Assembly: GCA_046563655.1 (NCBI GenBank)
Contig: CM102283.1
Coordinates: forward strand, 8,184,001-8,248,000
Direction: 5' to 3'
Source: Yuukianura sp. NJ FZ-2021
Lineage: Eukaryota
Length of the DNA: 64,000 nucleotides
The position numbers and the translations under genes were made by a program. Shown piece after piece: positions 1 through 64,000 of this stretch. Below the pieces are notes generated by a model. It worked only from the letters and a program-made list of their open reading frames with translations. It had not been told where the DNA came from and searched no databases. Numbering within the stretch: position 1 is the stretch's first letter; every line of letters starts with the position of its first letter.

Positions 1-2976
1 CGCGCCGCGGATTCAATCCAGGCCTAAGTATGAAAAAAAATCATGCCCAAAAAATTTTTTAACAATTTTTGAATTTTTAAACTTTGCTAACCAGTAGTTC
101 CTCGCGACGATTTCGCTCCAATTTTTTCCACTCAATTCGTCGTTGCTTGTCTACTTCTCGGCTGACCTCAAAAACGGCTCTGAGTTTGACCCGAAACAAG
201 TAGTCGTGTTTGACCAATGCAAACTTTCGGCGAATTGCTCGCTTCATGTCAATGACCTGTGCAAAAAAAAATTAGGATTTGAGAAATATTTTACACATTT
301 ACACAGAACACGATTAGAGTAACTCACATAAGCTCCAAGGTAAGTTGCAAGATTATTTGTAAAAAGCGTTTTTCCAGCCAGTGGATGTCCAATGACATAA
401 AATTTTATTGGACTCGTCGGCATTGGTGGTAGCAGAAATGGACGAGGGTTTAGCTCGAATTGTTTGAATGCTTCTTCAGAACTCAGGAAATACAGTTTGT
501 CCAGAAATCTGTTCCAAATTTTAGAAAAATGAAATCCAAAAATCTGCAGTTGACACTTGTTTGGTTTTGCTTACCCAACTGCGAGTTGTGGTTTTCCAAC
601 GAGTGAGCGACCATACTTGAGTGCCACTGGACAGTAGTTCTTCCAGCCTGTCATTCTCCATTGAAACCGAGGATCCGCTCGACCCCGAATGACGCATGTC
701 CGTTCAATTACTTTCCAGTCAGGGTCTGGCTCGTCTATTTCCGGAAATGGCACGCAGGGGGCTTCCTCACCAAATTCGTCTAGATCTTCTCCCAAAAGAT
801 AATCGTACCTCCCTTGGTCACTGTCGGCTATCAGCTTCACCGGCGTTGGAACAGGCGTCACACCGAACGTTGTCAGAAACTCACCCAATTTCTACACAAT
901 CAATAAAAATGCTAAAACGTAGGGTTGGTAAGTAGCGAAGGATGAAACCTTGTCAACGCAATGAAATCCAGTCCTAGTGTAACCTAGTGAAATATAATGA
1001 AACGAACTATAAGGCTGTCAAATCCAGTGTAACGCTATGAAATCCAATGTAACGCTATGGAATGCAGTGTAATCAACGAAACCAAGTGTAATATAATGAA
1101 ACAAACTGTAACGCCATGAAATCCAGTGTAACGCAATAATACCCTGTCCAATCCAGTGTAACGCTATGAAACCCAATGTAATATAATGCAACGTATTGTA
1201 ACGCTGTGAAACCCAGTGTAACGCTATAAAACTCTGAAATCCAGGGTAAGGCTATGAATCCCAGTGTAATGCAGGCCAGACAGACAGACAAGGCCGATGC
1301 ATAAAATAGCTTTCGCTATTTAATAAAAATAGTACGTAACTCACCTTGTACAATTCGCTTGGTAAACTGTAACCGCTGAGTTCCAGGACCTTCCTACTGT
1401 CAAAAGTGTCCACAAATGATTGGCACAGCGGAAGAGCCTCTTTGTAGTTATGGAAGTCTTTTTTAATCTGCTCTGGCCGATCTTGGTCACGTGACCTCAA
1501 GCGACCCAGGACTTTTGCATCAAGCGGCTTGAATTCCAGTTCCACTTCAGGCTTTGGTTTCTCTTCTTCTTCCTATTTTCCAAAAATCAAAACTTTTAAG
1601 TAACAATTTTTTAAACTCAAAAAACGAAATCAAGTTAACAATTGTACCACAGTTTCAACCACATCAGGGTCTTGTTCAACTGTAGTCCGACTTCGACTTC
1701 GGCTCGGACTTTTACTTCGACTTCGACTTCCAGAACCCCTGCTTCCTCCATCTTTGGTTTCTTCCTCATCTTCGTCCACCTCAAGCTTTGGTTTTAGAAG
1801 ACTAAAGTCGTCAAGTGCTGCCGTCGGAGCCTGAAGTTCAGATGCCATGTACTGCGGCATCGTATACTGCAAAGAAACAAAAATTTTGAAAAAACAAAAA
1901 GTTTTCAAAACTTTATTTTTACAAATTTTTTACCACAATTTTCGTCAGTGGATCGTGTTTTTGAAGTCTGCGGCGGTTGTACAAGTCCACATCTTGCATC
2001 TACACAAAAAAATCGATTTGTCCAAAATCTTCCAAAAAATCGTGTAATCTCCATGAAAATCTAGAAAATCGTTTTTACATGCAATAGAATGATGAAATCG
2101 GGTTTTCGCGGTAAGGAGTAAATGAATTTCATTTGTTCTTCAATTGTCATATCGGTTGCTCCAAGTATCGGAAATCCGTCCATGACATATCCTCTACAAA
2201 CACAAAAAATCGTTATTTGTAAGATAAAACTTACAATTAGCATAACATTTGTAAAATGAAACTTACCGATGCAGAACGTCCAATTCAGAAAGTCGACTGA
2301 GAACCAATGCCAGGGTGACACGGCTACTCAGCTCTCCATCTTTTCCTCTGACGATGTCGTTCCCATTGGGCAGACCATGGGCCAAATAGAAGTCATTGAT
2401 CGTTTGAGCTAAATTGACACAAAAGACAAAATTTTGAAAGTTATTCTTGAAAAATTAACTGAAAACATGAAAACTTACGTGAAATGAGTACCGAGTTTAA
2501 CTTTTTGGCCAATGGCACAGCAAGTGTGGATTTGCCAATTCCTGGTTTTCCAAGGAAAATGAACGATGGTGGACTGGTTGTTAGGACTTCCAGCTCAATA
2601 CGTGCATCTCCATAGGCGTTGTTTTCAGTTCTTGGAAGTTGAAAGGAAGAGTTGAGATGGGCGTAGATATTTCGTTCAATGTAGAGTCTGTCAGCATCTT
2701 CCACAATGTTGCGAGATACTGGTTGACCCCATGTCACTCCGTAGGGGTCATTTTGCGATACTTCCGGATCAACATCCGGATTCACTTGGTTCAAATAGTA
2801 GTCTTCCGCAGGCAGTACTTTTTCTTGTCCTCCACCATGACGCTTGAAGGCTTCTTTCTGAAAAAAGAAGACAGTAGTTGAATAAATACTCAAAATACTT
2901 TTCAAATGTGCTGCTGAAAACTTACTAGATTGAGATGAAGGTCAAGCGCCGTTGGACGGAGAGTCCACGAAGCCAT
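1..2976 (-). CDS. AK9: Adenylate kinase 9-like multi-domain nucleoside monophosphate kinase, 5' part (multi-exon; continues beyond left edge)
   Basis: ATG at 2976 (exon 2926-2976, MASWTLRPTALDLHLNL) splices in frame to KEAFKRHGG...; P-loop FIFLGKPGIGKST preceded by ARIELEVLTTSPPSFI; GYVMDGFP motif; later WRMTGWKNYCPVALKYGRSLVGKP segment resembles AK9 internal repeats. GT-AG introns throughout. Confidence 0.75.
955..1272. repeat. Intronic minisatellite, ~20-bp degenerate unit (AATCCAGTGTAACGCTATGA-like)
   Basis: Repeated aatccagtgtaacgct / aaatccaatgtaacgct / acccagtgtaacgct units inside an AK9 intron; explains spurious ORF 1073-1291. Confidence 0.85.
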
Positions 2977-3406
2977 TTTGCAAGTTCAAAAATACAATTC
3001 AAATCCTGGAGAGTTCCAGTAACGCTGCTGCTGCTGCCGTTCCGGATTTAGCCAGTGAAGCGGCCGTGCGTTTCAAAAAAAAATGACAAAAACCAAAAAG
3101 TAAAAAAACACAAACAAGACGCGACGACCGTATCCATGACAACACTATAAATATTTTTTATTAACTTGTTCGTCTATAGGGATTTAGAAATATTGGATAA
3201 AGTATAACGTGGAATCAAGAAATCAGTTCAGTATTTTCCAAACACAAAAATCATAAGCACTTTTTTACATTGAACTGATAAATATTCAAGCATAATCTAC
3301 TGTATATTTGTAAGATAGAAAAGAAGCGAATGAGTTCAGCAACGTTAACGTTGATGTTGGGTGACCTTTGACCTTGCAATCACTCTGTGTGATTTCTTCT
3401 TTTTAT

Positions 3407-6181
3407 TCAGCTCAACATGATGTCCGCCGTGAAGTCGATTCCTCTGCAACAAACAATTTTTCAACTTGATACTTTTCAGTATTAGTGGAAAAAAAATCGC
3501 TGAATTCAAAAACTTACGAATCCGGGATAGTATTTTTCTGTTCCTGCTGCTGAAAGTATCTTTTCTCTACCGCCGACGGGCCAAATGGATCCGAATCTGC
3601 CGAGTAACCGCCTCCGGCAGCCGTTGCTGCTGCTTGCGCCGCCGCGGCTGCTCTGGCGGTGGCCAAAAGAGAGGGCCCTTGGTAAGCCCCACCTGATGAT
3701 GAATCGGGTAGGTTAGTGTGAGTGTCAGGAGGGGGGACTCCGTTTTGCTTAGGTTTTGGCAGGATTGGTGTAAAGCCGAACTGATTAATTAACTCCATTC
3801 GGCCCTCAAAGTCATCAGGAACGTTTACCCCCGAGGACTCAAGTTCTCTCAGCTTCGCCAGCTTACCGGCCGTTAATATATGTTTACCCCCTCTCTCACC
3901 TCGTGACTTTGGACGAATCGGTCCACCTCTCGGCTGAAACGGAGCTCTTGGTCGCATTCCACCACGCGGTCCTTGGCCCAACAGCATTCGAGCTGGAGGA
4001 ACTGGAGGTGTCGGATACGGCTGCAAAAAATTAACAAAAAAATTAATCAAAAAACTTTCAAAATTTCAAAATTCTACCTAAAAATAGTACTACCTCTCCA
4101 CGTACAACTTTCCGTTTCGGAATTGGAATGGGGGCTCGCTGTTGCGCTCCTCTGCCGCGTCCTCTGGGACCGCCACGGCCACGCCCACCTCCGAATCCTG
4201 AAAATATAAATATATAATTAACATATTATATGAATTAAACTTTTATATTATATTATTACCCCTGCCACCTCCTCGTGGTTGTGCAAAACCCATTCCTCCC
4301 CTGGTTTGTGGATTCCTTGGGACCATATGAACATGTTCCATTAGCGGCATCCCATAAGATGGCTCAAGTGGCTCATCTTCGTAGTATTCCGCAGTATCTC
4401 CACGTCTCATGAAATCCACTCCAGCTCTTAGAACCGGATGACCTCCACGACCACGCGACGCATATTGTGGACGTAACAGTGAAGGTCCCATTCCACCATA
4501 ACGTCCTACTGGTGCTTCATACTCCGGTGGAGGATAGACTGCTGGTGGATAGTAGTCTTCTTCATAGTATTCTTCTTCTTCGTAGTATTCTTCCTGTTGG
4601 TTACCATAAAACTCTTCAGCTTGTGCTTGAGCTGAATACCCGCCCCCGAGGGCATAGTGAGCATTTGCTGGAGGTCTCGATTCTTGACGAAAGTGTTGCT
4701 GGCGGGAATATCCTGCTCCTGAAGACCTGTCTCAAAACATAAGTTCAATTAATAGATTATAATAAATAATATAAACAATAGTAGAACATAGTCTAATCTA
4801 CTAAAATTAAACAGAGGTAAAAATGAGCTAATCGATTGCGACGGTAGGATAACGAAAGGTTTAGATAAAATTTGTTTCCAAATACTGGAATGTCGGAAGA
4901 CGAACGTTAACACGTCTTGACCCGGAAAATTTGAAAAAATCGAAGCGATTCGCTTCCGGATACTTTTTCTACCGAGAAAAGTTCATGAGGAGTGTCATAA
5001 CATGAGAGTTATGTACGATGACATGAGAGTTATGTACGGAGTAAGTGAGACGAGTATAAGACAAAAGTTTGCGATTACTTAAGTTAATTTATGAAGTAAA
5101 TGTGTTTAACCGGTTGTGCTTTTAAGCAGTTACGTACGTCGCATTCCAATCCATTTGGGATGGGGGATGTCCGTATTGTTTTTCCGCTTTGAGATTTACC
5201 TTGACCGCTTCCACAAGGAGTTTCTTACCCTCCATTTCCATCGCACCGATTTCATTGATCGCAGTGCGAATGTCCCCGGTCGCTTCCATGCTCTAAAAAC
5301 AGGTCCAAGAAATTCCGATCGTACACTTAAATTGAAGTTACCTGAGATATGACAGCAGTTATTTATAGTTTCTAATTGCTTTGCTGTTTGATTGTGAGTA
5401 TTCAAGCATGAACACTTTTAAAGTAATCACGTTTTTCAATTAACGAGATTGCGCACATATAAACGTTTTTTTTTAGCTGTTCAATTTTATAGTCAGAGTG
5501 TCTGACTACTAACTAGCACACATCGTACATATGCGACGAATTCAAAATCAATTACTAATTGATTAATTTTGCGCGCGATCAAACCTATTTGCATAAATAG
5601 ACGAGCAGCAGCAAGCATTATCCGGTGTTGTACTTGTTTTGCACAACTTTTTAGTCCGTGTCCATAAAGGGAACCGGGACTTGACTACGAACTTACGACT
5701 ATCCCGTCCCCAGTCCTGCTAATTTCGGCTTCCAATACCAATCCAAACTTCTGGAATAGTTTTCGGAGTCCAACAGCATTCATATTCAACGGAAGATTCT
5801 TCACGGAAAGTTTAGTTCTGGCAATATTCGGTGGTTCAAGGTTCTTCGAAACGGAAACAGAAATAACCTTCCCATCGATCTCCTTTCTGTTCAAACCCAT
5901 GACAGCATTTCGGCCACATACCTCTTCCTCCATATGCTGTAAATCAATCAATCAATAAAACTAAGACTTATGCTTAGCATTGGTATATCAGTGTATGAAT
6001 CAGGACTTACCACAAATGCATAATTCTTCTTGAAAACTTCACACTCAACGGTTCGTCCATATTCTTCAAACAAAGCTTTCAGTTCCGAATTCTGCAGAGA
6101 ATCGGGTAAATTGCTAAGATAGATCTTGAACGTCGTTACTCTCTCGGGTTGTCTCTTCATGTAATGATGATTTGGAGCCAT
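3407..6181 (-). CDS. RNA-binding protein with two lark/RBM4-like RRMs, a Tyr/Glu-rich segment and RGG repeats
   Basis: ATG 6181; RRM1 TFKIYLSNLP...LFEEYGRTVECEVFKKNYAFV|HM; RRM2 KLSVKNLP...LFQKFGLVLEAEI... completed by exon 5138-5292 (SMEATGDIRTAINEIGAMEMEGKKLLVEAVK); then EEYYEEEEYYEEDYYPP, GGGRGRGGPRGRGRG, and last exon ending GIDFTADIMLS* (TGA 3409-3407) overlapping AATAAA. Confidence 0.8.
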
Positions 6182-7072
6182 TTCTCCTGTACTAGATCAA
6201 CTGCAAATTGTAAATCAAAATCATAAAACGTTAGCTTTTTCAAATTCAAAGTCCCAAGAACGTATAAATCCTATTTCCACGCCTTCTCTTAGACCGATTC
6301 GTCTTACCTTTCCAAACAAAATAAGTTATTGCTCTCTTCCAACACTTTTAAAGTGCAGTTACTGAGCAATTACTGGAGTCAATAAATTCGTAAATCGTAA
6401 TTAAACTTTAAGTGCAAACTAATAAACACTGATCGAGCACGAAACAACTGACTCAGATTAAAATCGGGGAGTTGGAGTAGAACGAATGAGGCGAGGAGGA
6501 GGACGAGGAGGGTTTTGTTTATTGTTTTTTCGAAAAATCCGTGATGGTGCATGCGCAATTCGAAAAAAAAATGCAAAGCGAGGAGACGCTTTTACCATTT
6601 TCCTAACGGTATTAGAATACGTAAACTATAAATAATGCATAATAATAACACATTTTAATTAGTTGAGTAATAATACAACTTAATTATCACTAATTTAGCC
6701 ACAGTATTAGTATTTACTTAAAGTTTCAAAGATTAATTTAGAATAGAGTTGCACTAGCAGTCACCCGCTTCCACAACCCAACCTCCCTCAAATCAGCTGA
6801 CTTCCGAGTCATCATGGCGGGAACCAAATTTTCAATTTTTTATTCTGCTGTCAAAACAGAAACATCATCTGTTTCGTTTCATTTTCCAGTCAATACGTCT
6901 GTCTAGCGTTTAGTTTAATTAACTGGTTTGTTAATTGTCAATTGCTTTGATGCGCTAATTACTGATTATATTCCTCCGAGTGCGTAGAGGGGTGATCACG
7001 AACGTCTGAACGTCATTGTGCCAGCGAACTCCATCCATTTCAATACTAATCCGTTGGAATTCGAATATAATC

Positions 7073-10000
7073 ATGGAACTATTCAAATCCGGATTGAAAA
7101 CGGTTTTGGGAACGTCCGGAAGTAGTTCAGGAAGTAGTGGCTCAGCAGTTGTTGATAAAGGGGCCGAAACGGTAAGTTGTAAGCATGTACTGTTCCTGCA
7201 CATGCGGTGAATGAATTATGTACATTGATTTTTTAACGTATTTTTAGATTGACAGACTAGTAGAGCGATTGAGGTCAGCCTCCTTGCTGGACGATAGAAG
7301 AGATGCGTGCCGTGCCCTCCGTTCTCTATCGAAGAAGTATCGGGTTGAAGTTGGTGCTCAAGGAATGGATGCTATAATGGATGTGTTGCATGTAGACAGA
7401 ATCGATTCAGAAATTACTGAATATGCGCTAGAGACACTTCAAAATATCACATCACCGGAACTACTTGAAGATGAAGATGAGAATCAGCCTAATGTTGGAT
7501 CCCAGTTTACGGAAATCTTTATCAAGAAAACGGATAATGTTGCTACGCTACTATCAACACTAGAGGAATACGACTTTAGAATTAGATTGAAACTTATTCG
7601 TCTTCTCACAAACTTGCTTACCAATCGTCCTCGGGAGATGCAAGACGTGTTACTTGTGAGTCCAATGGGTATTTCCAAAATGATGGATCTTTTGAGTGAC
7701 GCGAGGGAGGTTGTTCGGAATGAGGTAAATTCACCAAAAATTTTCAATTAACTTACTTAAAAATGCTCATCTTATCTTATACTTTTAGGCTCTACTGCTT
7801 CTAGTTGCTTTGACCAAAAGCAATGCCAGCATTCAAAAAATCATTGCCTTTGAGAACGGGTTCGATAAAATACTGCAAATTATTCAAGATGAAGGATATT
7901 CCGATGGAGGACCAATTGTAGAAGACTGTCTTCATTTATTCCTCAACTTACTCCGAAGTAATACCAGTAATCAAACATTCTTTCGGGAAGGTGAGACCAA
8001 ATTATAATTTAGACACTCAATTGATAAGTGGTGTCAACGATTTCAAGATTTGATTTTTTTTCTTTTTACGCAGGAAGTTACATCAAGAAACTGCTGCCAT
8101 TTTTCAATTTGCCTTCTGACGATGACATTGGATGGTCAGCCCAGAAAGTCTCCAACTTCTATTACATGCTCCAAATTGTGCGAACTTTGGTCTCTCCGCT
8201 GAACCCTAGTCAAGTGACACACTCCTGCCAGAAAGCCATGAACCAATGCGGAATTCTGGAATCGCTTTCGAAGATTCTGATGGCCAATGGAGTACCGGTA
8301 GAAACTCTGACAGAAGCTATTGTGACTGTTGGGGAAGTTATACGCGGTTCACCCGAAAATCAAGGCTATTTTTCTACAGTCATTGCCCCCTCGGAACCTC
8401 CGCGGTATGTCAATAAGTAAGAGTAGACTGAAAATTGTTCGAAAGTATTCACAACTTTTTTTCAATTCAGGCCTGCTCTGGTGCTAATTCTGATGACACT
8501 TATAAACGATCGTCAGCTGCTGAGCCTAAGATGTGCTGTTCTCTACTGTGTCCAGTGCTTTCTTTACAAAAACGAAGCCGGTCAAACAGAAATCATCACC
8601 ACACTACTTCCAGGATCCGCTCCCCAAGGTATCTGCTTCATCGTTCATCGAGTATCTTATGAAAATAAGTTTCATAATAAATATGGATTTGAATGTGCTT
8701 ATTTTTCAGCGTCGCATACCGTCAGCGCAGGACAGTTGATCTGTAGCGGACTTTTTAGCAAAGATACTTCCGTCAATTGGTTCTCCTCGATAGCTTTGAG
8801 TCACGTTTTACTACACAATGTTACCCAGAAGCAAGCTCTGTTGAATGTCCAGTTAGTGGCAAAGCCTGGTCAGCCTCCGATGTCTCTGTTGAACCATATT
8901 CTGGCAACGCTGCAGCAGGTACACAGTGTCAGCAAACGATCAGTTACTATTGGAGTTCATGATTTGAAGTAAACTGTGTTTTCAGGACATCAAGACTGAA
9001 GTGAAGCTAGGATTTCTTCAACTGCTATCGGTTTGGCTAGAGTCTTGTCCCGAAGCAGTAACTCATTTCCTATCCAATGCCAAATCAATTCCATATTTAA
9101 TTAATCAGGTAATGTTGCTATTTTTAGGATTTGCAGGCTTCTAGTCGACTAGTAGTGTAAAAATGATTGATGTTTTTTAGATCACCTCGACGGATTCAGA
9201 TGAGAAAGCGTGCATTGTGCATGGTCTGTGTGCCTTTGTAATGGGACTTTGTCTCTACTTCAATTCCAATAGTGTGCCAGCATTCACCAAGGTTAGTTAA
9301 CTAGTGAATTAATTAGTTTGATTAATTTAATTTGAAAGTTCTGTTTCAGGAAGCTCTGCACCAACTCATCACCAACCGAATTGGAATGGACACAATTACG
9401 GACGGCCTAAACCAAATTTCCAAATCAGAACCATATTTGCATTCCCTAAAACATCCTCAACTCTTAGCAAAACATTCGAAAGACATGGCCTTTGATCACG
9501 ACTTCTGCCTTCTATTTCGCAAATACGAGTCTCTCATTCTCCATCAACTGAATAATGAAGCGCATCATCATCAGCAACATCTGATCCAGCATCATAATAC
9601 TAAACCAACCAATCACATCCAACCTACGAGTTACAGTGTTTCGAGTCGTGAGTCTCCAAATGAAGTGATCAATCGATACAAAGAAGTTATTCGGGGGCAA
9701 GACGATACGATTGAGATGCAAAAGCAAGAAATCAAGCATCTCAATGCGCACTGCGCAGAGTTCAAGGTACTCATCACAGCGTTTGCAGTTTCCACATAAT
9801 CCAAATATATCCATCATCTAAGTTAAGTCATGTTTATCTTTTTAGAGCAAATGCGATGAATTAGCTGCGGAAGTATTTCAGTTGAGGAATCAATTGGCTC
9901 TTGCTCAAGCACATAATGAAACGGTCCAAATGCTGTCCCGAACTGTTCCGGAAGATCAGCATCTTTATGTTGTGGCAGAGAAAGACCGAAAAATTGAAGC

Positions 10001-10325
10001 TTTGGTAAAAATTGAAACTATTTTGAAAAAATCTTATGTTTTTTAGTTTTTTTAATGTTTTTTTTTTGTTTTGCAGGAACTGCAACTACTAAAACTGGAA
10101 CAATTGCAACAGCAGCAGCATCTTTCGAACGGTCCAAGCTCCGGGAAGCCGAATGCTGCTCATGAAGACCTTGTAACTAAACTGGAAGAAGAAAACAAAG
10201 TGCTGGTTGAAGAATTGGAAAAGGTAAAGAAAGAACAAGAGGTGCTGCTGGAACTACTGGCGGATTTGGAGGAGGGTGGAAATGAAAACTCGGAAGGTGG
10301 AACTTTACATTCAGGAAATTCTTAA
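7073..10325 (+). CDS. USO1: General vesicular transport factor p115 / Uso1
   Basis: ATG 7073 MELFKSGLKTVLG; conserved LLDDRRDACRALRSLSKKYRVEVGAQG, SPMGISKMMDLLSDAREVVRNE, IQKIIAFENGF, LRCAVLYCVQCFLYKNE; C-terminal coiled coil KKEQEVLLELLAD. About 10 exons; extreme C-terminus uncertain. Confidence 0.93.
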
Positions 10326-11097
10326 GGTCAAAGGTCAGGTTAGCATGTCTTCAAAACTTTCGTATTCTGATTCCGCTTCAATTCATAGACTACTATCTAC
10401 ATATTTCGAATTCAATGTAAATTTTAATGAAAGCTTAAATATATTTTATTCTTATTTCATAGTTAACCACGTGAGTTTGTGACAGTTTCTTGTTCCTGGA
10501 AGCTTAGAGACTTTTCCTGGAAGGTGGAAGTTTTTGTTGTTCGTGGAACGGAGGTGCTTAGTGTAGTAAATGTCATGGGAAATCAATACTTTTTTTAAAC
10601 TGCGCCTTCCAGGAACTCCGAGTTTGCACATCTTCCGGATTTAGCATAAGTAAAAAGGAGAAAGGTCGAGTAAAAAAAGAAGTTTTTTTTGGCTCTCGAT
10701 TCTATTTGTGTTTATACACATCTGGAAAATCGGGAAGTTTCCAATAACACGAAATTTCAGAAATTTCAGTACTTTTTTTTTGGGAATCGTGTGTGATTCG
10801 TGCTTGGTTGATTAAAATTAGTAAATGCATTGCTGTACGGTGTTTGATGTGCGAGTGAGTTTGAATTTTAGATTCTTTCGATGCATTTCTGGATTGACAA
10901 GAGAGCTACTTCGTGTCACTACGGCCGAAGAAGGCCCAATTTTCACAGTGAGTTTGAATTATCGGGTAAAAAGTTTCAAAAATTGATCTAAACTTTCAAA
11001 ATTTGATGGTTTTTAAATTTTTTGAATAGATGGTGCTTTAGCTACCTCGTTTGGCAGAACTAGACGATCCAGATCACATTCAAATCCTGATAGAGGA

Positions 11098-12234
11098 ATG
11101 GCCTCGAGTTCATTGACCCCAACCACTACGACAGCGTCGGGTCGACGTGGTGCGAAAAGTCAAAATTTTGAAAAGTTTAAATTTTTTGAAAAGTGTATTA
11201 TTTATGTGTTTTGGGCAGGATCAACTGACAGCTTTACGACACGTCACTATCACTATACCAGTCGATTTCAAGTTCAACCAAGTCAGGGTTCAAGAGTTGC
11301 CTCCTCTAGCAGTCTCCCTAGACGTCCATCATCAGCATCAGCGTATCGCCCTATTCCAGATCCAGCGATTCGTCGAGCACTGGAAGAACTGGATGCTGAA
11401 CTTCGTCTTACCTTTCCTTCTACTTCAGCATCAGACCGAACTTCAAACTGTTTCAACTCTAAGCAACTCGGACTCTGTTTTTGTTTCCTCGGATTCGTTC
11501 TGCTCTGTACCGTCGCTGGAAAGTTTATCGTCGAAGGGCCAGCAATAATCGACGCATCACGACGTCCGTTGCTCCCGAACATGTCCGAACCCAAGTCATC
11601 TCCCTCCGTGACCTTCTTCTTCGCCACTGAAGTTATCTTTGTTGCTTTTGCTCTCGGCCTGTTCTTTGCCGGAGTCAGCTGTCTCCGGAAACGTACAAAT
11701 GAGTACCTTATGCGCCAGTTTCGTCAACACATAATCAATAGTCGGAGGGAGTCGGAGATAGAACGAGGCGGAACACAGAGTAGCAGAAGTAGCGGAGCAA
11801 CGTTAATTTCAATGTCGGAGGAAGAGGGCACTGGAAGCCCTGGAGAGCTGGAAGGCGGATCGCTGTTTCTGGCTGGAGGCAGAAGAGAGAGCAGAAATCA
11901 GCGCAGAGGGAGTCGATTTACGCTGGACACAGAGGTCAACGGAGGTCAAAGTGGCAGAAATCGAAGGTGCTACAATTATGCTTACGGATGTCAGCAGTTG
12001 CTTCAAAGTATGCAGAAACCACCTCCGTACGATGTTGCCCTTTACTTGCCGCGTCCAAACCAACAACGGCCGCATCACACTTCAAATATTCCCGCCACAG
12101 TCACCGTTTCAAATTTTACCGCCGCCACTTCGGAAGATGATATTGAAAAATTCGCGTGCGTCGTAAGCCCCTCCCCTTCCAGAACTGAAACTCCACCGCC
12201 CTCGTACCACCTTCAGTTTAGCTTTGAAATATAA
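11098..12234 (+). CDS. Uncharacterised two-pass membrane protein with C-terminal PPxY motifs
   Basis: 378-codon ORF, with probable 69-nt intron 11150-11218; hydrophobic segments QLGLCFCFLGFVLLCTVAGKFIV and VTFFFATEVIFVAFALGLFFAGVSCL; tail motifs KPPPYDVAL and TPPPSYH. Confidence 0.72.
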   Translation: MASSSLTPTTTTASGRRGAKSQNFEKFKFFEKCIIYVFWAGSTDSFTTRHYHYTSRFQVQPSQGSRVASSSSLPRRPSSASAYRPIPDPAIRRALEELDAELRLTFPSTSASDRTSNCFNSKQLGLCFCFLGFVLLCTVAGKFIVEGPAIIDASRRPLLPNMSEPKSSPSVTFFFATEVIFVAFALGLFFAGVSCLRKRTNEYLMRQFRQHIINSRRESEIERGGTQSSRSSGATLISMSEEEGTGSPGELEGGSLFLAGGRRESRNQRRGSRFTLDTEVNGGQSGRNRRCYNYAYGCQQLLQSMQKPPPYDVALYLPRPNQQRPHHTSNIPATVTVSNFTAATSEDDIEKFACVVSPSPSRTETPPPSYHLQFSFEI

Positions 12235-12524
12235 TTGAAACGGGGAGTTAATTAGTTAACTAATTAGTTAAACTAATTAACTCTCAGCTTGTTGTTAATA
12301 AAAATTTAATTTGTTGAACCTACTATACTAGGTTTGTACTACAACATTTGTAGTATAAACTAAATTGCTATGAATGTACAAAATGCAAAGAAGTGGAAGA
12401 GATTCGTCAAAATAACGTTTCAGCAGGAACTATTTTTCTAAAATTTAAAATAAATAAGCGTTGAACATTGATTAATCAATCGATTAGTCAATTGATTAAT
12501 CAATGATTCTTATTTAAGATGCTT

Positions 12525-15157
<2,633 letters not shown>

Positions 15158-16098
15158 GTTACCACCACCAATACCCAGCCCCAGTGTTAAGCTCAAGAAA
15201 CAAGACTACAAAACTGAACTGGAGAATGCTGGATTCAATTGGTTAATCAAATCTGCGTCGTTTTATGTCCCAGATCATCGGTTAGTCTATACAAAAGACA
15301 ATGTTACAATTAGCATTAGCAATGATAAAATATGAACTAACGCAAGACTTTTATCGGTTGTTACCCGCTTTAGTGACTGGAAACAGCCTTCCTCTGAACA
15401 TGGAGGGAGATTCAACAGATGAAAGTTTAACAGCAATTTGCCTAGATTAATCGGTGTTAAAGCGTAGATTTATGTTGCTTTTGAACCCCACCACTGATAG
15501 GAGGGCAGTACAAAAACAACGCAACTGGACAAGTATTGCAATTGCAAAGATAAAAAACAATTCAAAAACAGAAGAATGCAATGAATGAGTGAAAAAAAAA
15601 TTTTTTTGCCCTCTCTTTTGAATGAGTCAGATTTGAATAAAACATCAAATTCAAATATTCCCGCCTGCTTTCACTTTGTTCAACTTTCACTAGAGAAATT
15701 TAGGGAAGGACGCTAAGGAGAAAGCAGAAGACTTCGTAAAACATTGTACACTTTCTACGATAAGATGAAGAATTAAACTGCTCAAACTTACACTGAATTT
15801 TTATTTATCATTTTTATCAGAAGAGTGAGTATTTTGCAACCGTTATGACCTTTGCCCTTAAACCATTTGACACATTGACCTCGTCTCTATGTACTACTAG
15901 TATTATGTTTACACATTAACTTTTCCATTTATAATTAAATGACGTTTTACAAGCTGTAACACTTGACAAAAATATATCGTATGCGACACTCTTCTTGGAG
16001 ATCTCTGGATGTCCATATTTCAGTCAACCTCTGACATTTGAACTTTTAAGTTTATCCAAAAATTTACCCTGCAATAAATTATGCTGCCTCTTCTTTTC

Positions 16099-19000
16099 TT
16101 AGACAAAGTTGACATGATCAGCAGTAAACAACGGAGATGCTGGATAAGCTCCATTTCCAGGAGGTCCAGTTTCTGTAAAGCTAATGGCTGGAGCTGAGCA
16201 TCGGAACCTTGGTTTTCCAGTAGTTGGCCACGCAGTGTTCGGAATCCCATGCTTCTTCAACTGCTTGACCCCGTTGACCTTGCATTCGTTGAAAATACTC
16301 GTGCAACTTAGAAAGTGGCTACTCGCAACATGGCCGTTCTACAAAGTCACAAAATCAAAATTTCAAACAAAAAGTTCAAAATTTAATTTCAATTTGAGGC
16401 TCGAGACCTTAAGCCCATGCGCACTTTCTCCAGCATCCAGTTCAGCACATTCAGACAGAAGCCAAGTCGTGGGTTGATAGGAACATCCAGTCTTGTTTTC
16501 TGGAACTTCACTTTTTGTCACAGTTTCCCTGGATGGTGACAGTATTCGTTTCATTTGTTGCGGAGATACTGGGAAGTTGTTGTTGTTTCTTAAAACAGGA
16601 TCGGTTTCAGTACTTTCGTTAGACTCCGTAGAATTTCTTCTGGTTTTAGTCTGATCTTCACCGGTCAACCAGTATGTTCGCATCTCCCCTTTGCCCTGGA
16701 TGTCAAATTTTCGAAATTGTTCAAAATTTTCAAAAACTGAGAAACAAGAATTTCCATAATTCAAAACATGAAAGTCTAACTTTGATTGGAATAATTCCTC
16801 TTTCTTCATAATAGTATCCACCAAGCGTCTCCAGTAAGCTTTGCGTAGCATCTGAAATGTGGATTCGGAGCGGTTCCCCACTGGACTCCATTCTGGAAGC
16901 AGTATTCACCGTGTCACCAAAGAGACAGTATCTTGGCATCTTGAGTCCAACGACACCAGCTACCACCGGACCTAATATATTAAGAATTATTATTTTATAT
17001 AATATAAAATTATTTTATTACCAGAATGAATTCCGATTCGTAGCTTGAGGCGTTCCCCCGGGCGATGTCGGATTTCAAAGCTCTGAATTCTGTCCAGAAG
17101 TGCCAAAGCCATTGAAGCGATTTCTCCTGCATGTTGCTTTCCATTTCTTAGCGGTGGTGGACAGCCGCTTACCTAAAACCAAAATTTTGAAAAAACTTGA
17201 AAACTTTAAAAAAAAGAAAGTTTAGTTTAAATTTTTTGAGGAAGTTAGGTTTGACTAACCACCATGTAAGCATCTCCGATGGTCTCCACTTTGTATACAT
17301 CGTAGTTTGAGATGATAGAGTCAAAGCAAGTGTAGAGGTCATTGAGGAGGTCAACGACCTGGAAGGGGGTACTTACGGCTGACAAAGCCGTGAACCCTAC
17401 GATGTCACTGAAGTAAATGGTCACAGAGTCAAAGCTCTCAGCCTCAACCGGCTCACCGCGTTTGAGTGACTCTGCCACAGATCTTCAAAGAAAAAGTTCA
17501 AAATGTTCAAAATTTGAACCTGTTTAAAAAAAAATTCTGAGAATTTGTTTAAAGTGCCGAGTACTAAAAACCTACGTCGGAAGCATTCGGTGCAGAAGGG
17601 CGTCCGTTTTTTTCTTTTCTTCCATCAATTGTGTCGTTCTCTCTTGAACCAAGTCTTCTAAATTACAAGCGTACTTTTCCATTATAGAAAGCATGTTGTC
17701 AAAAATATTCGGTTTTCTGAAACCAATCAACAAAAAATTCAATTTTCGAAAAGTTTTGTTAAAAAATTGTAAAATTTCAAACTTACAACCCTGCTTGCAT
17801 CTCCTTCAACTTGACCCGGATAAAACGAAAGTCCGGTCGGAGATCAGCGTCTTCCTCCCAACAAGAGGTCATGCAATTCAGAATGCTTTCACCACAATGA
17901 AGGTGGTGAGTGGCTGGACGAAGGTAGGAGAGTCTCCCATTCACAAATTCTGGATGAGCAACTCTCTCTATAATTTCTACATTTCCAAAAATTTAAAATT
18001 TAAAACTTTCAAAATTTTGAAACTGAATTCACTCTTGTACCAAGTGTAGTGAGTTGTGTTTTCCCCCAAGGACCAGATCGTCCAATCAGTTCGTACAGGA
18101 TGATTCCAAATGAGTAGACATCTCCTTTTTGACTTCCCCTTGGGGGAGCACTGGGGTCACGCAGTAGTTCTGGAGCTCTCCATAGCAACTTACGACGACA
18201 CGACTCAAGGTCACGGATTTCCTGTCCAGCTGAAATTCCAAAAATGACACAATTTTGAAAAAAAAAAAGTCAAAACAAACAAAAAGTTAACCAAGATTTG
18301 TCGGATTTTTTGAGCCCGGGTCCTTTAACCTGACATTTTTCAAAGTTGAACAAAACTGTCATACAGAGTCACATTGCCATAAATGAGGAAAATACACTTC
18401 AGGGAATTTTTTAGCCTAATCGTAACTTTTTCCAAATGCCTCCTGTAGAAAGTTAGATGGTGTGATGGTGTTTGAAAAAAACAATATTTTGGAAAATTTC
18501 AATTTGTCATAAATAAGGAAGTTACACTTTAGTGAATTTCTCAGCCTAATCGTCACTTTTTCCAAATGCCTCCTGTAGAAAGTTAGATGGTGTGATGGTG
18601 TTTGAAAAAAACAATATTTTGGAAAATTTCAATTTGTCATAAATAAGGAAGTTACACTTTAGTGAATTTCTCAGCCTAATCGTCACTTTTTCCAAATGCC
18701 TCCTGTAGAAAGTTTAGATGGTGTGATGGTGTTTGAAAAAAACAATATTTTGGAAAATTTCAATTTGTCATAAATAAGGAAGTTACACTTTAGTGAATTT
18801 CTCAGCCTAATCGTCACTTTGTCCAAATGCCTCCTGTATAAAGTTAGAAGGTGTGATGGTATTTTAAAAAAAAACAATATTTTGCAACTTTTGAAATTTT
18901 GCGTAAATGAGGAAAATACAGTTTAGGAAATATTTTAGCCTGATCGTGACTTTTTGAAGGGCGTTTTGCAATTAATTAGTTACTTTAAAAAAAAACCAAA

Positions 19001-22000
19001 TACCAATATTTTTATAATTACCTTTGAATTCATGTAGTCCAAAGTCAGCAATTTGTAGAACCCATCTAGAGTCCACTAGACAGTTGGATGACTTGAGGTT
19101 TCCGTGTGAGATGATCTCTGAGTCATGCAGATAGATCATTCCCTTGATCAAGTCAGCCACCAGGGACGCCAGGAACATATTGTCCAAATGCAGATCTTCA
19201 TTCTGCAAAACATCTTCTAAGCTGCCACGGGCCGAGTAGGCAGTAAAAATTGCAATGCTGCCAGTATCCACGCAAGCACCGATAAATGGAATAATATTTT
19301 CATGTCGAAACTCCCGAATCTAGAGAAAAAATCATACAAAAACTTAGCTTTCAAAACAATTTTCACTTCAAGTTGTCTTTTTTAAAACAAAGAGTGAAAG
19401 TACAGTGAAAGTTGGTTGAGAGGAATGCCGGACCGTACTGTACATTTTCTTTTTAGAAAACATGAAAAGACGGAGCTTAGAAAAAACTAAGCTCATCATT
19501 TCCAACCTTGTGGGATTTCAAATAAACGCGCGTCTTCCTCACGCACTTCCTCATCTAATCCGACTTTCTTTGTTCATTAGTAGTACAATGGGAAGGCTGA
19601 CAAAGGAATGCGGGAGCTACAGCATCAAGGAATCTTCAAATTGGTGTCAAGGGCTTCAAAACAAGCAGCCCCACCATCAGCCCCACCGTGGTGGCTCGTG
19701 CTACCGATGGAGTTTGAGATCCAAATGGCCTACGTGACCTGCAGCTCGAATTTTGTGTAATCAAGGCAGGAGCTTAACCTTGTCCAAATCAATTGAGAAG
19801 ATAATCACAAATTGAGTCTACAAACTAACACCGACGCTTATCCCACGAGGATGAAATTTTAATATAAAAAACTTTTCAGAAACCAAAATTTTAGATTTCG
19901 AAAATTCTGAATCTCGTTTTTGAAAAAGTTGAAACGAACTATATGAGTTGGATTTTCGGTGGTCGTTTGAAGCATTGCTGTGATTGTAAGACTTTTCACT
20001 TTCATTAGTCAGTTTGATAGTCTTTGCATTCCGGAAACGCCGGTTCTAAAAATTTTGAAATTCTGACATAGACTTTTCAAAATTCAAAACAGTTTTCAAA
20101 CGATGTGAACTTCTATTAAAAAAACAGACTAATCGGCTTGGCTTGTTTATTTTCCTAAACTTTGTTTATTTTTTTCAGCGGCAACTTCAATCGATTCTTT
20201 AAAATCTTCCCTGCATTCTTTTTAAAATTTCCGCTTTTCAGCAAGTGAAGAAAAGGAGAAAATGTTGCCAAATATTTTGCATAATTATTTTTGTCATATT
20301 CACTAAAATTTCTAAAATTTGTTACCTGTTTGAGTTCCTTGCGGATATTTCTGGTGAGGTCAATTGTTCTTTTGTGAATAGGCTTGACTGCAACTACAGT
20401 TCCCTTGTGAAAGCCAATCAGCGTGAAGGCTTTCTTGCACGCAAATTCCAACGGAGCGTCACTTTCACCTCCAGCTCCCAAAATTTGTCGGCAAAGCGCC
20501 ACCTAAACAAAATTTTCCAAAATTTACAAAATTAACACTGGAATCTAAGTTTATTGCAGCCACTTTCAACCGGGAGAACAAAAAAAAACTTGGGTAGGAT
20601 AGATTTGTTTTTGTTTTAGAAAACCAAGCACAGCACGTTGCTGATCTTATTATAATATGATTTGATTTTTTGAGCTATTTTTTGAAATGAAAACAGTGAA
20701 TCTCCTTACTACAAAAGCGAGTTACTGTAGGAGTCATGACTCAAATTGAAATTTGAAAAACATGTTTTTTTTAGAATTTTTGTCATAATTTTGGTTGTAA
20801 TGAAAACGTGTGTTTAATTGTTATGTGAGTCCTGTCATGGACGGAAGTCAGGAGGGAGTCCTGAGGTAGTAAAAACTTAAGTCCTAAGGCTTAGAGCAAG
20901 TGCCTTAAGGTCCTTCAACCCTCTTCACTTCGCCCCACTTTTCCGCCAAAAGTGAAAGTTGGTTTTGGCGGGAAAGTTTGAGTTGTGGTGAAAGTTGCTT
21001 ACTGTGGTTCTGGTCCCATGCAGTGGTTCAGGTGGTCCAATTGGAATCATTATCACATCTCTCATCTCAATCTTCCACAGGAGACAAGCCAACTTCTGTT
21101 CATAACGGTAGTATCTAAACAAAGTGTCACAAATAGTTAAGAGGCTAATTAATCAACACAAAGAGTTGAGTAGCCTTTTCACACCTCTTGATTTATAAAC
21201 ACTACACTTCTGCTATAAAAAGTTAGGTTAGACTCTAAGACACTAATCAAGTGTGATGGCACGTTGACCTCATTTCAACAACATCCGTGACCCCGCATTT
21301 CTGTGTACTATAGTTACTCCCTCCATTTCCTATAGATAGTTACTCTCTGTTTCATACATAGTTACTCCCTCCATTCTCTACAGATAGTTACTCCCGCCGT
21401 TTTCTTTTACACATAGTAGTTACTCCCTCCAATGTTTTCGGTTCCTGGCTAATGGTTACACACGACGACAGAGTGACAGAGTCAATAAGATTCTACCCAC
21501 GTCTGATTCTGAAACACGTTTTTCACTTCACACTTCTTCGTAGAATTTTTATTAAACCTTGTTCAAATTTTGAAAATTTGTTCGAAAACTTTTTTTCTTT
21601 GAATTTGAAATTTTTGAAAACTCACCTTGCAACTAGGACTGACGCAGCAGCCAGAACCGACGAAAAGACAGAACAGACGATAATCGTTCTCCAGTCTGGT
21701 TTGTACACACAGTACTCTCCGCGGAACCCACATCGTGGCTCAGCCTTTGGTGGGGCTCCTCCGACCCACCGAATTCCCACTTCATCATTAACATACTGAA
21801 AGCGTGGAATCATTCCGTTGATGGATCCATCCGCCGTGGGAGACGTTTGGACAAAGTAGCCCACAGGGCGCATGCTCATGCCCTTCGGATGGTCATTGCC
21901 CATCATGGACAACACGGTGTAGTTCCCCTCTGCATCCCCATTAGCGTCCATAAAAACCTGAAAATTATTTCAAAACTTTAAAATTTTGAAAAAAAACTTT

Positions 22001-25000
22001 GATCATTTAGAAAAATGTTGAAAAGCAAACATTTCTTTGCTATTCATGAGCAGTAAGTTCAAATAAGCAAACGACGCCAGAATGAAAACAAATGTTACAC
22101 GAGGGACTTGGAAATACCCGGGAGAAATTTTGTTCAGAATACCCGGGATAAATTGAACATGAAAATGGTACTGCTCGTTCCATTAAAAAAAAAGTTTCAG
22201 TAGTCAATTTTATTTTTTTGGCAGAAGTAGGTTATTCCACTCACAGAAAAAAAAATCACTTTGGAATTGAATTTTTTACTTTTTTTCCTAAAATGGTCCT
22301 GAAATTTGCTGAATCACCAAAAAGCAAACAAAGTTTTCGTTTTTTTTTTGAAACGAGAGCGCGTAAGTTTGAAATTTTTTGTTAGTCTTACATCGAATCC
22401 TTGGATAGAATGGTACGATCTGTTCCGTATTTTCCCATAAATTGATATGCCATCTCTAGGGTCGACGCCTTCAGCCAAACTTTCAGTTAGTGCTCGAGCG
22501 TAAATCATCACAGCGTCATACAGATACGCCGCTTCAATTGGAACTTCAGACGCTGCAAAATGAACTGGATGGTACGGAACGCAAAACGGCTCTTCAGCGG
22601 AGTAGTTGGCAAAGAGACTGAAGATTTCACTGGAAAAAGTAGTTTCAGAAAAAAATTATATGTTTCTATGGAGATTTGGGAAAGTCATTTCTGAATTTGA
22701 TTTGCCGGAATTTGGAAATTTGAGCAATTTTTAAGTTTTTGAAGCATGGAATTTCACCTATAGTTTTCCATTCTTGGATAAGACGACTGAATTTTTAGAA
22801 CAGATCGGAAGGCTTTGATTCGACGACGCTGCAGTTGAACTTGTCGCAAACTTTCTTTTTGAGAGTGAAAATTTTGTTCAAATTTTGATGAGTTTTGATT
22901 GGTTGAAGGGTAATCTTCGGGCAGATAATCTAAAAAAAAGTTTTTATTAGTAGTTCAAACCTTTTTTCAAGCATTCAAAAACGCAAGTTGTAAAAACTCC
23001 ATAAAGTTTAAAATTGAGGCCAATTGGACGAACTCAGAATTTTTTTTTTTGAAACTTGACTTTCGTCTATTTTGTTTCAAAATATGAAATTTTTCAGAAT
23101 TTTGGATTCTTGCATTACCAGTTTCAATGTAGTTGCATTCTGTAGTGGGGTAACAAATTTTGTCATCGATGGAAATAATTATGTAATTTCCAGAGTCCAG
23201 TAACTTTTTGTTGTCCATTGCTTTCACAAAGTCCACCAGCGCAACATGTTCTCCCATAAAAACGTAAACTGGAATCATAAAAAATTAATTAAAAAAACTT
23301 TATTTGATGAACTTTTCAATTTTTGAAATTTTTCCAAACTGGGGCATACACACATGGTACAAACAATTTGTAGAGTTTAATATTTTTGGAAAAAACATTT
23401 TTTTTTTATTCTTGGAAATCTTCCCAAGCCAAAAGAAAAAAAAAGAAAAAGGATGGAGAAAGTTTACAACTTTTTTTTCTGCTTTTTAGCGCCAAACTCC
23501 GAAAAGGAAAAAAGAGAAAGCGCGGAAGTATGGTTGAATTCCCTTTTGACATTTTCCGCCTAATTCCACATGAGAGAGTTATGTTCAAATAATCCAATTC
23601 CTACACACCTCCCGCACTTTTTACACACTAAGCACAAAGCCAGAGAAAGTTCATTTCCCTCTTCATAATTCCCCCACTTTCCCCGACGCCAAATGTACAC
23701 CATGTCTCACAAAAACAAAAACACTTGAAAAAAAAGAAGAATAAAAAGGAAACTAATAACACTAAACTTCGAAGCAAACAGTTTCAAATTTCAAAGTTGA
23801 AAAGTTTAAAGTTAAAGAGAAAAAACCGAAGATCCTTTGAACTCAATGGAATCATGTGATCTGCTACATATTTGAAAAAAATTTAGAAAACTCCAAAAAA
23901 AAAATTGTCAAACGCGAATTTTATCCGTGTCAAGTTTAATGTGGAAAAAGCCGCATGTAAAATTAAAAAAAAAATCAGAATTTGACTGTCAGTATTTTCA
24001 GTTTCAACGTTCTGGGTAGACGTTTTTCTTCTTTTTTTCTTTTTTTTTTTGAACATGCTGTACATTAGCGTCTGAATCTTAATCAAAGTTGCTAAAGAAA
24101 ACAGTGAGACGGATGAGCTCAAATGGAGAGTTAGATGACATGACAAAACCGTAAAAGTGCTGAGACGGCACAAAATGCCTTGCGGTGTGACACTTCTCTG
24201 TGTTCAAACAGACTTTTTTTTAAATAAAGTTAAAAAAAGTGAAAGTAGGGCATGAAACTAACCCAGTTGTGAAAACTATCGAAAGTATACTAAAGGATGA
24301 AGGAACTTCATAATATCAAATCAGTTCTACAAATGGACTCATTTTCTAAACTGTCTCACTCCTTCCCGGATTATTTGGACTCCGACATGACGCCCTTTGG
24401 GTGGAACGATCCAAAATGACACTTTTTGAAATTTCCAAAATCCAAAATGACTCTGTTTCAAAATCCCTCTGGATCACTTTCACTTTACAAAACGTGCAAC
24501 ACGGCGGAAGTGAAAGCAGGGGATGGACAATCACACTTTCAGAGCTCAAATCACTTCTGTGCCACTTTGTTACATTTGTACAACCGAAGCACGCTTCACG
24601 GTTTCTCGTACCCTCAAGGGCACGTTTTTAGAACAAACTTAACATTTTTAGAACAAAACACTTTTGTTCTAAAATCATAAAAGTCACATTCACACTTCCA
24701 CTTGGTCCATCTACGCACATATACTTTGTACTTAACAATTCAGTACGCACCAGTTCACTTTGCTCAAGTTCCAAAAAAAAAACGAAAAGTTTTTTTTTAC
24801 TTTCTTGTTTGAACAAAAACAATTTGAAATCAAAGGCCAAGAAATTCGAATCGGCAGTTTAACATCCCTGCTTCAAAACTTTTTTGTTTAACTTTGGCAC
24901 TACAAAAGAAAGTTTTGGTAACCAAAAAGTGCTGGAAACAGTGTAAATAAAATATGTACTGAAGGTTGACCTTGGCTGTAGAAAGGTCAAAAGACAGTTC

Positions 25001-28000
25001 AAGGTTTCTAGGAGACAAAAACTAGAGTTTTTTTTTGAATCTAGGAAAAGTGTATCTAATTACAAGGCAAACAAAAGAGAAAGTGGAGAAAGCATGAGAA
25101 AAGTTTTTTTTTGGTTTTTTGATACCTCTTGTTTTGTCATGAGATTCGGTGACAATCCGTTCTAGTTCGCTGAACTTCTCGGGTATGTAGTCTTGGAGGC
25201 TGTAGGTTGTGGTGATGTTGATTCCATGTAGCTTGGACAAGACCTGCGCACAAACGGGGTTAAACATAATTAACATTGGAATTCTGAGAAGTTGTATTAA
25301 AGTTAATTGACAATTAACAATTCTACGATTAGTTAAAGTTGTTCAGACACAAACTGCGGATTGTAAGAATTTAGAGTTAGCGACAACTAGCAATGAAGCC
25401 GAAAACTCTGCTTTTTAGTGTACTGCTTGCGACAGGATTTTTGCTGTTGGAGGCTAGACCGAGGTCGACGACGCCAGCACCGGCTGCTGCTGCAACTGAT
25501 GCAGCACCGGCCGAAGAGACAACGGAGGCACCAACTGACCCACCGCCAGCCGAAGAACCAACAGAAGCACCAACAGAGCCACCAAATGCCCCACCAGATC
25601 CACCAGAAGCACCTCCTGCAGAGCCACCAGCAACAGACGCACCTCCTGCAGACGCAACTGCTGCACCAGCCGATGCTGGAAATGCTACTGCTGCAGCAGG
25701 AAACGCTACTGCTGGAAACAGCACGGGACAGGAAGAGCAAGTGGTAACTTCACCTCTGCCGCTTTTTCAAAAAAAAACACTTTAAAAGTTCAAAATTTCA
25801 AATCGTTTTTATTTTTTTTGGCCTCTAGGAACTGAAATGGGCGAGTTCAAACGGTAATTGCGTAAAACGGGAAAAATTGGTCCGGGAAAAATTTAATTAA
25901 ACAACATTAAGTTATTTTCTTGTAGATGCAAAATTTGCGGCGGGCTCTGCAATACCGACGCTGCGGTTGGGAGTTACCAACTACACTATTTTCAGAAAGC
26001 GGGTAACAGCAAACACTATGTTGATGAAAAGTGGCATGACCTTTGACCTCAAGAAAGAAACGTCGCTTCCATTTTGTTTGTTTAGGTGAGCTGGTTCAAG
26101 GCGCATGAGCAATGTCGGTTGCACAACATGATCCTGGCGACATTCCCGACTGAGGAGAGTTACGACATAATTGCGGATCACATCTTTAACATCAGCGTGA
26201 TCGATCCTAATGCGGTGAGTGAGTTTCTGGGTGAACGGAGATACTGGATGGGGTTGAATGACTGGTCGGGAGAGGGGGAGTGGCGTTGGATTGACACTGG
26301 AGAACGGCTCACCTACATGTCCAGGTTAGTTCCATGCCATTGTATCAACTGAATTGTATCAACTGCCATTGTATCAACTGCCATTGTGTCAACTGCCATT
26401 GTATCAACTGAATTGTGTCAACTGCCATTGTGTGAACTGCGATTTTAGCAACCGGATTGTTTCAAATGCCATTGTATCAACTGAATTGTTTCAAATGCCA
26501 TTGTATCAACTGAATTGTTTCAAATGCCATTGTATCAACTGAATTGTTTCAAATCCCATTGTATCAACTGAATTGTTTCAAATGACATTGTATCAACTGA
26601 ATTGTGTCAACTGTCATTGTGTAAAGTGCCATTGTATCAATTGAATTTTGTCAACTGGAATTGTATCAACGGTGAATTGCGACTACGGCTACTGGTATTT
26701 ACGAACCTAACCAAAATTAACCCAAGCTCAATGAAGCATGTTGACACAATTGAGCGTCGCTACAATTCCAGTTGACACAATTGAGCGTTGAGACAATTCC
26801 AGTTGACACAATTGAGCGTTGATACAATTCCCGTTGACACAATGGCTTACTCCCGACCAGGTGGTACCCAGGTCAACCAGATCACGTTGAACAACCAAGG
26901 GAGTTGAGCCACTTTGTGCACAAGCAGGGCAAACCTGGTGCTCACTGCGGCTTGATTTGGAATCCACAATTTGAAGAAGGTGAAAAGCATGTTTGGGACG
27001 ATTGCCTTTGTATTGGAGATGCCACCGTCAATGCCTACTACTACTTCATCTGCCAAGATTTTGTAGAAACTGTCAAAACTTATTAAACTAAAAAAAACTC
27101 ATTTTTAAAAAAGTTTTTTGAAATAGACAAATATACAAAGGATGTACTGTCGATCTGCTTAACGAACGAGAGTAAAAGTGAAAAAAAAAATCACACGCAA
27201 AATAAAGCTCCCACCATGTACGACATTTTTCGGGCGCCATCTTTTCCAATTTTTTTTACTCTTGTACTTCCGCTTACGCGTAGCATCTTTTGTATTACAC
27301 TTGGGAATTGGTACGCAGGAAAAGCAACCAGTGGCAACCAGCTGGAAAATTACGGAAGATGATACTTCCTGTAGATTTTTCTTGGTAAAATTTTGTCTCT
27401 CGTGACCTTTGACCTTTCTCAGGTTCCGTTTTCTCAAGAGATTTGTGTCATCCAATCAAATCTCAAGGAGAGCATTCTGGATGACCTGTTTTCTTTTGCT
27501 TTTGCTGGCCAAAGGCCATTGGCAGTGTCACCAAAATAATCCTCCAGTGAGACAGAGTGACAAACAAACATTTCACAAATTACTTTCGGCCATCGAACTC
27601 AAACGAACCAAATTCAATTCTTTTTCTTCCACTTCGAAAAAAAAATGCTTCAGAAACAAGAATTTTTTGGAAATTTAGATCAACAACTTTGATTAGGAAG
27701 AAACTGAAAAATTATGAAATGTTTTTAAGGAAACTTCCTTGTTGAAAATTTTTGGGCTAATTTTAAATTTGACCCCGGGGAAATGAAATTTGAATGGTGG
27801 TGAGCTGACCTTTGAATGTTTAAGTTTAAGGTTAGTTCCGAATATTTGCATTGTGTTTTCACCAAAACATGTAATTTCCTGAGTGGTGGAGAAAATTGCC
27901 TCAAGGGCTACTTACACTTTAACTTTTAACATTTTTATGACTTGACTCAAAATTTCAATTTCATTTTCAAAATTTCGGTTGAAAATTTTATAAGGTTCAA

Positions 28001-31000
28001 ACTCTGATATGCTCATTGCTCAGCCGCCTGTACTGAACTTCATGAATATCCTAAACAGTTTATAAATAAAGTCATAAACGAGAACAACCAAAAAAATGGC
28101 AGGAAATTTATGATCTTTTACAATCTTCCAGAAAATGCTGCCTTGGATACAACAGCGGCTTTTTGCAATACTTTTTGCAACTGCTGACTTTTTTAGGCTA
28201 AAACTTCCAGCAAGCATCTTCCAGTATCCAGTGTTTGTTCATGCAAAGTTTTTTTGGTACGAAAATAAATCAATTTTCTTCTTCTCAATTTGTCTTTGGA
28301 CAAGTCGAGAGCCAAACAGGACAAACGAAACTAATACTGTAACCCCAAAATGTCTAATTTATTTCTTCCTTATACTTTTTTTTGGCATCCCATAAGACAT
28401 TGAATCTAATCAAACATTTAAATAAACATGAAAAAAATCGAGAAATAAAAGTAATTCGACAATGAAAAAAATAGTAATTTTAAATATAGGCCCAGGGTTG
28501 TTACGCATTTGGCAGTGGCATTTTTGGCACCCCGCTTTAAATGCGAAAAATGCGTATTAAAATCATTTTTGGCGCCAATTATAACAACGAGAGATAAGAA
28601 ATCTGCCATAATTAAATGGAGACAAAAATCGCATTATCAGCTACGCATTTTTCGCATGTGGCGCTTTAAATGCCGAAATTGCGTACCAAAACCATTTTTG
28701 GCGCCAAAAATAACAACCCTGTATAGGCCTCAAAATTTTTTTAATAAGGGTGCAAACTCTATAGATTCCCAATGAGAAGAAAGTAATGACTTTGGTGAAA
28801 ATTTGATTTCACAAAAAAGAAAAATGAAAAAGGTGTAACCGCTGTACAAAAGTAGCGAAAGTGAAAGTTTATTTTTGACGTTCGAGAATACGTTGCCTGA
28901 CCTAACAAGAACATGACTTCAACAAATCATATAACCCAACCATCATTAATTTGTAGTTGGGCAAATATGTGAAAATTGCAAGATTCCTGAACAACCAGAT
29001 TGTATTTCCTGGAACAGGTTGTCAAATAACTCAGCGTTTGCAAAAAATTTTGCTCCAAATAATTTTCTCCCTCAATTTTCTCTCAATTCAATTCCTTTAC
29101 ATAAAATAATTACCATAGGAAAAAGTTTTTCAAATTTTTTAACAAAATGAAAAACATCGAGTTATTGAACAACCTGGTGTATAAAAAACATTTTTTACGA
29201 ACCTTGGAAAATTCCGCGATTTTTGTTTTTGAGTTGTCAGACAGAGACAGACGGACGGACTTGGGTGAAAAGCAGAAAGTGGCTATCGCTACTTTTCGAA
29301 AACAGAAACCGCAAGCTTGCTTCTCATCGTTACTCAATGAATTTTCTCAGCTTTCTCATTTCATTTTCCTGTTAACACTGAAATACAAAATTTGAAATGG
29401 AGAAAGCAGAAGTGGGTCACTTTGAGGTTCGAATTTGTGGATTCCGAGTTTAGTGGGGGCCTCAAAAGATCAAGCGTAGAGTAAATGCGTGAGAGGTTCA
29501 GATTTCAAGGATTGAAGGAAAAATGGAACTTGGTGTTTGTTCTAAATTTTGAATGAAAGCCTATTGACCTCTATCTTCTTCCAAAATTTATCTTTTCTCC
29601 TCTTTTCTAGAAAAATCCACGAGGAAAGTAGAATCTTGTTCATCATTTTGATTCTTCGAAGCAGAAAAAGTGCTTTTCTGGAAGCTTTGAGTTCAATGTT
29701 AAACAAAATCCTCAGAAAATCCCTTCATAAATAACATTGTCTTTTCTTCGAAGTTGTTTGGGCTTAAAAAATGAAAACAAAAATATGAGCAGCATAACGG
29801 ACTTTTTCCTGTCATGACTTTTAAAATTTTGAAATATGGAAAACAAATTCCACTTTATTCAAATTTTGAATAATGTTTAGAAATTATTCCAAAAAAATAA
29901 AAATATGAAAACAAACAGCAAGGTTCAGTAAACCAATAAAACCAACGGCCTATGCAAGGTTCTTTTATAACGAAAAGTGAATTTTCTTTAGCAGGTTGAG
30001 TACAACCTCTTCGCTGACAAAAATAAAATGAAAAAAAATTAAATTTTCTAAAAATTTTTTTTTGCAAAATTTAAAAAATTCGGCGTTATCGGTATGACTG
30101 CGATGTTGTGAAATAAAAATACACTTTTTGTTGTAAAATCAGAAAACGTGAAGTATTAACTCAATCTGTTAAAAAAAATAAAAGGCAACAAACCTTTGGC
30201 CTATGCATTTTTTTTTTAGAAAAAAGTGCACTTTTTCTCTTAGTCTACAAAAACAAATTTTCGCCAAGTTTTGATCAAACTACGAACAAGTTCCTGCCAA
30301 TGCATAAAATTTCGAAATTTTGAAACTTACTTTGAATGCTTCCCAGTTTTGGTTCCATCGATCCTTCCGCCAATGGCAAACGACCAGCACGACTTTGGAC
30401 CAATTGAAACGTTTGAGCAGAGCGACAACAGATTTGGACACTTTGGATGACGGTGGCAGCGTTCTTCCAAAAGTCGAGTAAGTTTTCTTATCAGAAACTT
30501 GATAGTCGGAACATTTCTAAAAACAAAGTTTCAAAAAAAGTTTCAAAAACTAAAAATAAAATTTTGGGACAAAAACAATTCTGAAGAACTTCAAAAGGTA
30601 TAAGATTAATTACTGAGTGCCTAATTAGTTTTCCTAAAAGTTGAAGAGAAAAGTGGCCGTAGGCTAGTTCCAGGAAAGACAAAAACGAAAACAAAGGTTA
30701 GTAGGATCAGAAGGAAGTTTTAGTCCTACTATTTTCTAGCACTTTCTTTCTAGTACTTTTTGTAGCACTTTTTTTCTAGTACTTTTTTCTAGTACACTTT
30801 TAGTTAAATTAACAGACTAAAGTAGTTAACCTACTAAAAGTATAGTCGTTTCAACTATTCAGAGCGGAAGAAATGGAAAAATTGGCAGCAGGAACTACTG
30901 TACCTACGACTGTTTTCGATTACGTAAACAAAACGTTTTTCATCTGTTCATCTCTGTGTTTTCAACGGCCGTCTGTGATGTAAAGAGCTTAGCATTTTTG

Positions 31001-34000
31001 ATTCTAGAACGTTTCTGGACGGAGATTTGCGAACCAACATGTACACACAACAGACGTCTGGAAGAACATCAACTGAGTTGGAAATTGCCCGTCCATGCCA
31101 GTCGTTAGGACTGTAAAAATTCCGTCCACTAACATATTCCGTCCACAAGTTTCCGTCCATGACCGTCCAGTCACTAACTTCCGAGAGCAGTCACTTAGCT
31201 TCTTACAAACTTCTGCGTGGAGAAATTATGTCAATGGGAAAAAGTTTACAGAAGATCTGCGTAGCACGCCACCGCAAACTTCACGTCGTAACAGCCTGGA
31301 TTTCTGGACAAAAAGTTTTTGGAAAATTTCCGCCCTCGATTTAAGTTCAGGACTTTTGGCTTCTTCCAAAAATTTTGTTTTCGAAAGACAAAAGTGGTGA
31401 AAAGTGAAAGTGATAAAAAGTGCTCCTTGCCAAAAACGGAATACTTTAAGTCCACCTAATTCCAAGACCGTGGGAAACAACAGGCTTTTGATTACAATCG
31501 GAAGCATTGGCCAGAGTATTACTTTTTTGAAAAATTTGGAAATCTAAAGTGAAAGTTTTACACGTGGAGAACGCTGGCGTTTTAAATTTTTAGTTTTACG
31601 TGCTTCTAGGAGGTTTACAGGTATTAAAGTTGATGTAAAAACAAAGAAAAACTAAAAGCCTCGTGTCATGATTCCCAAAATTGATTGAAAATCCTACCAT
31701 CAAATGCTGATAACTTTTAAAATTCAGTTTTTTCGGTAAGCATATTAAAGTGAAAGTGTTAAAAAAAGGCAAAGATCAGGAACGTGGTTAAACGTACCTC
31801 ACATAAACTTCTTCCACTTTACAGCTTTTGTCTTTAAAAAACAAAGTTAAAAAAACTTTTTTGTCGTCCTTTTTGTTAAAAAAAATACTTGTGTAGATAT
31901 TTCCAAAAACTTGAAGAAAAAACAATTTTTGGAAAAAATCATAAACTGTTTGCATATACTTTCTAAAGTTAAGATTATACTTAGAACGTGGGTGTTAATT
32001 AGGCCACAATAGAGCGTCAATAAGTGTAAGTTGCAACTAAAGATTATCGCAACTTACATAAACATGCTTTAGAAATACATTCTTTTTTTGAACCTTTGAC
32101 AGCATGACGGTATTATTATCCCACGCAGATTTCCAAAATTTCACTCAAAAAAAAAAAGAAACAAATTCTTTTACACAGAATTTTGTTTTCGCTCATTTCT
32201 TTACTTTCCCTATCCATTTTTATCCCCGCCGAGCTCAAAGTCCATTCAACACGGAAAATTTCCCAGAAAACACTTTTATGAAATTTGAGACCCATTGAAC
32301 CAAAAACGAAAAAAAAATTCCGAAAACATGCCAACCGCTTTTATCAGAACTCCGGTATCACTCCGCCTGTACATGACTACCTGCGGTAAGAAATGCGTTA
32401 AAAACATAACGTCAATTACCCAATTCCTTTGAGCGTCAATGTCGTCGCACCACATGATAAAACAAGCGTGTATTACTCTACGTGATGTCTATGCTAGCTT
32501 AAGCTGACATGACATCAAAACAAATGACAGTTTTTAACACACCACATCAAAAGGCTCCAATTTTGAAATTTACGAAATTTGAGAAACAAGGCGTCGTTTA
32601 TGAATGAAAATTGTGACGCCAATGTCAATGTTTCAGTAGGGCTTAAGTGGAAGAGATATGACATTGACAATGTCGCTCGACTAATCTGGCCTTATGGATG
32701 TCGCCAATGCTTAGTGCGTCAGGGATCATGACTAATCTCATATCTTGTCATACCTCCATCAGGACACACTTCCAGTGACATCCAGTTGCTAAGTAACACT
32801 AAATTATCGTAAATTTATGACCCTGAAGATGACAACGACAAGAGATTTAGAAATTTTGAACTCAAATTTTGAAAAATTGATTGATCTTGTCCATGTAAGG
32901 TGAAAGTAGCGGAGAAAATTGAAACCAATTTGTCATAAGATTACAGAATCTGGCATGTTTCATAACATGTGCTAAGAGTACATTAGATGTAAAGTGATGT
33001 TGATTCTTGATTCTTGCCGCTTTACATGTGAAGTGTGTGGGCAGAAAAATGAAGGTTGTTGAGGCATTATTAGCCACTGTTCTCAAAGTGAATTGCATTA
33101 AAATTACGAATGTATTCAACTAAACATCAAAACATTTTTTTGAAAAACTTTTTTTTTGCTTTAGGAGAAAAATGAATGATAATCTGCTTTGGTAAAGAAT
33201 CTTTTGATGTAGTTCCCAGAAAAATATGAAGTGGACTAGTAATGATAATGGTGGATGTTTAGAAAGTAGTTAGCGGGAACTTACAAAAGAGAGAAGCGGA
33301 AGATTCCAGGCCGAAGCAACAAGGGCTTCCGAGACACACGAATCCTCTGAACCGCCGATAAACGCAACAGTTCCGTTGTCCCGCATTTCCGTCATCACAC
33401 GAATTGGAATAGAACGCAACTCCAAGTCGGAACTGAAAAAAAAAGTGTTGAACTAATTGCTGTTGAACTAATTGACTAGTGGACGAGAAAAATTTTAGCT
33501 TCATTTTTGAATAATTCGAAATTTTGAAAAATTGTTTCCCTAACCTTCCAATGTCGGCTGCAATGAATTGTAGTTTTCTTCCCGGGAGAAGAGAGGAGTC
33601 ATTGTTTACTCTTTCCACCTTCAAAATTTTGAAAAGTCGAATTTTTTGAAATTATAAAATTTAGTTTTTGAATAGTAAGTATACTTACGGCGAGTCGGAT
33701 TGCTCCTAAGCTGAGTTGATTTTCGTTGTATGGTGTTAGAAATCCGATTGTCAAAGTTTCATTAAAACGATACATTCCTGCTCCAGTCAAATAGTTATAC
33801 AATTTTCCAAATCCATCTTGACCTGAAGTGACCTGCTACACCAAATTTCGAAATTTTGAAATTTTCCAAAACTTTTTTTTGAAAATCTTATTGTTCCTTA
33901 CGTTGTAACATTTGGCGTCTTCCGTTCCAGTGTAAGCAACCCCTTGACCCTGGAGTGTCACGACAATTGTATCGTCCAAAAGTAAAATTATGAAAATTAG

Positions 34001-34024
34001 TTTAGAAAACAAGTATGAAATCAT
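16099..34024 (-). CDS. Receptor-type guanylate cyclase (signal peptide, ANF-receptor-like ectodomain, TM, kinase-homology domain, cyclase domain); possibly Gyc32E-like
   Basis: Signal [16 protein letters not shown] (ATG 34024); ectodomain exons ([20 protein letters not shown] at 30331-30506, [28 protein letters not shown]); [21 protein letters not shown] then [40 protein letters not shown]; cyclase [56 protein letters not shown]; ends ADHVNFV*. About 21 exons. Confidence 0.93.
18381..18955. repeat. 130-bp tandem repeat, ~4.4 copies, in a guanylate cyclase intron
   Basis: Anchor gcctaatcgt recurs at 18414, 18544, 18674, 18805 and (diverged) 18938; inner copies nearly identical. Confidence 0.95.
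21308..21431. repeat. Short tandem repeat (TAGTTACTCCCTCC core), ~5 copies
   Basis: tagttactccctcc / tagttactctctg / tagttactcccgcc repeated at ~25-bp spacing in a cyclase intron. Confidence 0.8.
25393..27086 (+). CDS. Secreted mucin-like (Pro/Ala/Thr/Glu-rich) C-type lectin, nested antisense in the guanylate cyclase intron
   Basis: Signal peptide [29 protein letters not shown] repeats; phase-consistent exons 25393-25743, 25829-25853, ~25926-26001, 26086-26324, 26861-27086; [13 protein letters not shown]...YWMGLND...GEWRW...WYPGQPD...HCGLI...WDDCLC...YFICQ. Confidence 0.9.
26336..26846. mobile_element. Foldback-like non-autonomous element with inverted tandem arrays
   Basis: Left array of (CC/GA)ATTGTATCAACTG units 26336-26670, spacer containing AACCTAACC, right array in inverted orientation (CAGTTGACACAATT); termini gccattgtatcaac ... 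gttgacacaatggc are near-perfect inverted repeats. Confidence 0.7.
28493..28721. mobile_element. hAT-superfamily MITE (229 bp)
   Basis: Perfect 11-bp TIRs CAGGGTTGTTA ... TAACAACCCTG flanked by an 8-bp direct duplication TATAGGCC (28485-28492 and 28722-28729); internal repeats atttttggcgcc and an inverted tgcgaaaaatgcgta. Confidence 0.92.
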
Positions 34025-34854
34025 CGTGGTTATGATCAACAGAATTTTTAGTACAACTGGTATAAATTTTTGTTGAAGTTATGAAATTGTGACTTCCTGG
34101 TGATCACATCTTGGCAGCATGACTGCAAAACTGCGACTGGTGACGGAGAAAGCACATTACCCGGGTTTTCTCACTCCACCGAAAACATGAGAGCATATCC
34201 AACCGTTTCCCAAACTTCCAAAAGACGGAAGTTGCGTCGAAAATGTGTTTCCGAATTTTTTATTTAAACTTTTCGTGTTATTCCATCCAACTACGATCAC
34301 AAAATAGTCAAACTTTGAGTCAATTTTTTTTAAAAACAAATATTTAATTAATAAGTAAATTACTAATTAACTTTAGGGGAATTGAAAAAAAAAGCGGACA
34401 TTTTTTTAAAAGTAAATACTTTAATATATTTAAATATTCATTGGAATTTTTATTTTCGATGAAAATATGATTTCAAGTTGTTTCCTGGCAAAGAAATTTA
34501 CTGTTTTGAAGTGTTAAGTGTTAAGTGCTAAAAAGCGACGCTAAAACAAGTGTACTAAGAATAAGATGCTAAAAATGTCCTGACGCTACGTTTGGCCTTT
34601 TAAGTAACGAAATTTATTTTTAACAACTTCGGATTTTTTAAAGAGGAGAAACAATCCCTTGAAGGCACACAACAGACATGCCTTCACACCAAAATTTTCA
34701 TTTCATTTAGAAACCAACATGGGATTCAATCGGTATTAAATTCTAATTCCAATAACTGGTCAGTTAAAAATGGACAATAAATTGCTTTGAAAAACAATTA
34801 GTTTTCAAATTTTTACTTTGCGCTAACTTAACTTAAAAGTAAAGTTTTGCAATC

Positions 34855-34938
34855 ATGAAGGAAGCGTCGTTACTATTGATGCTGTTCGTTCTGGGTCTTT
34901 CATCGTCTTTCATCAACAACGAATCGCAGCCTAATACG
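34855..34938 (+). CDS. Putative alternative first exon encoding a signal peptide for the aminopeptidase P gene
   Basis: ATG...MKEASLLLMLFVLGLSSSFINNESQPNT (28 codons) ending at a GT donor, phase 0, in frame with the acceptor at 35448 ([10 protein letters not shown]). Confidence 0.6.
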
Positions 34939-35462
34939 GTAAAAAAGATTAATTAAGCTTGGTGTTTTATTAAATAAATACGCAAATAACAAACGAGTTC
35001 GTTAAAAATTCGTTAAAAAATAAGTCATTAAAAATTTAGCATTTTTCATCAAAGTTATTTGTAAAACGTGGTGTATTCTCAATTTCTTGCGAAATTTAAA
35101 ATTTGGATGTGCCCATCAATGCTAAGTAGAGTGAGGTATGTTGAGTGATAAGTTTTAGACGAGTTTTGTTTTTTGACACTTTTGTAACTTGTCAACTTGT
35201 CGTCGGGGTTTTTGTTTTCGGAAATTTGGCAGATAACTAGTCAAGCGCTTTTTAGTTTATCTAATCTCGTGCTTGGAAAGCATTGTTGTTCTGAAGTGAA
35301 GAACAAGCAGTACTGCTGTACTGGGAGGGTCGACAACATTCGGTTAGCAACAGTAAGGACAACCGGGGTTATAAATTGCAATCAGTCGATTGTTTATACG
35401 TTAGTCGTAAGCTGTTGAGAGTCTAATTGCTTTTGATTGGATTTCAGGTTTTGAAGGTCAGT

Positions 35463-38019
35463 ATGGCGCAGGCCAAGGACACTACCTTGATACTTCAGCG
35501 CCTACGGGCTCTCATGACAAATCTGGACGTCGTGCCACATAACTTGGATGCCTATATTATTCCATCCGGTGATGCCCATAATGTAAGTATGCATTGAAAT
35601 GTCACCCCGCAATGTTAAAGTTGGGAGCTGAAAATTTGTCATATTTTAGAGCGAGTACATTGCGGATTGTGATAACCGTCGAGCTTTCGTGAGTGGATTT
35701 GATGGGTCGGCGGGAACAGCCATTGTTACCAAAACTGCAGCATTCCTGTGGACGGATGGTCGCTATTACATTCAGGCTTTGCAGCAACTGGATAAGAACT
35801 GGACGTTGATGAAAATGGGTACATGACTTGGAGTTAATTAAAGATTAATCTTAAGTATAAATAATGTTTAAATGTTATGCTTTTGTTATCTAAGGGTTGC
35901 CAGATACTCCGTCGCAGGCAGTTTGGCTGAGCAAGAACTTGCCGAATGCTTCCTATGTTGGTGTTGATCCGCTGCTGATGACACAGGATGAGTGGGAGTC
36001 CATGTCCGAGAAACTAAATACGTCAGGGAAGACACTGACTGCTGTTCCGAAAAATTTAGTTGATTTAGTCTGGTCCGACCGTCCAGTTCGGCCGAAGAAA
36101 CCAGTGATCCAACTAGACGAAAAATTTAATGGGAACAGCACGTCGCAAAAGATTGCCGATGTTAGGAAGAAATTGAGTGATGCTGACTGCCAATATTTGC
36201 TGGTGACGGAGCTAGATGAAATTGCATGTAAGACTACAATTTTGTGATCATTAGCATGCATTTCGCCGAAGATTGAAAAGTAATTGCGTTTTTTTACTCA
36301 GGGCTGCTGAATTTGCGTGGAAGTGATATTGACTACAATCCGGTCTTCTTTGCTTACGTCCTCGTGACACCAACTGGTGTTGAGATCTGTATTGACTGTG
36401 ATAAGCTTTCGGGCTCAATCGAGGAAAAACTAAAAGCCGAAATTGGACAAGTCACATTCCATCCTTATGAAGACGTCCAGAAGCGTGTTAAATTGCATGT
36501 AAGACTCAACATTTTGAAATTTTGAATTCTGACTGCACCCAATGTTATTTTGTTGACACTAATTTTTATTATTTTTTGCACTTTAAGGTCGAGCAGTCAA
36601 ATGCACGCTTCTTTGTTTCCAAACGGTGTAATCATGGCCTTGTGGATTTGATTCCTCCAGCACGTCGAACCATGGAGCTGACACCTATCGCCTTGATGAA
36701 AGCATTGAAGAATCCAGTCGAGATACAAGGAATGGAAAACTGTCACATCAGAGATGCCGCTGCTCTGTGCGAATTCTTTGCATGGCTGGAGAAAGAAATT
36801 GAAGCTGGAACTAAAATTACTGAAATTTCGGCTGCTGACAAACTGGAACAATGTCGAGCGTAAGACATTTCCGCATGAAGTTATTCAAAATGTGAATTCA
36901 TGTCATAATTTTTTGAATTTTGAATTTTGTGATTCTTTTTTAGAAAACAAAAGCATTTCATGGGCTTGAGCTTCCCGTCTATCTCTTCGTCTGGACCTAA
37001 TGGAGCTGTCATTCACTACAATCCGAGACCAGAGACCAATCGAGTCTTGACTCCCGATGAAATGTACTTGATTGACAGTGGTGGTCAGTACCTTGATGGA
37101 ACCACAGACGTGACACGAACTCTCCATTTTGGAAAACCAACTGACTTCCAGAGAGATTGCTTCACTCGGGTACTTAAAGGGACCATTGCTCTCGTCTCGG
37201 CCGTTTTTCCAAACAAAATTGTTGGAAACAAGTTGGACAGTTTTGCAAGGAAGGCTCTTTGGGACGTTGGTTTGGACTATATTCATGGAACTGGACATGG
37301 AATTGGTCATTTCCTGTAATTCCAAATTCTAATTGCTCTTGAATTATTGAATTATCATGTTCATGACCTTTTTGCTTCTAAAGTTAGAAATATGTGGCGT
37401 GTTTTTCTCATCCCCTTTGCATTTTGGTTATTGATTTTTTGGAAAAACTGACTACAATTTTATTTGTCCAGGAATGTCCATGAGGGTCCACATGGTATCA
37501 CTTACAAAGATGTTCCAGACGATCCAGGAATGCAAGAAAATATGTTTGTTTCTAATGGTAAGACATGACTTCCTGAAACTGGAACTCAAAAAAATTGTTT
37601 GAAATTGAATTTCTAAATTTTACTTTTAGAACCTGGCTACTATCAAGAAAACGAATTTGGAATCCGAATTGAAAACATTATTCGAGTGGTGCAAGCAAAA
37701 GGCTTACCGAACAACTTTGCTAACCGTGGATATCTTACGTTTGCCGATGTCACTTTCGTTCCAATTCAACAGAAGCTGATCAAAACCGAACTTCTGACAA
37801 CTGCTGAGGTAAACCTTGAACAAGTTTTTTGAACTTTTGAACTAGAATTTGGAGTTATAAAATTTTGAAAATGTGTTTTAGATCAACTACATCAACGAGT
37901 ACCATAACGAATGCAGACGCAAGGTCGGAAGTTACATTGAAGCAAACGGGCTGGATGAAGATGGTTTCAAGTGGCTGCTCAAAGAAACTGAACCCCTTCG
38001 CACCGTTCATGTCAAATAA
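35463..38019 (+). CDS. XPNPEP1: Xaa-Pro aminopeptidase 1 (aminopeptidase P, M24B)
   Basis: ATG 35463 [63 protein letters not shown]; metal-site motifs [48 protein letters not shown]; stop TAA 38017-38019, no hydrophobic GPI tail. Confidence 0.95.
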
Positions 38020-38384
38020 AAATTCAAGTTTCCTTCAGCATTTTCAATTAAAGTTGAAGATTTTAGCAGAATTTGAACATTTTTTCACCGTTTGAGCTAG
38101 ACTGAAATTTTTCCAGCGATGGAAGCATCTTCATCTCGAAATTTGTGTGACCAGATTCTGGATTTGGATTGATCTACTCTCGTCTTGTGTTTGAACAAGA
38201 AGTGTTAGAGCTTGCGTCATTTTGAACAGCAGAGGGTGAAAGTGTTTCAAATTGGGATAAAAGGGGAAGAGAAAGTCTCAACTCCGGCACTTGTTGAACC
38301 TTGGTTGGTAGAGAGGACCAAAATTTTGAAATTCAGCACTTGTAACTTTTTTTGAAACAATAGGATTTGAGTAAGTTTGAGATT

Positions 38385-39177
38385 ATGAACTTTGAGTTTT
38401 TTTGGTTGGCCATAGCAGTGTGGCTACTTGGCCTTACACAGCAGTCCACTGCTTCAGTGGACTCTCTGACCCCGGATGACCTTTTGGCCATGGCCAGTCT
38501 CCTAGGCGACGACGACTCACCGCCACTCTCGGCTGAAGGGGGTGTCCAGATTATGGGAACAGGAGCTGTTGACCCGGCAACCACTCTTGACTGTCACCGA
38601 AGACTCTACTCATATCGAGTAAGTTTTCAAAATTTCAAAATTACTCAATTTTTTATGAAATTTTGTTTGATTTTGATTTCAAATTTTAGGTAACGAAGAC
38701 GGATTCTATGGGAAGAAAATGCTGGGGTCACGTCAATGTCATGTCATGCTGGGGTCGATGCGATTCTAACGAAGTACGAAACTAAAACTTTTCGAATTTT
38801 TTTTTTTTTTTTTGAAAATCTTGTTTTTCTAAAATTTTGAAATTTATGCCTGTAACTTAGATTCCTGATTGGAGATTTCCGTACAAGCGGTCGCATCATC
38901 CCGTCTGTTTGTACGGAACGCGAAAACCGAATTCCGCTACTCTCACTAATTGTGAACCCGACGTTGAACCTGGAACTGAAAGGTGAATTTCAAAAACTGA
39001 GTTCGAAATTTCATTGTTTTCAAAATTTCAAGTTTTCAAAATTTGAATTTTTCTTTCATTTTCAGATACGACTACCAGGAGGCCGAAACTTGCGTCTGTA
39101 CAGTTTGCAAATCGAGTGAAGCCAGTTGCGAAGGACTGCGCTACCGTGGGATTCGATCTCGCTACCTCAATAACTGA
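38385..39177 (+). CDS. GPB5: Glycoprotein hormone beta-5 subunit (thyrostimulin beta)
   Basis: Signal peptide MNFEFFWLAIAVWLLGLTQQSTA; exons 38385-38618, 38690-38773, 38861-38982, 39066-39177 give TLDCHRRLYSYRVTKTDSMGRKCWGHVNVMSCWGRCDSNEIPDWRFPYKRSHHPVC...NCEPDVEPGTERYDYQEAETCVCTVCKSSEASCEGLRY, the arthropod GPB5 cystine-knot pattern. Confidence 0.95.
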
Positions 39178-40495
39178 TCCGGAACACTACTCCACTACTC
39201 CGCTTTTCAAATTTAAAAAATGTCTGTTCTAAAAAGTATTTGAATATTACTTAAAACTGGTTCTGGGCTCTTGTAGTCAATAAACTGGAAAAACAAGGGT
39301 GATGATGATGATGTCGATTCAAAAAAACGTTTTTACCGCGCATCGTTAACTTTTTTGATCGTATTTCCATAAGCAGTTAACTTTTGCTCCCTTAGCTCAT
39401 AAAATTGAATCATAATGGGAAATGTGCATTAGTATTTTATAGACTTTCATAGACTTTGGCTCTCCACTTTCCTGGAACAAATGGACGCAAAAGGGAGTTG
39501 TTTTTTGAACTTGTTTGAACAGCATTTGAACAAAAACTTGAAAATGGTGGAAAGTGGGAGAAAAGTACCTAAAGCCCTTAGAAAATCTGGAGGCAGGCGG
39601 TTTGAAATGTCTGAAAACCGATTCTAACATCCCACGTCTTTCACACGTACACGTACACGTAAGCGTGTGTTTGCTAAAACAGTAATGACGTAACGTACGT
39701 TTAAGAAAAGCGTTTAGAACGTCAAAGAATGGAAATCAATTAAAAACTAAAAGTTTGTTCAATGTAATCCGCTTTTCTGCTAACGTTTTACTTGTCTACT
39801 TTTCGTGTGATTGTAAAAGAAACAAAGTTTGTGCTAAACTGAATCAACAAACAAGTGTGTGAACAATCATGCCAAAACTACAACTTGAAATTGAAACAGT
39901 CTGTCTCATGCTTCATTTTCAGGAGAAAGTTTTCCAAAAATGACGAAGAAAAACTGAACAACAACTGCTGAATTTTGTGCGAATTATTTCGATTCGTGAG
40001 GAAAGTTGTTGAAGTAGAGGCGTCGAAAAAAAAGTTTTTTCTTTCTAATCAAGACATTCATTTCATAGAAAAATGAAATCATGGTACGATGTGTTGCAAA
40101 ATTTTGAAGCGTTTTCGTAGTTTTGATTTTGTCCAAAAACTGTTTTTCAAAAGCTTTTATTTTTTTATTGAATTTTGAAACATTCATTACAGCAGCGTTT
40201 CTTTATAACTACGATTTATTAAAGTACTTTCTCCGAAATTTTATTCAAGTAAAGCATTTGTAGTCTACTTTAACTAGAATTTCACATACGATGATGAATT
40301 ACCTCTATTCAAAATTTAAAATTTTGAAAATTGGAGCCTGTTTCTTAAAAATTCAACCTACAATTTTAAGCAAGTTCTTTCGAATTCACAAACTTCATAT
40401 TCTGCTATCTTTTTCTGTGATTAGCTGTCTTTGGAAAAGACAAAATCCAATTTTTTTAAAATGAAATTTTGTAATTTTTTTTCTTTGCAAATTTT

Positions 40496-41091
40496 TTAGT
40501 CCTTTTTGCAGTGGTAGCAGGAACATGAATTTGCAGACTTGAAGACGAGTTCGCGTGGACCATCGACACACATGACGCTTACCGTGACATCCTCCGTTTC
40601 CATAATGTTACAGCATTGACCAACACTCGTAATGGCTTGCGATGGATTCGTTTGGAGACGATGCCAAGCTGACGGAACAGCAAACGACTCGCAGTATCCA
40701 CGACAAGCATTCGTCGTCATCGTAAACTCAACGCAGTCGGGAATCGTGACCTTCCGAGTGTGTCCTAGGTCAAACAAGGTCAAACATTAACCAAAAGCAC
40801 TTAAATTCAGTTGAGCAACTCTAGATTTGTCCACTCTTTCTTAAGTTTCCAACTGCGGGGCTCCCTTTTCTTTTAAATTTCCCGCGGCATGAGAGTTAGT
40901 CAAAAGCGGTAGGCGGGAGCCCTTGAAATTGGCGGGAGATTTGAAATTGGCGGGAGATTTGAAAATCACTTACCCACTTTGTGGCACCCTGGTCGCTCCC
41001 AAGCATGTTTTCCCTGGTTCATGTCAGCCAAAGTGACCGTGAGAAACAAAATGGCTGCCAAGGACATCCAACCTACTGAGAGTCGCTCCAT
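40496..41091 (-). CDS. GPA2: Glycoprotein hormone alpha-2 subunit (thyrostimulin alpha)
   Basis: Exons 40974-41091 (MERLSVGWMSLAAILFLTVTLA...AWERPGCHKV) and 40496-40764 (GHTRKVTIPDCVEFTMTTNACRGYCESFAVPS...SVGQCCNIMETEDV...SANSCSCYHCKKD*), the arthropod GPA2 signature. Confidence 0.96.
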
Positions 41092-41590
41092 TCCAAAAAC
41101 TTTTTAGTTCCTTGCGGCGTTCTTTAAGAAGTCTTGCTCAAAAAGTTCAAAAACGGCGTTCCTCTCTTCTTTGAAACTTCTTTTTTTGAAAATGGTTGAG
41201 AAAATCTAAAAAAGAAATTAGAAGAGGTTCAATTGAAAAAGAGTTTCAATTGAGCTGAAAGTTGAAAGTCGGAAATCCCCCGTGGGAAAGTAACCTGCTC
41301 CTGACACTTCCGTTTCTTTAAGCTTCTTTGTCCAATTTTCTTTTTTTAAAACTTCTTTTTACTTTTCTTAAACAAAAAAAATTTAAACAAGGTTTTTAAT
41401 TCCGTTTCTCTTCAACTTTCAAACTCTTTATCTTTCGTAGTTTTTCTTTCAAAGCTCTCAAACTTTGAGTTTCAAACAGCAAGCTGCTGGTTGACGGCAG
41501 AACCATTTAAAAAAACTTTTACTTCATTTTGAAAATTATTTTTCATTTTACGCAACTCTCTTATTAGAGTCATGCGGGTTGGGAAAAGGC

Positions 41591-41741
41591 TTGACGATCG
41601 TCATTGTAGCCACACGGTGTAGCCACTTTGCAACTACAATGGGTGGCTACGCCGCCGGCTGGCTACTTATGTTGCCACTGAGTGTAGCCACACAGGATGG
41701 CAGGAGTGGCTACATTGTGTAGCAGCATTGACGATCGTTAA
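41591..41741. repeat. Small palindrome-bounded element with GTAGCCAC/GTGGCTAC inverted repeats (possible MITE remnant)
   Basis: Bounded by ttgacgatcgtca (41591) and ttgacgatcgttaa (41728); multiple internal tgtagccac and gtggctac copies; GC-rich relative to flanks. Confidence 0.55.
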
Positions 41742-44700
41742 ACTTTACCTCGATCTTCATAAGTTAAATTTGACTAAAAATTTTGATTTTCACAAAATTG
41801 TCCACAAAAAACCTGGATTTCAACGGTTTGGTATTTTCAAAGTTGCAAATTTTTTTAAAGAAAGCAAGAATTGCTTGAAATGTTTTCAAGGTTTCCACTT
41901 CTAAGTACGAAATTTTGAAAAGTGACTTTCACTTTTCTAAGACAAGGTGAAAGCGGGTGGTTGCTAGACCATGAAAAATGAAATTAGACTTTTTTAGCTT
42001 ACGCAGTGAAAAATAAGCCACTGAAACACGAAACTGAGGTAATTGTGTTCATCACGCATGAAACAATGTTAACTGAAAATGCTCACATTTACTTCAGCAG
42101 TAGCTCAATTTAAGCTTAAGCAGGTTGAAATTAATGAAAGATGAAACCAACGTTACCAAAAATAATTTGAAATCGAAGCTCAATTGAATTAACTTTTTCT
42201 AAGAACGATATCAAATACAGTACGGTTAAACATGAAACTTTTGCAAAAGAGAAAAGAGAAAGCGAGGGTGGAAAGCTAAAGAAAATTAATCTGTGACTTT
42301 CCAGACATAACGAATGAGGCTTTTCTTAGTATTGATACAAAAAAAAGCAATATCCAGAAACACGCTTTGTTCAAATTAGTTTGAAAAAGGAAAAGAAAAA
42401 CTAAGGAATCAATAGGAATCAAGCATTTGTGTTTTCGTTTAGAAATGCTCGGATTCGAGTAAGATAGAGACAAAAGATTTTGTGGAAGACTCCTTTGACG
42501 TCAATAATTGCCGCCATTTAAGAGATTCCAATTGAGACATCTCTTTCTGTTGTCTCAGAATTTCCACTTTCTCTTTTACTTTCACCTGAAACCTAAAGCC
42601 TCAGTTCTGAATGTGTCCATACGTTAAGCTTCCCACTTTCCTTTCTCTTCGTTTCCCATTGTTTCATTAATCATTCAGTTCTAAAAACCTAAAGTGCAGC
42701 TTATTTCTCCCGATTTTTGTTCTCAGAGATCAAGTCCTTAAGGGCCCCCATGGATTCTTAAGGGCCCCTGTGGATCTTTAAGAGAAAGAACAAATCCTCA
42801 AAGGGACTTTGAAGTGTCTCAGACACTGAGAGCCATCAATTAGGAATTGTCACGTAACTCATCCCGGTCTTTTTAGTCTCTTGAGATGAGTCACTCTAAC
42901 ATAGCCTAACCTTAACCTAACATAGTCACTCATCTTCTTACTTTAATCTCTCTGAGCAAATGAAAACCTAATCTTAACCTAACTTAACATTTCAAATCAC
43001 GTTGAGCTGGACATGGACATGTGCTGGACAATGCTGAGTGGGATGTCTTGGTCAAGTGCGAAGCTGTTAGGCCTGGACCCTGTTGTGCAAATAAGTGCAA
43101 AGTGTTTTTTTGCGAATTGAATGAAACCGGTTTAATTTTGGCGCTGAGTAAGACAAATACAAAATGGAATGGAGTGTCCATTAAACAAAAGTTTTGGCAA
43201 ATTGCAAACTAGCAGGGGATCCGTGCTAAAGCCTAAATTCAATCAATTTCCAATGTGCCTGAAAGCATAAAATTCGCAAATTGAATTTGCCAAAATTTGG
43301 GAAAACAACGTTCAACAGGCTGAGTTGCCGACATATGCCCTTTGCATTGGCCATTGAAAACAAAAACTTCTAAATTCAATAGAAATTAAGAAAAACTCGC
43401 AATTGGATTTTTGTGCGGCGTGAAAGTTTTATGCAGCAGCATCTTAAGTTACCATTTCCAAAATTTGGCCAATCAAAAACTTTCAAAATTTTATTTCTCA
43501 AATTCTTCCATTACCCAGAATTGCCTTTCAGAAAAGTTTTTTTTTGGGTAAATTGCGTGACCTTTGACCTGTTGTTCATTCTTAGTCTTTCCTATCTGTA
43601 CTTAAGTTATATGAATTTGATCCTGTGGATGAAATAAAAACGAAAGATGATGATTGAACATAGGTAAAAGTACAAAGATCATTTTCCGGGCGTAAGGCGT
43701 GTTGAATGACCTCAAAGACATGGAGTTTTGGGCGGGAGCATTTGAAATTGTTATTATTAGGAGTGACAGGAAGACAAGAAAGTGGATATCGTATAGGTTT
43801 TCCGGTTGGTCATGGATGAATGACTGCCTGTCACTGAGGTATCTAGTTACTGTGCAAGAAGTGGAGAAAATAACTTTCTTTTCTGGTTTTAGGTACTGTT
43901 GGATATTGTCTCTCGAGAAATCTACTTAAGGAGGAAACGCACTCCGCAATTACTTGGATTTATGAGAGGCAGAATAATGAAATGCCAAAAGTTGTAGTAA
44001 TTATAGACGTTTTCGAAATCCCAAATGTACAAACTTCAAATTGCTCCCAAGCTCATTGATTTACACTAACTAGGTAAAAGCTTTGTTAAGTTTTAATTTG
44101 ATCAACAAAACTTGTGAGTGAGAATGTATCACAAATTAATCAAAGCCTTTTACATCAAATCAAAAGAAAAGTTTTACTAATAAACCTAACCTGGGCTTCA
44201 TTAGTACACTCTAGAAAAAGGGAAACAAGTTTACAAAAAGTAACATTGGAAAAAGCAAAAAAGTAATTCACAAAAGCTAACTCAAAACTAAAAACGATTA
44301 CAAAAAAAAGTTTTGGAAAATACCCATTCATTGATGTTTTCCTAATTTGCAGAAAATGAATCAAAAGGAAATGCTGATTTTCAAAATTTTGAATTTTTAC
44401 TACATTTTTTCTTGTAACAGAACAGTAACTACTACAGTGTCACTGTGTGTTGATTATTGAAAATTTTTGTTATTTATTATGGTTGAAGCCATTGAAAAAA
44501 CTAGGATTCACTTTACAAGTTTAGGTCTTGAAATTTTCTGAAGTTAAATTGATGTGAACTTTGTGCAAATTAAAAATTGAATGTAAAAAGTTGAAGAAAA
44601 ATAATAATGTTTTTTCTTTGTCAAAAAATTGTTTTATTTTACATTGTTGAAATTTTGAGCCTTACCAATTGCAGTTTAGTTTTAGAAGAGCCGAGGGATG

Positions 44701-45735
44701 AAGACGGAGTGATGCCCGGTGAAAGTCTTGCGAGTACTGACGCCTCTCTGCTTCTTTTCTCCGCTTTCTCTCTCCCTTTTCTCACGCTTTCACCCCAACT
44801 TCTTCATCCACCTCCCGTCTTGTCCAATCCAGAACCATCCGGACACACACCCACTTGTACTATTTATTACTTACCACCAGCATGGCACACCACCAACGCT
44901 CCATTTTGTTCCAGCCAGCACTTTCTCCTCCACTTTCCAGCCGCTCCAGCCACCTTCCAGCTCCAGTCGGAACCACTCCACCCACTCATGTTTTAGTCGT
45001 AATGGGACATACATGAATATAAGAATTAAGAAAACGAGCAATTAATATTTAAAGTAATGATATTGAATATAATAATAATTATAAATCATTTAAATAGTAG
45101 TTTAGAAAAAATAAGTTTAGTGAGTGAAAGTTGGTGGCTATTGTCCTAACTATTTATTGAAGGCGCTGACATGTGAGACGGTTTGAATTTCAAAAAGGAA
45201 AAGCGCAGGAAATTTGAATTTCAATTTAGCAAAACTAGAGCAGCTTTCTCTTTCATTCATTTTACATCATTTCATCTCATCTGGTTCTGCATATTTATTG
45301 GAAGATTTTGCATTGGATAAGTTAAGTTTGCACTTTTTACACATTTACACATCACCTCTTTTAATTAATCACAGATACAGAGGGCCAGAGGACGAGAGCA
45401 GAAGAATGAGATAAGATTACTACAAGATTAATCACTTCCTATTGTTCTCCTTCAAAAATCTCCTCGTCACCTCATAAAGCTGTTCAAGCTGTGCTATGCT
45501 CCGACCATACCGGATGTTCAAAACTTAAAGTTCTCGTAAGAGGTGACATATTATTTATTAGTTCTGTTTGACAGTTGTGTATTTTCATACAAATAATACT
45601 GTTTTTATAGGTAGGCGACAGCGGATCTCGGAAGCCAAATGGTACTTCTCGTGGGAATTTATTTTTACCATATTTATTTTGTTGCCTTACCGTCACGGTG
45701 TTGTATAAGCTGATACGGACACGTTGGAATAAAAT

Positions 45736-48700
45736 ATGGCAGAGGGAAGCCAAATTGAAAAGTGGACAGTATACTCCAGTTCCCAGAACCTTCCGGCCAT
45801 TCTGAATGATCCGAATCGAGGAAAGCAGGTATGACGATAGGAGTAAACGATAAATTGAATGTTGTTAACGGTGTGACGTTTGTGTTTTACAGAAAGACTT
45901 CTTCACTAGGACATGGGGAGATTCGTTTGTAGAAAGTGCAGCTATTGCGGGTTCGCCAAGACTAGACGAAGTTCCGAATTCCTATTTCGTTCCATATTGT
46001 CGAAAATTACGAAAAGTATGAGATACATTTCTTCATGCAAGTATCCTAAAGTATTGATGCTCAACTTAATGCATTTGCTTTTGAACAGAGACATAGACAA
46101 CTGGATAGGAAACTATCAAGTGCGCAAGTTGATCCTACAAATCCACTGTTCCCGGCTCTCCTTACCCGGGAGTCCGGTCGAGACATTTTGAAGCCCGAAT
46201 CAAGTCCAATTCCAAGAATATTTTTTACTCAGAATTTTGCCATCAACAACAGTGAAACATTTCGGGAAGTGTTTGAAGTCCAGACAGAAGGTTTACCGTC
46301 TAAAATGATTCAAGACAAATTGAGTCACTACTTGGACTTGGTTGAAGTTGGACTTGCTCAACAGATTAGCAAGAAGTCATCCGCCTTCTTTTCAGCTGTT
46401 TCTTCACAGGACAAAGTTGCTGAAAAAGTGTCGCAAGCTTTCCATTGTGTTCGACAAATCAAGTGAGTAGTTCTGACGTCATCCGTCACACCAGTTGCAG
46501 TCCGTTTGCTCATTGATTCGCATTATTAATTGAATGACGTTAATGCTTTCCAGAGAGCTGTTGGCACAAGCAAAGACCGACTACGTAGAAGCACCAAAGA
46601 AGATTCTCGGAATGGCGCAAAAGAAATCGAACCTTATTCTTGTACTTCAAAAGGTATGTATCGGCGTTAAGCCTCATTGGTTCTTCTTAGAGATTGTAAA
46701 GTATAAAGTGTAATAAAAGTTTATGTGATAATGGTCATGCAGTTGCAGTTAATGGGAACAGTACATCAGGCCCAACGAGCCATTCAGTCTCTACTTGGAA
46801 ACTCCGACTACGTAGGAGCTCTCGATCTCATTTCCACCACCCAAGAAGTGCTCAAGCAAGAGTTGCAGGGTCTCGTCTCTTTCCGGTTCGATTTTAAAAA
46901 AAACTGTCAATTGTTTGCTTGTACCTCAAAACTATTGATTTTGTGTTTAATTTAGGCATCTGGACTCTCAGCTAGTAGAAATTCGTAATGCAATTGAAAA
47001 AATGTTACGTGCTGAACTGGAGCGAAACTTATCGGGAGACTTGAATCGACCAATAGAACAAATTCATGCCTTTTACGACAAGGTAAATGCACTTGGCCTT
47101 TAATACATAACGTTACCTTTTCTTTCAAGTTTTGATGCGCTTTTTGAATTTAAACAGGATCGCCTTGTGTCAATCATGTTGGGCCACCTCCGACTTGGCA
47201 AAGTTGCTCCAATTGTTACCGTTCTAGCTAAAGAAATTTCAACAGCAATGACTGCCACTTGTAAACAGACGCTTATCGAGGCTGTTTCAGAATCAGACTC
47301 CAAGTCCGACTCACTAATAGGGTCTACTGCAGTACAACTTGCTATTCCTCAACTTGGTAAAGCTTAGATCAGAATCGTTTTTGCTTTGTACATGTATGAC
47401 TACGTGTTGGAGCTCTCTGTTTTCATGTTTCTCTTAATTTTTGTTGTTTTTGGTTTTCAGATTCTAATTTGTGGCTGAAAATGATTGAACAGCTGAGTCA
47501 ACGCTTGGTCATTCTTTTACGCCACATTCGTGACATCATTCTCCTATTTCAAGAATGTGGTGACTCTGCAATCAGAAGAAGTGAGCTCAACGGTGTTAGA
47601 GCTTCGTCGCAACCCCCAAGTGATAAAGAACTTGACGAGCCTGAACCACTAGTGAGCCTTGAATTGTACGGAAACTTAACTACCGAACTATCGGCTCAAC
47701 TTGAAAAAACTACTGGAACAGCTGATGAAAAGTTCACTGGAATCCTTAGAGCCCGGAGAACGTGGACAGTACGTTCTGAATTCATCGGAACTCTACTCAT
47801 AGTGCGTAAATTTATTGACGAACTAGAAGAATTTCTACGCAGTTTATCACGCGTTTCGGATTCGAAAGCATTCCGGTACACTTCTGCTGCCGAAATGAAA
47901 ACCCAAACGACTGATTTCTTTCGGGATTTTCATAAGAGGCAAATAGAAGCAGTCAACTTGGCTCTTGATCGTGAAAAATGGAGAACAGCTTCTGAAGAGA
48001 AAATTCAGCGTTTGTGGCCTACTACCGACATTAAAACGCTTATAAGCCTGGTGGAAGAGGCTTCTATCCGGGGAACTAACATAGTCAACTTACCATCGTT
48101 ATCGACCGAATCAGATGTTAATGCCAACACAGAAACTTCCAATGAAATCCCGCCAAATTCCTCTACGCTTCCTCTGTCATCGCAGCAGACCAAGGCTGAA
48201 GAGCCAGTTAGAACAGCTGAAGTGTTTTTTGTGATACTGTACATTGTGGCAGAGTACTCGTACATTCTAAATCTTACTGAAAGTGCTGAAGTTATGTTAG
48301 GATTAGTGGAACTACTGAGAGGAGCTAACGTGCGACTAGCCAATTTAGTTCTGGGAGCGGGAGCAGTTGATTTGAAAACTATCAAGTCCGTTACTGTTTC
48401 GAATTTGGCTGTGGTTGTACGTGGACTGGGGCTGCTAGGGTCAACGCTGACGGAAATCCGAGAGATGTTTGCTAAGACTTTACCACCAAAAAATCATCAT
48501 TTGCTCAAGCATCTAGACACTGTGCAAGGTGAGATGCTGCGACACTCGGAAGATCTCGAGGCCAAAATGCTGTTCATCATTACGCAGGTCATTGACGCTG
48601 AATTGAATAACTGGGAAGCACGACCTCCTGTACCATCGAATTCAGTCAACGCAGTTTCCAGAAATCTAACAAAGTTCAAAGAAGTTATAGCTCCGATGCT

Positions 48701-49314
48701 GACACAGAAGCAGGTGAAGTGGCATTTTATAACAAAAATTTCATAAAAGTTTCAAGTTTATGGTTTTTTTTGTTTCGATTTTCAGATTTCCGATGTTTTC
48801 ATGAAGGTAGACAAAGCATTCAGAGCGAAACTGAAAGAGAGGATATCGGTTCTAGGAATTTTGAAAGATGGCGGGCCAAGACATGGGTGAGTGTGGCTGT
48901 CGCTTCTACATGATTTTGAGTGGACAAATTTTCGCGGGCCAAACTATCCATTTCAGAATTTCTATTTGATGCATCTTTTAGTTTGTTTTTTAAAGTTATT
49001 GCGTGATTTTGAATATTTTTAAAATGCAAAGTCTCGTTTTTGCGTCATTTGACGTTGACATCTTAATAGATTTTTTCCAGTCGATGTTATTCAGCATTAA
49101 TCATGCTGGTTCTTAATTCTAAAGTTGAATTCAAGTTAACTAAACTGGGATTTTCCTTTCTCTGACTTTGTACAGGGTCGTGACCTCTGAAATGATGCAT
49201 TACGCTGAGAATCTACGGAAGCTCAATGTCCTTCCACCCAATGTGATATCCAATGCTGGGCTCACGCAAGAACTGTGGTCCACTTCTATAACTTCCAATG
49301 GCCTCACCAAGTGA
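45736..49314 (+). CDS. VPS54: Vacuolar protein sorting 54 (GARP complex subunit; scattered-like)
   Basis: QNLPAILNDPNRGKQ|KDFFTRTWG; IQDKLSHYLDLVEVGLAQQISKKSSAFFSA; LLGNSDYVGALDLISTTQEVLKQELQGLVSFRHL; LVLGAGA; WEARPPVPS; DGGPRHG|VVTSEM; stop TGA 49312-49314. Confidence 0.93.
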
Positions 49315-49946
49315 CCCCACCCAATTGACCAACATATGTGGCAACTCATCCTCCTCTTAATCTTCCTTACTCGTAAGCATCTCGCCAAATCCTACATCAT
49401 TCCACTCTTATCCTCATCCAGAATGTTTTAAATCCTACTCTTATTCTAGTCCAATCATTCCCAGACATGAGGACATAAAGATGCTGATTCTACTCGCAGT
49501 TATGATCACTTCGTCTTGACGATTCAAAATAAAAGATGTGGGGTATTAAAAACGAAGCTGGCATGTCGATTACGACATGATGAGAAACACACTACGCACA
49601 GATGATAAAGTTCTGGAGGGAGAGCCATGACCACTTAATTTCGTATCTGAATCTGCTCCTGTTTTTATTATCATCATCACTTCAACTTCATATGCATTGA
49701 GAGATTCTAGCTTTGGGGAGACTGTTAAGATTTTGTTGTTTTCTATTCAGTTGAGGATCTCCCCTGCTCCAGTCAGTGACAGATTATGTGAAGTTTACAT
49801 GGAAAGCACAGCACACTCTGGACCATTTCTACTCAATTTGGCTAAACTAAAGCCTAAATTGACTAATTGGGATCATCCGCTTGTGGTGAACAAGCATTGT
49901 CAATTAGATTTTGGAATGCCAGAACAACATTGCTGAGTTAACCGCA

Positions 49947-52900
49947 ATGACTTCTTCGGTTTTTACGTACTGTGTGCGTGCCTTTGTGCTCCTGGTTGTT
50001 CCCATACTTGTGGTGCCCTACTGGGTCAAAGTTCAGAGTCTGCGCAGTAGCAAAGAAGATGACCTTGACCCCCAGGGGGAAGTTCGGGCTAAGCGTGACC
50101 TTGCTCTCCAACAACCTGCTACTCCAATTACGTTATTTGGCGTCAGTGTTGAAACTGACCCGGAAGTGGGAGATGCCATGACTTTTGGTCCAGACGGTGG
50201 AGCGACTTTGATGGAAGAACAAACTGTGAACCTAGTTTTGTATGGACTATTTACGAATGCTACTAAAATTAGATTTGCTATGCATGACTTTTCGTGTTCG
50301 GTTGATGCTGACATGGAAGAACCAGATACGCTGGATGTTGTCCTTGACCATGGAAGAACCAGCGATGGATTTGCAAAAGTCGGGCGTGTTTATGAAGTTG
50401 ACCTGCCAGCACGCGAAGATTATCCGAGACTGTACTTTTGTCTATTGTCAGAAGACGGAACGTGGACACCGCAAGGAAACAGCATGGGGACGCACTTTTC
50501 CTTGAAAACACAGTTCCTGCCAACATGGATTCGCTTGATCTTTGTTATCTGCCTCCTAACGCTCTCTGGACTGTTTTCAGGTTTCATATCAAAATTTTAA
50601 AAATTTCAGAAATTAGGATTTGTAAAAAATACTTTTTCATTTTGTTTTTACAGGGCTCAGTCTTGGCTTGATGAGTTTGGACAAAAACGAATTGGCAATA
50701 CTAATCAACACTGGAACTGCGGCTGAGAAGAAATATGCTGCCAATATTGCTCCGATTCGAAATCACGGAAACTTCTTGTTGTGCAGCCTTTTGTTTAGTA
50801 ATGTCCTTGTCAACGCGTCCTTGACCTTGCTCATGGACACTTTGATGTCAGGAGTCTTCGCAGTGGCAGCGGCAACTCTAGGTGAACATTTAACTATCAA
50901 TTGTCCGAATTTTTATTGCCTTGTTTGTATTTTCTCAATGTTAATGTCTTTTTCAGGGTTTGTATATCAAAATACTTTGAATACAGTCAAACTACTTTTT
51001 TGAAATTCGAAATTTTTTACAAATTAACTAATTTTTTTTGTTTGCTTTTAACCTTAGCCATTGTCGTTTTTGGAGAAATTACACCACAGTCGATTTGTTC
51101 CCGTTATGGCTTAGCAGTTGGATCACATACGCTGTTTTTGACCAAGTTTTTTATGGCTATTACAAGTCCACTGGCTTGGCCACTAAGCAAACTTCTGGAC
51201 AAAATTCTTGGTGAAGAAATTGGAGCATTTTATACAAGAGAAAGGTTGCAAGAATTGCTAATTGTTACGGAAGGTCATCATGGACTGGAAAAAGACGAAG
51301 TTCAGCTCATTTCAGGTGGAACTCAAATTTTGAATTGATTTTGTGAACAAAATCGATCAAAAGTTGCTTTTCAACAGCTCTTAAAATTTTTGTTTTTGTT
51401 TTTTTCAGGGGCACTGGGAATGAAGAACAAATGTGCTGGGGACGTGATGACGCCACTGGTAAAGTTTTTTTTTTCAGAATTTCAAAATTCGAAAAAAAAT
51501 TGTGGCTAATTTTTCTTGAAATTTTATTTTTGAAATCTTGGCCTAGGCTTCGGTGTTTATGCTTTCGAAAGACGCAAAGTTGGATTATGCTGCTCTAGCT
51601 GAGATAGAATTTCAAGCATTCGCTCGAATTCCGGTTTACGATAAAGACAAATCCAACGTCGTGGGTTTACTCAACCTCAAGCAAATTGCCCAAGCCGATG
51701 GACGAGAAGCCGTTCCAGTGGGATCCCTGCTAGATTTCTATCCAAATTCAAAAGATTTGACCTATGTCACCCACGATTGCCATTTGGACAAAGTTTTTCG
51801 AAATTTCCGAACCGGAAAAAAAGCTCACATGATCTTTGTTACTCGAGCAGCAGAGAAGCCAAATCAAGAACAAACTACTGCTAATGACGGCTCTGCTGAC
51901 TCCAAACCTACCAGTACTGCTGCTGTTCCCGGAACTCCAGAAGTTGTTGGAATTTTAACAATGGAAGACGTTTTAGAAGAGTTACTTCAAACGCGTATTC
52001 TAGACGAAAAAGACATTGACAAACTACGTGCTCGTGCTAAAATCTCCGTCTGCACTCCCGCGCCTCCAAACTTGGTCAAAATCAATCAACAACAAGCTAA
52101 AACCCGGAATCGGATTTCCATTCCACCTCCAATGGCTCTCGCTGCTTGTCAATCTCTCAGTACAATCAAAGCTTTCAGTCGTACTGAAATTTCAGATACA
52201 ATTTTGAATCGTCTTATCAAAGCAACCGTTAGACGCTCAGCTCCACCGAAAACAGGAGACAACTTTTTGTACGAGGCGGGAAAAACGGCAAATTCTTGCA
52301 TCATGGTGGTTGAGGGGAACGTTGAAGTTTTGGCTGGAAATGAAAAACTTCCATTCAGTGCTGGACCATTTACGATCTTCGGAGCCGAATTCTTGTATTA
52401 CACTGACAAAGCTAAAGAAGATGCTGCTGCTGCTGCCGAAGCTAACAGAACCCGCATTCCTAAGCGTGATGCTAATGGCAGAGGGTTTCGTCTATCGACG
52501 TTCAAACGACGTCAAACAATTCAATTACGACGATTGGATACAATCAGGGCCAAACCACTTCCAAAACCACCAATTGCATTTCCAAAATATGGATTCATTC
52601 CAGACTATTCCGTTCGTGTTACCGAAGAAACTTTTTACCTTGAAGTGGATTTTAGAATGTACAGAGCTGCTCGTGCAGCAACTCAACTAGAACGGAAATA
52701 CAAAACGGATCCGAAAGCACAAGTTTTAAAAACTGGGTGGCGGTCGGAAGTTGAAGTGGAGCTGACAATAGTTGAAAAGGACCTTAGATTGAAACAGCGC
52801 GGGAGATTCGTTTGCGCAGAAGCAGAAGATTTTGAATCAGATGACGTTGATTTGGAAAACGACGTTTTGTTGGTCAATTCTTTACTTCTTGGAGCCGCAG

Positions 52901-52953
52901 CAGTTGAAGAGGAGCAAAGAAAAGACTTTCGATCCACCGTTGTTCGAAAGTAA
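49947..52953 (+). CDS. CNNM/unextended-family metal (Mg2+) transporter, divergent: DUF21 + CBS pair + CNBH
   Basis: N-terminal hydrophobic signal; [110 protein letters not shown]...AGPFTIFG...FIPDYSVR. Confidence 0.92.
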
Positions 52954-53393
52954 ACCGGCAGCTCAACTAACCACGAATTTTCAATATTTTGAAAATTCGG
53001 GATTTCCACAATTTCGAAATTCCAGGATTTCGAAAATATGATTTGTCGGCCAACATATCGCTGCGAGTGAAAATTTTATTCTTATAATATAAACGAAACT
53101 CTCTGAACTTTTTTTTTGTTTTCCAATGGAACAATTCCTGTAAGTTGCAAGTTTTAGACAAGGATTTTTGCTAAACTTTAAAAGTGCAGTAGATTGCTTG
53201 CCAATTTTACATCTAAAAAGACCAACTTTAGAAGTTTTGCTCCATGTATCCAAACTTAATCTTAGAAACTGAGTACACAGTTGACTTATAACTTACGTTT
53301 CACGCTCTCCTTCCTTATTTACGACGAAAATCTTCATTTGAAATAACCTCCAATTTCACAATTCGAAATTTGAATTTGCTTATAGACTTTAGA

Positions 53394-56300
53394 CTATCGC
53401 TGCTCTTGGAATTCTTCAGAGTCACCAGTGGCACTTGGGATAAACATGGGATTAGCAGAACCTCCTCCCATTGGTGCCATCATTCCAGGGTTCATTCCCA
53501 TTGGCTGTGGTGGGGCTCCCGTCGATCCACCAAAAACATCAACGTACTTCCCCCTCATGCCAGCTACAATTTCAAAAAAACAAAACATTTGTCAAAATTT
53601 TACATTCACATTTTCAAAAACTTAACTTTTATAAGCAAAAACTTACGTCTACCACTCTTCGGAAGCTTGTATTTGTTCATAGACGGCATAGGAGGCGGGG
53701 CCTGTCCAGTTTGCTGTTGCTGCGTGTTTAATGACTGTGGCCCAAGCGATGCCGGTGGCTGGATCACATTCTGGTTGTGATTGTAGTTAAGCGAAGATGG
53801 TCCCAGCGGAGGTTGCGCAGATGAGGGATGCATGTTCTGCGCAGTGACTGGTTGATTTAGTTGCGGATTGAAACTGGGCATAGGTCCGTCTGGTACTGTC
53901 GTTGAAGCAGGAGGTTGGCCATAGTTCATCTGTGAATGTGCTGACATTGGTGGGTTTCCATAGCCCATTGGTGGCTGCTGTCTGGCAGTATTTGGTGGCA
54001 TCAGTTCAGAATCCTTCGGCGGAGCAGCTAGAGCACTCGAACTCTCATCTTCCGTTTCCTTCGTGTTCCTCCATTTCTTCAAGTTCTCGTCCCATACAAT
54101 CGTGGGGTCCTTGTCATCTGGAAGAATCATCTGATTCTTGCCTCGAAGGCCCAACCAACTTAAAATTCCCTTATTGCTAGCACTGGCCTTTGCCTTTGAC
54201 GCTTTCTTACCATCGTCCTTTCCATCTTGCTTCTTCTCGTCAGCCTGAAATCATACAAAAACAGTTCAAAAATATTAGAATCACAAAGTTTTCAACCAAA
54301 TTAGGGTAAAAATAACTAAAAACACTTAAAAAATTAAACTCAATACACCGATTTAGCGAGAGGACGACGACTTCATAAGGTCAGAGGTCACATGGGGAGC
54401 GGAAATTTGTAAAGTGCCGAACCAAATCAAAACTTCATGCTCTCATAATCTCAACTCAACAAAACCAAAATTCAAAACAAGTTTTTGCAACATAAATTCA
54501 TGTTGTAGCAAGGTAAAATTTGTTAAATTGAGGAGTCAACCAGTTGTAAATGGCTACCTTCCATTGACCACCGTCAACCAATGACTCCAATGACTTGGAA
54601 GAGTTGAGATTTGGTCCGGCACTTCGGAGTAGTGGGAATGATAGGTTGTGATCAGCACAGGGCTCAACAACATCACAGCACTTCCGGTCAACCGGGTACG
54701 TTCGAACTGAGGTCACTTTGGAAGTTCTAAGTGGTGGGGCAGTGGGTGACGAAGGCGAGTGAACACGGTGGCTCAGTACAGTGTCAATGGGGAATGTTGA
54801 TTTGAACTGGACAGGAAGTCCCCTTGGGGTAGCAGCAGTTTCTTCTTCTTCACTCGTTTCTGTTACTTCGTCACTCTCCACTCTGCGCAGAATGTTGAGT
54901 GCTTGGGATCGACTCATGCGAATACTTTGCCCTTCTTCGTCGTCTTCAAATCTCACGGTTTTCCTCTAATAGTTTGTTCAAGCCAAGGATTTTCGGCCAT
55001 TGAGGTCAACTTTTCTAGATCTTTGGCCATCAAAATTTTATTGGAGGTTAAACAAGTCTTACCTTAGGGTTACTATTACTATTATCCTGATTTGAAGGTC
55101 TCCTGTTGACGACTGGAGCAGGTTGAAAATGGGGCTGCTGAGGAATGTCCATTCCAGGATAGCCATTTCCTATGGGACTGGATGCTGATTGTGGTTGAAA
55201 AGACGCTGGAGGGTAAATGTTGTTGTTTGTCCCTGCTAATGAAAACAAAATTTTAGTCCAAAGAGCTCGATGCAGCATCAATCAAAAATCAAAAAATTGA
55301 AACGGAAAACGAACTTACCAGGAGCGGAAATGTTATAAGGCTTTTGATCCGGTTGGAAGTACGCTGAATCCTGTTGATCTCTGCTATCTTGCGTGCTAGG
55401 TGTGAAGTAGGGAGTAGATGCTTGCCAACTTGGGACTTCAGGTTGATGTGCTTGCTGTTGTTGGCTACCCCACGGCTGATCTTGGTGACTGACATCGAAT
55501 TGTGAGTTGGATTGATTGGGTAGTTGGGGCTGATTCAGATTGTATGTCTACGTTACAAGAAAAAACGATTTTAAAACGTTTCGCATAAATTGCCAATACA
55601 AGCAAACCAATACACTATGCCCGACTTACACTTTTAGTCGTATGAGCCGGCAGCATCGGAACTGGATTGACTTCGTACATTGGTGGATTTAGTTCATAAA
55701 CACCTACGTTCGTATTCGTATTGGATTCTTGCTGGTCGTAGTAATCGTCTCTATCACCCTGGCTGTTATAAGCCCCTTGATAGTTTGAAGTCTGATAGAC
55801 AGCTGATGGATCATAGCCATTTTCTGTCAAGTTTTCTACTGGTGGTGGGGCAACATTTTGTCCAGTAGCAGGCGAACCTTGATCCACCGACGAAATTCCA
55901 ACTGAGGACGGAGGATAGCTCCCTCTGCGAGAACTACTTTCACTGTTATCTGTCGTCTGGGTTTCCAGAAGAGCTGTTCTCAGGTCTTGGATCCAATCGG
56001 AACTGTTTGCAGGATCCACATACTGCAATCTCTCTCCTATCTGAAGTAAATTCCACCTAAGAAAGTCATCCTTACTGCTCGCTTGTTTTGCTATCACTTC
56101 GGAGTAAGAATAGGCTTGGAATGTAAATCCAAAGTTGATTAGACTCTTGACATAGTCGAACTTGGAGTTTAGAAAGGATGAACCCAGGTTGAAGTGGGGG
56201 TCAGCCAGTGACATTGCATATTCATAGATTTCGGTCATCTGCGTAGCTTCGATAATGTTAGAGCGATCTGATGACAGTCCAAGTAGTGGACCAAGTTTAG

Positions 56301-58772
56301 AGTCCTCGGCAAACGTTGATTGGGCCATCAGATAACAAAATTGGCTTCCAAAAATAAGATTTTTGTTTCCTACAGTTTAAAATTCAAAGTTACTAAACAG
56401 GTTAGAATGTTATGTCACAATTTTTTGCGTTTCTTACGAAGAGTGTCGCCCAATGTAACAAAAGCTTTCTGTTCCACCTCCGGCCGAATGCCAGCATTCG
56501 AAATTATCATAGCCAGATGAGGTTTCCAGTCACCAAAGGCATCGTCCATGCAACCCTGAACAAAAATTTGATCACAGCCAGTCCCAATTATTGAAAATTG
56601 TGTATGTGTATAGGACTTACCGTCATGGAAGATGGCACTCTGCCACTCATAATTTGATACAAAGTCTGCAGGGGGTGGTTGTAAGCCACTCCGTTGGCAA
56701 ATCGAGCCATGACCTGTCCATACTCTCGGTCGCCCATTTTTGATGCCAAGAAGAGCGCATGTCCCCATAACCCCTTCTGCATTGCGAATTCTACAAAAAT
56801 TAAAGAAATTGAGTTTGAATTTTTAAATGATCCAGAAATTAGAAAACTTCAATTTTGAAATCTTACCGAGAGCATCATTTCTGTGCCCAAACAACAACCG
56901 ATCGCAGAACCTCTGCGTAATTTTGGGGTCATTCGGTGGTGGCACTGGAGGTGGAACGATCAATGTTGACACTCCAGAGTCACGATCTTCGTCACCTTCA
57001 TCTTCCTGTTCTGAATTGTTTGATTCACTTTCTGCTCCACCGCCAACTTCTAGTCTTGCTTTCTTCTTGAGCAGGAGCTCAGCAATGTCTGATCCTACAA
57101 CAGACTGCAGAAGGAAATGTTTAGTAATTAGTAATTGAGCACAAAGTAATTAAGTAATCACTTACTCCGTTTTGTTTGATGAGTAGAATGAGCAACTCCC
57201 AGAGTAAAATAAGATTATCTTTGTCCGTTTGAAACTCTTGATTTTGAATGAACTTGATTTTCTTTTGACAGAACTTGATAACTGTATTCTTATGAGTTTT
57301 GCCTCGGACGAGTGGACCTGGAAAGGATTCGAGTTCTCGACTTTCCGGTAATTCGTGTAGAAGGGATTTGACCGAATGTACTTCTACTGTCGTCGAGCCA
57401 CGGGCCACTCGCAAAATTTGACCAAACGGGGTGATCAGACCTGCATAGAAAGGCACCACTGGTTGATCAGAATTTGCAGGGTAACTAGAACTCCAAATGT
57501 GTTATAGATTTAAGCTTTCTCACCAATAGCATGACCACTAGCAAACTTCTTTATAGCCAATTTCTCTGGAGGTGTATCTTCTGTAGTGGAAACAGAATCT
57601 ATCGGGACAAAACTTTGGTCAAATTCGGACTCATCCGATCTGAACTGATCTGTGTCGTCGAAATCAGGTTGATACAAACTCCCATTATTTCTGGAACTTC
57701 TTCCTGCAAAGTTTAAACATTTGCCTTATTAGTAATTAGTAAATAAGCATAAACCACTGTATTATTTCTTGATTTCCTTTACCTGATGGTGGTACAACTT
57801 TCTCTCTTCGTTCCCTGTCATCAAACTGACTTGGCTGCGAAGGATGTCGGAAGTGTATAGGTGTTCTTGTACCATCCCCATTTAGTGGTGGATAACGTGA
57901 CCCTGGATAATGTGGTTGATGGTGATCCGGCGCAGGTCCATAGCCAGGTACTGGTGGCTCTGGGATTCGATCGGGATGTTTCTTGTGTTCCTTGAACTTA
58001 TCGTACCATTCACGGTATCTAGCAGGGTCGCGGATTCGCAGTTCGTTCAAGTAAGCTATTTGCTGCTTAGATGGCTGTCGAGGAGATGGGAATCCTAACA
58101 GAAAAGTACAAAAACGGTTAATCGGAGGGCGACATGTCAGGAAAGAGCACAAAATGAGAAAATATTTCACCTCTTCTTGGCATGCTGTTAGTGCTGTACA
58201 TTCCTCCATACGACGGTTCCTGATAAAATTCTGATGGATTGTGTCTGTAATGGGGCTGTGGTGGTGGGCCATAACTGCGATCACGATCTCTACCATAATA
58301 CGGATCCATTGGTGGTATCGGCCCGGGTCTCCTTGGGCCGTAGTCGTTCGTATGATCGTAATATGGTTCACGGTACTCCCTTCCGCCGTAAGGATAGTCT
58401 ACAGGCGGAGGATCTCTTCCATAGTAGCCGTTTCTGGACCATGATCTTGGTTCATCAAAGTCCTGCGCTCCTGAATCCATGAACGAATTGGATCCATAGC
58501 CACTATTGTTAATTGCACTTGTCGAATGTCTTGTATCTCTGTCTCCTCTGGCAGATTTAGATCCGACGTTTCTTGGCCTATCTCCTGCTACTACTCTCTC
58601 ATTCAGCTCACCTATAATAACCCAGAAATCAATTAGTAATTTTCTTGCAAGTATCCTGATGTATATAAAATCAAATAGTAAGTCAGTCATTACCTGTTTC
58701 CAAGTACTGGTTCCGATCAGGTGCACTGGAAGAATCAAAGTTTCCAACTGGAACTGGACGTTCTCCGGACAT
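53394..58772 (-). CDS. SEC16: Protein transport protein Sec16
   Basis: Start MSGERPVPVGNFDSSSAPDRNQYLETG (ATG 58772); central conserved domain FPGPLVRGKTHKNTVIKFC, LLWELLILLIKQNG, GLWGHALFLASKM, PLQTLYQIMSGRVP, WKPHLAMIISN, TLGDTL, EATQMTEIYEYAMSL; C-terminal NQMILPDDKDPTIVWDENLKKW and KYVDVF. Confidence 0.92.
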
Positions 58773-60201
58773 TGTATTAAAAGCTTCTCCGTCCAAATCA
58801 GTATTCAACTCTATTTGGAGTCAATTATCTACAATTTATATCCACAACCAATAGTATAGGCCAATATTGTTAACTTACTATTAAAATTGCGCAGAACAGG
58901 GTGACACGACACCAGCTGTGTAAATTTAAGAAAAGAGGACGTAGGGGTAAATCGATACTAAGAAAAACCAATGGATGAATGACTACCGTAGTGTAGTTAG
59001 TACACGTCTCGTACGTACAGGATGACCTTGTTTATAGGTCAACTCTTTGCAATTGGGCTACTTTAACTAGACTAATTGATCCCTTAAGCTTACCTCTACG
59101 ATATCCCATATGCAAGAGAGCGACCAAAGTGTAGTAGTAGGAAATAATTTTAGTGCAAAAATTCAGTCTTATCTTCTCTGAGAGGTAAGTGTCCAACTCA
59201 ACGAGAAGTGGGGGGAGGGGTTTAGCAGGAACATGACAGATGAGAGGAAGAAGAAAGGTGGAGTCAAAACATCAGTAACTCAATATGCGGATCCCTGCAT
59301 TTGATAACTAATTTCACTAATTTGGCTAACTTAACTAATTAATTTAGCTTAAAACTTAATCGACATTGTGGTTGGCTCGACTAGAAGTTGCTGCTTATGC
59401 TTAACATATCAGCGCAAAATTGTCTACTTTTTTTTGAAATACCTTCATGAATTTGCGTCGGTTTAACGTAGTATCAGAGTATCAAGTTTTTAGTTTATTA
59501 AAAATACTTTGGGGAAAAGTACTTCTCACAAAAAGTAGCCACTTTTGTGGTCATAGAGATAAAAGTTCACAACAAGGCGATCTCGGTCAATTGATAGATT
59601 AGGTTTCAGGCGTAAACAATGTACCGGACAAGTAGCACGTCCTCAACATGTGTCAGGGCGTCCGCCTTTTACTTAAGGTGGGCGTGTCTTGGACGCGTCA
59701 CATGTATCTGTCACCTTGACTATATCCTCTGTGCCTGCTGTTATGTTGGTGTACTATTGTATTCACTCGATGATTGGGTGTACAAAAACTGTACTTAGTG
59801 CAGTTCAAGTCAAGTGCAAGGTGCTATCTATTCTATTTGGTATTTTATGCCTTGACTAAAATCTTTCATTTCTGGTTGTGCTGGGCTGGTTACTGATTAA
59901 TCGTGTATTACTATCCCACGTTACCAGTCAGCAGCCCCAGGAGGATTTTTTGAACTAATCTCTGTCATATGGTCGTGGAGAGGGGCCAGTTTATCTCATC
60001 TGTCCCATTGCGATTGCGTTGTTAAGTTTAACTTCTAATCGTAAACTGGGAATTAGTAATCTCTGGGCAGTTTCCTCCCACCATTATCTTTTTCAGGAGT
60101 TCAATTGTTGTACTAGTCAGTCGAGTCATCTTCCATTCGACGAATTGACGCAACAAGAGGAAACGAGAGGTCAACAACCAATCATTCTGTAGGGCAACAA
60201 A

Positions 60202-61834
60202 ATGCAAAATTTTATAGGAATTGCACAGCAAAACTTAGCCAGTACTGATGCAAAGGAAGACGCCCCCTGGTAAGTAAACTTAGCATTTATCAACTTACTA
60301 CATAATTGTGTTGATTAATGATGTAACGATTTCCATTCTTTGTGGTTTAGGTATGTGAAATATGGCGCGAGGGGATTTGGAACAATCGCTGGAGGATGTA
60401 AGCAGCAACTTTCTTTTTAACAAATACAAAATGCCTAACCAAAGTTGTTTCAATTTATGTTGTAGTGTCGATGCTGATGGGCGCGCTCAATGCAATTGCC
60501 AGCATATTGGATCCTCTGTGTATCGTACTAAGTATCTGGCAAGTGTAAGTTCAAATTACTTCAAGTTTTTCTTAAAATTAAAAAGCTGGGTCTGCTGGGT
60601 TAGGGTTAACTTCAGTATTTTATACTTGACTGTTCGTGTTCTATGTAATCTCAGGTTGGTCGGATTCCTGGTCATTTCTCTGGAATCTCCATGTTGCTGT
60701 TTCTTCGTTGAGCATGTCCAGACTATCACGCAGAAGATCGACTCTAAACCGTTGTATATGAAAGCAGCAGCATATATCATGTAAGAAAAGCAAACATTTC
60801 ACGAAGTTTTACGCGATAATATCCTTATTTTATCTTGTTGCAGAGCACCGTTACCGACGCTGTTGACATGCTTCGGATTTGCGACATTCTTTGGAAGCGG
60901 AATGATCGTTGCTGCTGGAGTCATGTACGGATTCATCGCTCTTGGCAAAAAGTGAGTCCTCAATGATACACTAACATTTAGCTTCTTTTGACTAACATTG
61001 TGTCGTACTTTGACTCAGTACTGATACTACATGGGCTTATACTACATGGGTTCAGTGTTAGCTTGACAGGCTTTTAACAGTTGTGACTCTTTTTTACGTT
61101 GTGTATAAGCAGAGCTCCACGGGAAGCCATGATGGCTACAGCTGCTGGTGGTGGTCAAATGGGCAATGGGCCACAACCTAATGTTCAAAACCAGAGCCTA
61201 GTTGATGACCCAGAGATCTGGGGGTCAAACAACTACTAACCAGAGTCCTTTTCCATACGTTTTTGTTTAACTTTTTCCTTACTGTGTTCTGTCTTGATTC
61301 TCTAACATAACTGAGAGTCCCGTTATCCATATCATTCCATTCCGAAATCAGTAGATTCTCGTAGTTCCTTTTATGTTTCCGACACGCATGCTTTTCTAAT
61401 ATTTCTATTAATTGCTTTCTGTTGATATTTATTTGATTACTTTTATTTATTTAGTAACCTAACTTTTTGTCTCTTTTAATTTTTCTTTCGGAAGAGCTTC
61501 ACGGGAAGAAATGGCTCGAAATGCTCAGACCATTCTTCCGACACACCACGAACCGCAGGACAAACGAACTCTCGTGGACAACCTTCAAGATCCAAATCCA
61601 TTCTCAGCACCATTCCCAGCCAAACCCAGTTACCCTGTAGTTGATTCCAGCAACAACAAAGGATTCGGTGGTCCACCACCACCATACACTGATCTACAAG
61701 CACCACCAACCAACATTACGAGTGTCCCAGTAGACTGGAATACTCCATTTGCTCCACCAAGTTCCAGTGTTACCAATGGAGGTTCTACAAACGTCAATCC
61801 AGTCTCGAGTAACCCCTACAATCCATTCCAGTAA
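60202..61834 (+). CDS. fwe: Calcium channel flower (CACFD1/Tvp18 family) with two alternative last exons
   Basis: Exons 60202-60269, 60351-60397, 60466-60544, 60655-60780, 60844-60951 give DAPWYVKYGARGFGTIAGG...VISLESPCCCFFVEH...KPLYMKAAAY...FGSGMIVAAGVMYGFIALGKK; last exon A 61113-61239 or B 61495-61834, both phase-compatible. Confidence 0.92.
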
Positions 61835-62277
61835 CTCAAATCAAAACGTTTCCTGTAACATAATTTTCGTTTAAGTCCAGGTTAGGTTAATTAACTTAAT
61901 CTAGCCTGATTCCTTAATTGCGATTTACAATTAACGACGCTAATTTAACGCACCCATTCCTACTCCGACTGAAGAGAACTGCGTAAACTTATTTAAAACA
62001 AGGAGTCAATTGAATTAGACAAAACCAAAATTTTGATTTCTGAGTTTTCCTAACCATAACGTTATGAAACCTTAAAATTGTGAAACTGAAAAACTTAGAA
62101 ATGAAAATGGAAAGTTCTTATTTTATAAAACGATTATGATTTAATTAAGCATGAACAGAGAGTGTCAAGTGATATCAAAATTATGGGTTATTGATCTCCC
62201 TTTATAACTTTCTATTCATGCCAAACCTATTGTTCTATCTGCCAACAATCATGGTATACATTTAACCAATCTTCCTG

Positions 62278-62344
62278 AATTATAATTATAACTTATAATT
62301 CCTTAAATTATAATTATAATCCCTCAATTATAATTATAATCCCT
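62278..62344. repeat. AT-rich TTATAA tandem microrepeat
   Basis: attataattataa(t/c) units repeated several times, separated by short CCT/CCC spacers. Confidence 0.6.
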
Positions 62345-64000
62345 GTCAACTTTTGTTTATGAAAATGACGACAGGTGGCATGCAAAGGAAGAAGTAAATT
62401 GTAGTTTGTCAATTGAGACGCACGTAAAACGTGTATAAAATTACGTGTTGCCGTCTAAATGTGTAACCCAAGAGGCTACACTAATCAGCAGAATCAGTAA
62501 ATACTTGTAACTAGCATGTGGTAATAACCTAAATAACATATTTAGTAAAACATTTTATTAAAATCCTTCGTAGAATGATGCTAAACTGTCACTGATTGGT
62601 TGACGACGGTACTGCTGTTGCCACTAAAAATCGTGTGTAGAGTTCAATAAAATGAGCGATTGCGAAATTGCGCTAAACGAAACCGAAACGTTTCCGAGTT
62701 GCCACTTTTTATTACTTTTGATTTTTGGTAGGATTGATTGAACTTACATAGTGGAGGTGACAATGCTAATTATGAATTTAGTTATGATTAATCAGGTGAC
62801 TAATCAAGTTGATTGTGCTAAATGCTGCTAATAATGCTATTAGAAGTGTCTATAAATTAAGAAAAGTGGACGTACGACTAGATTTTCTAAGGTCAAAACA
62901 GCGTCACTACGATGCTAAATTTCGTGAATCACAAGGAATTAATAGTTGATTGAAAAATTTGGAATTCTGATTGAACATGAATGTGTTTAGTACAGGAATA
63001 GCTTAAGTCCATTTCCCACCGTCAATTTCTTGTTGTTGACCTCTTGACCTTTGTCAGTTAGAGGTCAAAAGTGAGTTAACTCGATTTCTCAAGTTAGATT
63101 GCTAAAGAATCTTCCCTTGCATAAGGGATCCTAAGCTAAATAAGTTAAATTACCCACTAAAATCTAAAAGCTAACATTTTTCTAATTATTTTCTGGAGGA
63201 ATAATTGTTAAGGCTATGATGTTTCTTCGTCATCCAGCAAACACGAACATCTAAACACAAACTAAACTAAACAACGACAATTTCACTTTAACATTTAAAC
63301 ATCATAAACTCCCTGCATTGCACTTTTTAAACAAAAAGAAAACAGAAATTCAAAATTTCAAAAAGTCTAGGCTATTCTAACAAAGCACCTTCTATACTTT
63401 AACATTTATAGTCTATAACTTAATCTCGAGAGTTAATTATTGCAAAATTAGTTTGGTGGGATTTGGAGTGACTATTTTCTTAGTAATGGAGATCAACTTA
63501 CAAGGTGGATTTGGAATTAAGGAAATGCATTTGAATTGATTGGAATTACTCAATTACTTGGACTAGAGAAAAGAGAGTGACTTGGAATGAAAAGGTAAAT
63601 CAAATACCAAAACAAGTTGCTTAAGTTGCCTAAAAGTGTTGATTAAGCAGGGTAATTTAGCAGGAATGGTTCGTGCAAGACTCCAACTTTGTCCAGGGCT
63701 GCATAATGCTTCCACTATTTCTTCATCTTCATCTTTTTTTCACGTTTTGTGAAAAACGTTTTTCACAAGCTTGAATTTGGAATTTGAACAAATTTAAGTG
63801 TTGCTCAGTTCCTTCAAATCGCACAAAAATCCATCCGGTACCAAGATGTGAGTCGATCCTTAAAACAGAAAAAAATAGTTACAAAACTTATAAAATTTTT
63901 CAAAATTTTTTCAAAAATGTTAGAGTTGCATTGAAATCTGAAAAGCTGCTTACCAATAATAACTTCCCAATTCTTTGAAGCGTTGGTAACTTCATAGGCT

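Follow-up and report, generated by a model that had tools for sequence, protein, structure and literature searches.

Two candidate alternative terminal exons of a springtail flower gene resemble the LoseA- and Ubi-type tails of Drosophila Flower

Introduction

The transcripts of the Drosophila melanogaster flower gene (fwe) encode residues 1-147 in common and vary in exon 5, as described in the main text of PMC13470650 and PMC13171429; isoform A (Ubi) is a protein of 194 aa, and the product of RB (LoseA) one of 192 aa. Isoform C, or LoseB, is given a length of 157 aa in the portions of the literature covered here. Both termini of the fly protein are placed in the cytosol in the main text of PMC13470650, where isoform PB is found on synaptic vesicles and rescues the NMJ endocytosis defect, and where PA is treated as the canonical form. 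The C-terminus of Flower is extracellular according to other groups, as far as their position is reported in these texts.

Two views of Flower stand side by side. One sees a "fitness code" in the isoform-specific tails, the other a trafficking protein with poorly conserved non-canonical isoforms. The flower code, in which the ratio of isoforms marks loser cells and triggers their elimination, is presented in the sources covered as known from flies and as more debated in mammals. The vertebrate variants arise by internal exon skipping or by frameshift, and the main text of a 2026 review, which discusses non-canonical isoforms of mouse and human only, describes them as poorly conserved and lowly expressed (PMC13470650).

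Both tail types are already in public databases, as computed RefSeq models from the springtail Folsomia candida and from many insects. Since these models list both forms, the bare existence of the pair is already public. The literature covered included the main text of PMC13470650, PMC13171429, PMC10366549, PMC11655906, PMC5393565 and bioRxiv 10.64898/2026.08.14.743262, and nothing in that text says that the alternative versions of fly exon 5 are conserved in animals other than Drosophila, although such a statement may exist in Rhiner et al. 2010 (Dev Cell).

Here we describe the flower gene of the springtail Yuukianura sp. NJ FZ-2021, found in a 64,000-nt stretch of genomic DNA (GCA_046563655.1, contig CM102283.1, positions 8,184,001 to 8,248,000 of the forward strand), which is referred to below as the window and to whose first nucleotide all coordinates refer.

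Results

A flower gene with five common and two terminal coding exons

The window gene is the springtail orthologue of flower (fwe/CACFD1), which encodes a small protein with four hydrophobic helices. Exon 4 alone matched the Cg6151-P domain (Pfam PF10233) at 32.9 bits against a cut-off of 29.2 (E 8.4e-8), and exon 5 added 17.8 bits over profile positions 82-112. The homologue P0003 carries PF10233 as well. When the protein was aligned with D. melanogaster isoform A, fly residues K29, R33, E79, P81, Y109, K146 and K147 corresponded to K26, R30, E75, P77, Y105, K142 and K143 and were identical at seven of seven positions. In the main text of PMC13470650 and PMC11655906, K29/R33 and K146/K147 of the fly protein are assigned to PIP2 binding and E79 is the proposed selectivity filter; P81 and Y109 are also described as functional. 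Hydrophobic blocks at approximately residues 35-84 and 102-141 (Kyte-Doolittle, 19-residue windows, mean of at least 1.6) are each long enough for two helices, and this hydropathy fits a predicted arrangement of four hydrophobic helices in two pairs.

The gene spans 60202-61834 on the + strand and comprises five common exons followed by two alternative terminal coding exons (Table 1). It is compact, with introns of 63-161 nt, GTRAG at each of the five donors and AG at every acceptor. The 3' end of exon 5 at 60951 reads …GGCAAAAA/gtgagt and leaves the frame in phase 2; the longer context, …GCTCTTGGCAAAAA/gtgagt, encodes …ALGK and supplies the first two bases of the codon that follows. Acceptor A, at 61112/61113 (…ataagcag/AGCTCCACGGGAAGCC), is followed by an open frame until TAA at 61237-61239, and acceptor B lies at 61494/61495 (…ttcggaag/AGCTTCACGGGAAGAA) with an open frame until TAA at 61832-61834. 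Joined to A, the common exons encode 184 aa, and joined to B, 255 aa, with no internal stop in either product. The first 14 bases of the two terminal exons differ at one position (AGCTCCACGGGAAG in exon A, AGCTTCACGGGAAG in exon B). The first-pass annotation had proposed two acceptors in the same phase after donor 60951, opening exons A and B, and when the spliced frames and phases were rechecked, its coordinates and translations proved exact.

Table 1. The flower gene of Yuukianura sp. in window coordinates. A slash marks an exon boundary.
Feature	Position	Strand	Description
flower exon 1	60202..60269	+	ATG (MQNFIGIAQ…) to donor CTG/gtaagt; start and donor also in L001 2480-2547
flower exon 2	60351..60397	+	…WYVKYGARGFGTIAGG…; residues aligning with fly K29 and R33
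flower exon 3	60466..60544	+	first hydrophobic helix region
flower exon 4	60655..60780	+	Cg6151-P domain core with …LESPCCC… motif; E75 aligns with fly E79
flower exon 5, last common exon	60844..60951	+	ends …ALGK + AA/gtgagt; one donor for both acceptors
intron, common donor to acceptor A	60952..61112	+	read-through leads to a stop right after …GKK; unconserved against L001
alternative terminal coding exon A	61113..61239	+	41-aa tail APREAMM…SLVDDPEIWGSNNY + stop; LoseA/PB-type
A-B interval	61240..61494	+	T-rich; 3' end is the polypyrimidine tract of acceptor B
alternative terminal coding exon B	61495..61834	+	112-aa tail ASREEMARNAQ…DKRTLVDNLQDPNPF…PPPPY…NPYNPFQ + stop; Ubi/PA-type with springtail-specific extension
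probable 3' UTR after exon B	61835..62660	+	first canonical poly(A) signals ATTAAA 62557, AATAAA 62646

Comparative material came from two sources. A metagenome scan with an alignment of B tails gave 297 pattern matches and one confirmed relative, the diverged L001, which carries a complete flower gene whose exon layout, phases and A-then-B order all match those of the window and in which the acceptor AG of A is kept. An exhaustive, profile-free search with P0003 returned 201 proteins at E <= 0.001, the best 150 of which were listed, with names for some. The junction of the tails follows GKK in both the springtail and the fly lineages. At the DNA level, the window and L001 each have a single donor immediately behind GKK that faces two acceptors in one phase; for insects, the evidence for a common donor comes from the proteins, whose tails part immediately after GKK.

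Acceptor choice and 3' ends

Both acceptors have pyrimidine tracts, the longer one being at B, and the choice of isoform would be made at the acceptor. We also considered exon A as a cassette exon spliced on to B; given the stop at the end of A and the lack of a GTRAG donor after it, we rejected this. Isoform X3 of the barnacle Pollicipes ends right after GKK, the same point at which donor read-through would end the protein here.

Every hexamer in the 255 nt of 61240-61494 differs from AATAAA at two positions or more, where about 3.6 closer matches would be expected from the window-wide density, and the search for a GTRAG donor in that interval likewise found none. The corresponding interval of L001 (359 nt) has only AATCAA and AATAAG. 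Canonical poly(A) signals first appear about 720 nt past the exon B stop. All of this favors a layout with one long terminal exon and alternative 3' splice sites, in which the isoform-A mRNA would run from 61113 to the distal poly(A) site at about 62557/62646 and would carry exon B as 3' UTR. Non-canonical poly(A) sites exist, however, which counts against this layout, and the T-richness of the interval by itself lowers the number of A-rich hexamers. Moreover, according to the main text of PMC13470650, the D. melanogaster RB and RC transcripts differ from RA in their 3' UTR. We regard the single long terminal exon as a serious contender whose chances fall somewhat short of even. As to the isoform-A mRNA, an own non-canonical poly(A) site before 61495, as in flies, is by a slight preference the end we would predict, over run-on to the distal site.

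Selection on exons A and B

Against L001, the core (142 codons) gave a dS of 1.6 and a dN/dS of 0.038. In exon A, 41 of the 41 aligned residues were identical; the DNA differed at 15 synonymous and 0 non-synonymous sites and by one 3-nt indel, with a dS of about 1.0. Under neutrality, the 15 changes in exon A would all fall on synonymous sites with a probability of about 1e-10, by hand calculation (S=26.7, N=96.3). Exon B retained 73% identical residues, and its dN/dS was 0.078.

The introns and the A-B interval aligned with L001 no better than shuffled controls did. With sensitive blastn the conserved islands were the exons, and downstream of exon 5 only A and B were recovered. The best-conserved DNA island of the locus was exon A, at 86% nucleotide identity, and the A-B interval aligned only near its 3' end. 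No further island, such as a third, LoseB-like alternative exon would form, was conserved between exon 5 and the next gene in this blastn comparison. Judged by the pattern of substitution, both terminal exons are evidently coding and under purifying selection, and the Lose-type tail (A) appears as the more constrained of the pair. Because its change against L001 is synonymous only, and because it forms a conserved island, we treat exon A as a selected coding exon whose frame is set by donor 60951.

A different account would have only isoform B made; exon A would then be left over from the ancestral pair, or be conserved non-coding DNA whose frame happens to stay open. Its attraction lies in the full-length springtail-type proteins among the matches listed, of which P0003-P0006 are all B-type and only Folsomia X2 (P0007) has an A-type tail. 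Clustering at 50% identity would nevertheless hide A forms behind the B forms of the same gene, and RefSeq does model an A-type isoform in Folsomia. The substitution record of exon A, with its lack of non-synonymous change at a dS near 1 and a single indel of 3 nt, also speaks against this account, as does the conservation of the acceptor AG and phase of A in L001. We consider it very improbable that B is the sole product.

Correspondence of the two tails with fly isoforms

The A profile was built from 10 insect tails and the B profile from 22, springtails and crustaceans being excluded from both, and 500 composition-matched shuffles were scored for each window tail. Tail A scored 20.2 bits on the insect A profile and 5.5 on the insect B profile, and its best shuffle reached 8.7 on the matching profile. 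The first 45 residues of tail B scored 18.9 bits on the insect B profile and 7.4 on the insect A profile, and the best shuffle on the matching profile reached 7.5. By profile score, then, the assignment is reciprocal and clear, A falling with the insect A type and B with the insect B type. A likeness to the fly tails had been put forward in the first-pass annotation; these scores bear it out as real and specific.

The type A tail of insects ends in …TLMEDPD[VI]WRP(T/N). All 10 of the 10 non-redundant aligned tails have TLMEDPD[VI]WRP, and seven of the 10 have exactly TLMEDPDVWRPT. Window tail A matches [LM][VM][ED]DP[DE][VI]W, the A-type motif as defined in this analysis. It has identical residues at 25/39 positions aligned with the Folsomia X2 tail and at 18/36 aligned with the tail of Drosophila erecta isoform X2, a 192-aa protein with an A-type tail. 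The proposed equation of the A type with LoseA/PB of D. melanogaster is drawn from D. erecta X2 as a stand-in, with its length of 192 aa, together with the published isoform lengths.

The insect consensus of type B is AS.E[ED]MR…[LI]V.NAQP[FVI]SFTG…DSNV, and window tail B fits the B-type (Ubi/PA) pattern AS.E[ED]M…[LI]V.N.Q.P.F. A tail of this type is found in D. melanogaster flower isoform A, or Ubi (P0211, NP_648804), where it reads …IVNNAQPFSFTG…DSNV. The first approximately 40 residues of window tail B (ASREEM…DKRTLVDNLQDPNPF) correspond to this fly tail (…NDRAGIVNNAQPFSF…), with 15/40 aligned positions identical. From about residue 45 onward, insects offer no counterpart to the springtail B tail, and their …DSNV end is absent from it. 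The B tails of relatives, taken from the proteins of the homologue search, carry the same peculiar springtail-type sequence: PPxY and at least one NPF motif occur in 10/10 springtail-type B tails, and 9/10 end in NPF[QH].

The least probable alternative, which we discount, is that short, low-complexity, disordered peptides came to resemble the fly tails by chance or convergence and not by orthology, for although the tails are short, their identity to the fly tails is modest and a Pfam search of tails A and B found no domain in either, the matching scores exceed those of all 500 shuffles while the cross-scores are low, the junction after GKK and the order of the exons are the same, and intermediates from Folsomia, Ladona, Periplaneta and Schistocerca link the extremes.

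Distribution of the pair

The A-type relatives were found through the exhaustive search with full-length P0003 and through cluster lists. When tail A by itself (41 aa) was the query, a word-based homologue search returned one candidate and no scored match, and a Protein Atlas search with residues 140-192 of Folsomia X2 returned no usable match.

Among the matches listed, both forms occur as separate records in at least eight named hexapod species, namely Folsomia candida (X2 being A and X1 being B), Musca domestica, Stomoxys calcitrans, Haematobia irritans, Loxostege sticticalis, Hermetia illucens, Periplaneta americana and Drosophila erecta. In Schistocerca, the A form was found in one species and the B form in another. 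Three further gene models are merged, with an A-like stretch preceding a B-like one. In the tsetse fly Glossina morsitans (P0236) the first half scored 69.6 bits on the A profile and the second half 75.4 on the B profile, and in the dragonfly Ladona fulva (P0243) the corresponding scores were 22.3 and 36.5. The model from the ostracod Darwinula stevensoni (P0070) scored 8.3 on the A profile, where the best shuffle reached 8.9, and 10.5 on the B profile, where the best shuffle reached 10.1, and as an instance of A followed by B it is suggestive. The order A then B is found in the window, in L001, in P0002 (a frame-shifted open reading frame) and in the three merged models; for insects and the ostracod it can be read because the gene models wrongly fuse both exons.

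Among copepods, an A-like tail is present in Eurytemora (…NIMDDSDWQSNP) and a B-like one in Caligus, which are different species. The bryozoan Watersipora (P0041) has a single tail, for which the B profile gave 36.5 bits and the A profile 1.0. The one named chelicerate, the mite Tropilaelaps (P0035), scored 8.7 (A) and 7.5 (B) bits and is ambiguous between the two types.

The first-pass annotation had supposed that the isoform switch is conserved far beyond flies, and this holds: both forms are present in Folsomia candida, several fly families, a moth and a cockroach, and merged models are present in a dragonfly and an ostracod. Our reading of this distribution is that the pair, with A preceding B, already existed before springtails and insects diverged and probably goes back to a pancrustacean ancestor. 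Since the bryozoan has a single B-like tail, B looks like the older tail type and A like a later copy placed upstream.

Possible origin by exon duplication

Both window tails open with A[SP]RE.M and have, approximately 20-30 residues on, a hydrophobic-acidic core (SLVDDP… in A, TLVDNLQDP… in B); 13/33 aligned positions are identical between them. When the insect A and B profiles were compared with hhalign, a local match covered the first 16 columns (P 5e-4, probability 32%), and the global probability was 3%. Duplication of the terminal exon may be the simplest origin of the A/B pair, and a plausible one. The first-pass annotation had taken exon duplication as the source of the switch; these comparisons leave the proposal weakly supported. 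We do not claim duplication as shown because the hhalign match between A and B is weak.

Discussion

Of the readings weighed above, we consider it probable that this springtail flower gene uses one donor and two acceptors to attach two ancient tails, orthologous to the fly LoseA/PB and Ubi types, to a common membrane core. Joining donor 60951 to 61113 would give the 184-aa protein with its 41-aa tail …SLVDDPEIWGSNNY, the predicted orthologue of the insect …TLMEDPDVWRPT tail. Joining the same donor to 61495 would give the 255-aa protein, in which a Ubi-type tail would be followed by the springtail-specific extension with its PPxY and NPF motifs. Both mRNAs would be made in the Yuukianura animal.

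The two tails may serve as alternative docking peptides that send one membrane core to different partners or trafficking routes. PPxY is a classical ligand of WW domains, such as those of Nedd4-type ligases, and NPF is one of EH domains, which occur in endocytic adaptors; proteins with EH domains and ligases of the Nedd4 family would be the predicted partners of the springtail B tail. For the A tail, which would be the form studied on fly synaptic vesicles, the extreme constraint points to a short motif at which a conserved partner may dock.

These results bear on the two views of Flower. In arthropods the two main fly tails appear old and selected, and it is the LoseA-type that is the better conserved. 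Tails that are old and under selection in arthropods argue for a basic cell-biological job for each of them. A role in cell competition in this animal would be pure extrapolation. We are evenly divided on a broader proposal, according to which the Lose-type tail would not be a fly invention for unfit cells but one half, and the more constrained half, of a pair inherited from at least the pancrustacean ancestor; its acidic …DP[DE][VI]W end would act as a docking motif, as yet undescribed, for a conserved partner that probably works in the trafficking of synaptic vesicles or endosomes, and cell competition in flies would have recruited an older switch.

The comparison has practical consequences too. 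Tail A provides a short conserved peptide that could be used to look for a partner, and the pair opens a comparative question about the neuronal versus the ubiquitous tail outside flies. For annotation, gene callers often fuse or drop exon A, as in the merged models of Glossina, Ladona and Darwinula and in the frame-shifted P0002.

Vertebrate CACFD1/FWE (hFWE1-4, mFwe1-5) belongs to the same gene family as the window gene and has the Cg6151-P core, and some of its forms have a C-terminus altered by splicing. Its tails (…GKKGDAISYARIQQQ…) score approximately 0 bits on both the A and the B profiles and match neither type.

With D. melanogaster fwe, the window gene has in common a core that extends to the GKK pair (K146/K147 in the fly, K142/K143 here), after which alternative terminal coding exons are available. 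Tail B belongs with that of fly isoform A/Ubi and tail A with the …LMEDPDVWRPT tail of the 192-aa form, and all named functional residues of the core are retained. Unlike the fly gene, it has no counterpart of the short LoseB in the conserved-island search and no recognizable poly(A) signal after exon A. The springtail B tail is also longer, with 112 aa compared to 47 in the fly, and contains PPxY and NPF motifs, ending in …NPYNPFQ where the fly tail ends in …DSNV.

The nearest named relative is Folsomia candida, whose "calcium channel flower" isoforms X1 (XP_021950698, 263 aa) and X2 (XP_021950701, 192 aa), both computed RefSeq models, provide both tail types from one gene. Folsomia X2 ends in …QSLVDDPEIWGQSTY, and the X1 tail reads ASREEMVRNAQ…PPPSY…DPHNPFQ. 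At 56% whole-protein identity for the A forms and 50% for the B forms, Folsomia represents another springtail lineage in which the same two tail types are modeled on one Flower core.

Flower and its neighbors

The flower gene is arranged head-to-head with a Sec16 homologue, one ORF of which matched the Sec16 mid-region family PF12932 in Pfam (E 2.8e-11); further ORFs on this strand, rich in proline and tyrosine, are probably part of the same gene. Two exons of the Sec16 homologue were kept in L001, the DNA of a diverged relative with the same flower exon layout that was recovered from a metagenome scan, and the flower neighborhood is therefore syntenic between the two. At the window end is a conserved island having 80-82% nucleotide identity to L001, where its position relative to flower is unchanged, and this island is probably exonic, belonging to the next gene. 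A tandem repeat (3 copies of the 20-nt unit AATTATAATTATAATCCCTA, 90% matches) was also observed, its probable location being the flower 3' UTR or downstream region.

Features in and around the flower gene
Feature	Window position	Strand	L001 position
Sec16 homologue	57121-58804	-	739-1125 (two exons)
ORF matching PF12932	57121-57501	-	
Proline/tyrosine-rich ORFs	57736-58804	-	
Read-through past shared donor 60951	60952-60954	+	
Exon A stop to acceptor B	61240-61494	+	
Exon B	61495-61834	+	
Tandem repeat	62278-62344		
Conserved island	63793-63999		6097-6276

The alternative tails

Between the exon A stop and acceptor B, no GTRAG donor was found, and no hexamer was within one mismatch of AATAAA, compared to approximately 3.6 expected from the window-wide density. 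Public models of P0236 (Glossina), P0243 (Ladona), P0070 (Darwinula), and P0002 either join the A-type exon to the B-type exon in a single protein or misframe exon A, an annotation error that recurs at the flower locus.

Springtail-type B tails, comprising exon B and those of the homologous Flower proteins P0002-P0006, P0053, P0067, P0127, and P0152, all carried PPxY and at least one NPF motif (10/10), and nine of the ten had NPF[QH] as their C-terminal end. In contrast, insect B tails are without PPxY and NPF and end in …DSNV instead.

Were the shared donor read through, the stop immediately following GKK would be predicted to give a protein without a tail. The annotated isoform X3 of the barnacle Pollicipes pollicipes (P0188) has this same end point, …GRK.
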